Of a DNA stretch of 64,000 nucleotides, positions 1-64,000 are shown in pieces (the first letter of the stretch is position 1; the number at the start of each line of letters is the position of its first letter). Source of the DNA: Chthonomonas calidirosea (lineage in GTDB: Bacteria; Armatimonadota; Fimbriimonadia; Fimbriimonadales; Fimbriimonadaceae); contig CAMAPH010000002.1 in NCBI GenBank assembly GCA_945859975.1, positions 1 to 64,000 on the forward strand, written 5' to 3'. Under the pieces are notes generated by a model. That model did no database searches, was not told the origin of the DNA, and worked only from the letters and a program-made list of their open reading frames with translations. Position numbers and translations under genes: made by a program.

Positions 1-9
1 ATTAAGACG

Positions 10-936
10 TTAGGAACTTGCGTTTTGTACTGGGAAATGGCAAAAGTACCTATGATCGCCATCGCGGGATTCAACGGGATCGGAACTAATGCAAAGCTCC
101 TGCGCGTTTGGACATCTTCCCGCGAAGCGACAACCCGGGAATCTTGTTCGTGGGTCGGGAATCTCACCTTGTGGAGCCTCCGGCAAATGCATCAGCTTTT
201 CGAGGGTCGGTGCAGATTCGAGTAGGGCCCGGGTGTACGGATGCTTTGGCCGATTGAAGACCTCTTCCGTGACCCCTTCCTCCACGATTCGCCCCAAGTA
301 CATCACGGCCACACGGTCTGCAAGGTAGCGAACGGTTGTAAGGTCATGCGAAATGTAGAGGAACGCGCAACCTTCCTGTTGCTGAACGTCTTTCAGCAAG
401 TTCAAAATTTGAGCGCGGATCGAGAGGTCAAGAGCCGCCGTTGGCTCATCGCAAATCACCAAGGGCGGCTTCAGGGCAAGCGCTCGGCCAATGGCAACGC
501 GCTGACGCTGGCCGCCAGAAAGTTGATGCGGATATCGATCTAGGAATCGATCGTCCAATCCGACCTCCTTGAAAATCGTCGCGGCTGATCCTTGCTTCCC
601 GACGATTCGTTGTGGCTCGAGGGCCGACTTGCTGACCGGCCACTTCGGGTTCAAGCTGGCGTAAGGGTCTTGCCAAACCATCCCAACCTTTTCGGCCAAC
701 GCGCGGGAAGCACCCTTCACATTCAGGCCGTCAAGTTCAATTTCCCCAGCCGATAGCGGCTGAAGCCCCAATACAGCGCGGGCCAAAGTCGTTTTTCCGC
801 AGCCCGACTCACCGACAACCGCGACCGTCTCACCTTTGTTAACGCTCAGCGAAACGCCGTCTAGCGCTCGAACGACGCCACCACCAACCGAAAACTCAAC
901 GGATACGTTCGAAATTTGAAGTAGCGGCTTGCTCAA
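10..936 (-). CDS. Oligopeptide/dipeptide ABC transporter ATP-binding subunit (OppF/DppF-like)
   Basis: Walker A GESGCGKTT, LSGGQRQR signature, ICDEPT Walker B, C-terminal HPYT...GCRFAGRC...CHFP. Likely TTG start at 936 after GGAG, overlapping the nadK stop (TTGA). Confidence 0.93.
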   Translation of the reverse strand: MSKPLLQISNVSVEFSVGGGVVRALDGVSLSVNKGETVAVVGESGCGKTTLARAVLGLQPLSAGEIELDGLNVKGASRALAEKVGMVWQDPYASLNPKWPVSKSALEPQRIVGKQGSAATIFKEVGLDDRFLDRYPHQLSGGQRQRVAIGRALALKPPLVICDEPTAALDLSIRAQILNLLKDVQQQEGCAFLYISHDLTTVRYLADRVAVMYLGRIVEEGVTEEVFNRPKHPYTRALLESAPTLEKLMHLPEAPQGEIPDPRTRFPGCRFAGRCPNAQELCISSDPVESRDGDHRYFCHFPVQNASS

Positions 937-1793
937 TTTGGGTCTCCTACCATTCCTTTGCTCCAAAAGAGCCGGTGCCCGAGTTTCAGAAGAAAGTCGT
1001 TATCTGACACGGTCACCAAGTTTGTCACGCGCGGGCTTTGCGTGACACGGACCTCGTCTCCACTCAGCAAGTGCAGCCTAGTTATCGCATCGACAGACAA
1101 CATCGATTCCCCTTCACTGGTCACGCGAAGGCTGATTTCGCTGTCTGGCCGAATTACAAGGGTTCTTGCCGACAGGGTGTGCGGCGCAATTGCGGTCAGG
1201 ACCATGGCCTGCACGTTCGGGTCGAGAATCGGGCCACCTGCCGAAAGATTGTAAGCCGTCGAGCCCGTGGGCGTACTGACCAAGACGCCATCCGCTGGAT
1301 AGCTCGTGAGTTTATGGCCGTCAACCGAAACGCGGAAGGTCATCATTCGCGCCGTGACCGCTCGCTGGAGCGAAACTTCGTTCAGGGCGTGAAGCACGGC
1401 GACCGGAGTGCCCGAACGCATCAAGTTCGCCTGGATCATCATCCGGCTCTCAACTTCACATTCTCCGGCGATAAATGCTTCAACCGTGCGCTTTAGGTCA
1501 TGCGCAGTGCACTGAGTCACAAACCCGAAGCGGCCGAAGTAGACGCCTAGAATTGGGGTGCCCGTAGGAGAGCACAGGTGCGCCGCGCGGATAAGGGTGC
1601 CATCGCCGCCAAAGGCGATGACCAAATCTGCCTGAGGAAACTGATCGTTGGGTAGCGGTGCCAAACCCATCGCCCGGGCCGACTCCGTCTCAAACCCGAT
1701 AGAGTGGCCCAGAGACACCAGCCAATCGCCGGTGTCCTGGGCCGTTTTCAGAGCATCTTTCCGATGGATATTCGCTACGACGTGAATGCGCAA
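933..1793 (-). CDS. nadK: NAD(+) kinase
   Basis: GGDGT, NE and ADG...STPTGSTAYNLSAGGP motifs. Confidence 0.95.
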   Translation of the reverse strand: MRIHVVANIHRKDALKTAQDTGDWLVSLGHSIGFETESARAMGLAPLPNDQFPQADLVIAFGGDGTLIRAAHLCSPTGTPILGVYFGRFGFVTQCTAHDLKRTVEAFIAGECEVESRMMIQANLMRSGTPVAVLHALNEVSLQRAVTARMMTFRVSVDGHKLTSYPADGVLVSTPTGSTAYNLSAGGPILDPNVQAMVLTAIAPHTLSARTLVIRPDSEISLRVTSEGESMLSVDAITRLHLLSGDEVRVTQSPRVTNLVTVSDNDFLLKLGHRLFWSKGMVGDPN

Positions 1794-1794
1794 A

Positions 1795-3282
1795 CTAGCT
1801 AGAGTTTCGCATACGCGCGAGGGCTCGCTTCACTTCAATGTCCTGCGGCGCGATTTTTTGTGCCATCTCAAGGATATCGATGGCCTTTTTCTTCTGTTTC
1901 ATTCGCTCCAGCGTGAACGCAAGGTTCAGGTAGGACGGGATGAATTTCGGATTTGCTTCAATGCTTCCACGGAATGCAGCTTCGCTTTGCGCGTACTTTT
2001 CCATCTGCATGAAGTACAAACCGATCCCGTTTAGAGCGTTTGCGTTCTTCTTGTCCTTAGCGGCGACGAGCTTAAAGTTCGCGTACGCGCCGTCGTAGTC
2101 AGCAATTTCCCACTGAGCGTTCGCCAATTCGAGTCGCAAGTCAGTGCGATTCGGATCGGACTTGATGACTTCTTTCCAGTTCGTCACTGCAACGGCGTAA
2201 TCTCGGTTCTGGGCCGCGGCCGCTCCAAGGTTCAGCTTATGGGTGATCGACTTCGGATCGAGACCGACCAGCTTGCTAAATGTTCGCTGCGCGGCGTCAA
2301 ACTCGGTATCTCGGAACTGTAACATGCCGAGGTTGGTCAGCGTGTCGATGTCTTTGTCGTTGATGGCAAGAGACTTCTGGTAGGCAGCTTTCGCGCCCTT
2401 GACGTCGCCCTGCTGTTGCTTCAAGAAACCAACGTTGTACCAATAAGGGGCATCGTTGATTCTCGCATCGGCTAGGCCCGCGCTGACTCGGCTTGCATCG
2501 GCAAATCGCTTTTCCTTGGCGTAGGCCTCAACCAAAACTTCTCGGCCCGAGACGTCCTGCGGATTTGCGGCAACCGCTCGCTCCAGGAACGGAATGGCGG
2601 CATCAAACTTTCGCTGTCGCATGAACGACATGCCGGCATTTCTCGAGAAAGTGGCGTTGTCTGGTCGCAGGGTTGCCGCTTTCGCGTAAGCCTCGCTCGC
2701 GCCGACGTCGTTCTTCTGCATCTCCTGAGAAATGCCGAAGTTGTTCCAAACGAAAGCATCTTCTGGGTTGAGTTCGCTGGCCCGCTTGAACATGGCCTCG
2801 GCTTGAGCCGTGTCTTGTCGCTCGAGGAAGATGTTTCCGGAGTTGTAGAACGCTTCGAATCGCTTGTCGTCCTTTTCTCGAACGATCTTGTAAACCGCAA
2901 GGGCCTTGTCGTTCTCCTTGGTGGCGGTATATGCCGTGCCCAAGTTGTTCAGGACTTCGATGTCGTTTGGTGACTGCGTTCGCGCAGCTTCGAGGATAGG
3001 CACGGCCTTTGCCGCCTGGTTGTCTCGAACGTACAAGAAGCCAAGCCACGACTTGATCGTGATGGCGCTCGGAGCTTCCACGTACAGGGCTTCAAAAGCG
3101 GCGATCGATTCCTTCAGCTTGCCAGCCTTATACATGTCGCCAGCCTCCGCGACTCGCTTCTCAAGGGTTGTGGCAGCGGCGGCCGGCGGATCCTGCACGA
3201 CCGGGGGCGGCGTCTGAGCCAGACCCACCGTGGCGAGCGAAATCGCAAGCGTTACGATAATTGATTTTTTTAACAAGGACAT
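1795..3282 (-). CDS. Exported tetratricopeptide-repeat protein
   Basis: Signal peptide (MSLLKKSIIVTLAISLATVGLAQ) followed by about 12 TPR-like repeats (NNLG, YNSG, NLG...A...F). Confidence 0.88.
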   Translation of the reverse strand: MSLLKKSIIVTLAISLATVGLAQTPPPVVQDPPAAAATTLEKRVAEAGDMYKAGKLKESIAAFEALYVEAPSAITIKSWLGFLYVRDNQAAKAVPILEAARTQSPNDIEVLNNLGTAYTATKENDKALAVYKIVREKDDKRFEAFYNSGNIFLERQDTAQAEAMFKRASELNPEDAFVWNNFGISQEMQKNDVGASEAYAKAATLRPDNATFSRNAGMSFMRQRKFDAAIPFLERAVAANPQDVSGREVLVEAYAKEKRFADASRVSAGLADARINDAPYWYNVGFLKQQQGDVKGAKAAYQKSLAINDKDIDTLTNLGMLQFRDTEFDAAQRTFSKLVGLDPKSITHKLNLGAAAAQNRDYAVAVTNWKEVIKSDPNRTDLRLELANAQWEIADYDGAYANFKLVAAKDKKNANALNGIGLYFMQMEKYAQSEAAFRGSIEANPKFIPSYLNLAFTLERMKQKKKAIDILEMAQKIAPQDIEVKRALARMRNSS

Positions 3283-3291
3283 ACACGTTGC

Positions 3292-5523
3292 CTACCCACG
3301 CATTAAAACCTGAATTTGACGGAAGAAGGGATCACGTAAATCCGTGATAGGCACGGCAACACGATCAACCTCACCCACGAATTCTAGTAATTCTACGGGT
3401 GCCAGTTTACCGATGGCCGTCGTGATCAGCCCGTATTTGGCGGCGAGAGCTTGTAGCACGTTTGTGTCGTTCGTCCCAATCAAGACGGTTCCTGGCACTT
3501 CCGCGAACAATTCGGTTGCGCTCGGGTTGAGATTGAAGGCTCCGCCAAGGCCACTTCTGATGGCGATTTTGGCCAGAGCGACGCCAATTCCCCCGACCGA
3601 AACGTTGTGTGCAGAGGCCAGGATCGCCCCACTTGCCGCTTCTACAAGGAAGCCGTGAAGAGATCGTTCTCCTGCGATATTCGGCATTTCTGGATAGCCC
3701 GTTTCAAGACCGTGAACGGTCGAAAGAAATGCGGATGCGCCAAGCCCGAGCTGGCTTGAGACGGAAAACGGAACCTGGACCAAAACCAATTCACACGCCT
3801 CAGTCGGATAACTCGGCACCGCGTCTTTGGCCGATTCCAAGATTCCAAGCATTCCGATCAGCGGCGTCGGCAAAACCTCGCCCAAATCGCTTTCGTTGTA
3901 GAACGACACGTTGCCACTGATGACCGGCGTTTCGAACTCTTCGCAGGCGTCAGCAATGCCCCGGACCGCCCCATCGAACTGCCAGTACACGTGAGGATGC
4001 TGCGGATTGCCGAAATTGAGGCCATCTGTAACCGCCGTAGGCATCGCGCCGGTACAAGCGACGTTCCTTGCCGTTTCCGCCACGGCGTTGATCGCTCCGA
4101 TGTACGGATGCAAATACACCTGGCGGGCGTTACCTTTCAGAGATAGCGAAATTCCCTTCTCCGTACCTCGTGGCGCGATTACGCCAGCATCGCCACGGGC
4201 AAATCCGAGGACGGTTTGGGTTTGGACTTGCTGGTCGTACTGATGATCGACCCACTGCTTGCTCGCAATTTCGGGCGAGGCCAGCAGCTTCTTGAGTGCT
4301 TCAACAAGGCCAACTTCTGGCAAGGCTGCGGGATCAAAGTTAGCCGCTTCTCGGAAGTACTCCGGCTCCACGGGTTCATTGGAGTAGGTCGGGCATTCAT
4401 CGGCAAGTGCGTTCGGAAAAACTGAGGCCTCAACCACCCCGTGTCGCGTGACGGTGACCACACGCTCTGCTGTGACATGACCAATGACTTCGGCATGGAC
4501 TCCCCACTTTCGGAACACGTCGAGCACTTCCTGCTCTCGACCAAGTTCTGCCACGGCCAGCATCCGCTCTTGGCTTTCGCTGAGCATTAGCTCGTAGGCA
4601 GTCATGTCCGACTCCCGCATCGGGACTTTGTCGAGGTCAACCGTCATCCCTACCTCGCCCTTGGCGGCCATTTCGATGGTTGAGCAGGTCAATCCCGCCG
4701 CGCCCATGTCCTGGATAGCAACAATCGCTCCGGTCTGGAGGGCTTCAAGCGTAGCTTCAATCAATTGCTTTTCGGCAAACGGATCGCCGATTTGAACGTT
4801 CGGTCGCTTGTCTTCATTGTCTTCGCCGAGGGCGTCGCTGGCGAAGGTTGCGCCATGAATGCCGTCTTTTCCGGTTGCCGAGCCGAGATAGATGACCGGA
4901 TTCCCTACTCCGCTTGCGGCGGCCGTTGTGATCTCGGCAAGCGGCAAAATGCCAACGCACATTGCATTGACCAGCGGATTTCCGCTGTAGCGGGGGTGGA
5001 AGCCGATTTCGTTGTCCAATGTCGGTACGCCGACGCAGTTTCCGTAGCCGGCAATTCCGGAGACCACGTGCTCAAACAGATACTTGTTTCGAGCAACGAC
5101 CTCGCCTGGAGCCTTGCCATCTTCAAGGGGTCCGAAACGCAAAGAATTCAATGCCGCGATGGGCCGTGCGCCCATTGTGAGAATGTCGCGGATGATGCCG
5201 CCAACGCCGGTTGCCGCGCCTTGATATGGCTCGACTGCGCTGGGGTGGTTGTGCGATTCCACCTTCATCGTGATCCCGAGCCCGTCGCCGATATCGACGA
5301 TGCCCGCATTCTCGAGCCCTGCCCCTTCCATCGCCTCTCGGTACTTCTTGAAGTAAGCCAATACCGGTCGCGAGTACTTATAGCCGCAGTGCTCACTCCA
5401 CATCACCGCATACATGCCCAATTCGGTGAGCGACGGTTCCCGTCCCAACTTTTCAAGAATCAGCGAGTACTCGAAGTCGTTCAAGCCCATCGACTTGTAG
5501 ACTTCAGGGGTAATGGCGGGCAT
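3292..5523 (-). CDS. purL: Phosphoribosylformylglycinamidine synthase subunit PurL
   Basis: MWSEHC, KVESHNHPS, GAATGVGGIIRDI, DMGAAGL, SESQERM, GNVSFYNE motifs. Confidence 0.98.
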   Translation of the reverse strand: MPAITPEVYKSMGLNDFEYSLILEKLGREPSLTELGMYAVMWSEHCGYKYSRPVLAYFKKYREAMEGAGLENAGIVDIGDGLGITMKVESHNHPSAVEPYQGAATGVGGIIRDILTMGARPIAALNSLRFGPLEDGKAPGEVVARNKYLFEHVVSGIAGYGNCVGVPTLDNEIGFHPRYSGNPLVNAMCVGILPLAEITTAAASGVGNPVIYLGSATGKDGIHGATFASDALGEDNEDKRPNVQIGDPFAEKQLIEATLEALQTGAIVAIQDMGAAGLTCSTIEMAAKGEVGMTVDLDKVPMRESDMTAYELMLSESQERMLAVAELGREQEVLDVFRKWGVHAEVIGHVTAERVVTVTRHGVVEASVFPNALADECPTYSNEPVEPEYFREAANFDPAALPEVGLVEALKKLLASPEIASKQWVDHQYDQQVQTQTVLGFARGDAGVIAPRGTEKGISLSLKGNARQVYLHPYIGAINAVAETARNVACTGAMPTAVTDGLNFGNPQHPHVYWQFDGAVRGIADACEEFETPVISGNVSFYNESDLGEVLPTPLIGMLGILESAKDAVPSYPTEACELVLVQVPFSVSSQLGLGASAFLSTVHGLETGYPEMPNIAGERSLHGFLVEAASGAILASAHNVSVGGIGVALAKIAIRSGLGGAFNLNPSATELFAEVPGTVLIGTNDTNVLQALAAKYGLITTAIGKLAPVELLEFVGEVDRVAVPITDLRDPFFRQIQVLMRG

Positions 5524-5905
5524 GGGGAGAAGTATATCGGTTGTGGGCGGGCGAGCCGTCTCACTCGTGCTACTTGTAGCGTTCGGCGCATGTAACTCCG
5601 TGTCTCCGTTCGCAGGAAAATGGGAAGGAAAACGAAGCCTGGATTTTATGCCGAATACGGACCCGTCGATTCAATACACGGCCGCACGCGTGGAGCTGAC
5701 AGTGTCACCAGATGGTCGCTTCACCCTTGTTGATCGCAGTTTGCCGCTCGAAGGACAGATCGAACCCGATGGCACACTGAAGATTGAGCAAATGAACGGG
5801 CGACCCGCGGAAGTTAAGGCCCCGGCAAAGCTCTCCCGTACAGGCGAGACGCTCCGACTTGAGTTCGAAGGATCGATTGAATTACGGCAAATGAGCCTGA
5901 AATGA
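5513..5905 (+). CDS. Hypothetical lipoprotein
   Basis: Hydrophobic stretch ending in lipobox-like FGAC, then a beta-rich domain. Start uncertain, probably downstream of 5513 because the ORF overlaps the purL start. Confidence 0.55.
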   Translation: MAGMGRSISVVGGRAVSLVLLVAFGACNSVSPFAGKWEGKRSLDFMPNTDPSIQYTAARVELTVSPDGRFTLVDRSLPLEGQIEPDGTLKIEQMNGRPAEVKAPAKLSRTGETLRLEFEGSIELRQMSLK

Positions 5906-5950
5906 AATTCGCGCAACCTGCCTGCACGCTCAGACGTACCTTCATCATCT

Positions 5951-6505
5951 ATGTGGGCAGTATTAGTGTTTCTCGCGGTGATCGTCGCACTTGTGATTTT
6001 TGGCATCTCGGCCTACAACGGCCTGGTTCGCCTACGACGCGAAACCGAGAACGCATTTAGCCAGATCGACGTTCAACTCAAGCGTCGCTACGACGTGATC
6101 CCGAACCTCGTCGAAACGGTCAAGGGATACATGAAGCACGAGCAGGACACGCTTGAGCGAGTCATCTCCGCCCGAAACCGTGCGCTTGGCGCCAACACCG
6201 TTGGCGAAAAGGCAGCCGCCGAAGGCCAGGTCGCTTCGGCTCTGACCGGCCTCTTTGCCCTCTCTGAGGCGTATCCAGAGCTCCGAAGCAACGAGAACAT
6301 GCTCTCGCTTCAGGAAGAACTGAAGAGCACGGAAAACAAGATTTCCTTCGCTCGCCAGTACTACAACAACACGGTCACTTCGTACAACACGAAGATTGAG
6401 ACGTTCCCAAGCAACATCATCGCGAACTCCAGCGGCTTCAAGCCAAAGGACCTCTTCGAGATCGAAGATCCGATCGAACGACAGAACGTCAAAGTTTCGT
6501 TCTAA
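5951..6505 (+). CDS. lemA: LemA family protein
   Basis: N-terminal TM, YNGLV, IDVQLKRRYD.IPNLV, EAYPEL, TENKI.FARQYYN. Confidence 0.95.
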   Translation: MWAVLVFLAVIVALVIFGISAYNGLVRLRRETENAFSQIDVQLKRRYDVIPNLVETVKGYMKHEQDTLERVISARNRALGANTVGEKAAAEGQVASALTGLFALSEAYPELRSNENMLSLQEELKSTENKISFARQYYNNTVTSYNTKIETFPSNIIANSSGFKPKDLFEIEDPIERQNVKVSF

Positions 6506-6546
6506 ACGGTCACCACGTTTCGGCGTAGTTTCGTTACACTGAGGGA

Positions 6547-7794
6547 ATGGCATCGTCTGCGGCACAACGGCGTCCGGTGAGTCGGCTCCAGCGGACGATA
6601 CGTTCCCTCTTGGTGATTTCGGGCATCGGAATAACCCTCGCGCTGATCAACACGTTCACCCTGCAATCCGACATCCGCACTGCAGTTGGGCCAGAGTCGG
6701 ACGGTCAGAAGCAGTTCTTTATCGCCGCGGCTGACCGACCCGACGTTGCGGTGTTCTTCAAGAATCTCAAGCCGGAGGAACGGATCTCCGTGGCACGGAA
6801 CATCGCCCGCTACGATGATCCAAAACTGGCGACCTTGATTGCAAAACTGCTCGCCGACTTCGATGTCGAGGCTCGTGCAGAGCTCGGAAAGTCGCTGACG
6901 AAGCTCGCAAAGACCCAGCCTCAAGCGGTCGCCGACCAGCTCAAAGAGCGTGGCAGCTTCCAGCAGCTTGCCATCACGCAGTCCATCCAAACCCTTGGCT
7001 CCAGCGCAATTCCCTTCGTGATCAAAACTCTGGAAGTCGCGGATGCCCGAACAAATGCTGTGAGCTTTCTGGTCTCGCAGGGGACACCTTCCGTGCCGGC
7101 TCTGATGCCGTTGTTGAAGGGCGAGAACAAAGATATCGTCCTAAGTGCAGCCGATGCCCTTGGGAAGCTGAAAGCGCAAGAAGCTTCCCCCCAGCTACAA
7201 GAGCTTTACAAGGAGGCGATTCCCGCCGATCGGGCGGCATTCCTGACCGCGCTCAGCAGCATCGGCGATCCACGTAATGAGTTCATTTTCCGCGAAGTGC
7301 TTTCCAACGCGAAGGAGCCACTTCCCCTTCGATCGCAATCGGCACTGGGACTCGGGCGAATTGGATCTCCGTCCGCAACGAGGCTGCTCTGGCAATACGC
7401 GTACTCCGATGAACGCGAGCTTGCAAACAGTTCTATTAGTGGACTTCAGTTCTCTGGCGACCCTGCGCTTACAGAGAGGACGACGTTCGACTTGGTTACG
7501 GCAAAAGTCGCGTCTGGCATCACGGGCCCTAGCGCCGATCGCGCTCTGTCGCAAGCCCTTAGCAATCCGAGCATTGCGGCCGAAGTTGCGAAGCTCTGCA
7601 CCGAGCGACCGACGCTGGTTCCCGCACTAATGGCTACTTTGCAGAAGCTCGAACTTTCGGAGCAAGGTGATCTGGCGGACGCCGTATTGCGATCGCTTTT
7701 GACGACCGATATCGGTCGCGCAAAGGTTGCTGCTCTCAAGTCAAACGACCCGATTCTTGCCGCCTTAGTTGCTCGGCGGGAAAACGGCGTCTAA
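6547..7794 (+). CDS. Membrane-anchored HEAT-repeat protein
   Basis: Single N-terminal TM; repeated AA.ALG.L/I HEAT-like helices. Confidence 0.8.
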   Translation: MASSAAQRRPVSRLQRTIRSLLVISGIGITLALINTFTLQSDIRTAVGPESDGQKQFFIAAADRPDVAVFFKNLKPEERISVARNIARYDDPKLATLIAKLLADFDVEARAELGKSLTKLAKTQPQAVADQLKERGSFQQLAITQSIQTLGSSAIPFVIKTLEVADARTNAVSFLVSQGTPSVPALMPLLKGENKDIVLSAADALGKLKAQEASPQLQELYKEAIPADRAAFLTALSSIGDPRNEFIFREVLSNAKEPLPLRSQSALGLGRIGSPSATRLLWQYAYSDERELANSSISGLQFSGDPALTERTTFDLVTAKVASGITGPSADRALSQALSNPSIAAEVAKLCTERPTLVPALMATLQKLELSEQGDLADAVLRSLLTTDIGRAKVAALKSNDPILAALVARRENGV

Positions 7795-7803
7795 GTCGCT
7801 TGT

Positions 7804-8898
7804 TTAGATCCCGGATCGGGACAGGCGTGGAACGCTTCCCGACAGGATTCGTGCCCGTCTGGCACGATCGATGCTCATGGCATCGACTTCTTTCTCGAAC
7901 GACCGGAACCCAGCAAGGTCGAAGCCATGCTTCTCGGCCAAACCGGAGATCTGCGTGACCTGTTCAAGGCTCACGTCTTTACCGAGTGTAAAGCTGTAGA
8001 GGTCAGGGTTGCCTTCCAGAGAAAGCATCATGGTCTCGCTCATGCAGGCATAGGCGGTTTCGGGTGGGAAACCAAAGTCGAAGTTGAAGTTGACGTTGCC
8101 CGGAACTTTGACGACGCCGCCTTCGATGACCAAAACGTCGGGTCGCTCTTTGGCAACTCGGACCGATACATCGCGGGGTCGCGCAACATCGCACACAATC
8201 GCACCTTGCTTGAAATGTTCTGGCAAGAGAATCGCCGAATCGGATGAAGTTACTGCGATGACCGCATCGGCCTCGCGAATGCGCGAAACCTCAGTAGTCG
8301 CAATCGCGCCGGGAATTTCGCTGGCGACTTGTTCCGTCCGTTCCTGATCTCGTCCGACCAGGAGCACTTGCCCAAACTGCGGAGCGAGGGCGCGTGCGCA
8401 AGTTTTGCCGATTGCACCGGTTGCTCCGACGACGGCGAGCACCGCTTGGCTAGTGTCAATCTCAAGGAGCCGGCAAGCTCGGATCGTGCCTTCGATCGCG
8501 GTTGCGACGGTATAGCTGTTTCCCGTGGTTACCGCAATCTTCGATCGCTCACGGATCGTAATTCCGCCGTCACCAACCACGCTTGTGAACGCACCAAGGC
8601 CAACGAGGTCTGCGCCTAGATCGGCCGCCATGTCGGTGCACTGGACGAGTCGGTCATAGACCAGCTCTAGCGGAAGCTTTTGCGTCATCTGGGCCGGGGT
8701 GAGGGGACAGCCAATGAACCAACCTTCGGCTTCGGCACCGGTCTTCGACTTGATTCCGGAGATCTTGCTGACCAAGATCGGCCCTTTGCGGGCGGTGTAC
8801 ATTTCAATGAGCCAATCCGGCATATGCCGCGCCATCGGATACTGCTTCGCAATGTCCTTAGGATGGAGCGGATGGATGATAAATGCGAATCGGTTCAC
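7804..8898 (-). CDS. COG5322-type NAD(P)-dependent reductase (acyl-ACP/thioester reductase-like; often auto-annotated shikimate dehydrogenase)
   Basis: FAFIIHP, LGAFTSVV, TTGNSYT, Rossmann VVGATGAIG, DVARPRDV, YACMSET. Confidence 0.8.
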   Translation of the reverse strand: MNRFAFIIHPLHPKDIAKQYPMARHMPDWLIEMYTARKGPILVSKISGIKSKTGAEAEGWFIGCPLTPAQMTQKLPLELVYDRLVQCTDMAADLGADLVGLGAFTSVVGDGGITIRERSKIAVTTGNSYTVATAIEGTIRACRLLEIDTSQAVLAVVGATGAIGKTCARALAPQFGQVLLVGRDQERTEQVASEIPGAIATTEVSRIREADAVIAVTSSDSAILLPEHFKQGAIVCDVARPRDVSVRVAKERPDVLVIEGGVVKVPGNVNFNFDFGFPPETAYACMSETMMLSLEGNPDLYSFTLGKDVSLEQVTQISGLAEKHGFDLAGFRSFEKEVDAMSIDRARRARILSGSVPRLSRSGI

Positions 8899-8954
8899 GT
8901 TAAGAAACTGTTAACTCCTTGAATGTACCACAGGGGCAAGTACACGGTTGGCGG

Positions 8955-9863
8955 TTAGGCTGCTAGGTTGATGACGCCCGGTTTCCAGCCCATTTCTCTG
9001 ATCACCGTGCGATAGTCTGCCTGGGTGATTTCAGAGGGATTTTTGCCCAAGTGAGCGACGACCACTCCTTCCATGACGTTCGTTGCGAAGGTTGCATTCC
9101 CGATTAGTGGAGTGGTCGTGACCAGTTGCCTTACCTCCATGGTTTGCAGCAGTTTGACGTCCGCCTCTCGAACGGTCTGCGTGATCACGGTTTTTCCGGC
9201 CAAGTTGTCTGGAGCAAAGCGCCGAATAAAGTGCCAATCTCCCGCAATGATCTCCGCTTCGGCAAAGTACTGACCGAACTTTGGGGTTCGAACCTTCTGC
9301 TTGTCACCGGTTGGATATATCCATTTCAGAGGCAATCGCGTGACGACGGGCAGCAAGATTCGGGCGAGCCGTTCGAGCCGGTCAATCGAGCGAATGGGCA
9401 CGTTCAATCCGAGTCCAAACATCATGTCGCCGAATGTGACATCCGCCCCGATCTCGGTGAGCGCCTGCGTCATTCCAGATCGATCCACGCCTGCGACGAG
9501 GAGCGTTTTTGCCTTGCGGAAGTCCACAACCCCTTCCTGCTGTAGCCACTGAATCGTGTCGTATTCGAGCGTGTTCTTCAAACCTGAACCGTCGACGAGA
9601 GGCGTCTTTTGAACCGCCCGCGTCAGCTTCTCGATTTGCTTGAAGGTGTACCGACGGCCGCCGCTAAACACGTAGAGGTCCGCACCACCGATTCCCAGCG
9701 CATCCACTTGCCCATCCAGCTCCTCGAAACGACGAGCAAAACGCGACAAGTCACCATCCACACCTTCCCGCACCAGTTCGAAGGTGTCGCCAAGCAGGTG
9801 CACGGTTTGGGTCAGATCGCGCTCAGATGTTCCAAGGCTGATCGAAACAATACGCTTGCTCAA
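8955..9863 (-). CDS. Conserved uncharacterised protein (family often auto-annotated 'quinate 5-dehydrogenase')
   Basis: VSISLG..ERD, GIGGADLY, DGSGLKNTLE, FGDMMFGLG, TTP......FATNVMEG; lies directly upstream of the COG5322 gene. Confidence 0.7.
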   Translation of the reverse strand: MSKRIVSISLGTSERDLTQTVHLLGDTFELVREGVDGDLSRFARRFEELDGQVDALGIGGADLYVFSGGRRYTFKQIEKLTRAVQKTPLVDGSGLKNTLEYDTIQWLQQEGVVDFRKAKTLLVAGVDRSGMTQALTEIGADVTFGDMMFGLGLNVPIRSIDRLERLARILLPVVTRLPLKWIYPTGDKQKVRTPKFGQYFAEAEIIAGDWHFIRRFAPDNLAGKTVITQTVREADVKLLQTMEVRQLVTTTPLIGNATFATNVMEGVVVAHLGKNPSEITQADYRTVIREMGWKPGVINLAA

Positions 9864-10240
9864 AATACAGCGATGGCTTCGATTTCGATGTCGGCACCCT
9901 TGGGTAGTCCGGCTACCGCGTAGGTCGCCCTTGCCGGAGGTACGTCTCCGAAGTAGGTTGCATAGACTTCGTTAACCGCGGCGAAGTGTTCCATTGAAGA
10001 AAGCAAGATGGTGGTTTTCACGATGTTATCCATCGAAAGACCTTCGGCTTCAAGTACCGCTCTCAGATTGTTAAGGCTTTGGGTGGCCTGAAGTTTGATA
10101 TCGCCCGTAATGAGTTCGCCTGCCGGGGTGAGAGGGACCTGTCCGCTCAGGAAAATAAAGTTTCCGCTTGCCTTGATCGCTTGGCTGTATGGGCCGATTG
10201 CGGCCGGAGCGTTTGGAGTCGAAATCGCATCACGCGTCAT
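9860..10240 (-). CDS. ridA: RidA/YjgF family enamine/imine deaminase
   Basis: APAAIGPYSQA, SGQVP, PPARA, LPKGADIEIEAIA. Confidence 0.95.
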   Translation of the reverse strand: MTRDAISTPNAPAAIGPYSQAIKASGNFIFLSGQVPLTPAGELITGDIKLQATQSLNNLRAVLEAEGLSMDNIVKTTILLSSMEHFAAVNEVYATYFGDVPPARATYAVAGLPKGADIEIEAIAVF

Positions 10241-10281
10241 GCCTGCAGGTTACCTAGCAGAATCTGTCATACTGTGATCCA

Positions 10282-10986
10282 ATGCCCCGGACGCCGAAGC
10301 TCACGGATTTTCGTGCCGTACTCTTCGATGTCGACGGAACGTTGGTGAACAGCATCGACGTCATCGTACTGGGCATTACGGATACGTTTCATCGGTTCCA
10401 ACAGCCTTGCCCAACGCGAGAAGTGATTCTCGGTCAGATTGGGGTTCCGCTCACTCGACAGTTAGCGAACTACGTAGGCGTAACCAATGATCCAGTCGTC
10501 CTTAGCGATATGGCAAAGCATGCCATGGAGATGTTCGAAATTCACGCCCACGCCGAGACGCTTTTTCAAGACGCGATCGAAGCATTGCGCGTCGCTCGAG
10601 CTGCCGGTTTGAAAATCGCTTTGGTCACCAGCAAGTCGAAGACCGAGCTGACTCCGTTTTTGAAAAGATTTGACGCCACTCGCCACGTAGATGCAACCGT
10701 ATCTGCGTCGGACGTACAGAAGCCGAAACCAGATCCTGAAAGTGCCTGGTTAGCTTGCCGATTGCTCGAGGTTAAGCCGAGCGAAGCAATCTTCATCGGC
10801 GACTCCATTTTCGACATCCAATGCGCGAAATCCGCAGGCATGAAATCTGCTGCCGTCGGATACGGTGCCGGGAGAACTGAAGACCTGATGGCCTTCGACC
10901 CCGAACTCTATTTCCCCACCCCCGAATCCTTGTTGAGTTGGGCTCTTACCGCTGAAAACACAACCTCATGCCCCGGAAGAAAGTAA
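10282..10986 (+). CDS. HAD-superfamily phosphatase (Gph/PpaX-like)
   Basis: FDVDGTL, VTSK, KPKPDP, IGDSIFD motifs. Confidence 0.92.
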   Translation: MPRTPKLTDFRAVLFDVDGTLVNSIDVIVLGITDTFHRFQQPCPTREVILGQIGVPLTRQLANYVGVTNDPVVLSDMAKHAMEMFEIHAHAETLFQDAIEALRVARAAGLKIALVTSKSKTELTPFLKRFDATRHVDATVSASDVQKPKPDPESAWLACRLLEVKPSEAIFIGDSIFDIQCAKSAGMKSAAVGYGAGRTEDLMAFDPELYFPTPESLLSWALTAENTTSCPGRK

Positions 10987-13900
10987 CGACCGAACCTGTC
11001 ATCTCCTCTGACCAACCTGTAGACGCCACCCCCGCTAAGAAAGCCCGGGCAAAGTCCAGCGCATCAGAACCGACCGTCGAACCCGTCAAGAAGCCTCGAC
11101 GAACCACTAAGAAAGCGACCGAGCCAGAAGCGGCTGAAGCGCCATCAATTGCCATCGAAGCCGAAACAGCAGATTCCGCTGAAGAGGGCCTTGTTGTCAC
11201 GCTGCGCCCGATCCAGCGTAAGTCGACCAAGCCTGCCGTCACGCCACCCAGTCCTGCTGCCAAGGCTGCCCCGGTTGAAGAAGCTTCTTCCGCGAACGAG
11301 GACGACCTGCTCTTGCCCGTTTTCCGAAGCCGCGCTGCTGCGGAGAAGAAGCCGGCGCGAAATCGCCAGCCCGAACCAACAGAAGAGCCAACACGGCAAA
11401 TCAACCTTGCCGAGCCCGCGATTGCCGTTTCGGCCGAGTTGGAATTTGAACGAACGGACGACGGTCTTGCTGTCGCCTTCCGCACCCGCTCAGCCTCTAA
11501 ACCAACTTCTCGCCGAGAGCCGAAGCCGGTAGCAACTCCGGTGGTCGAGGAACCATTCCAGCCAGCCGCTCCAGTAAAGGTTATAACTCCTTCGGTGGCG
11601 CTTGAATCAACGTCGATTGCCGACGAAGACACCCCGGACGGTGCGCTGACGATCAACTGGCGCACGATCGGAAACGACACGGTCAAGCCAACCCGAGAGG
11701 CACGGGACACCGAGCGCGATGACGACCGACGCGGTCGACGGGGCCAACGCGGATTCCGTGAGCGATCCGAAACGACTGCGGAATCTTCTGAAGTCGTGGT
11801 CGCCGAAGAGCCAGTCGCCCCTGCCGCGGCACCACGAGCCCGCGAAATCGCGATTCCAAGTGATGCGCCGCAGGTCGTCCTTCGAAACGGCTTGCCAACG
11901 CTCGTTCGAGACCACCGCGTCTACCCACCGCTGATGCTTTACGGCCGCGCTCGGGATAGCAAGCGCACCGACATCTTGCTAGAAGAAGTCAAGCTGGCAT
12001 CTGATTCGGGCATTCACTTACACATGGTCGCCATCGATCTTGAGGTTTCGGAAACCGGACTCGAAGAAGCGACAACCTTGGCTGAAAACCTGCTGGTTGC
12101 CATCGTCAAGGTCGACCCAGAGGCGCAAGTCATCTTCCGCGTCGAGTTCACCGCAGACCGTGGATGGGACACCAAGTACCCGGATGCCAAGTTCCGTGGC
12201 CTTGATGGTTCTCTTGCTCAGCCAAGCATCTGCGACGATGCTTTCTGGCAAGACGCCGAGTTGCACCTGGCGCAGTTTGTGCGGAACCTCCTCATTGGAC
12301 CGCTCAAGGGGCACGCCATGGGCGTTCACTTGGAGCGAAATGAGTGGTTCCTGTCTGACCTCGACGGATACGACGATTCCCACGCTGCGCAGCGAAAATT
12401 CCGCGACTGGGCTCGCACTCGCTACAACCAAGACGTCGTCGCTCTGCGCGCGTCCTGGTTCGATGGCAGCGCAAACTTCGCCGACATCGACGTTCCGCAG
12501 TTCCTCCCCGAGGGTGCCGATGGCGAACGATTCGTTCGGTCCTCGCGCCGCCAGCGACGATACGTCGATTACCACCTCTTCTTGAGTGATGAGACGGTTA
12601 GGCGGATTCGCAGCTTGGCCTACGCAGCAAAGGAAGCCTCGAACGGTTACTTCCTGGTTGGTGTGAGCTACGGCTACACGTTTGAGTGGTCTCACCCTTC
12701 GAACGGACACCTTGCCCTTGGCAAGCTGCTCCGTGCTGAAGAGGTCGATTACATTGCCGGGCCGCCGAGCTACCGAAACCGTGAGCCAGGCGGAACGGGC
12801 TCCTTCCCCGCTCCAATCGACAGCTTTGCCTTGAACGGCAAGTTGTACGTGAGCCTCGAGGACTATCGAACCTCTCTCGGCGAGTTGGCTGACCCAGATA
12901 GCGATCACAACCCGCTTCTGAAGACTCCTCAGGCTCTCGAGAGCGTTCACTGGCGTGGTGCCGGTGCGGCCCTTTCTCATGGTGCTGGTGCAGCGTGGAT
13001 GGACCTTTGGGGCAACGGCTGGCTTCGAACCGCCAGCGTGTGGTCTCGAGCCGCAAAGCTACGGGAAGCGCTCATTCTTCGAATGGAGGCCACGTCGCCC
13101 GATCCAGAAGTCGCGGTCTTCGTTGACGAGCGATCGCTGGCCTACTTGGTGGACCAAAACGCCTTCGCGCTCCTCGTCCAAAACGTTCGAGAGTCCGTAC
13201 TCCGGGCTGGCGTCAGCGTTGGCTTCTATCTGCTCAGCGACTTGGCGCACCGAGAGGTGTTCCCCGAGAGCAAGCTGTACCTGTTCCTCAACGCTTGGGA
13301 TATCCGCCCCGACCTTCGCGCCGCGATCAAGACTCGATTGCAGAAGGACGGCAAGGTTCTGTTCTGGCTCTACACCGCCGGCATGTTCGATAGCGGTCGA
13401 GATGCCCTGGAACGAGCTCGTGAAGTCACCGGTATCGCGCTGAAGCCACAGCCGTTCTACAGCAAAGCCGGAACCAATCTGGTCAACCGACGCCACCCGC
13501 TGGCCGAAGCCTTCCCCGAGAAGACGATCAGCGGAAACGCTCAGCTAGAACCGAGCTACTTTGCCATTCCTGAAGACGCAACCGTTCTTGGCGAATACTC
13601 CCAGTCCGGCCTCGCCAGCTTTGTCGTCCGCAAGTTCGATGACGATGCCGAAGGCAACTGGACGAGCGTGTTCCTTGGCGAACCGGTCGTCAACCCTCAG
13701 CTCATTCGCGCCCTGGCGCAAATGGCCGGAGCGCACGTTTGGAACTTCCAAAACGACGTCGTCCACGTTCGGTCGCCGTTCCTTACGGTTCACTGCACGG
13801 GGGCTGGTTCGCGCAACATTGCGTTGCCAGAGAAGTTCAGCGCTTACGACCTCGTGAATGATCAATGGGCATCCATCGATTCCGCGCAGCTTCGCTTCAC

Positions 13901-14318
13901 GGCGGTTGACGGCAGCACACACGTGTTCCTTGTCGGGCAGAAGACCGAGATCGAGCACATGCTCAAGACGAATCCGACGGACGTCCTTCACATCGAAGAC
14001 ATCCCGGCTCGCGTGGCCAACGTTCGCAACGACATCGAAGCGTTCGATGTTCCAGTCATGAAGCTCGGTGAGTGGATGACCGGTGCCGATCCTGAGGAAA
14101 GCGTGGATGAATGGTTCCTTCGGCCACAGGTCGAGGAAGAAGGGCTTACTCCTGCCGTTGGCAATGTAGATGAACCTGGACACCGTAGACGACGTCGCCG
14201 AACCGGTAGAACGAACGACCGCAATAATGCGCCGACAAATCGCCAAAGCGAATTCCACGCCCCCGCGGTTCCAAATGCAGATCAAGTCGTGAATGTAATG
14301 TTCAGGAAGCGAGACTAA
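10968..14318 (+). CDS. Large cytoplasmic protein: disordered N-terminal arm, GH42/beta-galactosidase-like core, disordered basic tail
   Basis: About 290 aa of Ala/Pro/Glu/Lys low complexity; core with FRDWARTRY...LRASW, DYHLFLS, VDYIAGPPSY, LNGKLYVSLEDYRT and a trimerisation-like domain (EVAVFVDE...KLYLFLNA); no signal peptide. Confidence 0.7.
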   Translation: MPRKKVTTEPVISSDQPVDATPAKKARAKSSASEPTVEPVKKPRRTTKKATEPEAAEAPSIAIEAETADSAEEGLVVTLRPIQRKSTKPAVTPPSPAAKAAPVEEASSANEDDLLLPVFRSRAAAEKKPARNRQPEPTEEPTRQINLAEPAIAVSAELEFERTDDGLAVAFRTRSASKPTSRREPKPVATPVVEEPFQPAAPVKVITPSVALESTSIADEDTPDGALTINWRTIGNDTVKPTREARDTERDDDRRGRRGQRGFRERSETTAESSEVVVAEEPVAPAAAPRAREIAIPSDAPQVVLRNGLPTLVRDHRVYPPLMLYGRARDSKRTDILLEEVKLASDSGIHLHMVAIDLEVSETGLEEATTLAENLLVAIVKVDPEAQVIFRVEFTADRGWDTKYPDAKFRGLDGSLAQPSICDDAFWQDAELHLAQFVRNLLIGPLKGHAMGVHLERNEWFLSDLDGYDDSHAAQRKFRDWARTRYNQDVVALRASWFDGSANFADIDVPQFLPEGADGERFVRSSRRQRRYVDYHLFLSDETVRRIRSLAYAAKEASNGYFLVGVSYGYTFEWSHPSNGHLALGKLLRAEEVDYIAGPPSYRNREPGGTGSFPAPIDSFALNGKLYVSLEDYRTSLGELADPDSDHNPLLKTPQALESVHWRGAGAALSHGAGAAWMDLWGNGWLRTASVWSRAAKLREALILRMEATSPDPEVAVFVDERSLAYLVDQNAFALLVQNVRESVLRAGVSVGFYLLSDLAHREVFPESKLYLFLNAWDIRPDLRAAIKTRLQKDGKVLFWLYTAGMFDSGRDALERAREVTGIALKPQPFYSKAGTNLVNRRHPLAEAFPEKTISGNAQLEPSYFAIPEDATVLGEYSQSGLASFVVRKFDDDAEGNWTSVFLGEPVVNPQLIRALAQMAGAHVWNFQNDVVHVRSPFLTVHCTGAGSRNIALPEKFSAYDLVNDQWASIDSAQLRFTAVDGSTHVFLVGQKTEIEHMLKTNPTDVLHIEDIPARVANVRNDIEAFDVPVMKLGEWMTGADPEESVDEWFLRPQVEEEGLTPAVGNVDEPGHRRRRRRTGRTNDRNNAPTNRQSEFHAPAVPNADQVVNVMFRKRD

Positions 14319-15217
14319 TGGGCGAATTTCGCGCGGGACAAGTTGCGCTTATCGGGAAACCGAACGTCGGTAAGAGCACGCTGATGAACGCGATGGTTGG
14401 CCAAAAGGTCTCCATCGTGAGCGACAAGCCGCAAACGACTCGCCGCCGCATCGTCGGAATCTCAACCACCGAGGACTACCAAATCGTCTTCGTGGACACG
14501 CCCGGAATCCACGATGCGCACACTGCCCTCGGGAAAGCGATGAACGAGCAGGCTCGGCGAGCCCTTGCGGAGATCGACGCCATCGTATTCGTCGGCGACG
14601 TCTCCCACCACCCGGGTGAGCCAGACAACCAAATCGCCGCCCTGATTCGGGCAAACCGCAAAGAGCGGGAGCTTCCGCTCATCCTGTGTCTCAACAAAAT
14701 GGACCAGCTCAAGGCCGAAAACGTTCAAAGGAACGTTGACGCCTTCTGCGAACTCCTAGGTAGCGATAACTACATGTTGACGACGGCAACGCAGGCACGA
14801 AACATCGACAAGCTTGCCGAGATGATCGTGGAAGTGCTGCCCGAACGGCATCCGCTTTACGGACCCGACGAGCTCACGGATCAATCCAGCCGGTTCATGG
14901 CCGGTGAGTTTGTGCGAGAAAAGATTCTGAATTTGACTCGCCAAGAGATTCCCCATGCCACGGCCGTAACGGTGGAAGACTGGTCTGAAGAGCCCCACAT
15001 CATCCGGGTTCGCGCGAACATCATTGTCGAAAAACCAAGCCAACGGGCGATCCTGATCGGAAAGCAAGGCGCGTTCATCAAACGAATCGGAACGACAGCC
15101 CGTCAAGAGATTGAAGAGCTGTTAGGAAAGCCACTTTTCCTAGATTTACACGTAAAGGTTGTGGAAGACTGGCGCATGTCGCCACGTATTCTCCATGAGC
15201 TGGAATACGACCAGTAA
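14318..15217 (+). CDS. era: GTPase Era
   Basis: GKPNVGKST, KPQTTR, DTPG, NKMD, KH domain with ILIGKQG; TAATG overlap with the upstream stop. Confidence 0.98.
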   Translation: MGEFRAGQVALIGKPNVGKSTLMNAMVGQKVSIVSDKPQTTRRRIVGISTTEDYQIVFVDTPGIHDAHTALGKAMNEQARRALAEIDAIVFVGDVSHHPGEPDNQIAALIRANRKERELPLILCLNKMDQLKAENVQRNVDAFCELLGSDNYMLTTATQARNIDKLAEMIVEVLPERHPLYGPDELTDQSSRFMAGEFVREKILNLTRQEIPHATAVTVEDWSEEPHIIRVRANIIVEKPSQRAILIGKQGAFIKRIGTTARQEIEELLGKPLFLDLHVKVVEDWRMSPRILHELEYDQ

Positions 15218-15238
15218 GATCCCTCTCGCCACAATCCC

Positions 15239-16168
15239 ATGCTGACAACCGACGACTTGTTTGGTGGCCCGCTGCTGCCGGATCCAAAGATTGAACTTCC
15301 TGGAGCGATCCCGGTGCCAGCATGGAAAAACGGTCCGCTTCCCCGCATTGAGTTCACCATCGAAATGGTTGGGCCGTACTCGGTGCCCGCTCACGCCGCG
15401 GCCCGAATTCTTGATCAGGATTGGTACGTCGCCCTCGGGCATCCACAAGCTTGGGCAATGCGGCCTAGCGACACCAAGTGGGACGTTCTCACGGGCGATA
15501 AGAACGGCTCTTACGATTCGCTCGCGCTCTCGTGGCCGGTCGCCCGCCCCGATGGCGATCTCAAGACTAAAGCCGCGGTATTGCTCGAAAAAACGACCCA
15601 CCACTTTGCGGAAGCCGTGAATCGTCGCGCCGTTTGCCTTCCCAGAATCGAGGACGTGGACTATCTCAGCATGGACCTGCGACGTGTCTTAGCGAACTTG
15701 GACATCGGTCTTTGCCTGACTTTCCATCCGACCCGTCGCATGGTTTCTGAACTTGAAATTTGGCGCACCTGCGCCGCGCTGGGGCTACAGTTTTCGCCGG
15801 ATGGTTCGTTTGTGTACCGAGTTCGCGGGAGCGAACTTGCCTTGTTTGAAGTTTTGCCTCTAGGGCCGGTAGAAAAGTTCTCGCTTGGCAACGTTCAAGC
15901 CGGGGTACAGCATGAGGGCGTCAGTATTGGTTGCTCGATTCCAATGTGCCCAAATCCAGAAAAGGCGATTGAAGGTGCCTTGCGAACCGCGCGCGCATTC
16001 TGCGAGAGAATCGGCGGTAAAGCCACCGATGACGAAGGACGCTTTGTTGATGCCGCGGTCGCCCAATCGCTCATCGAACAGGCACAACATGCCAACAAGT
16101 TGTTTGAGCAAGCTCAACTCGTACCAGGAAGTCCAGAGGCCGTGCGGCTGTTCAGCAATAACACTTAG
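15239..16168 (+). CDS. ZipA C-terminal (FtsZ-binding)-like domain protein without a membrane anchor
   Basis: C-half GLQFSPDGSF...LFEV...GVSIGCSIP...A..F...IGG..TDDEG and end PGSPEAVRLFS resemble betaproteobacterial-type ZipA (recalled pattern, not searched). Confidence 0.6.
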   Translation: MLTTDDLFGGPLLPDPKIELPGAIPVPAWKNGPLPRIEFTIEMVGPYSVPAHAAARILDQDWYVALGHPQAWAMRPSDTKWDVLTGDKNGSYDSLALSWPVARPDGDLKTKAAVLLEKTTHHFAEAVNRRAVCLPRIEDVDYLSMDLRRVLANLDIGLCLTFHPTRRMVSELEIWRTCAALGLQFSPDGSFVYRVRGSELALFEVLPLGPVEKFSLGNVQAGVQHEGVSIGCSIPMCPNPEKAIEGALRTARAFCERIGGKATDDEGRFVDAAVAQSLIEQAQHANKLFEQAQLVPGSPEAVRLFSNNT

Positions 16169-16257
16169 GTTAAGGTTCGGCGCTCGCGACGGTATACTTG
16201 CCGGAGCTTTGTAGTTCGTTTGGCATCAAATTTGATCGCAAAGCCGAGGTACTCACG

Positions 16258-16986
16258 ATGGCATTCGAAAGGCGTTCATTCCGGCGTGCACTCGTCAAAC
16301 TTAGCGGTGAGGCACTCGCGGGAGACCTTGGTTTTGGCCTCGACCCTCATGTACTCAAGTACATTGCCCAAGAAATCGCTAGCGTCCATGCGGCAGGCCA
16401 CGAAATCGGCATCGTTGTAGGCGGCGGAAACTTTGTTCGCGGTGAATCGTTCTCGGCCGAAGGCGGTATTGACCGTGCCGTGGCCGACCAGATGGGCATG
16501 CTTGGCACTCTGATGAACGCGCTTGCTTTGCAAGGTGCAATCGAACAGGCCGGCGTTCCCGTGCGAGTTCAAAGCGCGGTTCAGATTTCGGCGGTTGCCG
16601 AGCAATTTATTCGACGTCGAGCGATTCGGCATCTTGAAAAGGGACGCGTTGTCCTTTTTGCCGCCGGAACCGGAAACCCATATTTCACCACCGACACCGC
16701 GTCGGTTCTCCGTGCGCTTGAAATTGAAGCTGATGTCTTGGTCAAAGCGACTAAGGTCGACGGAATCTACGACAAGGACCCCAAGAAGCACGATGACGCC
16801 GTTCGCTACGACACCTTGGATTACAGCACCGCCATCCAGGAACGTCTTGGCGTAATGGACCAAACCGCTTTCACGATGTGCCGCGAGAACAAATTGCCGC
16901 TGATCGTGCTTAACTTTAACGCCTCAGGCAGCCTTACCTCTGCCCTTTCTGGCAACGAAACCGGAACCCTCGTCGGAGGAGAATGA
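16258..16986 (+). CDS. pyrH: UMP kinase
   Basis: KLSGEAL, VGGGN, DQMGMLGT, GNPYFTTD; ATG at 16258. Confidence 0.97.
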   Translation: MAFERRSFRRALVKLSGEALAGDLGFGLDPHVLKYIAQEIASVHAAGHEIGIVVGGGNFVRGESFSAEGGIDRAVADQMGMLGTLMNALALQGAIEQAGVPVRVQSAVQISAVAEQFIRRRAIRHLEKGRVVLFAAGTGNPYFTTDTASVLRALEIEADVLVKATKVDGIYDKDPKKHDDAVRYDTLDYSTAIQERLGVMDQTAFTMCRENKLPLIVLNFNASGSLTSALSGNETGTLVGGE

Positions 16987-16988
16987 AC

Positions 16989-17549
16989 ATGAGTCTCGAA
17001 CAAATCTTCAAAGACACTGAACACAAAATGAAAGGCGCGCTTGACGCCATGGTTCACGACTTCGCGTCGTACCGCACCGGACGCGCAACCCCGGCCGTCC
17101 TTGAGCGCGTGAGCGTGGAGTATTACGGAACCGAAACGCCGGTCTCCCAGGTGGCAAACATTTCGATTCCCGAGCCGAGACAGTTGCTAATCTCGCCTTA
17201 TGAGAAGAGCCTGATCCCCGCGATCGAGCGCGCGATCCTCAAGAGTGACCTTGGCATTTCGCCGGTCAACGATGGAGGTTCGATTCGCCTTAACTTCCCT
17301 CAGATGACGGAAGATCGACGAAAGGAAATGGCCAAGACCGTTCACGCGCGAGTAGAGACCACCCGAGTTTCGATTCGAAACAACCGGCGTGAAGCGATTG
17401 ACGGCATTAAGGCGTTGGAGAAGAAGAAGGAAATCACCGAAGACGAAGTGAAATCCAACGAAACCAAGGTCCAGAAACTGACCGACAGCTACATTGCCCA
17501 GGCCGATGACCTCGGAAAGCGCAAAGAAGCTGAACTGATGCAGGTCTGA
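16989..17549 (+). CDS. frr: Ribosome recycling factor
   Basis: RTGRA, YYG, IERAILKSDLG, RNNRR, VQKLTD; follows pyrH. Confidence 0.97.
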   Translation: MSLEQIFKDTEHKMKGALDAMVHDFASYRTGRATPAVLERVSVEYYGTETPVSQVANISIPEPRQLLISPYEKSLIPAIERAILKSDLGISPVNDGGSIRLNFPQMTEDRRKEMAKTVHARVETTRVSIRNNRREAIDGIKALEKKKEITEDEVKSNETKVQKLTDSYIAQADDLGKRKEAELMQV

Positions 17550-17590
17550 TCCGAACCTTTCTCTCTCCAATCTAGTTAGTCAATTTTCCG

Positions 17591-18373
17591 ATGTCCATTC
17601 CTGTTCCGGCCACGCACCTATCGATGACGAGTTCCGCAATTGCTCTGCGGGAGCGGGCGCGGTCCCTTGGAGTGGATTTGGAAAACCTGCCGCAGCACAT
17701 TGCCATCATCATGGATGGCAATGGTCGCTGGGCCAAAGCACGTGGCTTCGCCCGTTTGTTAGGCCACCGGGAAGGCTATCGGGCATTGCGCGGAATACTT
17801 CTTGCGGCTAGCGAACTCGGCGTTCGCTACCTGACCGTGTATGCCTTCTCCGTGGAGAACTGGCGACGGCCTCAAGACGAGGTGATGGGGCTCATGAAGC
17901 TCATCGAACAAGCCGCGCGTGATGAGCTTCGGTTGATGCACCAGAACAATGTGCGGGTGAACATCACCGGTAGGGTTCATGAGGTGCCCGAAACTCTGCA
18001 GCGAGCCCTTCGCGAAGGGATGGAAACGACCTCTACAAACACTGGTATCACGTTCACCCTGGCGGTGAACTACGGCGGCCGCGCGGAAATCACCGACGCA
18101 GTCAAGGCAATTGTTCGCAACGGGACACCGGCCGATGAGATCACTGAAGAGATGATCTCTCAGAACCTTTACAACCCGCATCAGCCCGATCCCGACCTCA
18201 TGGTCCGAACTGCCGGCGAGATGCGCTGGAGCAACTTCCTGATCTGGCAGTCCGCCTACACCGAACTCGTGGTTAGCGATGTGTCGTGGCCCGACTTCAA
18301 GCCGGACCACTTGATCGAAGCAGTGAAAACCTACCAGGCGCGAGTGCGCAAGTTCGGCGCCGTCGTCGAATAA
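17591..18373 (+). CDS. uppS: Undecaprenyl diphosphate synthase
   Basis: HIAIIMDGNGRWA, YAFSVENWRRP, NYGGR, RTAGEMRWSNFLIWQ. Confidence 0.97.
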   Translation: MSIPVPATHLSMTSSAIALRERARSLGVDLENLPQHIAIIMDGNGRWAKARGFARLLGHREGYRALRGILLAASELGVRYLTVYAFSVENWRRPQDEVMGLMKLIEQAARDELRLMHQNNVRVNITGRVHEVPETLQRALREGMETTSTNTGITFTLAVNYGGRAEITDAVKAIVRNGTPADEITEEMISQNLYNPHQPDPDLMVRTAGEMRWSNFLIWQSAYTELVVSDVSWPDFKPDHLIEAVKTYQARVRKFGAVVE

Positions 18374-18388
18374 ACCCCTCCGGGTAGA

Positions 18389-19156
18389 TCAGTCACAGCG
18401 CCAGTACCAAGTGTTGTCGTAAGCCTCGGTCGAACCCGTAGCTTCGCCGGAGCGGTTACCCGCAACGTTCACTCGGATGTCGTCAAACTGCCCCTGCGCG
18501 TTCGCCGCCTTCGCATGGCTGTCCATGTAGATCACGCTTCCGCCGGTTGAACTCCATTTCCGGAAGTAGCCACAGTCGTAGCCATATCGAGTGCAATCGG
18601 GATCGTTCTTCGCTTCAAAGAACGGCATCATCTCCAGCCGAATGAAGCGAGTCTCCGCCGGAAACTCAACCGAAGTCTCGTTAACAATTTGGTTGTAATC
18701 GTAGGTGAAGTTGTTCCCAGATGATTCTCCGGCGACTACGGTGTGGACACATTTGCCGAACCGGTATGAAGATCCGTAAGCCGAATAGTAAGTCGGATAT
18801 GAGCCACCGGCGGCACTCAGACCAGGGTCGGAAGCGAGATATGGCCCGCCGGCGTCAAGCGGACTTCGGAAGATTTCCTGGTTGTTCGTGTAAGGCAACA
18901 GCAGAAGCTCGGTTCCCTTGTGGCCGACTCGGCCAAATGGTGGCTCGGAGTTGTAGGCGTAGAAGATCGGCATCGTGTCGTCGTAATCCGCGAGATACAG
19001 CTTGTTCGCGATTCCAATTTGCTTGGCGTTGCTGAGGTCAGCCGTTCGCTTGGCCGCTTCTTTGGCTTGCGCGAAGACCGGGAAAAGGATGGCCGCCAAA
19101 ATGGCGATGATCGCAATGACGACGAGAAGCTCAATGAGCGTGAAGGCAGCTTTCAT
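18389..19156 (-). CDS. Prepilin-type N-terminal cleavage/methylation domain protein (DUF1559/H-X9-DG-like), TPP-riboswitch controlled
   Basis: [36 protein letters not shown]...LSN.KQIG; degenerate C-terminal motif [12 protein letters not shown]. Confidence 0.9.
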
Positions 19157-19224
19157 GGTTTTTCCGGACGCGAATCACCTTCGCTGACTGCGAAAGCGAT
19201 TGGCGCTCCGGGCGGCTAAACCAT
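19153..19224 (-). promoter_or_regulatory. Long hairpin sequestering the start codon (riboswitch expression platform)
   Basis: Minus-strand nested pairings ATGGTTT/AAACCAT, CCGGA/TCCGG, GCG/CGC, AATCGC/GTGATT, TTCGC/GCGAA; the 3' arm includes the AT of the start codon. Confidence 0.65.
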
Positions 19225-19241
19225 CCGTCGTTCCATCGTTC

Positions 19242-19334
19242 ACCGCAATCCCTCCGCCGGTACTAACCGGATCAGGTTCCTAGGGTCATCTGGCAAAAAC
19301 CAGAACTCTCAGCCGTGTGGCTCCCCTTGCAGGT
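19242..19334 (-). ncRNA. TPP (thiamine pyrophosphate) riboswitch
   Basis: Minus strand reads CTGCAAGGGGAGCCACACGGCTGAGAGTTCTGG...CCAGATGACCCTAGGAACCTGATCCGGTTAGTACCGGCGGAGGGATTGCGG, with the THI-box hallmarks GCTGAGA, ACCC, GAACCTGAT, P5 CCGG/CCGG and GCGGAGGGA. Confidence 0.95.
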
Positions 19335-19363
19335 AAATCTTGTCCTACTAGATTCTACGCTAT

Positions 19364-19849
19364 TTAGATGTTAACAATCTTAGGAACCAGGAATTGGGTT
19401 TCGCGAAGATCGGTTCCGTTCTCGAGCACCGACTTCAGGTTCGTGAGATAGAAGGTCCAACCCTGAACGCAGCCGAAGGCCCACTCGGCTCGCTTCGTTT
19501 CATCTTCGTGGCTTTGCGTTTGGACAACTTCCACGCAGGTCCGCGTCAGTTCCTCCGAGAATCGAACCCTCACGGCGCAATCGGGCCCGAAGGTAAAGGC
19601 GACCTCCTCGTTGGCGACAATATTCGTGAACTCGCCCTCTTCTCGGGTTCCCTCAAGCCAAGTCCATTCGTACTTCCAACCGACTTCCGCCACCACATCT
19701 TGCGGCTGGACTTCCCCATCCTTGGTGTGAAAGGCGTCCAGGAACCACTTTCCGATCTCGTCCGGTACCGTCCAGGCGCGAAACACGTCCACCGGCGTTC
19801 GGGCAATCAGGATGCGAAGTGTGAACGAGTCAAAGCTGGTCTGGCTCAT
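19364..19849 (-). CDS. SRPBCC/AHSA1-like domain protein
   Basis: VFRAWT.P....KWF and GWTFYLTNLKSVLE; overlaps the idh stop (ATGA). Confidence 0.85.
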   Translation of the reverse strand: MSQTSFDSFTLRILIARTPVDVFRAWTVPDEIGKWFLDAFHTKDGEVQPQDVVAEVGWKYEWTWLEGTREEGEFTNIVANEEVAFTFGPDCAVRVRFSEELTRTCVEVVQTQSHEDETKRAEWAFGCVQGWTFYLTNLKSVLENGTDLRETQFLVPKIVNI

Positions 19850-20859
19850 GATGCCAACGCCGCGATCACGGCATCGCCATACTCACGGCTCGTGGCTGTG
19901 CCGCCGAGGTCGCCCGTCATGAGCTTGCCGTCTCCAAGGACCTTCAACACCGCGTTCGAGATGCTTGTGGCCTTCTCGTGCTCGCCGATATGGCGTAGGA
20001 GCAATACCGCGCTGAGGAGCAGCGCGGTCGGGTTCGCAATGCCCTTGCCTGCAATATCGGGCGCAGAGCCGTGCACGGCTTCGAAAACCGCGTAATGCTC
20101 TCCGATGTTCGCTCCCGGCGCGAGTCCAAGGCCGCCGACCAATCCGGCGCACAGATCGCTGACGATGTCGCCATAAAGGTTTTCGGTAACGAGAACGTCA
20201 AATTGTTCTGGTCGCGTGACCAACTGCATGCAGCAGTTGTCGACGATGATGTCGTCCGCGATGATGTCGGGATACTCGTTCGCCATCAGATAGAACTCTT
20301 CAAGGAACATTCCGTCGGTCAGCTTCATGATGTTTGCCTTATGGACAGCGGTGATTCGCTTGCGTCCCTGGGCTTTCACCATCTCAAACGCGTATTTGAA
20401 GATTCGCTTGCAACCCGGGCGGGTGATGACTTTGATCGCCTGCGCGATGTCCTTGTGCGGCTGAAACTCGATTCCGGCGTAAAGGTCTTCGGTGTTTTCC
20501 CGGACGATGATCAGGTCGATCTTCGTGTCTTCAAAGTGTCCCTTCAGGTTCGGAATAGTGATCGATGGTCGAACATTGGCGAACAGATCAAGTGCTTTGC
20601 GAAGCGCGACGTTGGCGCTGACGTGGCCTTTGCCAATTGGCGTTGCCGTTGGCCCCTTAAGGGCGATGCCCAGTTCTCGAATGGCTTGAATCGTTTCCTC
20701 GGGCATTGCCGGCAATCCTCGGTCCAAGGCTGGTTGTCCAGCTTCAAGTTCGACCCACTCGGGTTCAAATCCCGCGGCTGCCAAAATTCGCCGCACCTCG
20801 GCGGAAATCTCCGGTCCAATGCCGTCTCCGGAAATCATGCCGATGCGTCTATTTGCCAT
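19846..20859 (-). CDS. idh: Isocitrate dehydrogenase (NAD-type; IDH/IPMDH family)
   Basis: GDGIGPE, LKGP.ATP, SANVALR, RENTEDLY, HKANIMK, NLYGDIVSDL, FEAVHGSAPDIAG. Confidence 0.88.
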   Translation of the reverse strand: MANRRIGMISGDGIGPEISAEVRRILAAAGFEPEWVELEAGQPALDRGLPAMPEETIQAIRELGIALKGPTATPIGKGHVSANVALRKALDLFANVRPSITIPNLKGHFEDTKIDLIIVRENTEDLYAGIEFQPHKDIAQAIKVITRPGCKRIFKYAFEMVKAQGRKRITAVHKANIMKLTDGMFLEEFYLMANEYPDIIADDIIVDNCCMQLVTRPEQFDVLVTENLYGDIVSDLCAGLVGGLGLAPGANIGEHYAVFEAVHGSAPDIAGKGIANPTALLLSAVLLLRHIGEHEKATSISNAVLKVLGDGKLMTGDLGGTATSREYGDAVIAALAS

Positions 20860-20927
20860 ATCTCAGATTGTGAACAATCTGAGGTCCTATTTCTGGAAAC
20901 GTGAAGGAAAAATGAACGTTTGAACAG

Positions 20928-21812
20928 ATGATGAAGAAAGGAATGTTGGTTGCCCTGCCGCTCATCGCGGCCACGAGTGCGCATGGACAGGCATTTCCGG
21001 GGGTTCCGCTCCCACCGAGTTTCCACGCCACGAATCCGGTCAACCTCACGGAAATGAACTACCAGCGGAACTGGGCTGGTAAATCCAAATTCCGAAGTGG
21101 AACAACGTTCAACCAATTCCAATTTGGACCGCTGACCCGAACCAGCTTCACCACCTACCCGACTTGCCAGAACTTCGGCCCGAACTTCGGGGCGGGGTCT
21201 GGCGGCAATCTCTTTGGACGGGGGCAATTGTTTGGCAACGGCGCGCGATACGGTTACTACCACTACAACACCAACTGGAACGACAACTGGTTCTTCTTCT
21301 CGTTCTATGAATTCACGCCAACGGTGAACTACTCGGTCCAGCCATCGCCGTGGTATCTGTATCCGTCTCTGCCTCCGTACGTCAATGCCCGCTTCGTGCA
21401 AGTCAGCACCCCAGCCTTTAGCCAGTGGAGCGGAAGTCCATATCGCTACGGTGACCAGAGGCGGCTCGACCTTGCCGTCGATGATCTCATTGAGATTTTC
21501 CGCACTGGGGATCGGGATCTCATCGAAGAACTCATGCCACGGCGCGATGGAGTAGATATCACGCTAAACGGTCAATACGGCTACACCGTGAATCCACAGA
21601 ACTTCGAGAGCCTATTCATGGATGGCGTCCTGAACGTTCGAACTCAGGGCTATCAGATTGAGCGACTGGAATTCTACGGCGAAACCGCGCGAGTTCGGGC
21701 TCGGCATCAATACCTCGACCCATGGGGAGTCACCCAGATTAACTTCCACGATTATGTTTTGGTTCTGGAGCGACGAAACTACGTGATTCGGCAGTTTGGC
21801 GTTTCCCGCTGA
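20928..21812 (+). CDS. Secreted hypothetical protein
   Basis: Signal peptide (…ATSAHGQ), Gly/Asn/Tyr/Phe-rich middle, globular C-terminal domain. Confidence 0.7.
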   Translation: MMKKGMLVALPLIAATSAHGQAFPGVPLPPSFHATNPVNLTEMNYQRNWAGKSKFRSGTTFNQFQFGPLTRTSFTTYPTCQNFGPNFGAGSGGNLFGRGQLFGNGARYGYYHYNTNWNDNWFFFSFYEFTPTVNYSVQPSPWYLYPSLPPYVNARFVQVSTPAFSQWSGSPYRYGDQRRLDLAVDDLIEIFRTGDRDLIEELMPRRDGVDITLNGQYGYTVNPQNFESLFMDGVLNVRTQGYQIERLEFYGETARVRARHQYLDPWGVTQINFHDYVLVLERRNYVIRQFGVSR

Positions 21813-21837
21813 TCCCAAAATATGAGATAGTCAAGGC

Positions 21838-22698
21838 ATGACCGCTGCTCTAGCACTGCTGCTCGTTGCCGCTCCGACGCCCTTCGCTCCTGACTTCGAC
21901 AGCATTGTCGTGGAGCGAGTTGCAACTGGATACCAGTTCACCGAAGGGGCCGTTTGGACGCCAAAGGGAACCCTGGTTTTCTCGGATATCCCGGCCAACA
22001 AGATTTACGAGTGGAAGCCGGGTTCGGAACCGACGGTGCTCCATGATCCTTCCGGGAACGCCAACGGCAACTTGATTGGCCGAAACGGCAAGCTGATCTC
22101 CTGCTTGCATGGAGGACGGTCGGTCGTATCTTGGAACGGAAAAGGCAAGTCGGTTGATCTGGCGACGAAGTTTGATGGCAAACAGTTAAACAGCCCGAAC
22201 GACGTTGCGTACGGTCCGCAAAAGTCGCTGTACTTCACCGATCCACCCTACGGAATCAATCCGAAAGATAGTGCGATCGGCTTTGCTGGCGTCTACCGAA
22301 TCACCGGTTCGGGCAAAGTGACTCTTCAGGAAAAGGGCATGAATCGTCCGAATGGCATCGCCTTTTCAGCGGACATGAGCATGGCATACGTGAGCGATAC
22401 CGCAAATCGCAACATCATGAAATTCAGCGTGGATCGAAAGGGTGACTTCTACGACGGCAAAGAGTTTGCGAAGTTGCCTTACCCAGACGGAATGCGGGTT
22501 GACTCCGAAGGAAACGTCTACTGCACCGCAAATGGCGGCGTGCATGTCTTCTCGCCGTCCGGTGAAAAGCTTGGGCTGATCAAGGTGCCAGAAAATCCAA
22601 CCAACTGTGCTTTCGGCGAAAACGGCATGAAGACCTTGTTCATCACCGCCCAGAAGTCCGTTTATAAGTGCGCCGTTCCGATTCGCGGTAAGGCCTGA
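21838..22698 (+). CDS. SMP-30/gluconolactonase family protein
   Basis: FTEGAVW, FSDIP, NSPND, YFTDPPYG, PNGIAFS, PDGMRVD. Confidence 0.93.
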   Translation: MTAALALLLVAAPTPFAPDFDSIVVERVATGYQFTEGAVWTPKGTLVFSDIPANKIYEWKPGSEPTVLHDPSGNANGNLIGRNGKLISCLHGGRSVVSWNGKGKSVDLATKFDGKQLNSPNDVAYGPQKSLYFTDPPYGINPKDSAIGFAGVYRITGSGKVTLQEKGMNRPNGIAFSADMSMAYVSDTANRNIMKFSVDRKGDFYDGKEFAKLPYPDGMRVDSEGNVYCTANGGVHVFSPSGEKLGLIKVPENPTNCAFGENGMKTLFITAQKSVYKCAVPIRGKA

Positions 22699-22730
22699 AG
22701 GTGTTTCAACTGGTACTCTGGTAAGCGCGT

Positions 22731-23882
22731 ATGAAGCTCCACGAGTACCAGTCCAAAGAACTGCTGACCAAGTACGGCGTCCCGGTTCCCCGCGGTGAAG
22801 TCACCTCGGATGCAACCCAGGCTCGCGAGATCGCCGAGCAATTCGGCGGCAAGGTCGTCGTCAAGGCCCAGGTCCTTATGGGTGGCCGCGGAAAGGCAGG
22901 CGGAGTTAAGCTCTTCAACTCGTCTGAGGAAGCCGGCGCATTCACGGCCGAACTCATTGGCAAGCGTTTGATCAGCATCCAGAACCCGGCCGGAATGGTC
23001 GTCGAAAAGGTCCTCGTTGCCGAGCTGATTGATATCGCCGAAGAGTATTACGTCGCCGTTCTCCTAGACCGAAACATCCAAAAGAGCATCGTCATGATCT
23101 CGAAGGAAGGCGGAATGGAGATCGAAGAAGTCGCCGAAAAGCACCCCGACGCCATCGTCAAGATGCCGATTGACCCTAAGTGGGGCGTCAGCGACTACGA
23201 CATCCGAAACGCCGTCGCACAGGCCAACATTCCGAAGCCTGCCCGAAGCCAGATGGCGCAGATGATAAAGAAGCTCGTTAAGGCGTACCAAGAGAGCGAC
23301 GCCGAGATGATTGAGATCAACCCTTGCGCATTGACGCCAGAAGGAAAACTTCTTGCCGCCGACGCCAAGGTGAGCATCGACGACAACAGCTTGTTCCGAC
23401 ACGCCGACTACCGAGCGACTTCTCACGACAGCGCCGAAGACCCGATTGAAGCCGAAGCTAGCAAGCGCGGCGTCGCCTACGTTCGACTTGGCGGAGAGAT
23501 CGGAATCATGGGCAACGGAGCAGGACTCGTTATGCAGAGCATCGACGAGATTTCAGCTGCCGGCGGAAAAGCCGCAAACTTCCTGGACGTGGGCGGTGGC
23601 GCTCAGGCCGACCGAGTGAAGAGCTGCATGGAAGTGATCCTGATGGATCCAAACGTCAAGGGCATCTTCCTGAACATCTTCGGCGGAATCACCCGCGTGG
23701 ATGAAGTTGCAAAGGGCGTTCTGGATGCTTTCGCTCAGATCGATGTGAAGGTGCCGGTCGTGGCCCGAATCGAAGGCACGGCAGTCGAAGAAGGTCGAAA
23801 GATCCTGGAAGGCACGCAGATCATTCCGGCACAGACGGTTCAAGAAGCAGCCAAGCTGATTGTCGAACTCGCAAACGCCTAA
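22731..23882 (+). CDS. sucC: Succinyl-CoA synthetase beta subunit
   Basis: MKLHEYQSK, KAQV..GGRGKAGGVK, EINP, GNGAGL, NFLDVGGGA, NIFGGITR. Confidence 0.97.
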   Translation: MKLHEYQSKELLTKYGVPVPRGEVTSDATQAREIAEQFGGKVVVKAQVLMGGRGKAGGVKLFNSSEEAGAFTAELIGKRLISIQNPAGMVVEKVLVAELIDIAEEYYVAVLLDRNIQKSIVMISKEGGMEIEEVAEKHPDAIVKMPIDPKWGVSDYDIRNAVAQANIPKPARSQMAQMIKKLVKAYQESDAEMIEINPCALTPEGKLLAADAKVSIDDNSLFRHADYRATSHDSAEDPIEAEASKRGVAYVRLGGEIGIMGNGAGLVMQSIDEISAAGGKAANFLDVGGGAQADRVKSCMEVILMDPNVKGIFLNIFGGITRVDEVAKGVLDAFAQIDVKVPVVARIEGTAVEEGRKILEGTQIIPAQTVQEAAKLIVELANA

Positions 23883-24745
23883 GCCGAAACTTCAAAACAG
23901 TTTCGAGCCGTTTCCCACAATCGCACCCGCGCCAACCGCGCGGGTGTTTTTGTTTTGAGCCGGTCGAAGATCGCCAGAGAGACATTTTCGGAGGTCGTCA
24001 CCTTCCCCGCCAACTCCGGCACATCGAGGTCGAGGTTTCGGTGGTCGTATCGGTCAAGTATCTCCGCTTCCACTGCCGCATCGAGCTCGCCAAGGTCGCA
24101 AATGAATCCGGACGTCGGGTCAGGTTGACCAGCGACGGTGACTTCAAGGACGTAGTTGTGACCGTGACCATGAGCGTGGTTGCACTTGCCGTACAGGCCG
24201 ACGTTATCTTCGGTAGAGAGTTGACTCGTGTTCAGCCGGTGCGCGGCGGCGAACTCGTAGACCCGGGTGAGCAAGATTTCAGGATTCATGAGATTCAGTT
24301 CTCCGTAAAGCGTGGGCATTTCTTCTAGTCGCAGCCCGACGAGGGCGATCGGCACGACTTCGGAAGCTTCGGTGATCATCCGGTTGACCGCCAGATTTCC
24401 GTCAGCATCGCACAACCGGTGCTTGAGGTCCAACAGAAGATTCTCGACGGATGGTGCGACATTGGCAAACTCCGGCACTTCGTCGTTGATGCTTCGCTGG
24501 TCAAAAACCGCTTTGACTTTTGACTTCAGCAAGTCATCAACCCGCTTGATATTGACGACCATCCCGTCCACTTCCCCAACTGGTCCGGCCACCTCTACAT
24601 CGAGAACGTAGTTGTGCCCGTGGGAAAAGGGCGATGCGATCTGGCCGAACAGCGCCTTGTTTTGTTCCGAGGTCAGATCAGTGCGCCAATAGCGATGCCC
24701 GCTGGAGAATGTGATTCGGCGGGTCATTCGTACGGTGCGCTTCAT
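23879..24745 (-). CDS. Tandem-domain 6-pyruvoyl-tetrahydropterin synthase/QueD family protein
   Basis: Two repeats, each with F...HR...HGHNY and EN motifs; ends LWETARN. Confidence 0.88.
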   Translation of the reverse strand: MKRTVRMTRRITFSSGHRYWRTDLTSEQNKALFGQIASPFSHGHNYVLDVEVAGPVGEVDGMVVNIKRVDDLLKSKVKAVFDQRSINDEVPEFANVAPSVENLLLDLKHRLCDADGNLAVNRMITEASEVVPIALVGLRLEEMPTLYGELNLMNPEILLTRVYEFAAAHRLNTSQLSTEDNVGLYGKCNHAHGHGHNYVLEVTVAGQPDPTSGFICDLGELDAAVEAEILDRYDHRNLDLDVPELAGKVTTSENVSLAIFDRLKTKTPARLARVRLWETARNCFEVSA

Positions 24746-24747
24746 CG

Positions 24748-25599
24748 TTAGTCTCCCTTTACGTACGGCTCAGCCAGCGCGGCCGGCGCAACGGTCCCAC
24801 GCCCAACGACAACCAACACGGTCAGCGCCACGAGGTACGGCAGGGCGATGAGCAGTTGGTATGGCGCTTGAACTCCGGCGGCCTGTAGGGTGAACTGGAG
24901 GCTCTCGGCAAAGCCGATGAGCAACGCGGCGGCCAACACCCACATCGGCTTCCAGCGACCAAATGTGACCATCGCGATAGCGACAAAGCCACGTCCGGCG
25001 GTCATATTCTCTGCGAACGATCCCGAGATTCCCAGCGATAGGTACGCCCCAGCAAGACCGGCAAAGATTCCGCTGCAAGCCACGCCGATAAACCGCAGTC
25101 GCGCGACTGAGAATCCTGCCGCCTCGGCGGCCTTTGGATACTCGCCGGTGGCCCGAAGTGCCAGTCCGAGCGACGACTTCTGGAGCACCCAGGTCAACCC
25201 GATGGCGGAGAGCAAGAGAAGAATCTCAACCGCGTCAATCTTCCCGAACACGGGTGGCAGCTTGGCGACGCTGAGTAGCGTGCCACTCTTACCGAACTGG
25301 GTTCGGTAGATCGTGCCGGTCACGCCCAAGGCGAGCAGGTTGATGGCCGTTCCAACTACGACCTGATCAATCCCGCGCCGAATCGTGAACCAACCAAAGA
25401 GCAGCGCCAGCAGTAGGCCAGCCGTAATCCCCGCCACCAAGCCGATCCAAGGCGAACCGGTGCTTTGCGCCGCTAGCATTGCGAAAAATGCTCCCGCGAG
25501 CATGCTGCCCTCAAGACCGATGTAGATGACGCCGGACTTCTGCCCGATGGTCTCGCCGGTGGCCGCAAGGGCAACCGGCGTTGCATATTGAAGGATCAA
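24748..25599 (-). CDS. Nucleoside-type ABC transporter permease (NupC-like)
   Basis: SGVIYIGLEG, GLALRATGE.P.AA, AGRGFVAIA, PY. Confidence 0.9.
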   Translation of the reverse strand: MILQYATPVALAATGETIGQKSGVIYIGLEGSMLAGAFFAMLAAQSTGSPWIGLVAGITAGLLLALLFGWFTIRRGIDQVVVGTAINLLALGVTGTIYRTQFGKSGTLLSVAKLPPVFGKIDAVEILLLLSAIGLTWVLQKSSLGLALRATGEYPKAAEAAGFSVARLRFIGVACSGIFAGLAGAYLSLGISGSFAENMTAGRGFVAIAMVTFGRWKPMWVLAAALLIGFAESLQFTLQAAGVQAPYQLLIALPYLVALTVLVVVGRGTVAPAALAEPYVKGD

Positions 25600-26642
25600 G
25601 ATGGGGTCGATTCTGTCTCCTCCTCTGGCTTGGGTCGGGCTTTCTTAAGGCCGGATAGTCCGACGTACGCCAATACTGCCGTCGCCTGGATAACGTAAAC
25701 GATCGTCGTCCCGGCCGGAGTAAATCGAGCCAGGTTCTCGGTACCGGCGAACAATGCGCCGAAGAAGAATGCCGCTCCAGCGGTGAGCATCGGGTTAAGG
25801 CCACCTAGCAGGGCGACGGGAATGCCCAGGAAGCCCCATTGCTGCGGGAAGGTTGTGCCTAGTTGACCCACCAAGCCCAAGTACTCGACCCCTCCTGCCA
25901 AGCCACACATCGCACCCGAAAGGGCCATGGCAGAGAGCTGCACGCGGCCCGGATCGATGTAGTTCACCCGCGCGACCTTTGGGTTGTCTCCGACGAGGCG
26001 CAGACGATATCCGGCGACGGTTCGGTAGAGGAAAGTCGTAAGCACGACCGCCATCACAAGTGCCAGCACCGTGCCGAGATGGACATCGGTCTGCCGATCA
26101 AACCGCGCCAGCATCAACGATTCCGGCAACAAATCGGTCTGGGGAACTTGTCCCTTCTGCTCTTGCAAAGGTCCGCTCACAGCAAAACCGAGGAGCTGAA
26201 TGGCGATGAAGTTGAGAAGAATCGTGCTGATCACGACCTCGACGCCACGCCGGACGTACAGCCAACCGGCGATCCAAGCCCAGAGCGCGCCGCCAATCGC
26301 GCAGACCACGAGAATCAACAGCGAGCCACCGGGCATCGCCGCTGCGTTGGCGCCAATCAGCCCCTTCCCGACCGCCGCACCAAAGATCGCTCCGAGAACA
26401 AACTGCCCTTCTCCGCCGATGTTGTACACCCCCGCTCGCCAAGCAATGACCATGCCAAGCCCGGTTAACAGCAACGGCGTCATCTTCACGGCCGAGCGGG
26501 ACCAAGCGAATTTATCCGAGAACGCTCCGTCAAAAATCAGCTTCACGCTGTCGACAATCGGAAGCTGAAACGCCGCCAAGGTCAGGAGTAAGACAACGAT
26601 CAACCCAGCGAGCAATAGCCCGAAGCGCAGAAAACCGTTCAA
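25596..26642 (-). CDS. Nucleoside-type ABC transporter permease (NupB-like)
   Basis: TPLLLTGL, NIGGEGQ, EVVISTILLN, GI.VALLG. Confidence 0.9.
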   Translation of the reverse strand: MNGFLRFGLLLAGLIVVLLLTLAAFQLPIVDSVKLIFDGAFSDKFAWSRSAVKMTPLLLTGLGMVIAWRAGVYNIGGEGQFVLGAIFGAAVGKGLIGANAAAMPGGSLLILVVCAIGGALWAWIAGWLYVRRGVEVVISTILLNFIAIQLLGFAVSGPLQEQKGQVPQTDLLPESLMLARFDRQTDVHLGTVLALVMAVVLTTFLYRTVAGYRLRLVGDNPKVARVNYIDPGRVQLSAMALSGAMCGLAGGVEYLGLVGQLGTTFPQQWGFLGIPVALLGGLNPMLTAGAAFFFGALFAGTENLARFTPAGTTIVYVIQATAVLAYVGLSGLKKARPKPEEETESTPS

Positions 26643-28108
26643 GTCTTAGCTCCAAAGAGCGACTCAGCTCCGGTATCAGCAATCAACTCGCCGCGCGAGA
26701 GAAACATGACTCGATCGGCCAAGGCGTAAATTTCATCGAGATCGGTTGAGAACAACGCGACGGCTGCGCCAGCATCTCGTGCTTCCTGGATTTTGGAATG
26801 AACGTATTCAGTGGCCCGAATGTCGAGTCCGCGCGTTGGGTTTACGACCACCAAAAGGTCTGGCTGCTCATCCAAAGCGCGGCTGACGACCACCTTTTGT
26901 TGGTTGCCTCCGCTGAGTCCGGCGACTCGATCTGCAGGGCTGTTTGCTTTCACCGAGAACCGCTTGACCAGTTCATTCGCCCACTGGTGCAAGGCACGAA
27001 AATTCAAAAACGGCCCCTTTCGAAGCATCGGCTTTCGGTGCCCGGTGATCAGTAAGTTCTCTTCGATCGTCATGCCCATGGCAAGGCCGTCATGTTGCCG
27101 GTCTTGCGGGACATAAGAGATTCGCATTTCCTCGGCATTGACTGTCTTCCCGGCGAAGCTAAGTTCACCAGAAACTGGTCTAACGGCAACGAGCGCTTCC
27201 GCGAGTTCTAACTGACCATTTCCGTCCACTCCGCCGATGCCGAGAATTTCTCCCCGCTTGATTTCAAAGCAACAATTCTTAATGGCAGCCTCGCCTCGGT
27301 CTCCGAGTACGGTTAGGTCTTGCCCTACGAGGCCGGGTACCAGCTCAGTACCTTTGCGTTGGGCGAGCGGTGGCGGGAGTTCACCGACCATCCATTCCGC
27401 GAGTTTGCGCTCATCAACTTGAGCAATGGGTGCCGAAGCGATCCACCTGCCGCGACGCAGAACTGTCACGTGGTCGGCGATGCTGAGTACTTCCGACAGC
27501 TTGTGAGCGATAAGAATGACCACGTGCCCATCGGTCTTCAATTGGCGCAGGACGCGGAAGAGATCTTCCACCTCGTCCGGCGAAAGCACCGCGGTTGGCT
27601 CGTCGAAGATGATGACTTGAGCGTCCCCACCGAGCGCCTTCAGAATCTCAATTCGCTGTTGCGCGCCTACAGAGAGAGAACTCACGCGACGACCAGGCTC
27701 CAACTCCCACCCAAGTCGCGTCGCCGCAGCCAATGACGGCTCAGCTCGAGCCGAAACTTCGGATGAACTCAAGAGCCCTGGCAATCGCGAGAGGGCAAAG
27801 TTCTCGGCAATCGTGAACTCAGAAACCAGCGTGAAGTGCTGATGGATCATTTCGATCCCTAGGCGCTTGCAATCAAACGGACGCCCTACCGGCACCGGAT
27901 TTCCATTGAGCATGACCGTCCCCGAGTCAGGCACGACGAAGCCGGAAAGGATCCCCATGAGGGTTGACTTTCCGGCTCCATTTTCGCCGAGTACGGCGTG
28001 AATCTCTCCCGGTCGGAAACTGGCGCTGACGTTATCGAGCGCGGTCAGCGATCCGAAACGTTTAACGATGTTTTCGACATGCAGTCCTGATTTGGCAGTC
28101 ATGTCCAC
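26639..28108 (-). CDS. Nucleoside-type ABC transporter ATPase, two domains (NupA-like)
   Basis: GENGAGKST, DEPT, LSGGNQQK, PTRGLD. Confidence 0.92.
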   Translation of the reverse strand: MDMTAKSGLHVENIVKRFGSLTALDNVSASFRPGEIHAVLGENGAGKSTLMGILSGFVVPDSGTVMLNGNPVPVGRPFDCKRLGIEMIHQHFTLVSEFTIAENFALSRLPGLLSSSEVSARAEPSLAAATRLGWELEPGRRVSSLSVGAQQRIEILKALGGDAQVIIFDEPTAVLSPDEVEDLFRVLRQLKTDGHVVILIAHKLSEVLSIADHVTVLRRGRWIASAPIAQVDERKLAEWMVGELPPPLAQRKGTELVPGLVGQDLTVLGDRGEAAIKNCCFEIKRGEILGIGGVDGNGQLELAEALVAVRPVSGELSFAGKTVNAEEMRISYVPQDRQHDGLAMGMTIEENLLITGHRKPMLRKGPFLNFRALHQWANELVKRFSVKANSPADRVAGLSGGNQQKVVVSRALDEQPDLLVVVNPTRGLDIRATEYVHSKIQEARDAGAAVALFSTDLDEIYALADRVMFLSRGELIADTGAESLFGAKT

Positions 28109-28153
28109 TTGGCCGCGCTCCGCAACCGGAACGCGTCCTTACTTCAACGTAGG

Positions 28154-29155
28154 TTAGAACTCGTCTTTCGGCACAACGAGCTTTCCGGTGCGAATATTTT
28201 CCTTCGTTTCGTCCAGCAGCTTGATCAAGTCCGCCGGAACCTTGGACTTGTACTCCGGATTGATCTCGAAATCAATCGTTCCAGAATCCATTCCAACCAG
28301 CACGATTTCGCCCTTGAAGGTCTTTTCCTTCACCGACTTCGCGAGCTGCAAGAACGCTGGCTTCGCGACGATAAAGGCGGAAGCGACGACTCCCTTCTCC
28401 GAGTTCTGGTTGAGGTTCGAGCCCAGCGCGCTCACGCCCTTTTCCGCACAAGCATCAAAGACGCCCTTTGCGGCGGCATTGGCTTGGTGAATCACGAAGT
28501 CTGCCTTCTGAGCGATGATGCTCTCGGTGAGCTGTTTGGCCTTTGCGATGTCGTTTTCGACGCCGAAGTAAACCGGCGGCAAGACCTTGATATTCGGGTT
28601 CGCTGCTTTCGCGCCAGCTTCGTATGCCTTGAGGGTTGAGTTAATGCTGGGGATGTCCAAAACGGCAACCGAGCCAATCACGCCCGTTTTGCTCTGCTTT
28701 GCGGCAAGCATTCCCGCGAGGTAGAAGCTCTGCTCCAGATAGAACCGGAAAGCGCCTACGTTCGAGGCGGTCTTTCCGCCGGAACTGGAGATAAAAATGG
28801 TGTCCTTGAAGTCTGGTCCCACGGCCGCCATCGGCTCGTTGTATTCATAGCCGTGGCCGAAGACCAGGTTGTAGCCTTTCTGGGCATAGGATCGAAGAGC
28901 GTCCTTTGCATTCGTTGGAGGCACTTCCTGGTTGTCGACCGTCGCCGACATGTCGGACTTGATGCCGTTCAGAGCCTCGTAAGCCATGCTGTTCCAGCCA
29001 GAGTCATTGACGGACCCCAGAGTTAACAGGGCGACCTTGAATTCGCCACTGGCGGCTGGTGCGCCTTCCTTCGCTTCCGTCTTGGCCGTATCGCCCGTCG
29101 AGCCACAACCAACGATCACCGCAAGGGCTAGCCCCCAAAGAATTTTCGCCTTCAT
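28154..29155 (-). CDS. BMP family ABC substrate-binding lipoprotein
   Basis: Lipobox IVGC after MKAKILWG (ATG at 29155); NDSGWN, FGHGYEY, YLAGMLAA. Confidence 0.92.
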   Translation of the reverse strand: MKAKILWGLALAVIVGCGSTGDTAKTEAKEGAPAASGEFKVALLTLGSVNDSGWNSMAYEALNGIKSDMSATVDNQEVPPTNAKDALRSYAQKGYNLVFGHGYEYNEPMAAVGPDFKDTIFISSSGGKTASNVGAFRFYLEQSFYLAGMLAAKQSKTGVIGSVAVLDIPSINSTLKAYEAGAKAANPNIKVLPPVYFGVENDIAKAKQLTESIIAQKADFVIHQANAAAKGVFDACAEKGVSALGSNLNQNSEKGVVASAFIVAKPAFLQLAKSVKEKTFKGEIVLVGMDSGTIDFEINPEYKSKVPADLIKLLDETKENIRTGKLVVPKDEF

Positions 29156-29276
29156 AACAATCGAACTATACGAGATTCTTGACTTTCCGTTCATTACCGG
29201 CAAATTGTCGCCTTGGACCGGCAATCAAAAAGAATCTCACCATTGGTTCGGCGCCTCTGAGTAAGTAAGAGCAAAC

Positions 29277-29939
29277 ATGAAAACACTTGCCGTCACCATT
29301 GCTACTTCCTCCCTTGCTTTGAGCCTTGTTGCCAGCGGATACGGACAATCTATCAACCGGCTGGATCCGACCGAGTCCGGTCTCGGCGTTCAAATGGTGA
29401 TTCAAACGCAGACCGCCCTAACTCGCGAAGAGGCTGCGGGTCTGCTCTTCATGCGCGAAGAAGAAAAGCTTGCCCAGAACGTTTATTCGTTCCTGGCCAA
29501 AAAGTGGGGGCCGAGACCGTTTGGAAACATCCTCCAAGCGGAAGCCGCGCACACGGCATGGGTGTCCGCTTTGTTGAAAAAGTATGAGATCGCCGATCCT
29601 TCGGCTTCGCTGCCACCTGGAAAGTTTGCCGACCCTACGCTACAAAAGCTGTACAACGAATTCGAAAAGCAAGGCAGCATCTCTCGGATTGAGGCTTTGA
29701 AGGTCGGAGCGACGATCGAGGAAATGGACCTTTTCGACCTGAGTCGATGGGCAAAAACCACGAACCGAGCCGATCTTCGGCAGGTTTACGAAAACTTAGC
29801 TCGTGGATCCCGTAATCACCTTCGGGCATTTGTGCGGAATCTATCGAATGCTGGGTTTACGTACAAGCCAAAACACATTAGCCAGGAAGAGTTCAACAAA
29901 GTGATCTCATCCCAAAACGAACGAGGCGGTGGATTCTAA
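29277..29939 (+). CDS. DUF2202 ferritin-like exported protein
   Basis: MREEEKLA..VY, GATIEE.D, VYENL..GSRNHLRAF; signal peptide. Confidence 0.9.
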   Translation: MKTLAVTIATSSLALSLVASGYGQSINRLDPTESGLGVQMVIQTQTALTREEAAGLLFMREEEKLAQNVYSFLAKKWGPRPFGNILQAEAAHTAWVSALLKKYEIADPSASLPPGKFADPTLQKLYNEFEKQGSISRIEALKVGATIEEMDLFDLSRWAKTTNRADLRQVYENLARGSRNHLRAFVRNLSNAGFTYKPKHISQEEFNKVISSQNERGGGF

Positions 29940-29977
29940 CGATCAGCGAGAATATGAGGCTCGGTTCAACCGAGCCA

Positions 29978-30673
29978 TCACATCCAAAGCTTCTTGGAAC
30001 CAATCGGATTGAGTTTAATTTCTGCCCAGCGCCGGGGGTACTTCGGGCTGCCTTCTGAGACTTTTCGGTAGACCGGGAAGAGTCGCGTGATGTCGGTGCC
30101 CGGCAAGACTCGGTCAACAATCTTCTCAAGCTTGAGGCCTAGTAGGTCCACCGGCATACGCTGGATCGCCTCCATATCGGTGCTCGTGCGCATTGGCAGC
30201 ACCAGTCCGCCAACCTCACACGGCGCAGCGCTTATTTCCAGCTGAATCGGCAAAGGCGCAACCGCGCGCCCCGTGACCACGCCAAAGGCTTCCCTAACTC
30301 CCCACTCTTCCGCCCGATATTGGATCGGCATAAGGTTTGGCACTGCGTTTTCCTTAAGGAATCCAAGCATTTTGCCGTTTGAGTCGACGGCAGTCATCTG
30401 CAAATCTGGACGCGCTACTGCAAGCGGCCATGCTGGGAATCCTGGCCCTGTTCCAATGTCGAGCACGTCCGCACCAGATGGAATGAGATCGTGAAACAGA
30501 AGCGAATCGAGAAAGTGCCGAATGTAGCACTCTTCCCGGGTAATCCGAGTGAGATTCATCACCTCATTCGTTTCGTAGAGTGCCTCTTCAAACCGCTCGA
30601 AGGCCTCGAACTGCTCGTTAGAGAGTTCGAGGCCGATGCTGGCGAGACCAGCGGCGAACGCTTCGCGATTCAA
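29978..30673 (-). CDS. rsmG: 16S rRNA (guanine527-N7) methyltransferase
   Basis: NLTRI, HFLDSL, DIGTGPGFP, RAV, KYPR. Confidence 0.93.
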   Translation of the reverse strand: MNREAFAAGLASIGLELSNEQFEAFERFEEALYETNEVMNLTRITREECYIRHFLDSLLFHDLIPSGADVLDIGTGPGFPAWPLAVARPDLQMTAVDSNGKMLGFLKENAVPNLMPIQYRAEEWGVREAFGVVTGRAVAPLPIQLEISAAPCEVGGLVLPMRTSTDMEAIQRMPVDLLGLKLEKIVDRVLPGTDITRLFPVYRKVSEGSPKYPRRWAEIKLNPIGSKKLWM

Positions 30674-30686
30674 AAGTTGACGAGCC

Positions 30687-33287
30687 TCACTTATTTAAGT
30701 AAGCCTCGACCACTTTTACCGACGACGTGTATTCCTTGTCACCTACTTTGAGGACGACCCGATAGTCACCCGCAGCCGGGAGGCGATTCAGTCGGCCATT
30801 CCACGTGACCACGTTTAGGCCTGCATTGTTGGTGACTCCGCGAAGCTCGGTCGATTCAACGCCTGCCGCGTCGGTGATCGTGATCGTCACGGTTCCCTTG
30901 GAAGCCGATTTCAGCCAGTAGAAGATGCGCGTTCCGGGCTGGGAGTTGTTGACGGCGAAGCCGTCCTCGCCCGCCCACTGGGTGCCGGCGACGCGGCCCA
31001 GAAGCAGGACGTCCTGCGGACGAAACACGGAAACCTCTTTCTCAATCTCCTTGGTCGTAAGTTGCTCAAGGCCACTTACGTCGACCGTCCAGATCGAACG
31101 TCCGTGAGTCGCGATCACAAGGTCGAGCTCGACCGGGTGGACCAGCAGGTCATGAACTGCGACGGTTGGGAAGTTGCCACTTCGGAACCGGGTCCAGTTC
31201 TCACCACGGTTCAAAGAAACGTACAGGGACATTTCCGTACCGAGATACAGGAGATCTGGGTTCTTCTCACCCTCGCGAATCACGTAGGTCGAATCGTTGC
31301 TAGGGAGGCCGTTGTTCAGCTTTTTCCAGGTCTTGCCGAAGTCTTCCGTCACGTACACGTACGGGTTGAAGTCGTTCGAGCGGTGACCGTCAAACGTGGC
31401 ATACGCTCGGCCAGCGACCCACTTAGAAGCGGTCACACGTGAGCACCACACCTCTGCCGGGAGGCCAGGAATGTTGGGCGTCAGGTTGGTCCAGGTCTTG
31501 CCGTCATCCTGCGTCAGCTGCACCAGGCCGTCGTCTGTGCCGACGTAAACCGTGCCCGCCTTGAGTGGCGATTCACCGATGGTGACGATCGTGCAGTGTT
31601 GCTCCGCACCCGTGTTCTCGGGCGTGACGCTGTTCTTTCCGGGCGAGAGCTTCGCCGAATTGTTGGTTGTTAGGTCAGGGGAAATCTCTTCCCAGTTGTC
31701 GCCTCGGTTGACGCTCTTAAAGAGCTTGTTTCCGCCGAAGTAGAGCGTTTTCGCGTTGTGCGCGCTGATGGCAAATGGGGTGTTCCAGTTGAACCGGAGT
31801 CCCTGTCCTCGGGGCCGAATGGAGCGGTTTGCTCCGGTCACAAGGTCGGTTCGGTATGCCGCGCCGCCTTGGCTTTCGGAGTACACGGTTCGCCAGTCGG
31901 TCGGATCGACGAGGTTGTAGAAGCCGTCGCCTCCACCGAGAGGAACACTATGGAAGTACTGGATGTTGCCGTACGCCGTTTGCGTTGGCATTCCCCAGTT
32001 CGAGTTGTCCTGAAGTCCGCCGTAGATCCAGTACGGCCGTCGCGTGTCAACGCCGATTGCGTAGAACTGGCCGATCGCCATTCCGTTAAGGTGACGCCAA
32101 GTCTTGCCTTGGTCGCGCGATTCGAAGGCGCCGCCGTCGGTGCCGGAGATCAAATGCTTCGAATCGGCTGGGTTGATCCAGAGCACGTGCCAGTCCGGGT
32201 GGACGTTCGTGTTCTGCTGCTTGAAGGTCTTGCCTCGATCTTCGGACTTCGCAAGCTCAACTCCAGGCAGATAGATCAGGTCCGGGTTCGCGACGTCGTA
32301 TCGCGGCATGCTGAAGTAGAACGGACGTGGGTTTGTCGCATTCACAAACTTGAACGACTTTCCGCTGTCTTCGGAAACGAAGATGCCGCCGCCGTTCATT
32401 CGAATCGCGCCGCCTTCGGGTGTTCGTCCCTTCATTTCTTCGGCACTCGGCTTGTATTCGATGCTCGCAACGACCTTGTTGGGATCGTTTCGGTGGAAGC
32501 TCAGGCCGACTCGTCCGAGGTTCGAGCGTGGAACGCCACGGCCAATCTTGCTCCAAGCCTTGCCTCCGTTCTCCGTTCGGTAGATCCCCGAACCAGGGCC
32601 GCCGCTGGTGAAATCGTACGCCTTTCGCTCTCGTTGCCACATCGCGGCAATCAAGTTGTCTGGGCTCTTCGGGTTCATGATCAGATCGATGCATCCCGTT
32701 TTGTCATCGACTTTGAGAACCAACTGCCAGGTTTCGCCCCCGTTGGTCGTTTTGTAAACGCCTCGCTCGGGGTTGCTTCCCCACAGCCGGCCAAGCGCCG
32801 CAACGTAAACCACATTGTCGTTCCGAGGATCGATCAGCACCTTGCTGATGTGCATGGTCTCTTTGAGGCCCATGTTCTTCCAACTCTTTCCGCCGTCCGT
32901 GCTTTTGTAGACGCCATCGCCCCAGGCGACTGAGTTTCGGCTACTCGCTTCACCCGTACCAACCCAAACTACGTTCGGGTCTTTCTGCGAGACCGCCGCC
33001 GCGCCAAGGGAGATCGTCCCTTCCTTATCAAAAACCGGAGCGAAGGTTAAGCCGCTGTTATCGGTGCGGAAAAGACCACCGCTAGCGCTGGCCACATAGA
33101 AAATCCGTGGCTCTTTCTCGTAAACCGCGATGTCACTAATTCGGCCGCCCATCGTGGTTGGTCCGATGTTGCGCGGAGAGAGGGTTTGCAGCCACGGCGA
33201 TAGGTCAGCGGGGGCTTGCGCAGAAGCCGCTGGGAAGATCGCCAGCAACGCGCCGGAGGCAACGATTAAGGTGCGGATTCGATTCAT
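30687..33287 (-). CDS. Secreted BNR/VPS10 (sortilin-like) beta-propeller protein
   Basis: Signal peptide from ATG 33287; RNIGP...GGRI and many Asp-box repeats (KSTDGGKSW, TTNGGETW, TEDFGKTW). Confidence 0.9.
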   Translation of the reverse strand: MNRIRTLIVASGALLAIFPAASAQAPADLSPWLQTLSPRNIGPTTMGGRISDIAVYEKEPRIFYVASASGGLFRTDNSGLTFAPVFDKEGTISLGAAAVSQKDPNVVWVGTGEASSRNSVAWGDGVYKSTDGGKSWKNMGLKETMHISKVLIDPRNDNVVYVAALGRLWGSNPERGVYKTTNGGETWQLVLKVDDKTGCIDLIMNPKSPDNLIAAMWQRERKAYDFTSGGPGSGIYRTENGGKAWSKIGRGVPRSNLGRVGLSFHRNDPNKVVASIEYKPSAEEMKGRTPEGGAIRMNGGGIFVSEDSGKSFKFVNATNPRPFYFSMPRYDVANPDLIYLPGVELAKSEDRGKTFKQQNTNVHPDWHVLWINPADSKHLISGTDGGAFESRDQGKTWRHLNGMAIGQFYAIGVDTRRPYWIYGGLQDNSNWGMPTQTAYGNIQYFHSVPLGGGDGFYNLVDPTDWRTVYSESQGGAAYRTDLVTGANRSIRPRGQGLRFNWNTPFAISAHNAKTLYFGGNKLFKSVNRGDNWEEISPDLTTNNSAKLSPGKNSVTPENTGAEQHCTIVTIGESPLKAGTVYVGTDDGLVQLTQDDGKTWTNLTPNIPGLPAEVWCSRVTASKWVAGRAYATFDGHRSNDFNPYVYVTEDFGKTWKKLNNGLPSNDSTYVIREGEKNPDLLYLGTEMSLYVSLNRGENWTRFRSGNFPTVAVHDLLVHPVELDLVIATHGRSIWTVDVSGLEQLTTKEIEKEVSVFRPQDVLLLGRVAGTQWAGEDGFAVNNSQPGTRIFYWLKSASKGTVTITITDAAGVESTELRGVTNNAGLNVVTWNGRLNRLPAAGDYRVVLKVGDKEYTSSVKVVEAYLNK

Positions 33288-33365
33288 CGGAATGCAGGGA
33301 CCATACCGCAACCAGACCGAGATGTAAATAGATGATGTATTTAGCCTCACCGGTACACTCCCAGC

Positions 33366-34553
33366 ATGGATTTTCAACTCACCGCCGAGCATGAACTGAT
33401 CCGGGAAATGGCTTACAAGTTTGGACAGCAGGAAGTTGTCCCTGACGTGACCGCCCGAGATCGAGAAGCGAAATCAGATCGCGCCATGCTTGAGAAAATG
33501 GGAGCCGCCGGGATTCTTGGCGTCTCCATTCCAGAGGCTTACGGTGGCTCCGGAACCGACTACATCTCCCTCGGACTCGTTTGTGAAGAGCTTGAGCGAG
33601 CCGACACCACCGCACGCGTGGTCATGTCGGTCCACAGTGGCCTTCATGCGCTTACCTTGCTGCAATGGGGCACCGAGGAGCAAAAGCAGCGCTGGCTGCC
33701 CGGACTTGCGAGCGGAAAGTTGATCGGCGCCTTCGGACTTACCGAGCCCAATGCAGGATCGGACGCGGCAAACATTTCCACGACTGCCGTAAAGGACGGC
33801 GATAGCTACGTGATCAACGGCCAGAAGACTTGGATTTCGTTGGCCGATTATGCCGACCAGTTCCTCTTGATCACTAGGCTCTCTGGATCGGACGCGAAGG
33901 CGCCGTATGCGGCCTTCATCGTCGACCGAAACACGCCCGGCTTTAGCAGCCGCGCGCTTCACGGAAAGCTCGGCGTCCGCGCCGGCAATACCGGCGAAAT
34001 TTTCTTTGAGGACATGCGAATTTCCGCAGACTGCCGAATTGGCGAAGAAGGAGACGGATTCAAAGTCGCGATGTCGGCGCTGGATCATGGTCGTTACACC
34101 GTCGCGGCTGGCGCTGTCGGCATCATTACGGCTTGTTTGGATGCTTGCACCCGATACGCCAAGGACCGAACCGTACAGGGCGAACCGATTGCTAAGAAGC
34201 AGTTGGTTCAGCAGATGATTGCCAGCATGGTCCAGGGCCGTGATATTGGACGTCTCCTTTACTACCAAGTCGGCTGGATGAAAAACGAAGGCCTCCGCCA
34301 CACGCGCGAATGCAGCATGGCCAAATGGACCAATTGTGAGCGTGCATTCGACGCTGCGAACAAGGCGGTTGAGATTCATGGCGCTTACGGCTTCATCGAT
34401 GACTTCCCCGTCGAGCGGTACTTCCGCAACAGCCGCGGCGCAATGATCTACGAAGGCACCCACGAAATTCACACTCTGATGCAGGCCGAGTACGAGTTGG
34501 GCTATCGATCCGACAAACCGCTGGCGCGAACCTTGCCGACCTGGCCGAGCTAA
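33366..34553 (+). CDS. Acyl-CoA dehydrogenase
   Basis: FGLTEPNAGSD, INGQKTWI, HGAYG, IYEGT. Confidence 0.95.
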   Translation: MDFQLTAEHELIREMAYKFGQQEVVPDVTARDREAKSDRAMLEKMGAAGILGVSIPEAYGGSGTDYISLGLVCEELERADTTARVVMSVHSGLHALTLLQWGTEEQKQRWLPGLASGKLIGAFGLTEPNAGSDAANISTTAVKDGDSYVINGQKTWISLADYADQFLLITRLSGSDAKAPYAAFIVDRNTPGFSSRALHGKLGVRAGNTGEIFFEDMRISADCRIGEEGDGFKVAMSALDHGRYTVAAGAVGIITACLDACTRYAKDRTVQGEPIAKKQLVQQMIASMVQGRDIGRLLYYQVGWMKNEGLRHTRECSMAKWTNCERAFDAANKAVEIHGAYGFIDDFPVERYFRNSRGAMIYEGTHEIHTLMQAEYELGYRSDKPLARTLPTWPS

Positions 34554-34557
34554 CGCC

Positions 34558-35127
34558 GTGCCGACCTTCCGGTTTTGGAAACCCTACGGGGTTCTCTGTC
34601 AATTCACCGATCCGGAAGGTCGACCAACGCTCGCCGATTACGTGAAGGTCCCGGGCGTCTATGCCGCAGGTCGGCTCGACTTTGATAGCGAAGGGCTCCT
34701 GATTCTCACTTCTGACGGCGCTTTGAATGCCCGGCTCACAAGCCCAAAATTTGCGCACGAGAAAACGTACTGGGTTCAAGTGGAGGGGATTCCATCAGCC
34801 GATCAACTCGCACAATTACGGACCGGGGTCGATCTGAAGGACGGGCGAACCCGTCCAGCAAATGCCCGGCTGCTTGAAGGACCTCCAACCATTCCTCCGC
34901 GGCCAGTGTCCGTTAGGTTTCGCGCAAACATTCCGACGACTTGGATCGAGCTCAAAATCACCGAAGGCCGGAATCGGCAAGTTCGCCGGATGACGGCGGC
35001 GGTTGGACTTCCTACACTTCGGCTTTTGCGCTGGGCCATTGGGCCCATTGACCTATCAAATCTTGAGCCAGGCGAACTTTCCGAAGTCACTGACGTCCAA
35101 AATGCCTTCTTTCCAAAGCGAAATTAG
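34558..35127 (+). CDS. rluE: 23S rRNA pseudouridine synthase, RluE-like (RsuA family)
   Basis: KPYGVLCQFTD, AGRLDFDSEGL, KTYWVQVEG, EGRNRQVRRMTAAVG. Confidence 0.88.
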   Translation: MPTFRFWKPYGVLCQFTDPEGRPTLADYVKVPGVYAAGRLDFDSEGLLILTSDGALNARLTSPKFAHEKTYWVQVEGIPSADQLAQLRTGVDLKDGRTRPANARLLEGPPTIPPRPVSVRFRANIPTTWIELKITEGRNRQVRRMTAAVGLPTLRLLRWAIGPIDLSNLEPGELSEVTDVQNAFFPKRN

Positions 35128-35201
35128 CAGAAAACCAAAAGGAGTTGTATATTGGGTGAGCAACCAGTGATGTCTTCGCATTACCGGGGCTGGAATTTTT
35201 T

Positions 35202-36089
35202 ATGGCACGCACTCACCTCAATCGAAAGGGCTTTACGCTTATCGAGCTCCTCGTTGTCATCGCCATCATCGCTATCTTGGCGGCAATCCTCTTCCCCGTA
35301 TTCGCACAGGCTAAGGAAGCCGCGAAGAAGACTCAAGACCTCAGCAACAACAAGCAGATTCTGCTTGCCACGCAGATGTACATGGGCGACTTTGACGACA
35401 TCTACCCGATGCTCCGAAATGGCCAGACCTTCTGGTCGGCAAACGTGACCGCACCGCAGATCAACAGCGGCCACAACATGGTCAACCCGTACATCAAGAG
35501 CAAGGCCATGTGGCGATCGCCAAACGACACCATGGGTCGATGCGACGCGAACTCTACGGGCTACTCGACCAACGAGAACCACGCAACCGGCGGAGTCGTT
35601 AGCTACGTCTTCACCTACAACTCTCCAAACCGAGCCCATGCCTACGGCATTGCTGGCTGGGATAGCACCGGCGCAGCGGGAACTACGGTCCAGACGTTCA
35701 AGTCTGCTTCGAAGTCTGGAACGGAAATTGGAAACGTTGGCCTCACGATCTTCTTGATCCCAAGCTACGTTTCTTGGACCTACTGGAACGGTCTGATGCA
35801 GCACCGAAACGACCAGCGCGAGTACGCGTTCGCACCTGGAACGCCCGGCGTTGCCGGACACGCACTTTGGCCAAGGGTCAACTCGATCCCAGGCGCTTGG
35901 TGCAACACCCAGGATGCCATCTCCCTTGGTAACTACGGCGGAAACACGAACTTCGGATTCGCCGACGGTCACAGCAAGTCGATGAACCGAAACAGCATCA
36001 TGGATGCACGTTGGGCTTCTGCTCCGGCAGACGCAATCGCGAACAACGCGCGGAACCTCATCCACACGGACGAGCGCTACAAGAACTGA
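35202..36089 (+). CDS. Prepilin-type N-terminal cleavage/methylation domain protein (H-X9-DG-like)
   Basis: [31 protein letters not shown] and C-terminal [15 protein letters not shown]. Confidence 0.92.
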
Positions 36090-36346
36090 TGAACGAGAAC
36101 GCGAAGAAAGCTGGACTAGTTGCGATCATCGTGCTCGCGGTTGGCGCGGCTGCATTCAGCGCTTACAACATGAGCCAGGGGGACAAAATGGTCATTGATA
36201 GCGTGACCAAAATGCCCGAAGGCCACAAGTCGGAGAAAGAGCTTGCGCTTGAATCTCAAGCGCAAGCGGGCGCGGCAGCACCTGCACCAGCAGGTGAAAA
36301 AGACCTCGGCGGCGACTTGACCGGCGCAGGCGGCGGAAAGGAGTAA
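36089..36346 (+). CDS. Small single-pass membrane protein coupled to the prepilin-like gene
   Basis: TGATG overlap at 36087-36091; MNENAKK followed by a TM (AGLVAIIVLAVGAAAF) and a low-complexity tail. Confidence 0.75.
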   Translation: MNENAKKAGLVAIIVLAVGAAAFSAYNMSQGDKMVIDSVTKMPEGHKSEKELALESQAQAGAAAPAPAGEKDLGGDLTGAGGGKE

Positions 36347-36359
36347 TTCCTTTTTGTCG

Positions 36360-36395
36360 ATGGCCCCCGATCCAGCGGATCGGGGGCCATTTTTT
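36360..36395 (+). terminator. Intrinsic terminator
   Basis: ATGGCCCCCGATCC-agc-GGATCGGGGGCCAT followed by a T run. Confidence 0.88.
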
Positions 36396-36699
36396 ATTTG
36401 AGTGCTTCGGCCAGATCGGCCTTCAAAAGAATGAAACGCTCGTTCCCACTGCCGACACCGATGAGGCCATGGACTTCTGTCTCGGTGGTCTCAAACGTCA
36501 AGCCCAGCAGATCATCATTCTTTTGCGGTGCACCTGTGGCGAGGTCGCTCAAGACGGCCAGGGGCAGCTCTTCTTCTACCTTTCTGCCAGCGAAGTCTTG
36601 ATCAATGTGGAGCGTGGCCGTATCTCCGTCGAGCTCAATATCCAGCGTAAACGGAGTGGATTCTCGAAATCCGTTGAGTAGCGCAACTTTGCGAACCAT
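36394..36699 (-). CDS. Hypothetical protein
   Basis: 101-aa ORF with natural composition; TAGAAT 6 nt upstream of the ATG. Confidence 0.6.
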   Translation of the reverse strand: MVRKVALLNGFRESTPFTLDIELDGDTATLHIDQDFAGRKVEEELPLAVLSDLATGAPQKNDDLLGLTFETTETEVHGLIGVGSGNERFILLKADLAEALK

Positions 36700-36728
36700 G
36701 GAGCGATTCTACGCATCCATACTTCAAC

Positions 36729-37469
36729 ATGCCGTCACTCAAGGTCGTGACTTACAACATTCGCCTTTCCGCCGGAAACGATGGTCCCAATTCTTGGCCG
36801 TTTCGGGCAAAACGGTTGTGTGACTACGTTGCCGAGTTAGACGCCGACATCGTCGGGATTCAGGAGGCCCTGCCCGATCAGGTCGAGGCGCTGGAGAAAG
36901 CGCTCCCGGGCTACCAACGGTATGGAGTCGGTCGAGAAGATGGCAAATCTAAGGGCGAGCATTGCGCAATCTACATCCGGTCTAGTCTCAAAGCGACCGC
37001 CTCGGGCACGTTCTGGTTTTCGGATACCCCTACCGTGCCGAACAGCATGCACTGGGGCAACCGAATCACTCGCATCACGAGCTGGGTGAAGATCGAACAT
37101 CCGGCAGGTCAGATTGTGGTGACCAACTCACATCTGGACCACGAATCGGACGAGAGTCGGCGAAAGAGCGTCCTAGCCCTGACCGAGTTTCTGGAGCCTT
37201 TCCAACTTTCGTTCTTGGCTCTTGGCGATTTCAACATGGCTCCGAGCAATCCAAACCTACAGCCGCTCTTCAAGCTTGGCAACGAGGCGCTCGCGCAAGC
37301 AGATTTGGCTGGAAAGCCGACTTTTCACGGTTGGAACTTTGGCGAAGGAACGGACCAGATTGACTACGTATTTGCTGCGCCGCACTTTGAGTTACTTGAT
37401 GCCGATTCGCCCCGGGTCCCCCACTCCGATCACTATCCCGTAGTCGCTACGTATCGGTTCTTGGGATAG
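36729..37469 (+). CDS. Endonuclease/exonuclease/phosphatase family protein
   Basis: TYNIR, DIVGIQE, GDFN, IDY, SDHYP. Confidence 0.93.
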   Translation: MPSLKVVTYNIRLSAGNDGPNSWPFRAKRLCDYVAELDADIVGIQEALPDQVEALEKALPGYQRYGVGREDGKSKGEHCAIYIRSSLKATASGTFWFSDTPTVPNSMHWGNRITRITSWVKIEHPAGQIVVTNSHLDHESDESRRKSVLALTEFLEPFQLSFLALGDFNMAPSNPNLQPLFKLGNEALAQADLAGKPTFHGWNFGEGTDQIDYVFAAPHFELLDADSPRVPHSDHYPVVATYRFLG

Positions 37470-37492
37470 GCCAAGCTGGGTTAAATGAATCT

Positions 37493-37900
37493 ATGACGGT
37501 CAAGGATGCGATTCTCGACGGGTTGAAATACGATCAGTGGGCGAACGACCTTTGGGACAAGACGCTCCTGGAATGGTCCAACCCACGGGCAAACGAAACG
37601 CGAGGTCACATGACCAACGCCAAGCGCAGTTGGCTTGAGCGTATGACCGGAGAACCTCACGATGTCCGAGAGATTGAGCTTGACGCGCGATACATCGCCT
37701 TTGTTCTGGAATCTGATCTGACCCACGAGCTCGAGTATCGGAACCTCCGTGGCGACACTTTCCGCCAGCCTTTGCACCAGATTCTCCGCCATGTCGTGTT
37801 TCACGGTCAGTACCACCGAGGACAGTTGCGGGCGCTGGCTGAGGAAGACGGCATTGCCTGGCCTGAGACCGACATGATCGCCTTCTTTCGCGCCGCGTAG
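37493..37900 (+). CDS. DinB family protein
   Basis: Y..WAN, H...A...[13 protein letters not shown]. Confidence 0.85.
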
Positions 37901-37932
37901 CGGTAAAGATGGGTGCGAGTAAAATTTGCTCG

Positions 37933-38535
37933 ATGCCAAAGCTCATTCTCGTTCGACACGGTCAGTCACTCTGGAATCTTGAAGACCGCTTTACCGGCTG
38001 GGTAGACGTGCCGTTGACCGCGCAGGGTCGCGAAGAAGCCTCTAAGGCAGGAGTCAAGCTGGCCGAGTACTCCATTGACGTGGCATACACGAGCAACCTT
38101 GCTCGAGCTCAAAACACGTTGGCGCTGATTTTGGAAGCGACCGGCAAGCAAGTGCCTATTATCAAGGACGAAGCGCTAAACGAGCGCCATTACGGAGACC
38201 TGCAGGGCCTCAATAAAAAGCGAACCGCTGAGCAATACGGCGAGGAGCAGGTCCACATTTGGCGACGAAGCTACAACGTTCCACCGCCAAACGGCGAGAG
38301 CTTGGAAATGACTGCGGCACGGACACTACCTTTCTTTGAGCGATGCATCCTCGGCGACATCGCCCAAGGCAAGGACGTTCTGGTGGTTGCCCACGGAAAC
38401 AGCAATCGCAGCATCGTTATGAAGCTGGACAACCTGACCCAAGAAGAGGTCTTGAACCTGAACCTGGGTACCGCCGTTCCGGTCGTTTATGACCTGAGCA
38501 ACGAAGGCGAAGTTCTCGGCAAAGAAATCCTCTAA
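37933..38535 (+). CDS. gpmA: 2,3-bisphosphoglycerate-dependent phosphoglycerate mutase
   Basis: [37 protein letters not shown]. Confidence 0.95.
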
Positions 38536-39965
38536 ATGAGGTTGGCGGCGAATTTGCCGCTGAGCGTTACCATCGGCAGCCCGGCTCCGGGCTGCACGCT
38601 TCCACCGCAATAGATCAAATTCTTGATCTTGGGATCACGGTTCGGATGGGGGAGCATCCCTTTGAAAGGCCGGTGCTTTTCGTCTTCCCCGTACAGCGAT
38701 CCTCGATAGTTTCCGTCTCGCTCTCGGAAGGTCATCGGCGTTTGTACGCGCTCGAAGATGGGTTCAGACAGGTCGATTCCAAACTTTTCAAGAACGGACC
38801 TGGTTTGTTCCTTGGCTTTCGATTGTAACGTCTTCCAGTCGAGATGCTGCTCTTCTGCCGGACAGGTTACGACGGCGAAGAAATTGCTCGTTCCCGGAGG
38901 AGCGCCCTCTGGATCCAGCTCCGTGGTTTCGTTCACGTACACGATGGGCTCGCCAGGAAAGTTCCGGGCGTCGTACAGATCCTCAAAGCTTTGAACGTAG
39001 TTCTTCGGAATGAAGAGCGAGTGATGCTTGAGGTCGGGGAACGTTCGCGGGAGCCCGTAGTGAAGCGTAAAGTAGCTGAACGACGGGGCATTGCTTGATG
39101 GCGTTCCAAGCATGCCTTGAACGGTGGTCCGATCTAGGTTCGAGATCAGCGTTTGAAACTCAACCTGCTCCCCACTTTCGAGAGTCGCGGACTTGACTTG
39201 GCCGTTCGCCACGTTCAGTCCCGTGACTTTGGTGTTGAAGCGGAACTCGACTCCGAGTTCGGTGGCCAACTTGTAAAGCGCCGATGGGATTTGTCCAACT
39301 CCACCGACGGGATAGAACACACCGCCGGCGATCATGAAGTACGGAATAAAGAGCGCCCCAGCGCCGGTGCCGTCGAGCGACTGGCCGCTGTAAGATGGAA
39401 AACCGTAGAAGAATGCCCTGAGCAGCGGGCTCTCGAACCACTTATCGATCTGCTGGCGATAGTTACCCTGCAGGCTCATGCCGAGGCCCATCTTGATGAA
39501 CTTGGGCGAAGCGAACTGCCACCACTGATCGATCGGGTGGTCAAAAATCGTCTCGTGAACCAGGGGAACGATCTTGTCAAAGCGCTCGAACATGGCTTTG
39601 AAGTTCGCGCCGTCTTTCGCGCCGAACGAGCTGACCAAACGCTCGCACCCTTGCCGATCTCCAGGGAGATCGATGGCTTCTTGCCCTTCGAAGAAAACGC
39701 GTGTGATCGGGTCTAGCCGCACGAACTGGAGGTAGTCCGACATCTTCCTTCCAGCGGCCTTAAAGACCGCTTCATAGACTTCTGGAAGGATGATGATGCT
39801 TGGGCCCGGGTCCAACCGAAACCCGTGAGTGGAGATCGAAGCGGCTTTGCCGCCGGGTACTTCCCTTTGCTCCAACACGAGCACGTCGTGCCCCTTTAGG
39901 CGAGCGTGGATAGCGGCGCTGAGGCCACCTACGCCCGCTCCAAGCACAACGACGGCTTTACGCAC
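38532..39965 (-). CDS. Phytoene desaturase (CrtI/CrtN/CrtP) family FAD oxidoreductase
   Basis: [38 protein letters not shown]. Confidence 0.88.
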
Positions 39966-39967
39966 GC

Positions 39968-40159
39968 TCAGCTTGCGCGGCCTTCTTCGACGCGGCTGAA
40001 CCGCTGCTCTAGGGTGTCAACTTGGGTAGCCAATCGGTCCAGCAACAAATCGGGATCGCGATTTGCGATGACTTCTTGCAGGCGACGAACTAACAAAGTT
40101 CCAACGGCCCCTACCGCGATACCAATAAACAATCCTGTTGCTACTCGACTCACGTTCAT
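39968..40159 (-). CDS. Small membrane-anchored hypothetical protein
   Basis: MNVSRVATGLFIGIAVGAVG TM plus short helical tail; ends 2 nt before the crtI-family start. Confidence 0.55.
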   Translation of the reverse strand: MNVSRVATGLFIGIAVGAVGTLLVRRLQEVIANRDPDLLLDRLATQVDTLEQRFSRVEEGRAS

Positions 40160-40177
40160 TTTGTACCTGAATAAACG

Positions 40178-40212
40178 AAAAGCCCCTCTCGGTTGTTCCA
40201 CCGAGAGGGGCT
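40178..40212 (-). terminator. Intrinsic terminator of the large surface-protein gene
   Basis: AGCCCCTCTCGGT-ggaaca-ACCGAGAGGGGCT-TTT on the minus strand. Confidence 0.8.
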
Positions 40213-40225
40213 AAGGTCCGAACGA

Positions 40226-43200
40226 TTATCGTCGGATGTCTACGATCACGCCGATGGTGCTACCACCTGCGGTTGCTCGAACCGTGGTTCGCGTGTTGAT
40301 CGACAGTGCCTTCGCCTGTAGGTTGAAGGTCGCGGTCGTCTGGCCAGCTGGAACGGTGACCTTCAGCGTCGTCGGATAGACGGCGAAGAGGCTCGTGTTC
40401 AGCTGGATGTCCACCACAACTCCGCCGGTCGGAGCTGGCGTTGCCAGTTCCACGGTCGCCAATGCATTTCGCAGTGGTCGGAGTTGGTTCGGCGAGATGG
40501 TGAAGCCCAGGAGCTTCGTGGTGTTCACGGTGAGCGTTCGCGTAACCGTGATCTTTCCGAGGATTGCCGAGATCGTAACCGGAGTTTCGTCCGTTACTGA
40601 TCGCGTGGTGATCGGGAAGGTACCAATCTGCTCTCCGGCAGGAATGGTGATCGAGTTAGGAACGACCGCGGCCGCCGTGTTGGACGATCGCGTGAGGACC
40701 ACGAGACCACCCGCTGGGGCTGGGCTTCCGATGTCGATAGTTCCGACCGAGTTCTGAGTTCCACCCGTAACCGTTGCTGGATCGAGGGTGAGACCAAATT
40801 CTCCGGCAAGAACGTTCAAGGAAGCCGATCGAACGAGACTTCCTCGTCGAGCCTTGAATCCAACCGCTTCGTTGTTTCCGAACACAACGCTGGTTGGAAT
40901 GTCGAACACAACCGAAGTCTGTCCTGGCTCGATGTTGACCGAAGCTGGGACTGGAGCAATCGCTGGCTTAGCCGACTCAAGGTTGATCGTAACGCCGCCC
41001 TGAGGTGCCGGTGCACCGATCGTGACCGTTGCCTGTGCCGTTCCTCCACCGAGAATCGATGTCGGATTGATCGAGAATCCGGTCAGGTTGATCGCATCGA
41101 CAAAGATCGTGCCGCTGGCTGGGGTGCCAACTGCCGTACCGGTCGTCGAAAGGACCTGAGCGGTTGCTACTCGTTGCGTGTTCACGGCTTCAAACTTCGT
41201 GTCCAGAAGGAAGGTTGCCGAAGTCGTGTCAGCCGGGATCGGAAGAACCAATTCTCCAACCTGTGGCGAAGCCGCATCAGCTCGGAATCGATATCCACCA
41301 GTTCCTGCGTTCAAGCGAATTCGAAGATTGAATGGTTCGCCAGTTCGACCGCTAAAGACGACCGTACCGGTTGTGGTTGCACCACCAGCGACTCGAGAAG
41401 GAGCGAAGGTGAGGCTAGACAAGGTGATCGGTCGGACCGTGATCGACTGGGTTCGACCCACTCCGAGGAGCGAGGCGGTTACGGTCGGGAATCGCGTTTG
41501 CGCAACTCCGAGAGTATTGATCGTGAAGTTACCGGTCTGCTGTCCGGCTGGGATCGTTACCGTAGTAACGCCGGTGCCGAAGTTGATCAAGCTTGGACTG
41601 TCCGTCAAGAGGTCAACGGTCACACCGCTTGCCGGTGCCGCCGCGGCCAATGTCACTCGGCCGCTAACCGTGTTGCCACCGACCACATCGGTTGGCGTGA
41701 GTCCGAGCTGCTGGAGCCAGGGGATCACGTTCAATCGAGCGATCTTGAAGCTACCGAGATAGGTTGCACGAATGTCGACCGTCGCGTTCTGGTTCACCGG
41801 CTTGGAGAAGACGGGGAACGTCGCGGTGGTCTGGCCCGCTGGAATGTTGAACTGCAGCGTGGTCTGGTCGGCGCCGTTAGCAAACGAGGCAACCGCGCTG
41901 TTGTTCAGGGTTACGGTGACGTCCGCTCCACCTGCTGGCGCTGCTGCGCTGAGGGTGAAGGTAGCGATGCTGTTTGCACCGAGTCCGCCAGGGATAGTGT
42001 TCGGGGTGAGAACCACCGAATCAGCCGATGGGAATGCTACTCGCTGTCGAAGGACGAATCCGTCTCTCTGGTAAGTAGCGCTAACGGTCGGCAATGGTTG
42101 CGGAGCCTGGCCATCTGGTGGCGGGAACGCAAGAGGATCAACGAATGGATAGCTCGGGTTAAGCGCACCATAGAGGACGCCGTTCACGCTGAATCCACCT
42201 GCCGCATCTCCGTTAGCCTTGAACGCCAGCGGCGTGATCAGGCTAGCGGGTAGGGAGGCGTTGAGTTGATGCACGGTTGGCGTGCCCGTGGAACTGAAGA
42301 TAATGTACTGCCTAAACGAATCCGTGTACCCGCAGAGCCAAGAATCGCCGAATGCGTCGACGTATGGTCCGAACACGATGTCATCAAGGACGCCACCAAG
42401 ATAGGAGGAGTACAAGAGGTTGGTCGCGGTGTTGTTAAGCACCATGTAGAAGCCTTCCGAAGTTGGCAACTGACCTGGCTCTGGGATCTCAATGTCAGGG
42501 TCCAAAGCGTCGGCGGTGACTGGGACCGAACCAATTACGTTCTCCACCGGCTCGTTTGGATCAGCTGGATCGGCGCCGTTGTTCTCAGGGAACCAAGCGT
42601 ATGGGTGCAGGTTGCCGGTGATGTGAACATTTCCAGCAAGGTCAACGGCGATACCTGCAGGAAGCAAGTTAGCCGCGTCGCGTGCGCCGTTGGAAGTGCG
42701 CAGGTTCGTCGAGTACGAGATGGCAGAGCCATCGGAGTTGATCTTGGTCGCCACCATAACGAGGCTGTTAGTGAAGGTTTCACCAAACACGCCTCGGGTT
42801 CGAGGATAGTTGAACGAGTTTGTTCGACCAACGATGTAGGCATTGCCCTGAAGGTCAACCGCGATTGCCGAGCCAACATTTAAGGCAGCGCCCGTACTGT
42901 CGGTACCGAAGCCACCAATGACTTCCGCATTGTTACCGCCAACAAGGACGGAGTACAGCATCGTTCCGGACGAGTTGTACTTTCGAGCAAACAGGTCCGA
43001 GTTTCGAAGAAGTCGGCCGCCTTCGAAGGCGTTTGGCGTGGTTACGAAGACCGGATTAATGGAAGTGTCGACGTTGCCAGTGTTGACGACTCCGCCGCCA
43101 ATGTACATGCTGCCTTCAGCATCAAGTACTGCACCACCGATGACAGTCGAACGACCGTCCGTAAAGTAGCCCGTGTTTGCTGCGCTGACGGTGAATGACC

Positions 43201-45439
43201 CGTTGTACTGGAAGCGAGCGAAGTAGCTCGAGTTTCCGTTCCAAGCGGTCGGAATGTTAGGAATGTCGAACTCGTTGTTCCCTGCGAGAATGAACTCAAC
43301 GGGGTCCCCCGCAACTGGGCTTTCTGATGGCTTAATGCTAAAGCCAGCAAGCTGGTCTTCCCCGTCGCCACCAAAGATGAGGGCCTGGGAAGGAAGTGGG
43401 TTCAGCGATGAGCCGGACTTGGCGAATCGAATGACGAACATGTCGGACGGCCGACGAACTGCGTAGGTCGGTCGTGGCAACAAGCCGTTGTCATTCATCG
43501 TGAAGGCAACGGAGTCTGTTGCTCGGTCACCAATAAAGGTCTTCCGCATGATGCCATTTGGCAATGCGGCTGCGTTGAGCGCGGTTACGAGGATATTGCC
43601 ATCGCCGATGCCAGGGAAAGCTGAAAGTCCAGCCTGCATCTGAGCAGCGTTCGCGTTGAAGTTGAAAGCACCGGCATCGGCACCGAATTGCAGTGCGAAG
43701 CTTCCACCCGTTGGAATTGTGGTGGTGTTGTCCCAGAACGTGAACCACGTTCGAGGTGAAACGATTTCGAACACGCCACCAGTGAGGTTCGCGTTGTTAA
43801 CCGTGATCTGGCTGAGTGGCGCCGCTAGGTTGATGTAGATCAGGTATGGAACCTGACCGATGTCGGCTGGGAGCGCAGCAGATCGAAGTTCGATGTTTCC
43901 GTTGAGCTCAGGAATCGCGTTGAGCGCGTTGAACACGTTCTGGCCGTTTGCGTTGAATGCCAATGGCACCGTTTCAACCCCGTTATAGCTAAGGGTGTAG
44001 AAGCCACCAGTCGGAACCGTATCGTTAACCGCTCGTAGAATCTGGGAGAAGTTCTGAATCGATTCAACTTCTCGGTAGCGAGGTCGCATACCGGTGCTGT
44101 TGATCGTCAACGTGCCGTTGAATGCGCGATTGAGCTCAACCTTATAGGTTGCTCCGTCTGCCAGCGTGCCCGCACCGGCCTTTAGCGTGACAACCACGTT
44201 GCCAACGCCGAAGAATGGCTCAAGGAAGGCCTGAATGTCAGAAGGACTCGCATCGAACGGAATCGGACCAAAGGTGGTTCCCTGGTACGACATCGTGAAG
44301 GTGCCACCAGTTGGAGCGCTCGCCGAAGTCAGCTCGATCAGCTGAATGTTGTTTCGCGTATTCGTTGGGAAGTTGAGCGAGCCAGTGATACCGGCAATCC
44401 AAACGTTTCCGAAAGGATCAACGCCGATGCGCGTACCCTCATCGTCTCGGTTTCCACCGAAGAGAGCCGCGTAGTCATGGCTGTAAGCGTCGCCCTGAAG
44501 CTTGGTCAGGTAGGCATCGTATCCGCCCTGAAGGTTGAATCCGTAAGGTCCAAAAATGGCTGGGAACTGGGATGCTCGGGTCTTTCCGGTGAGATAAACG
44601 CCACCGTCGATGTCGGAGCTAACTGCCTGGACCGTATCTGGGCCGTTGTCGCCACCGTAGTAGCTGCCGTAGATAAGCGGGTCGATGACGAGCTTCTTGC
44701 TCGCGTCGTAGGCACCGAGCTTAAAGCCGATGGAACTGGAAGAGAGCTTGACGAACTTCGAAGCAACCGTCTTCTGCTTTCCGTTGACAACTTGGTAAGC
44801 CTTCAGGCCGACCATTTCTTTCGTCCCGAGGGCAGTGCCGATTGCGAGGTCACCCTTTGGAGTAATGGAAAGGGACTTGGCACCGCTGAACTTCAACTCG
44901 ATAACCGAAGGATCCGTGTTCGGAGCAACTTCGATGTCGTATCGCGCGGCGCGTCCATCTACATAGCTTCGGAGATCTATGCCCTTGTAAATGCCTTTCG
45001 AGCGGACTTCGTTAAATCCGTTCGCCCGGGTTGCCGATCCATCTTTGTTGACGAAGTCTCGGATGACATCCTTGCGGAATTCGCCGGCAACCTGTGCTTG
45101 GTTCCCGCCCGCAAACTCCACCGCAACGGCATGGCCCGACAATTTGTCGGTTGGCTTCGCGGCCTTATAGTCCAACACAAAGCCCTTCGAGGTGACCCAG
45201 TAGTCAATCTCGGAGGAGCGAAGCAAGAACTTGGCCTTGGAATTCCATTGCCCGGCGTTTTCGACAAAGGAGAGCGGACGCTCATTCACTTTTCGATTGG
45301 CCTCAGACAAGTCCATGTCTTTACCCTTGGTTTGCGGGACCTGAGCGCCTCCCAGCGCCATGCCCACGAGTGAAAAAATTCCAAGCGCTACAGCACTCAG
45401 AACGCTAAATCTTTTTGATTTCAACAGCAAGTAAGCCAC
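40226..45439 (-). CDS. Large secreted SBBP beta-propeller protein with tandem Ig-like C-terminal repeats
   Basis: Signal peptide; FVENAGQW...LVIDP N-domain; SBBP repeats (YGSYYGG, D..GNAYIVG.T.S.N); about 6 repeats of L.P..V.GG...TVTL...APAGG. Confidence 0.88.
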   Translation of the reverse strand: MAYLLLKSKRFSVLSAVALGIFSLVGMALGGAQVPQTKGKDMDLSEANRKVNERPLSFVENAGQWNSKAKFLLRSSEIDYWVTSKGFVLDYKAAKPTDKLSGHAVAVEFAGGNQAQVAGEFRKDVIRDFVNKDGSATRANGFNEVRSKGIYKGIDLRSYVDGRAARYDIEVAPNTDPSVIELKFSGAKSLSITPKGDLAIGTALGTKEMVGLKAYQVVNGKQKTVASKFVKLSSSSIGFKLGAYDASKKLVIDPLIYGSYYGGDNGPDTVQAVSSDIDGGVYLTGKTRASQFPAIFGPYGFNLQGGYDAYLTKLQGDAYSHDYAALFGGNRDDEGTRIGVDPFGNVWIAGITGSLNFPTNTRNNIQLIELTSASAPTGGTFTMSYQGTTFGPIPFDASPSDIQAFLEPFFGVGNVVVTLKAGAGTLADGATYKVELNRAFNGTLTINSTGMRPRYREVESIQNFSQILRAVNDTVPTGGFYTLSYNGVETVPLAFNANGQNVFNALNAIPELNGNIELRSAALPADIGQVPYLIYINLAAPLSQITVNNANLTGGVFEIVSPRTWFTFWDNTTTIPTGGSFALQFGADAGAFNFNANAAQMQAGLSAFPGIGDGNILVTALNAAALPNGIMRKTFIGDRATDSVAFTMNDNGLLPRPTYAVRRPSDMFVIRFAKSGSSLNPLPSQALIFGGDGEDQLAGFSIKPSESPVAGDPVEFILAGNNEFDIPNIPTAWNGNSSYFARFQYNGSFTVSAANTGYFTDGRSTVIGGAVLDAEGSMYIGGGVVNTGNVDTSINPVFVTTPNAFEGGRLLRNSDLFARKYNSSGTMLYSVLVGGNNAEVIGGFGTDSTGAALNVGSAIAVDLQGNAYIVGRTNSFNYPRTRGVFGETFTNSLVMVATKINSDGSAISYSTNLRTSNGARDAANLLPAGIAVDLAGNVHITGNLHPYAWFPENNGADPADPNEPVENVIGSVPVTADALDPDIEIPEPGQLPTSEGFYMVLNNTATNLLYSSYLGGVLDDIVFGPYVDAFGDSWLCGYTDSFRQYIIFSSTGTPTVHQLNASLPASLITPLAFKANGDAAGGFSVNGVLYGALNPSYPFVDPLAFPPPDGQAPQPLPTVSATYQRDGFVLRQRVAFPSADSVVLTPNTIPGGLGANSIATFTLSAAAPAGGADVTVTLNNSAVASFANGADQTTLQFNIPAGQTTATFPVFSKPVNQNATVDIRATYLGSFKIARLNVIPWLQQLGLTPTDVVGGNTVSGRVTLAAAAPASGVTVDLLTDSPSLINFGTGVTTVTIPAGQQTGNFTINTLGVAQTRFPTVTASLLGVGRTQSITVRPITLSSLTFAPSRVAGGATTTGTVVFSGRTGEPFNLRIRLNAGTGGYRFRADAASPQVGELVLPIPADTTSATFLLDTKFEAVNTQRVATAQVLSTTGTAVGTPASGTIFVDAINLTGFSINPTSILGGGTAQATVTIGAPAPQGGVTINLESAKPAIAPVPASVNIEPGQTSVVFDIPTSVVFGNNEAVGFKARRGSLVRSASLNVLAGEFGLTLDPATVTGGTQNSVGTIDIGSPAPAGGLVVLTRSSNTAAAVVPNSITIPAGEQIGTFPITTRSVTDETPVTISAILGKITVTRTLTVNTTKLLGFTISPNQLRPLRNALATVELATPAPTGGVVVDIQLNTSLFAVYPTTLKVTVPAGQTTATFNLQAKALSINTRTTVRATAGGSTIGVIVDIRR

Positions 45440-45603
45440 CTCTCGATCGGTTAACCCTCAATTCGTCAGGCATCTGTTCAGCACGAAGCCGAGCAAAAGC
45501 CCTACCAGTTGGACGTCAGTATAGATCACAAGACCCAAAAAGACAGTCCTAAGCCAACGTTTAGACGCGATGTGAACGTCAAATGGTGCGGACCGGGTGC
45601 GTG

Positions 45604-46359
45604 TTAACGACCCATTTCGCGGATATTTACCAGGCACTGGCGAATTGCCTCAAGCGGAGACATGCCTTCGTACGACTCGTGCTCCACGATGTACCACTCC
45701 GTTCCCGCCACGGATTCGCAGGCCTGGAACACGTCCATCCATGGCACCAACCCTTCGCCGATCACTTTCGCACCGTGCTCGCCGCTCCATTCTTTAAGGT
45801 GCGTCGAGAGCCCTCGGCCGGGAAATTCGAGAATTGGCTGCACAGGATCGGCTCCGGCGGACATGCCATTTGCCGTGTCGTATTGCATCACGAAGTCATC
45901 GGGGGTGTTCTCGCCCAAGATCGTGTATGACGACTTCCCTCCTTCGATCACCACCATATCGGTACCGTGGGCGTGGAAGCCAAGGCGGAACCCATGCTCA
46001 CGGACTCTTGCCGTAAGGTCCGAAAGGAGTTTGCTGGTTTCCAACGTGTGCTCCGCCGTGTCGTGCATCTCCATTGGCAAGCCAGGAATGATCAGGTCTC
46101 GGATTCCGAGGACCTTATGAAACTCGATCGTCGCATCGAACTTATCGGCGTCGAAATTGCCCAAGCCGATGTGAGTCGATGGAGCAGTGATCCCGGCGGC
46201 GTCCAGCGTAGCTTTAAGCGTTTCGGCGGAATGCCCGAAGTAACCGGCAAATTCGACACCCTGATAGCCGAACTCCGCAACTTTCGCAATGCTGCCCAGA
46301 AGGTCCGCTTCGCAATCTTGGCGGATTGAATACAGTTGAACACCGACAGGAATTTTCAT
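45604..46359 (-). CDS. Sugar phosphate isomerase/epimerase (xylose isomerase-like TIM barrel)
   Basis: GVQLYSIR, GYQGVEFAG, HLKE, WYIVEHE. Confidence 0.9.
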   Translation of the reverse strand: MKIPVGVQLYSIRQDCEADLLGSIAKVAEFGYQGVEFAGYFGHSAETLKATLDAAGITAPSTHIGLGNFDADKFDATIEFHKVLGIRDLIIPGLPMEMHDTAEHTLETSKLLSDLTARVREHGFRLGFHAHGTDMVVIEGGKSSYTILGENTPDDFVMQYDTANGMSAGADPVQPILEFPGRGLSTHLKEWSGEHGAKVIGEGLVPWMDVFQACESVAGTEWYIVEHESYEGMSPLEAIRQCLVNIREMGR

Positions 46360-46425
46360 GCCGGGCGGCTTTTACCCTTTCAACGCCCCTTTCAACCATG
46401 GGACTTTCCGAGTTACCATGAGACC

Positions 46426-47325
46426 GTGCCGGAGCTTCCCGACGTCGAACTGTACGTAACCCGGCTTTCCGAGCGGGTGCTTACCCAGCCGATCGAATCC
46501 TTTAGTTGCTTCAACCCATTTGTGCTCCGAACGGTCTCACCTAAGCCGTCCGAGCTAACCGGCCGAGTGGTTACCAATGTCTCGAGGCTGGGCAAGCGAA
46601 TCGTGCTGACCACGGAACCCGAGGCACATATTGTCGTGCACCTCATGATCGCCGGGAGATTCGAGTGGCACGCGCAAAAACTCACCAAACGACCGAATGG
46701 CAAAGTTCAGATTGCGGCACTTGATTTTCCCACCGGAACGCTTGTTCTTCGAGAAATTGCCACGAAGAAGCGAGCCTCAATCGGGATCTACTCGTCCGAG
46801 GCAGAGCTACGAGCCATCGACCCGGGAGGAATTGAGCCCCTAACTGCCGCCCTCGATACCTTTCGAAAAGCACTCGCCCAGCAAAATCGCACCGTTAAGC
46901 GGGCCCTGACCGATCCCAAGACGATCAGCGGAATCGGTAACGCGTACTCGGACGAGATTCTGTTTTGGGCTCGACTGTCCCCTGTTCGCCAAACCCAAAA
47001 GCTAAGCGATCAGGAGTGGTTGCATCTCTTCAATGCAACTCAGGAAACTCTGACTCGTTGGCGGGATCAGCTCGCTCGCGACATTCCTGGCTTCCCTGCT
47101 CCCGCCCAAATCACTGCCTTCCGGCCAGATTTTGCCGTTCACGGACGATTTGGCCAGCCCTGCCCGGTGTGCGAGGCCCCGGTTCAGCGCATCGCTCACG
47201 AAGACAATGAGACCAACTATTGCGCCGCTTGCCAGAACGAGGGACGACTCCTTGCGGACCGCAGCCTAAGTCAGTTGTTCAAAAGCGATTGGCCCCGAAC
47301 CCTCGACGAACTGGCGAGAGAGTGA
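46426..47325 (+). CDS. Fpg/Nei family DNA glycosylase
   Basis: N-terminal (M)PELPDVE from GTG 46426; HLMIAG, H2TH GIGNAYSDE, C-terminal zinc finger CPVC...CAACQ. Confidence 0.92.
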   Translation: MPELPDVELYVTRLSERVLTQPIESFSCFNPFVLRTVSPKPSELTGRVVTNVSRLGKRIVLTTEPEAHIVVHLMIAGRFEWHAQKLTKRPNGKVQIAALDFPTGTLVLREIATKKRASIGIYSSEAELRAIDPGGIEPLTAALDTFRKALAQQNRTVKRALTDPKTISGIGNAYSDEILFWARLSPVRQTQKLSDQEWLHLFNATQETLTRWRDQLARDIPGFPAPAQITAFRPDFAVHGRFGQPCPVCEAPVQRIAHEDNETNYCAACQNEGRLLADRSLSQLFKSDWPRTLDELARE

Positions 47326-47364
47326 GGTTTCGGGCGTGACGGTAGCGGTCTCGAGCGGGCGGTT

Positions 47365-47787
47365 TCACCGATCACGAGACGATGCCCGCGGCAACGCTAA
47401 GTCCTGCTGAAAGAGTGCTTCCAAGCTCAGGCTCTCGATATCTTCGTCCCGGGCGGGCCACATTTCAAAGGGTCCGCCATCGTGTGCGTCTCCTCGCCGA
47501 TGCCAAAGCCCGCTGATCATTTGGCCATCCCATTTTCCGTCGTAGTCGTACGGAATGCCCACGCCTGACTGAGTTGGCTCGGTGGTAACAACGTAGACCC
47601 TGGTCAGCGTAACCCGCTCGCGCCGCAGTTGAAATTGGCCAGAAAGCTCGAACTCACCGTCCTTGTCTATCCCAGTGCCAAAGATCACCGAATCAGCAAT
47701 CGTCAACTTCATGCGTTCCGAAATTCGGAGTCCATTCTGGATTGACCAACCCATCCAAGGGCCGGAGAGTGAATTTAGGTCCAACAT
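47365..47787 (-). CDS. Hypothetical beta-rich protein
   Basis: SGPWMG...G.G.D..G.F...Y.YDG.W pattern; start at 47787 or 47805. Confidence 0.6.
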   Translation of the reverse strand: MLDLNSLSGPWMGWSIQNGLRISERMKLTIADSVIFGTGIDKDGEFELSGQFQLRRERVTLTRVYVVTTEPTQSGVGIPYDYDGKWDGQMISGLWHRRGDAHDGGPFEMWPARDEDIESLSLEALFQQDLALPRASSRDR

Positions 47788-47841
47788 GATCTGTTCGTAA
47801 CGCACGGAAGAAACCCGCGTCTGTTTTGCCGTACTATCCGC

Positions 47842-48870
47842 ATGATGACTCCACTGGCTTTTCTAGCCATTTACCAACAACGTCCCGGAGACGCCGTGGT
47901 TGCCCAGCTTGAGGCGCAAAAGCCACCCGCACTAGACCAGACGAAGATCGACCAGCCAGAGTATCGGCAGCAATACGTCACCGAGCAGACGAGCTATCTC
48001 AACCGGAAAGCCGAACTGATTATGAACTTGGTGAGGGTGGATGCGAAACATCCCCGGGCACCGGAGTTCTTCGAGAATCGATGGCAACTCTTTTTGCCGA
48101 ACGGCGAGGTTTCGATGGCGGAATTTCGGGTGCAGAAGCTTGCAGCGATCGACGGTTTTTTGCTGGAAAAGCCCAGTGAGCCGTTCCGTGAGATCACGAT
48201 GGCGGCCCGGCAAGAGATCCTGATTGAGCAACGGGACGGAACGGAACTTGATCCGACCGAGCCGGCCTTTAGCTTCGTAACGGACTACCCAAACAGCCCT
48301 CGCGCAGCACGACTGCTTTTCGTGTCTGGGTTCGTTGCCGATCCGCCGCAGCGAAAACTGGCCTACACAAAGTTCCTCGAAAAGTTTCCAAATCACCGCA
48401 TGGTCCCGAGCGTGAAGGAGTCCCTGGAACTACTCAACAACGTCGGTAAACCTGGCAGCCTTGAGTTCGACGATATCAATTCCGGCCGCAAAGTCTCTCT
48501 TGCTGGTCTCAAAGGAAAAGTCGTTGTCGTCGACTTTTGGACCTCGTCTTGGAACGTTTACTTCAACGAACTGCCCACACTGAAGGAGACTTATGCCTTG
48601 GTCGCACCCAAAGGCGCCGAGTTTATTGGCATCAATCTCGATCTGGGTGATGGTGACGAACCGCTGGCAGCGGTCAAAAAACTCGTCAAAGAGACCGGGA
48701 TTCCTTGGCCACAACAGTTCACGGGGAAAGGCATGAATGATGCTTTTCCGAAGGGCCTAAATGTGAAAACCCTCCCTTGTCGTTTGGTTTACGACAAGAA
48801 AGGGATGCTTCGAACGGTTAATCCATCGAATCTGCGCAGCACTCTAAACAAGCTGCTGGCAGAAAAGTGA
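47842..48870 (+). CDS. TlpA/redoxin-like thioredoxin-fold protein lacking CXXC
   Basis: LKGKVVVVDFWTSSWNVY replaces the usual DFWATWCGPC; GINLD, IPWPQ. Confidence 0.78.
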   Translation: MMTPLAFLAIYQQRPGDAVVAQLEAQKPPALDQTKIDQPEYRQQYVTEQTSYLNRKAELIMNLVRVDAKHPRAPEFFENRWQLFLPNGEVSMAEFRVQKLAAIDGFLLEKPSEPFREITMAARQEILIEQRDGTELDPTEPAFSFVTDYPNSPRAARLLFVSGFVADPPQRKLAYTKFLEKFPNHRMVPSVKESLELLNNVGKPGSLEFDDINSGRKVSLAGLKGKVVVVDFWTSSWNVYFNELPTLKETYALVAPKGAEFIGINLDLGDGDEPLAAVKKLVKETGIPWPQQFTGKGMNDAFPKGLNVKTLPCRLVYDKKGMLRTVNPSNLRSTLNKLLAEK

Positions 48871-48872
48871 CC

Positions 48873-50048
48873 TTACTTCCGTTGGGCTGACTTCTTCTTG
48901 GCCAGGGCCTTTCCGATGAATTCGGTAACGCCAGGGCCACGAAGCTGTTGCGCATCGGCAAGAATTTCGCCCGTGTCACCGTCGACGAGAAGCACAAACG
49001 GAATGCCATCAACGTCGTACTGCTTTCCAAGGGTCGTTTCCCAGAACTTCCCTTCGTAGATGTGCTTCCAAGTCATGTTGTTCTTGGCGGTGAACTCCTT
49101 GACCTTGTCGCCCTGATTGGCCTGGTCGAAGCTGATTCCGACGATTTCAAATCCTTGGGCGTGCCACTTCTCGTAAGCCGCCTTGACGTTTGGAAGCTCG
49201 GCAATGCAAGGTCCACACCAGGTTGCCCAGAAGTCGAGCATTACGAGTTTGCCCTTGTAGTCCACCGGGAACTTCAAGGTCTTACCCTCAAGCGTCTTCG
49301 CCTCAAAGGTTAGTGCCTTCTGTCCGATCGCGAGGTTCGGTGGCATCTCCGCCATCGGCAACTTTTCGGGGGCCGTCTCAAGAACCAGACTCTCGTCCTT
49401 GTAATTCAATTGGTAGGTCGTTCCGGTGAAATTGAATGGCTTGCCGACGCTTACGCGTTCTTTGAATGTGCTGATGGATCCGTTACCATCACGGTCGATG
49501 CCCAAGGACATTTCTGCCGAAGGCTCACCGGCAATGAACGTCGTGAACGACTTTCCATCAAGAGCAAAGCTCAGCTCATAGCCAAAGTCTGGGTAGTAGA
49601 GCACCGTGTCCTTGAGTGCTGCTCGTGCCGGGTCTTTAGGATCGAATCGGTAGAACTTGACTTCGACTGGCTCCGACTTGCCGATATCGACCTTTGCCGC
49701 ACCAAAGAAGATTGTCGATGGTCCGTTTTTTCGAGCTTCCCAGGTTGCCGTCGGATCGTTCGAAAGATCCGTGTCGCCGTTTGAGTCAACGTAGAACTTG
49801 GCTGGCTTCCCTTCTGGCTCATCGAGAATATATGCGAAAGACTTCTTTCCAACTTGGATGGCGCCGTACTTTGGATTTTCCAACGAGGCTGGCTTCCCTT
49901 TCAGGTTTGGCTCCGCCGTAAACTTGGCCTGAACCGGGCGATAGCCGCCTGCTTTTTCTGAGGCTCCAGAGGCGATGAGCTTGAGCGCAACCGTGTCGCT
50001 GGTTGCCGCGAGGACGAAGAGTGCCGTCGTAAGCATAGGTCGGGTCAT
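48873..50048 (-). CDS. Exported TlpA family thiol-disulfide oxidoreductase
   Basis: YKGKLVMLDFWATWCGPC, GISFD, YDVDGIP. Confidence 0.9.
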   Translation of the reverse strand: MTRPMLTTALFVLAATSDTVALKLIASGASEKAGGYRPVQAKFTAEPNLKGKPASLENPKYGAIQVGKKSFAYILDEPEGKPAKFYVDSNGDTDLSNDPTATWEARKNGPSTIFFGAAKVDIGKSEPVEVKFYRFDPKDPARAALKDTVLYYPDFGYELSFALDGKSFTTFIAGEPSAEMSLGIDRDGNGSISTFKERVSVGKPFNFTGTTYQLNYKDESLVLETAPEKLPMAEMPPNLAIGQKALTFEAKTLEGKTLKFPVDYKGKLVMLDFWATWCGPCIAELPNVKAAYEKWHAQGFEIVGISFDQANQGDKVKEFTAKNNMTWKHIYEGKFWETTLGKQYDVDGIPFVLLVDGDTGEILADAQQLRGPGVTEFIGKALAKKKSAQRK

Positions 50049-50090
50049 TATAACGCAGGGGTGCAGAAATCCCTAACTTCGCCTAACAAC

Positions 50091-50456
50091 CTAAATTGAG
50101 AACCGACTCAAGTCTTCCAATCGAATAAATTCGAGCGCGGCTTCGTGTGTACATTCGAGATCCACGTTTGGAGCAACGCCTGCTTCAAAGGCTTCCTGCC
50201 AACGGAGGGCGCAAAGGCACCAGCGATCTCCGGGGGAAAGGCCCGGAAACCCAAACTCAACGCGAGGAGTGCTGAGGTCGTTCCCGGCGGCTTGCGAAAA
50301 GGCGAGAAATCCTTGCGTCATTACCGCGCAGACGGTGTGGTTTCCAGTGTCTGCGGGTCCGGTATCGCAACAGCCGTTCCGGAAAAAGCCGGTCATCGGC
50401 CGCGTTCCGCAAACGCCAAGCGGCCCACCGAGAACATTTCGAGAGGGCCGCTTCAT
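50091..50456 (-). CDS. DUF2237 family protein
   Basis: NVLG..L..C...PMTGFFRNGCC, GNDLSTP, GDRWCLCA.RW. Confidence 0.92.
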   Translation of the reverse strand: MKRPSRNVLGGPLGVCGTRPMTGFFRNGCCDTGPADTGNHTVCAVMTQGFLAFSQAAGNDLSTPRVEFGFPGLSPGDRWCLCALRWQEAFEAGVAPNVDLECTHEAALEFIRLEDLSRFSI

Positions 50457-50485
50457 CTCTTAAGCCTAGCCGAACCGGCCGCTTG

Positions 50486-50968
50486 CTAGCTCGGGAACCC
50501 AGGCGCGGTTTTGATGATGTACACCTGCCCCTGGTGATAGCCCGGATGATAGGCAAGCCGGGCAAACGCACCCGTTCCGTCGATCACTGGCCCAAGCGCG
50601 CTGACAATCTGCATGGCTCGAATCTCCGGCGTTGGATTCTCGATTAGCGGCTGGATGATCGCATTTCCAAGCTCAAACGCCTTTGTCACGAACTCCGGTG
50701 TCAACTCGTCCGGCGAAAACGGGAACGGCTTGTCATTGATGCTGCCATCGGTCGCGGCAGCCTTTAGCCGAAGGTGCAAATCGTCAAGCTCCAATCCGGT
50801 GAGCTGAGATCCAAACGAGACCTCGACTCCGGCCACGTGAACCGCAAGCTCAGCGAGCGTAAGGACACCCGGATGAAGTCGCCAGTTGAGCTGCTCGTGG
50901 GTAAGTCCTTCCAAGTCTCGAATGAGACGACCTCTGACAAGCGACCAAGTTTCGGAGAAATCAGACAT
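50486..50968 (-). CDS. DinB family protein
   Basis: QLNWR, HVAGVE, YHPGYHQGQ. Confidence 0.8.
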   Translation of the reverse strand: MSDFSETWSLVRGRLIRDLEGLTHEQLNWRLHPGVLTLAELAVHVAGVEVSFGSQLTGLELDDLHLRLKAAATDGSINDKPFPFSPDELTPEFVTKAFELGNAIIQPLIENPTPEIRAMQIVSALGPVIDGTGAFARLAYHPGYHQGQVYIIKTAPGFPS

Positions 50969-51431
50969 TCGCTGCCTCCGCCTTAAGCAAGTTGCCGATG
51001 AAGTTGATCTGCCCTTCGTGGTAAGCCATGTTCCATAGAGGATAGGTCAAAATGTCGGCCATTGTCCAAGGGGTTGGCATCGGCGATTCGATAATCGCAT
51101 GGAGATCGTCGTCGTTCAATGCCTGGGCAAACTCGGTGAGCTTTGCAAACTGAGCCCGCGTGCTCGATTCTAGGTCGTCAATTTCCACCAGCGATTTTCG
51201 ATCCTCCAGCCACTTGGCCGTCATTTCGGGAGACCAGACCAGCTTACGATCCGCATACATGCTCCAGAACTGCTCGACGGCGGTCGCGACTTCTTGCAGT
51301 TGACAACGAACCGATCGCGATTCCGATGAAGCTTCCCAATCGAGCTTGTCGGCCGGAATCGCACGTGCGGCAGCGAACAGTTTGTCAATTTGCGATTCGG
51401 TTTGGTGGATCAAAAACTCAACGGCTTTCAT
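50961..51431 (-). CDS. DinB family protein
   Basis: IPADKLDW...RS, YHEGQINFI; start at MKAVEF (51431) or the adjacent GTG. Confidence 0.8.
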   Translation of the reverse strand: MKAVEFLIHQTESQIDKLFAAARAIPADKLDWEASSESRSVRCQLQEVATAVEQFWSMYADRKLVWSPEMTAKWLEDRKSLVEIDDLESSTRAQFAKLTEFAQALNDDDLHAIIESPMPTPWTMADILTYPLWNMAYHEGQINFIGNLLKAEAANV

Positions 51432-51481
51432 CACCAATAGTGTGCCCCGAATCCAACTTCCGCTCAACGGTAACCTAAACC

Positions 51482-52744
51482 GTGCCTGCAACCAGACTGA
51501 GCGTGTCTCCAGAAATCAGTCGTCGGAATCAGGTTCTGCTCAGCTTGTTTCTGTTCAGCGTCACGAGTACCTTCGGATTTTTGCAGCCGTTTACTCCCCT
51601 CTATTTGCAGAGTGCCGGAATGGACCCGGGTCAGATCGGACGGATTTTCGGACTTGGATCCGGAATTGGCCTGCTTGTTCAGCCCCTTTGGGGACGACTC
51701 ACCGATCGGATTGACTCGCGCCGTCCGATCATCATCCTATCGGCGATCGGAGCTGGAATCGCGTACCTGAGCTTCCATCTGGCTACTTTGCCGTGGCACT
51801 TTCTTGTGCTGATGGCGATCGGCAGCAATGGTTCGATCTATCTCAACTCGGCGGGCGGCACTTTGATCGGAAGGATGGTCAGCCGCGAGCGCGGCGGCGC
51901 AGCGTACGCGAACCTTCGGGTCTGGGGATCGGTCGGCTATATCGTCGTCACGCTAGCTACGGGATTATTGCTGACCCAATCATCCACTGGCTTTGATCGA
52001 GCGATGCTGAACCGGGTGTATCAGGTCGGCCCCCTGCTCTTTTTCCTAATCGCGGCGATCGCGCTCTGGATTCCGGACGAGAAGACTCCGAACTCCGAGC
52101 CAGACGCACCGAAACGAGTTGTCCCGAAAGCCCCGTTTCCAGAGAACCTGAAGTGGTTCCTGCTTTCGTACTTCCTGTACGTATTTGCCCTGTACGGTGC
52201 GAGCAACTTCCTCAGCATCTATATGCGCCAGGTAGGTGGAAACCCGCTTTGGGTCACGGGAATGTTTGCGGCGGGGGTCGTTTGCGAAGTGATCGTGATG
52301 CGCTGGTCCGGACGACTTTCGGATACGTACGGTCGACGGCCGATCCTGTTGATCGCGTATCTCCTGCTCCCCATCCGACTTGCCCTCTACGCGGCCGCAT
52401 CCGCCCCTCTCGGAGTTCTTGCCGTGCAAATTCTCCACGGCATTAACTTCGGAATCATGGGCGCGATCGCGGTTGCGCTGATCAACGACCTTGCGACCAA
52501 TGACACGCGCGGACAAGCACAGGCACGGCTCGCGATGGTCACCGGATTCTCCAGCGCAACTGCGCCGATCCTGCTCGGCAAGATTGTCGAAGCATTTGGC
52601 ATGCACGCCATGTTCCTTTCGGCAGCTGCAATTGGCGTGGCAGGAGCCGCCGTGTTCTTCTTCAAGGTGGAAGAAACTATCGAGGTGTCCGGCGTCGTAC
52701 TGAAGTCTTTGAAGTGGCTCGCGAATCCGCCGCAACGCCGGTAG
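51482..52744 (+). CDS. MFS transporter (MFS_1_like/nucleoside:H+ symporter-like)
   Basis: About 12 TMs; WGRLTDR, Y...RVWGSVGY, GRLSDTYGRR. Confidence 0.92.
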   Translation: MPATRLSVSPEISRRNQVLLSLFLFSVTSTFGFLQPFTPLYLQSAGMDPGQIGRIFGLGSGIGLLVQPLWGRLTDRIDSRRPIIILSAIGAGIAYLSFHLATLPWHFLVLMAIGSNGSIYLNSAGGTLIGRMVSRERGGAAYANLRVWGSVGYIVVTLATGLLLTQSSTGFDRAMLNRVYQVGPLLFFLIAAIALWIPDEKTPNSEPDAPKRVVPKAPFPENLKWFLLSYFLYVFALYGASNFLSIYMRQVGGNPLWVTGMFAAGVVCEVIVMRWSGRLSDTYGRRPILLIAYLLLPIRLALYAAASAPLGVLAVQILHGINFGIMGAIAVALINDLATNDTRGQAQARLAMVTGFSSATAPILLGKIVEAFGMHAMFLSAAAIGVAGAAVFFFKVEETIEVSGVVLKSLKWLANPPQRR

Positions 52745-52788
52745 CTTCCGACTAATTCCGGGTATGACCCGGAAACAGGCGACAAACC

Positions 52789-54219
52789 ATGGCAGACACT
52801 CCCGAGAAACCCAGCGTCCTTCCCGAACTGCTCGCACTCGAAGCGGTTACGACCGAGCACGAAATCAACGGCTGGAAGTACTCCGTCACCGTTGGAACGC
52901 TGCCTTTAAGCGATAACGCTGGCAAGCCTGAGGCCGCCATTTTCTACACTGCGTACACCAAAGCTGGCTACGAGCCCGGCGAGCGGCCACTCATGTTTAG
53001 CTTCAATGGCGGTCCAGGATCATCTTCCGTTTGGCTGCACCTCGGCGCTCTCGGCCCGAAGCGTGTGAAGCTGGAGCCGAAAGGCGACATGCCTGCGCCG
53101 CCGTTCATGCTGGTCGACAACCCGGACACGTGGCTAGAGCATTGCGACTTGGTGTTCATCGACCCCGTTGGCACTGGCTATAGCCGGGCGGAGGACGAAG
53201 AAAAGTCTAAGAAGTTCTGGAGCCTGAACGGTGACGTTGAGTCCGTGGCCGAGTTCATTCGACTCTATCTGACGCGCGCCAAGCGATGGGCTTCCCCGCT
53301 GTACATCGTCGGCGAAAGCTATGGCACCACCCGCGCCGCCGCCCTTAGTAGCTACCTGGTGAACCGCGGCATCGCACTGAACGGGATCATCCTCGTTAGC
53401 AGCATCCTCAACTTCCAGACTGCCCGGTTCCACAAGGGCAACGACCTTCCGTACATCGTCTTCTTGCCAACCTATGCCGCAACTGCTTGGTATCACGGCG
53501 CGCTCACGGGCTTTGCCTCATTGGAACAAGTTCTGAAAGAAGCCGAAGAATTAGCGCTGGGTGAATACACCCTCGCTTTGGCGCAAGGCGATCGTTTGAC
53601 CTCCGAGGCACGCAGTTCGGTCATCGCGAAACTACGCCGACTCACGGGCTTGAGTCCGGAATTCATCGATAACTCGGACATTCGGATTGAGATCCAGCGG
53701 TTCTGTAAGGAGCTGCTGCGAAACCAAAAGCGAACCGTCGGACGACTTGACAGTCGCTTCAAGGGTATCGACGAGCTCGCGGTGAACGAGAGTCCGCAGC
53801 ACGACCCTTCGATGTCCTCCATCGTGCCGCCTTACACCGCCACCATCAACGACTACCTCACCCGAACTCTAGGTTGGACCACGGACTTGCCGTACCACGT
53901 GTTCAATCCGGGCGAGCTTTGGAAGCACTGGTCCTATGGCGACGCCAGCCAAGGCCATCCCGACACCAGCGAGTCCCTTCGAGAAGCAATCTCAAAGAAC
54001 CCGCACATGCGCATCTTGATCGCCTCGGGATACTACGACCTCGCGACGCCGTACTTTGCCACCGAATTCACCGTGGCCCACCTCGGGCTGGATCCAACGT
54101 TGAGGAAAAACATTGAGACCCGATATTACGAGGCCGGCCACATGATGTACGTTCACGAAGGCTGCCTGAGCCAACTCGCGCAAGACCTTGCCGGCTTTAT
54201 CTCGCCGACAACTTCTTAA
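52789..54219 (+). CDS. Serine carboxypeptidase, S10 family
   Basis: FNGGPGSSS, DPVGTGYS, GESYG, GYYDLATP, AGHMMY. Confidence 0.95.
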   Translation: MADTPEKPSVLPELLALEAVTTEHEINGWKYSVTVGTLPLSDNAGKPEAAIFYTAYTKAGYEPGERPLMFSFNGGPGSSSVWLHLGALGPKRVKLEPKGDMPAPPFMLVDNPDTWLEHCDLVFIDPVGTGYSRAEDEEKSKKFWSLNGDVESVAEFIRLYLTRAKRWASPLYIVGESYGTTRAAALSSYLVNRGIALNGIILVSSILNFQTARFHKGNDLPYIVFLPTYAATAWYHGALTGFASLEQVLKEAEELALGEYTLALAQGDRLTSEARSSVIAKLRRLTGLSPEFIDNSDIRIEIQRFCKELLRNQKRTVGRLDSRFKGIDELAVNESPQHDPSMSSIVPPYTATINDYLTRTLGWTTDLPYHVFNPGELWKHWSYGDASQGHPDTSESLREAISKNPHMRILIASGYYDLATPYFATEFTVAHLGLDPTLRKNIETRYYEAGHMMYVHEGCLSQLAQDLAGFISPTTS

Positions 54220-54823
54220 CTTCGGTCATCAGGGCTTCGCTTGAGAGTCGCTTCGTGTAGTCCGGGTTGGAATGCGCGAAGCGGATCATGCCCTTGGAGT
54301 CGATTAGAAACACGGCGGGCACCGGGAGCATGTGGTGCGTTTTGCCGCTTCGTGCCTCAAGGTCAAGGCCGTACTGATTCTTGTACTTGTCAAAAGTCGC
54401 GTCGTCCAACCGAAAGGCCACGCCAAAGGCGGTTGCAGCCGCTCCACTAGCATCAGACACCAGCTTGTATCCGGCCTGGTTCTTAGTGGCGGTCTCGCCT
54501 AAGAAGCTCGGTTGATCGGGCGTCAACGCGACAACCTGGTATCCGGCCTGTTTCAAGTCCTTCTCGACCTTGCCAATCTCGGCAAGATGTCGGTTGCAGA
54601 ATGGGCACCAACCACCGCGGTAGAAAATCAGAACGGTCGGCTTGCCGTTGAGGGACGCTTTCAGCGTGGTTGCTTTTCCGTCCATCGCCATAAGTTGAGC
54701 CTGCGGAGCCATCACGCCAGCTTTGAGGGGCTTTACCAGTGACGGGTCATTCGGCAGTTGAGCAGCGGCCATACAGCCGACGGAAAGACAGAGAGATGTG
54801 GTCAGCCCTTGGCTTGCAATCAT
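54197..54823 (-). CDS. Exported peroxiredoxin-like (AhpC/TSA) protein
   Basis: FYRGGWCPFC, LPVPAVFLID, NPDYTKR. Confidence 0.9.
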   Translation of the reverse strand: MIASQGLTTSLCLSVGCMAAAQLPNDPSLVKPLKAGVMAPQAQLMAMDGKATTLKASLNGKPTVLIFYRGGWCPFCNRHLAEIGKVEKDLKQAGYQVVALTPDQPSFLGETATKNQAGYKLVSDASGAAATAFGVAFRLDDATFDKYKNQYGLDLEARSGKTHHMLPVPAVFLIDSKGMIRFAHSNPDYTKRLSSEALMTEVKKLSAR

Positions 54824-54987
54824 GTACTTCAGAATTCAGGACTGTCGGCCAAGGTTCTCAAATTCAACAAATTGCTTACAATAACGCAATTTTGTCCGTA
54901 CCGGAAACAGATGACGCACATTAAGGTCGCAGACTTTCAGCGTGAAACGGAATAACGTGACTGCAGAACTCTAGAGTTCGGGACCTC

Positions 54988-55665
54988 ATGCATTTAAAGA
55001 AATTTGGAATGGTCGCGTTGGCCCTGTGCGCGCTCGCTTCGGCAGCTAAGGCGCAGTTTGTATCCACGTACAGCTTTTCTCTGGATGAGGAAGTCACCCT
55101 CCAGTCAATGATCGTGATGGAATCCGGGGCGTCGTCTGGTTCCCTGACCTTGCCGTTCTCGACAAGTGGACCCGGATCAACGACTTGGATCAACGAAGGT
55201 TCGAGCCCGAATCACAACATCTCGTTCGTTCTCGGGATCGCCACTTTTGCGTCTGAGATCGAGGACCCGCAAAAGCACGCCGTACTCTTCATGAACGATG
55301 ACGCAGCGGCATTTGCCGACGCGAACGTTTGGAGCACGCTTTTCCAAGACATCGAAGAGGAGAGCCTGATCGCGAGTATCGAGGCCGCAACGAACGGTCA
55401 GAGTCAGGAAGAAATTAATGGTGGTCTCGAGGTGGTTAGCGCCTTTGGGGAATACGCCAAGACCTTCCCTGCCACCCACAACTCCACCAAGAATGCTTGG
55501 TTCACCCTCGGCGGCGGCTACAAAGTTGTTAGCTTCTCCACGGGCCGAATTATTGGCTCGGGCATCAGCACTAAGCCATCTGCGCCAGTTCCGGAACCAG
55601 CGAGCATGCTTGTGCTCGGCCTGGGCGGCGTGGCGTTGCTTCGACGCCGAACCATTCGAAAGTAA
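54988..55665 (+). CDS. PEP-CTERM sorting-domain protein
   Basis: Signal peptide and C-terminal VPEPASMLVLGLGGVALLRRR. Confidence 0.92.
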   Translation: MHLKKFGMVALALCALASAAKAQFVSTYSFSLDEEVTLQSMIVMESGASSGSLTLPFSTSGPGSTTWINEGSSPNHNISFVLGIATFASEIEDPQKHAVLFMNDDAAAFADANVWSTLFQDIEEESLIASIEAATNGQSQEEINGGLEVVSAFGEYAKTFPATHNSTKNAWFTLGGGYKVVSFSTGRIIGSGISTKPSAPVPEPASMLVLGLGGVALLRRRTIRK

Positions 55666-55706
55666 AGAAAGCTGGGGTCCCGAAATCGGGACCCCAGCTT
55701 TCTTTA
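55663..55706. terminator. Bidirectional intrinsic terminator
   Basis: Perfect inverted repeat TAAAGAAAGCTGGGGTCCCGA / TCGGGACCCCAGCTTTCTTTA between convergent genes. Confidence 0.9.
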
Positions 55707-58229
55707 CGGGTTGACTACCAACGTCAGAGCTTGTGACACACCGCCGTTGCTCAAAGTGATCGTCACCGAAGTAGGCACGCTCACTGGAGCCGTGAATACT
55801 TTGATGCTTCCTCGGCTCGCCGTCGAAGGAATCAAGAACGATGGCGACGCGGTGTACGCAACCGTCGGATTGCTCGAAACCACGGAGATATTCTTGCCTA
55901 CTCCGCCTGCAGTGCAGTTCAATACTGCCTCTGCAAACACGGATGACCCGCCCGTAACTGAATAGCGACTCAGGTTTGCGGTGACCAGATCTGACGAGAA
56001 GCAGATTCTTGAGATGTACGCGTCGGTTCCGCCGGCCGTGCCGTAGCTGTTGGAAGTGCTGTTAGCAAGCGCTCCTGTGACGCCTCCACCAAAGACCACA
56101 TCGTTCAAACTGCCGAAAAGCCCAAGCGCATTGGCCGTAACCGGCGCCGAATTGGCTCCCGAGGTGTGCAAGTAGGTGCTTGACAGCACGGACGAGAGGG
56201 CCGAGTTGATTCGGAAGATGAACGGCATCGCGAGTCCGGAGTTCGGAGCCGCATAGCTCTCTGCGGTCACCGGCAAGTCGATCGAATTGGTGCTCCCAAG
56301 GACGTAAAGGTTTCCGCTTGAGTTCTGCACGAAGTCGGCAGCGCTGTCATTGGCGGTTCCACCGAAGTATGTGCTGTACGAAATAGCGGACAGCGACGCG
56401 TTAAAACGAGTGATCGCAACATCGTTCCCGCCGTTTCGAGTTCGGTCATATGCGTTCGCGGTCGTAAAGAGTTCCGGATCACCGCTCGCCGCCGGCGCGC
56501 CGATCGTCGATAACAGCGTCACTGTTCCGCCGGGGCTCATTCGAATTTTTGTTGGCTGGTCCGCCCCGGTGGTGCTCAGTACGGTTTCCGAAGTAACGAC
56601 ACCGTTGCGGCTCGTCGAACCCGTTCGAGAGTCCGAAGCGACTCGTACCACCACGATTTCGTTGTCGGTCGTAGGTGTGCTAAAGACCTTGTTTTGGCCT
56701 TGCGGCGTAACCGTGATCAGCGGACTGGAACTTACCGTTTGCGTACCAGCAAGCACGTCTGTGGCCTGCATTCGAAATGCCACGAAGAATCCATCGGATT
56801 CGTTACTCGGGCAAATGGCGAAGCCCTTTTCGCCGCTTTGGCCGGATCCAGTTCCGCCGTAATAGATGGAAGTTACAAGATTATCCAGCGTTTTGCTGAA
56901 GACTATAACGTAAGCCTCGCCGTTACCATTTCGCGATCCGTTTACATTGTTGACGCTCTTCACGGTAATCGTTGATCCAGTTCCGACATTGCCGGTTAAG
57001 CCAACCTTTCCGTCGGGAGCCACGCAAATGTCGCCAAGCTCGTCGTTGTTGCTGCCACTTGCCCAAGTGCTGGATCGAATCGCCGTTAAATCTGTGTTCA
57101 AACGTCCTAGCCAGACGTCGTTCGCACCAGGTTTCGTGGAGATCGCAGCCGAACCATCTCCGGCGGCGTCTGTCACGATCGGCAGTTGGGTCGCACCGCT
57201 CCCAGAGACTCGGCACGCCACGATGACATTGTTCGTACTGACTGCGAGCTTGACTTCAGACTCATTGGCATCACCACCAAGATAGGTCAGCGTCGCGAGT
57301 TCGAGCGAACTGCCCCGCGCGTTCGCCTTGAACTTTGCAACAAAGGCGTCGTCACCGTTCTTGATCGTGTCGTATGCGCCAATCGTCGCTGGAAAGTCGG
57401 ACGAACTCGTTGCGCCAACGGCATAGATAGTATCGCCGACAACTTCCATCTCACCGATAGATTCGTTGCCGGTACCCCCGACAATCGCCGAGTTCATCGT
57501 TAATTGAGGATCAACCACCAGCGGCTTCGTTACGTCATAGTTGCCCAGTTGGAATCCAACAACGCCATTTGGTGCAACAGTGAATCGCGACTGTACTTCT
57601 ACCTTTCGGCCGTTAATCCTTTGGTAAGCGAATAAACCCTGTTCACGAATCGTGCCGATGGAGGTTTCATAGGTCAAGGAACCATCTGGCTGAACCCGCA
57701 TGTTCCGCGCTCCGGAGAACTGCATGCGAAGGTCACTAGCCTTTGCTTTTGGCTCCAGAATTAAATCATAACGTGGAGCATTTGCATCTTCATAGTATCG
57801 AGCCGAGATACCTGGCGCAACCTGCCGAAGGGTGACTTCTTCGAACTTGCGAACGCCCGTAGCGTACTTCCCTTCATCACCTCGGAGATAGTTGATGAGT
57901 GTCGGCAGGGCAATTCCCTGTTGGTCTTCTGGAGCTCCCGTAGCGTTGATGAATTCAACGTCTACCACGTGACCGACCGCTCGCAAGATTTGCGGTGCGC
58001 CATCGCTCTCGGCCTGTACGACCTCCGTTCGATGAAAGTCCATACGAACCCCTCGATCCGTTATCCAGTAGTTGAGACCGGGCTTCTGGAGCAGGTAGCG
58101 AACATTCGCGGCCCACTGGCCACGGTTCTCCTGGTACCCAGTCATGGCCATCGGAGAAGGGTTACTCTTCAAGATATTAATATCACTAGACAACGACTGA
58201 ACTGGCGTTAATGCCGCAAGGCCAAACAT
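55704..58229 (-). CDS. Secreted SBBP beta-propeller protein with one Ig-like C-terminal domain
   Basis: YQENRGQW...LVVDP N-domain, YSTYFGG and TYLGG repeats; paralogous architecture to 40226-45439. Confidence 0.85.
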   Translation of the reverse strand: MFGLAALTPVQSLSSDINILKSNPSPMAMTGYQENRGQWAANVRYLLQKPGLNYWITDRGVRMDFHRTEVVQAESDGAPQILRAVGHVVDVEFINATGAPEDQQGIALPTLINYLRGDEGKYATGVRKFEEVTLRQVAPGISARYYEDANAPRYDLILEPKAKASDLRMQFSGARNMRVQPDGSLTYETSIGTIREQGLFAYQRINGRKVEVQSRFTVAPNGVVGFQLGNYDVTKPLVVDPQLTMNSAIVGGTGNESIGEMEVVGDTIYAVGATSSSDFPATIGAYDTIKNGDDAFVAKFKANARGSSLELATLTYLGGDANESEVKLAVSTNNVIVACRVSGSGATQLPIVTDAAGDGSAAISTKPGANDVWLGRLNTDLTAIRSSTWASGSNNDELGDICVAPDGKVGLTGNVGTGSTITVKSVNNVNGSRNGNGEAYVIVFSKTLDNLVTSIYYGGTGSGQSGEKGFAICPSNESDGFFVAFRMQATDVLAGTQTVSSSPLITVTPQGQNKVFSTPTTDNEIVVVRVASDSRTGSTSRNGVVTSETVLSTTGADQPTKIRMSPGGTVTLLSTIGAPAASGDPELFTTANAYDRTRNGGNDVAITRFNASLSAISYSTYFGGTANDSAADFVQNSSGNLYVLGSTNSIDLPVTAESYAAPNSGLAMPFIFRINSALSSVLSSTYLHTSGANSAPVTANALGLFGSLNDVVFGGGVTGALANSTSNSYGTAGGTDAYISRICFSSDLVTANLSRYSVTGGSSVFAEAVLNCTAGGVGKNISVVSSNPTVAYTASPSFLIPSTASRGSIKVFTAPVSVPTSVTITLSNGGVSQALTLVVNP

Positions 58230-58433
58230 GATGACATTAAGGACTTTGAACTCAAACTTTCAAGTCACCTTTTTAAGCAACACCTTAAAGCTTCACTCAA
58301 ACTGGCAAATTTAATGGCTGCCGCAACCTGAGCCTCACTCTTTTACGATGAAAAGATATATCTTCTTTTGATTTTCTCCGCAAACCTAGATCAATTGTAT
58401 TCGTCCATACATCACACACCAAGGAATCAAGAG

Positions 58434-58470
58434 AAAAAAAGGGCCCGGAGCAAGCGCTCCGGGCCCTCTT
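58434..58470 (-). terminator. rpoC intrinsic terminator
   Basis: AGGGCCCGGAGC-gctt-GCTCCGGGCCCT-TTTTTT on the minus strand. Confidence 0.9.
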
Positions 58471-58482
58471 CAGTTCACGACC

Positions 58483-61400
58483 TTAATCGTCGCTTTCGTC
58501 CGCTGCCATATCCGCAAGGGATGGGAACGCAAGCTCATCGTACGATGCCTTGAGCTCTCCTTCCTCTGCTTCGACCAACGTGGTGAGCGACTGCTCGGCC
58601 CAGCTTGGACCCCGCTGAACGTCGACCGCGATGTCTCGGTATTGCTTGACGCCCGTACCAGCCGGAATCAACCGACCGATGATGACGTTCTCCTTCAGAC
58701 CAACGAGAGTGTCCTTCTTTCCTCGGACGGCCGCTTCCGTAAGGACGCGAGTGGTCTTCTGGAACGATGCAGCCGAGAGGAACGAGTCCGTTGCCAGCGA
58801 GGCTTCGGTGATTCCAAGGAGAATCCAGGTTGCGTTTGCTTCCTTGGGATCTCGCTCGACGTTCTCTCCGGTGATCGGGTCTTCGTAGCGAATCTTCGTG
58901 CCCTCGGCAATCATCTTGCGCACGGCTTCGTTGGCTCGCTGGAAGGTGAACCGGTCAACGATCTGACCTGGCAGGAACGGAGTATCTCCTGGTTCCTTGA
59001 CCTGTCGCTTTCGCAGCATCTGGCGGATGATGACTTCAACGTGCTTGTCGTTGATGTCAACGCCCTGGCTCTTATAAACGCTCTGCAGGTTTTCGACGAA
59101 GTAGTCGTAAACCGCATTCGCGCCAGCAAGCTCCAGAACTTCGTGCGGATCTCGTGGACCGTAGGTGAGCGGGTCACCCTTAACCACGCGGGCTCCGGCC
59201 TTGACCGGAAGGTTGCCGCTTGGCGGGACCAAGATCGGATAAAGGATGTTGACCTTTTCGATCTCAAGCTTCTTGAGCACGGAAACAGCCTGGGTTGACA
59301 GCTTCTGACCCACGAGCTTCTGCAAAGCACCTTCGTACTCGCCGTACTCGTTCTGTGGCCAGTTCTGCTCGTCCGTGATGTAAGCGTCCTTCAGCGGCCC
59401 GACTACTTGCACGGTCGAATCAACGACCACGAATCGTCCAAAGCTCGATTCCTCGACCTTTCGAACCATTCCCGAGACTGGGCAGATGATCGCCTTACCT
59501 CGTGGCTGTCGTCGCGCTTCGAAGATTTCTTCGACACGGACGATACCGCTCGACTGACCCGTCCACGAGTAGAAGAACGTCTTTCGACTCTTCTCCCACA
59601 TCTTTCGGGAGTCGTTGTCGGCCTTTTCGGCGGCCTTGAGGGCTGCCTTTGTGGCTCGCTCAACCTTTCGCTTCTGCTTTGGATCTTCAGGATCAACTTC
59701 GGTGGCTTCGATGGTAAGCGGTGCTTCCTTGCCCTTGAAGAGCGACTTGACGATGCTCTCTTGGGTTTCCAACAGCTTCGTTGGGTCGAACTGCTTCAGG
59801 TCCGTTTCGGTGGCCTGGGCAAAGTCTTCCATGAACTGTCGGATGAACTTACCGGTCTTATACTGGTTCGTCTTAGCGATGGTGGCCGAACCGGCAACAC
59901 CACCGGTGTGGAACGTTCGCATCGTGAGCTGCGTTCCAGGCTCACCGATCGACTGAGCGGCGATGATTCCGGTTGCAACTCCGACTTCAACCAGCTTGCC
60001 GGTCGAAAGGTCCGTTCCGTAGCAGTTAGAGCAGATTCCCTGGTGTAGTTCGCAAGTCAACGGCGAGCGGATGGTCACGCTGAGGTAGCCGTGCTCGTCG
60101 TACTCGAATCCGTATTGTCGATATCGGTCCACGACCGCTTCTCGCTCGGCTTCCGTTTCCGCGCCGTTATGCTCAACCACGAACTTGTTCTCAATCGCCT
60201 TGATTCGCTTTGCGGCGTCCTTGGTGATAGGAACTTGATATTCGGTGAGGTGGTCGCCGGTTTCTGGGTCTCGAATGATCTCGAGGGCGATTCGTCCGTG
60301 GATTCGCTCGTCGATCTCTTCCAAGGTTTGACCCTGGTCGACGATTCGTCGGCCCTGGATGCCTTCGCTCGTACCGCAGTCGATCGCCTTAACGATGACG
60401 TCCTGAGCGACGTCGCAAAGTCGTCGCGTAAGGTAGCCGGCGTCAGCCGTTCGAAGTGCCGTGTCCGCCAGACCCTTACGGGCTCCGTGGGTGGTCACGA
60501 AGTATTCCAGCATGTTCAGTCCCTTGTGGAACGAACTCTTAACCGGAAGTTCGTAAATCGTTTCGTTGAACTGGTTCAACATCAATCCGCGCATTCCGGC
60601 GAGCTGAGCAAGCTGCTTGATCGAACCACGAGCACCAGAGACGGTGATGATGTTCAACGGGTTGAACTGCTTCAGACCGTTAACGATTTCCTTACCAACG
60701 AGGTCGTACGTTTCCTGCCAAAGCGCAGTCAACTGTCGCGTCATCTCGTTATACGAGAGCATGCCGCGTCGGTACTGGTTCGTGATCTGGTTCGACTTGG
60801 AGTCGGCGGTGCCGATCATCTCTTCTCGTCGTGCCGGCGGATCCATGTCCGTGATGGCAACCGAGATTCCGTAAGCCGTAGCCCACTTGAATCCGAGATC
60901 CTTGATGTCGTCGAGCAACTTGATCGTCGCACCGTAGCCGGCAACCCGGTTACAGTCGAGAATCAGGGTCGCAAGCGCCTTCTTGCCGAGTTCCACGTTC
61001 AGGTATTCGTCGGAGTGACGAAGCGGGTACGGAAGCTTTCCGTGAACCAACAACTGGCCTGGGGTGACGGTTCGGACAACGGTCTCGAACTCTTGCTCGT
61101 AAGCAACCAGCTCTTCGGACTCGTCTCCGTCCTCGTTAACAACGGTGTGCTTGTAGTACTCAACACCGGTTTCGGTGTCTCGGAAAGCCACCTCTTCAGC
61201 TGGTCGGAAGATTGGTCGCTTGAGTCGAACATGGACAAGCTCGTTGATTGGAAGTCGCTTCTCAATGCCAGGCGCAACCATCAGGTACAGCACCTCGTCC
61301 GGACCGCTGTAGGTCGGAGGAGCCGGGTTGACCAATGGGTCTTCCTTATGCAGTCGAACCTTCTCTTCCAAGTTCGCACGGCCTTCAACCGACATGAACG

Positions 61401-63192
61401 TGACCGCGTAGTTGCCGAGAACGATGTCCTGCATCGGCGCACACGTTGGTCGTCCATCCGACGGGGTGAACAAGTTCTGGCTCGACAACATCAGAACTCG
61501 GGCTTCGGCCTGAGCTTCGGTGCTGAGCGGAATGTGGACGGCCATCTGGTCGCCGTCAAAGTCCGCGTTGTACATGTTACAAACGAGCGGGTGAACCTGG
61601 ATCGCCTTACCATCAACGAGGATCGGCTCGAAGGCCTGGATACCAAGTCGGTGTAGGGTCGGTGCACGGTTGAGCAAGATCGGGTGCTCTCGAATCACTT
61701 CTTCGAGACCGTCCCAAACCGCTGGGTGCATTCGGTCGATCATTCGCTTTGCCGTCTTGATGTTCTGGGTGATCTTCTTTTCAACCAGGGACTTCATGAC
61801 AAACGGCTTGAAGAGCTCGAGCGCCATTTCCTTCGGAAGGCCAGCTTGGTGCAGCTTCAAGTGCGGCCCGACAACGATAACCGATCGGCCAGAGTAGTCA
61901 ACTCGCTTACCGAGAAGGTTCTTTCGGAATCGACCTTCTTTACCCTTCAACATGTCGCTGAGCGACTTCAGAGGGCGCTGGTTGCTACCAACGACTGGTC
62001 GGGCTCGGCGGCCATTATCGATCAGCGCGTCAACGGCTTCCTGAAGAAGTCGCTTTTCGTGGTTGATGATGCTTTCCGGCGCGTGAATCTCGATGATCTT
62101 CTTCAACCGGTTGTTTCGGTTGATGATTCGTCGATAGAGATCGTTAAGGTCGGACGTCGCGAATCGGCCACCGTCGAGCTGGACCATCGGTCGGAGCTCC
62201 GGCGAGATGACCGGAACGGTGTCCAAGATCATCCACTCGGGACGGCTCTTCGAGGAGATCAACGCTTCTGTGACTTCAAGTCGCTTGATCGCGCGAGCTC
62301 GCTTTTGACTCGTTGTCATAACGACGTCCTGTCGTAGCGATCGGGCAAGGATTTCGAGGTCGATTCGGGTCAGGAGTTCCTTCACCGCTTCGGCGCCGAT
62401 GTTTGCTCGAACCAAGCTTCCAAGGTTGTGACCGAGCTGGTCGCCAACGCTGTAGAGCAGCTTGCTGACGGCTCGGTACTTGTCCTCGTCGATCAGCTGG
62501 TTCTTTTCGAGCTTGCCAAGGATTTCAACCGCGATGTCGAGATCCTTAAGTCGGTCGTCGGCATCTCGGTACTCCGCTCGAATGCGGTCGTTGACCGCCT
62601 TCGCTCGCTCGCGAGCGTACATTTCGTCGTACTCCTCGCGGTTGTTGTTCAAGTCTTCTGCGAATCGCTCGAGGGAGTCCTCTTCCAGCTTTCGCATGTC
62701 TTCCTGGATTCGTCGCTTTTCGATTTCAACGGCGATGCGAATCTGAGGAAGCATTTCGGAAATCTGCTCGGTATCGATATCGATGATGATAAAGCTAGCG
62801 AAGTAGATGACCTTTTCGAGCAGTCGCGGGGAGATGTCCAACAGGAGGGACAACGGCGACGGAACGCCCTTCAGGTACCAAATGTGGCAGACCGGAGCAG
62901 CGAGGGAAACGTGTCCCATGCGCTCACGGCGAACTTTGCTGCGGGTAACTTCGACGCCGCATCGTTCGCAAACGACGCCGCGGAATTTGATTTTCTTGTA
63001 CTTACCGCAAGAACATTCCCAGTCCTTTGTTGGACCGAAAATTTTCTCGCAGAACAAGCCGTCTCGCTCTGGCTTGAACGTGCGGTAGTTGATAGTTTCT
63101 GGTTTCTTTACTTCGCCGTGCGACCAAGAGACAATGTCTGTCGGAGCGGCGATACCGATGCGGATCTTGTCAAAAAGACTAACGTCTGCCAT
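58483..63192 (-). CDS. rpoC: DNA-directed RNA polymerase beta' subunit
   Basis: KPETINYRT, zinc ribbon, [41 protein letters not shown]. Confidence 0.99.
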
Positions 63193-63292
63193 TGCGTTCG
63201 CTCGAAATCCAAATCAAAACTGCCTTACCGAACCGCAACGAACCGAAAGGTTGAACGCGTTACAGTTGGCGAGCAAAATGACCGGAACATGT

Positions 63293-63322
63293 AAGATACC
63301 GCCTCACTTTGCCATTAAGCAA
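63293..63322 (-). promoter_or_regulatory. Putative sigma70-type promoter for rpoC
   Basis: TTGCTT-N18-TATCTT about 100 nt upstream of the rpoC ATG and downstream of the rpoB hairpin. Confidence 0.4.
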
Positions 63323-63362
63323 GCAAATTCTTCGAGATCGTGCAATTGACGAAAACAAATGG

Positions 63363-63398
63363 AAAAGCCCTTACCTCCCAGAGTCGGGAGGTAAGGGC
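63363..63398 (-). terminator. Terminator-like hairpin between rpoB and rpoC
   Basis: GCCCTTACCTCCC-gactct-GGGAGGTAAGGGC-TTTT, a 13-bp stem. Confidence 0.7.
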
Positions 63399-63412
63399 AA
63401 TCGGCAAGCTTC

Positions 63413-64000
<588 letters not shown>

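Follow-up and report, generated by a model that had tools for sequence, protein, structure and literature searches.

A TPP riboswitch upstream of a solitary prepilin-type gene in Chthonomonas calidirosea suggests a pilin-like protein in thiamine acquisition

A TPP riboswitch directly precedes a single prepilin-type gene in the window (the whole stretch of 64,000 nucleotides that was analysed, taken from an assembly of the Fimbriimonadaceae, phylum Armatimonadota), and every comparative test that was run supports the prediction that the gene behind the switch belongs to thiamine acquisition. Among the readings considered, the most likely function is capture of thiamine in the cell envelope by the pilin-like protein, which would feed an inner-membrane permease; the probability of this reading is put at about 0.6.

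The riboswitch and the single gene behind it

The original prediction placed a TPP aptamer at 19242-19334 on the minus strand, and the search with the Rfam model RF00059 that was run to check it returned a TPP riboswitch aptamer (THI element) with slightly wider boundaries, 19231-19337 on the same strand, with 68.1 bits (gathering score 54.3, E 3e-11; cmscan). The alignment covers the model from position 1 to position 105 of 105, no other Rfam match within the whole window reaches its gathering score, and the 3.12-Mb assembly contains this one RF00059 match only. The pyrimidine- and pyrophosphate-sensor motifs of TPP riboswitches are CUGAGA and ACCUGAUCnGGnUnAUnCCnGCG; the window's aptamer has GGCUGAGA and AACCUGAUCCGGUUAGUACCGGCGGAGGGA, and the corresponding columns are invariant or nearly so across 55 aptamers of relatives. 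Contigs 95-99% alike in four freshwater RNA libraries span both the aptamer and the coding sequence, a weak indication, and of presence only. Contig ends fall near 19303-19325, and parts of the stretch have no cover.

The distance from the aptamer to the ATG of the prepilin-type gene, proposed as about 85 nt, is 85 nt from the coordinate first given and 74 nt from the 3' end of the Rfam match. This 74-nt linker (19157-19230, minus strand) is the putative expression platform. Its minimum-energy fold (ViennaRNA, -36.8 kcal/mol) contains a strong hairpin at 19211-19164 with no run of U residues and an outer 7-bp helix (19224-19218 with 19161-19155) that includes the first two nucleotides of the start codon; base pairs take up 14 of the 17 nucleotides between -14 and +3 of the AUG. 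Folded whole, the 181-nt leader gives a z of -2.26. A terminator scan found no terminator-like site in the linker, and a promoter scan found no promoter in 18200-19900. A terminator-like site at 19107-19093 was set aside since it falls within the coding sequence.

The gene itself (18389-19156, minus strand) encodes 255 amino acids plus a stop, starting at an ATG at 19156 with an in-frame TGA 21 nt upstream. Its description as an N-methylation prepilin-like protein agrees with both profile collections, as Pfam matches N_methyl (PF07963) alone at 27.2 bits (cut-off 21.2) and NCBIfam matches TIGR02532 at 28.7 bits (cut-off 16.3), each at residues 2-25. The transcription unit is bounded by uppS (17591-18373, plus strand; Prenyltransf PF01255, 273.1 bits), which is convergent with the prepilin-type gene, the two stop codons lying 15 nt apart. 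On the upstream side an AHSA1/SRPBCC-like gene (19364-19849, minus strand; PF08327, 49.7 bits) ends 26 nt before the aptamer on the same strand. The prepilin-type gene is the only gene under the switch in this genome, just as had been proposed.

Conservation of the pairing and thiamine economy

Whether orthologues keep the TPP switch had been set beforehand as a test, and the switch was found at 79 of 80 species-level orthologue loci, the single miss being cut by a contig end; these genomes are related, so they do not count as independent, and there is overlap between the 80 loci and the genomes in the order-level survey described below. A home-built covariance model (R1) was used as a detector only, and the 14 weakest hits at the orthologue loci were re-tested with Rfam because R1 captures just 9 base pairs; all 14 reach the gathering score. 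Of 58 genomes of the order that carry the riboswitch, 47 have it ahead of the pilin orthologue (35/35 in family f1, 3/3 in f2 and 9/10 in f5), and the switch of the others stands in front of thiC or a membrane protein. Recurrence at 79 of 80 orthologue loci puts the pairing far outside what chance would produce. Flanking genes vary between genomes while the switch-gene pair is constant, and a same-strand gene within 250 nt, present at 28 of the 80 orthologue loci, is in no case thiamine-related. A Pfam survey of 57 relatives and 28 further loci found no thiamine-related neighbours of the orthologues within the Fimbriimonadaceae, and the prepilin-type gene of this genome likewise lacks one. In family f2 a PF09819 (ABC_cobalt) membrane component follows the pilin gene.

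Beyond the order, 52 of 110 further TPP riboswitches in a sample of Armatimonadota precede a prepilin-type gene (52/90 genomes, 12 families), and the others precede thiC, Thi4, thiG, thiE, thiD, thiM or a permease of the cytosine/purine/thiamine type. At 19 of the 52 loci, thiamine pyrophosphokinase (TPK), an SSF permease or both come after the pilin-like gene (TPK next at 17, TPK and then the SSF permease at 11, the SSF permease directly at 2). In a tree of the proteins, 90 of 96 TPP-linked members fall in one pure clade (SH-like support 96), which includes the window's protein and leaves out 46 unlinked paralogs of this genome as well as 24 proteins linked to B12 riboswitches.

The thiamine genes of this genome are consistent with an uptake role. 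No match to thiC, thiD, thiE or thiG was found at E <= 1e-3 and TPK is present with both of its domains; therefore, the organism needs external thiamine. A weak candidate for thiL (40.9 bits against a cut-off of 184) was rejected, the gene encoding an AIRS-family protein. The known thiamine transporters Thia_YuaJ/ThiT and the Pnu family have no match in the genome, nor do TonB-dependent receptors, and FMN and Moco riboswitches were not found in it. An SSF permease (G000:C23:10059-11516) shares 35-40% identity along its whole length with the SSF permeases of the operons found elsewhere in the phylum; neither this candidate nor TPK is under riboswitch control here. A 'SNYPR' family of 5-6 TM, a PF09819 protein and the G038 membrane protein lie 3' of the pilin gene in some relatives, and a tblastn search of this genome (E <= 1e-2) found none of the three. 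Among 61 genomes of the order, full-length thiC occurs in 10, all with their single riboswitch before thiC, and full-length thiE and thiG occur only in family f4 (10/10).

The thiC-bearing relatives, with their switch before thiC, invite a reading in which the window's switch is a relic left over from thiC loss that now stands before a member of an abundant family and carries no thiamine meaning; with about 48-67 prepilin-type paralogs in this genome, a random neighbour could well be one of them. A relic would hardly be expected to retain an aptamer at or above the gathering score, to keep the same orthologous clade behind it in 79/80 loci and across 12 families, or to persist as a pair with its gene while the flanking genes change, and elsewhere TPK and permease genes join the unit. 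On these comparative grounds (the orthologue loci, the operon partners and the tree clade) the relic reading appears largely refuted, and it is considered very improbable.

The pilin-like protein and its paralogs

The N-terminus (residues 1-25; 19082-19156, minus strand) carries a predicted class III (prepilin) signal and a hydrophobic helix. The cleavage site of the window's protein reads MKAA|F, with Ala at -1, Phe at +1 and Glu at +5, and an alignment of 39 orthologues shows F5, T6, L7, E9 and L10-A18 of the precursor to be invariant. The canonical Gly at -1 is missing in the window's protein, and the orthologues have Ala (31/39) or Gly (8/39) at this position; because residue -1 is Ala rather than the canonical Gly, cleavage by prepilin peptidase is not assured. 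The AlphaFold2 model (pLDDT 93.4) has a helix at 7-57 and strands at 131-218, and all top rows of a VIA-align comparison with it are pilins or pseudopilins, although at low Z (5.3-3); the best of them are PilA4, a type IVb pilin, EpsG, PilV, ComP and PulG (Z 5.3-3.6). Foldseek returned no match against the PDB at E <= 1e-3, and a wide VIA-align search returned no vitamin-binding fold and nothing like a known thiamine-binding protein. ThiB/TbpA, ThiY, ThiT, YkoE/F, PnuT and CytX have no Pfam or NCBIfam match to the protein and are absent from the fold-search lists, where a missing fold match excludes no family.

Prepilin-type proteins of the DUF1559/H-X9-DG kind form some of the largest paralog families of Planctomycetota, Verrucomicrobiota and Armatimonadota. 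The window's protein, treated beforehand as one of these paralogs, matches neither PF07596 (DUF1559) nor TIGR04294 even at E <= 1. At the same threshold PF07596 matches 22 of 39 orthologues (best E 1.2e-9) and TIGR04294 matches 8 of 34 (best E 2.2e-4), so that the window's protein is a divergent relative of DUF1559/H-X9-DG rather than a scored member. A 2023 study describes such proteins as being of unknown function and counts 68 paralogs in Planctopirus limnophila, two of which are essential (PMC10632474).

A second vitamin riboswitch is associated with the wider group of paralogs. At 25 of 31 loci, this genome included, a cobalamin or cobalamin-clan riboswitch precedes a different pilin-like paralog, whose sequence has nothing in common with the TPP-linked domain beyond residue ~100. 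Upstream of about 30 further paralogs of this genome, a scan by Rfam E-value returned only tRNAs and the cobalamin element. The suggestion that the paralog family is a set of nutrient-capture tips thus gains from the cobalamin riboswitch before a second paralog and loses from the lack of an Rfam riboswitch at some 30 others; for the whole family it is an extrapolation from two cases.

The globular domain (residues 46-255; 18392-19021, minus strand) has a mean column identity of 55%. The region after residue 45 contains 4 Cys and 33 aromatics in 210 residues (15.7%), which bears out its description as an aromatic-rich variable domain with four cysteines, and two disulfides are predicted in it. 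Invariant and clade-specific residues in alignments A1 and A2 are Y54, D57, Y68, Y89, D101, Y123, A126-Y127-G128, S130, F133, C136, N148, R170, R173, W201, D212 and C254, and H79, E83, E175, H214 and K216 are nearly invariant polar residues. Within these sets D57, D101, N148, R170, R173 and D212, together with the five near-invariant positions, could form an active or phosphate-binding site, as expected of an envelope thiamine-salvage enzyme, for instance a phosphatase acting ahead of uptake to release thiamine from TMP or TPP, or a hydrolase for the recycling of degraded thiamine, and an operon of riboswitch, TPK and permease would make equal sense for such an enzyme. However, the 255-aa protein matches no enzyme family in Pfam or NCBIfam, its predicted fold resembles that of pilins, and it shares the DG(H) region with a whole superfamily that does not look enzymatic. 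The parallel B12-linked paralog is also explained more easily by binding than by catalysis, and an enzymatic role is regarded as unlikely.

A further alternative is that the protein is a starvation-induced pilus subunit or adhesin which, when thiamine is scarce, promotes attachment to, or contact with, vitamin-producing partners or particles and binds no vitamin. The prepilin-type N-terminus with its conserved Glu at +5 is compatible with such a role, as is the presence in this genome of 1 prepilin peptidase (Peptidase_A24), 8 T2SSE-type ATPases and 3 secretins, and regulation by scarcity would account for two vitamin riboswitches governing two different paralogs. The linkage with TPK and permease in 19/52 phylum loci points instead to the uptake pathway itself, and the globular domain is more strongly conserved than would suit an adhesin. 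In addition, one genus of the window's family has a second TPP riboswitch before proteins of similar domain that bear a polytopic anchor and lack the prepilin motif. These TPP-controlled versions weigh against attachment, which is judged decidedly improbable, and they argue that a filament may not be obligatory.

Proposed function and comparison with known systems

Envelope capture of thiamine, the preferred reading, would operate as follows. When the cell contains enough thiamine pyrophosphate, the TPP riboswitch would turn off a single envelope protein of predicted pilin fold. The organism, which cannot make thiamine, must import it and pyrophosphorylate it with TPK, and the pilin-like protein would be the thiamine-regulated part of the import route. 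The prepilin-type helix may serve as an anchor, either in the inner membrane or within a type IV filament, and the aromatic-rich, clade-specific domain, presumably disulfide-bonded, is most likely the part that binds thiamine, or one of its phosphates, within the envelope. Bound ligand would then be passed to an inner-membrane permease, for which the SSF permease named above is the candidate in this genome.

A more far-reaching and doubtful proposal, drawn by analogy with competence pili, is that type IV filament machinery does the work of TonB-dependent receptors in Armatimonadota and brings vitamins across the outer membrane. Ligand-specific pilin-like subunits, each switched on by the matching riboswitch (a thiamine clade and a cobalamin clade), would sit in a short retractile pseudopilus, capture the vitamin and draw it into the periplasm through a secretin, much as DNA is drawn in by competence pili, before an inner-membrane permease takes over; the DUF1559/H-X9-DG proteins of Armatimonadota and the PVC phyla might then be a general repertoire of nutrient receptors.

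The riboswitch before a pilin-like gene gives a large protein family without an assigned function a concrete connection to vitamin uptake that can be tested. The ligand is given by the riboswitch, and two separate pilin-like clades stand behind thiamine and cobalamin riboswitches, while the thiamine clade travels with a thiamine kinase and a permease, which leaves the question open to simple experiments. If these proteins are vitamin receptors, diderm bacteria that lack TonB-dependent receptors would have a new way of taking up vitamins, and predictions of vitamin dependence would improve for the freshwater and soil communities in which Fimbriimonadaceae are common. Full-text searches of the literature outside subscription journals found no published case of a pilin-like gene under riboswitch control.

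Known operons for thiamine salvage and uptake under TPP riboswitches include those with TPK and a ThiV-type SSF permease, YkoEDC and ThiT, and in Bacteroides thiamine uptake by PnuT with an outer-membrane receptor is also TPP-riboswitch-controlled. The unit described here resembles these systems in its RF00059 aptamer, in the predicted repression by TPP of what would be an auxotroph's uptake genes, and in the TPK and SSF permease, or PF09819 component, of other Armatimonadota units. It differs in that the gene at the head of the unit, which is also its most conserved, encodes a protein of predicted pilin fold with no similarity to a described thiamine transporter, binding protein or enzyme, and in that the switch of this genome governs a single gene.

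Type IV pilins and T2SS pseudopilins (e.g., PilA, GspG/PulG/EpsG, ComGC, ComP) share with the window's protein the class III motif, Phe at +1 and Glu at +5, as well as the long N-terminal helix and beta-sheet head that the model predicts. In contrast to theirs, the TPP-linked head domain is about twice the usual size, residue -1 is Ala, and the gene is solitary, away from pilus clusters and under a vitamin riboswitch. Ligand-binding minor pilins exist, such as the DNA-binding ComP, and to our knowledge no pilin serves the uptake of a small-molecule nutrient. The DUF1559 (PF07596, 'SBP_bac_10') and H-X9-DG proteins have the same N-terminus, are comparable in size and likewise occur as many paralogs within one genome, whereas the TPP-linked proteins form a clade of their own with their own invariant residues.

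The riboswitch and the gene it precedes

When the whole window was scanned with cmscan, the sole match at or above the gathering score was RF00059 (TPP) at 19231-19337 on the minus strand (68.1 bits versus 54.3; E 3e-11), covering the entire Rfam model; this search of the aptamer region had been proposed in the original prediction. The next gene on the same strand (18389-19156, minus) has its ATG 74 nt from the aptamer, with an in-frame stop closely 5' of it, and encodes a pilin-like protein of 255 aa. Since uppS (17591-18373, plus strand) is convergent and the upstream AHSA1-like gene ends 26 nt short of the aptamer, the pilin-like gene is the only gene of its unit. The only domain found in Pfam and NCBIfam is a prepilin-type N-terminal methylation motif (residues 2-25), and beyond residue 45 the protein contains four cysteines and 15.7% aromatic residues. 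The observations first made on this locus (aptamer, lone prepilin-like gene, convergent uppS, four cysteines, aromatic-rich domain) are therefore all borne out, with slightly shifted coordinates. The 74-nt linker holds a strong hairpin (19211-19164) with no U-run, and an outer helix (19224-19218 paired with 19161-19155) that covers the start codon; the linkers of relatives vary, some having U-runs after the hairpin and some clear GGAG-type ribosome sites. Contigs 95-99% alike from four freshwater RNA libraries span both aptamer and coding sequence, although such contigs are no proof of transcription. Another prepilin-type paralog in the window (35226-35630, plus strand; L009) has no riboswitch.

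Thiamine requirement and conservation of the pairing

The genome that holds the window (G000; 3.12 Mb, 101 contigs, 95.8% complete) has one RF00059 match in its whole assembly and, at E <= 1e-3, no match to ThiC, TMP-TENI (ThiE), ThiG, or Phos_pyr_kin (ThiD). A thiamine pyrophosphokinase (TPK) with two domains is encoded on contig C19, and the ThiT and Pnu families were looked for in the genome and not found. Absence from an incomplete assembly is by itself no proof, but every one of the 36 genomes sampled from the genus shows the identical pattern, and several of these assemblies are closed. The organism needs thiamine, and the TPP switch before the pilin-like gene is its only one.

In a sample of the order comprising this genome and 60 relatives, from which the riboswitch loci of all 57 switch-bearing relatives were fetched, 58 of the 61 genomes have exactly one TPP riboswitch. 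An orthologue of the window's protein lies behind it in 35 of 35 genomes of its own family (f1, Fimbriimonadaceae, own genus only, G000 included), in three of three of family f2, and in nine of ten of f5; thiC occupies this position in the remaining f5 genome (G050) and in all nine of f4, and a membrane protein in the single f3 genome. A few orthologues from f1 and f5 are imperfect (two end at contig ends, that of G023 has no in-frame canonical start codon, and that of G046 is broken by a stretch of withheld bases). Full-length thiC is present in exactly those 10 genomes whose switch precedes thiC, and full-length thiE and thiG in f4 only (10/10); thus, in lineages lacking synthesis, it is the pilin-like gene that stands behind the switch. 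In G050 (L059), thiC is followed downstream by DUF6775 and a fused Phos_pyr_kin-ThiN gene, and no match to ThiE or ThiG was found.

With a profile of the globular head domain only (A2), 195 relatives were found in contigs representing one genome per species, and the best 80 were kept; the titles of these loci are nearly all Fimbriimonas, Fimbriimonadaceae, Fimbriimonadales, or Armatimonadota, with a few under other names. A covariance model built from relatives' aptamers places a riboswitch on the same strand directly 5' of the gene in 79 of these 80 loci, which overlap the 61-genome sample and, being kin, are not independent. The sole miss (L150) arises because the contig ends, 209 nt before the matched part, and re-scanning of the 14 weakest hits with Rfam returned RF00059 at or above the gathering score at the same positions in all 14. 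Orthologues therefore keep the TPP switch, as a capture role had been expected to entail, and the possibility that the pairing is a meaningless relic is largely refuted and very improbable. A same-strand downstream gene lies within 250 nt in 28 of the 80 loci, and no thiamine-related gene was found among these neighbors; flanks vary by genome, so switch and pilin-like gene travel together as a cassette of two parts. Within a single subclade of the genus, multi-pass membrane proteins of ~220 aa with an N-terminal SNYPR motif lie directly 3' of the TPP-controlled gene (three tandem copies at L128:5692-6372, 6288-7055, and 7158-7832, plus strand; others at L129:5701-6357, L145:5779-6444, and L156:5662-6372). 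They have no Pfam match and no homologue in G000, and may be a permease.

Across the phylum, an even draw of 151 genomes gave a TPP match in 104, and 110 matches at or above the gathering score were fetched from 90 genomes outside the earlier sample. A prepilin-type gene of 224-266 aa directly follows the riboswitch in at least 52 of the 110 (52 genomes, 12 families), a lower bound because several loci ended by the contig were counted as negative. The other 58 riboswitches, where an ORF was found, precede thiC, Thi4, thiG, thiE, thiD, thiM, or a cytosine/purine/thiamine-type permease. A Pfam scan of the genes following the pilin-like gene (47 proteins, 28 loci) identified TPK at 17 loci, followed at 11 of these by an SSF permease, while an SSF permease follows immediately at two loci. 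In an operon of family f2 (L076:3055-3723, minus strand, and neighbors), the riboswitch and the pilin-like gene are followed by a membrane protein matching PF09819 (ABC_cobalt), then by another DUF1559 prepilin gene and by an amidohydrolase. At L205:1432-2262 (minus strand; G140, f28), the order is TPP riboswitch, Thi4, and DUF1559 prepilin-type gene; thus a pilin-like gene is found within a biosynthetic unit too.

The best-supported account, to which a probability of about 60% is assigned, is that the window's protein serves thiamine acquisition in an auxotroph, as the component regulated by thiamine. That it is instead a salvage enzyme of the envelope is unlikely. Direct thiamine binding is most likely, with a confidence below that of the acquisition role; a pilin-fold envelope protein would bind thiamine and feed an SSF permease. 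The one SSF permease of G000 (C23:10059-11516) suggests itself as the candidate for the inner-membrane step; it lies outside the control of the switch and shares 35-40% full-length identity with the operon-encoded permeases, whose mutual identity is 43-45% at the low end.

Fold, clade, and a cobalamin counterpart

Among 39 aligned orthologues (mean column identity 58%), the prepilin-motif residues F5 and E9 of the precursor are invariant, as are C136, C254, and an aromatic and charged set (Y54, D57, Y68, Y89, D101, Y123, A126-Y127-G128, S130, F133, N148, R170, R173, W201, D212); C188 and C195 are nearly so, and residue -1 is Ala in 31 and Gly in eight. An AlphaFold2 model from this alignment (pLDDT 93.4, pTM 0.86) combines a helix spanning residues 7-57 with a head domain of mixed structure. 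Foldseek gave no match to the model at E <= 1e-3, and every top-ranked VIA-align match is a type IV pilin or a pseudopilin (PilA4, Z 5.3; type IVb pilin, 4.9; EpsG, 4.2; then PilV, ComP, and PulG), with values so low that they are fold-level evidence at most. At E <= 1, PF07596 (DUF1559) matches 22/39 orthologues and TIGR04294 (H-X9-DG) 8/34, but neither profile matches the window's protein, which is a divergent relative of this superfamily. A passage of PMC10632474 still describes the DUF1559 family as of unknown function. The genome has 48 prepilin-type ORFs with the strict motif, and 67 tblastn matches.

The head domains of 166 proteins (96 TPP-linked, 24 cobalamin-linked, and 46 other G000 paralogs), without the helix, were placed in a FastTree tree, which contains many long paralog branches and whose supports are SH-like values. 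On one side of a branch with support 96, 90 of the 96 TPP-linked proteins stand alone. The six outliers (five f19, one f33) also adjoin SSF or TPK-SSF genes, and so look like a second recruitment. All 24 cobalamin-linked proteins form one clade (support 98).

RF00174 (cobalamin) matches occur in 54 of the 61 genomes of the order, and the element is followed within 100-280 nt by another prepilin-type paralog, one bearing the signature SLSNLKQIGLAW, in 24 of the 30 relatives' loci retrieved and in G000. Many of the relatives' elements exceed the gathering score. The G000 element, outside the window at C1:51086-51226 (plus strand), is borderline in score (RF00174, 27.8 bits versus 31.5; RF01689 AdoCbl-II at C1:51125-51214, 36.2 versus 36.5, E 4.1e-5), and its position and gene are the conserved ones. 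The paralog it precedes (L321:2327-3088, plus strand) is likewise alone in its unit and resembles the TPP-linked protein over the first ~100 residues only. No Rfam riboswitch was found before about 30 other G000 paralogs, nor were FMN or Moco riboswitches found in this genome. At loci L305, L316, L319, L320, L301 (f4), and L296 (f3), the cobalamin riboswitch precedes a protein of 316-474 aa with a signal-peptide-like N-terminus and, in several, an early GYTPPTGY motif, with no pilin-like gene.

Envelope context and relation to described thiamine genes

This diderm-type genome has no match to the TonB-dependent-receptor barrel (PF00593), and it encodes three secretins and eight T2SSE-type ATPases together with a single prepilin peptidase, a gene content compatible with uptake via type IV filament machinery. 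The boldest reading, vitamin uptake by retractile pseudopili in place of TonB-dependent receptors, is unlikely. Seven tandem short pilin genes (131-154 aa; C6:53130-56826, minus strand), with a secretin and a T2SSE ATPase nearby, look like a true pilus locus. It is doubtful that the TPP-controlled protein is itself a pilus subunit or an adhesin induced by starvation. Nor does a filament seem obligatory for the proposed acquisition role, because in genus g19 of the window's family a second TPP riboswitch precedes proteins of 216-222 aa (L248:2464-3129 and L248:1761-2429, minus strand; L251:222-872, plus strand) in which a similar pilin-like head domain is anchored by two or three membrane helices at the N-terminus, the FTLIE prepilin motif being absent.

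A full-text literature search found no published report of a riboswitch-controlled pilin-like gene. The riboswitch itself is ordinary; the gene under its control is outside the described thiamine genes. What is new is the occurrence as a lone gene in a complete auxotroph and the complementarity of thiC and pilin within one order, together with the clade test, the cobalamin parallel, and the anchor variant lacking the prepilin motif.
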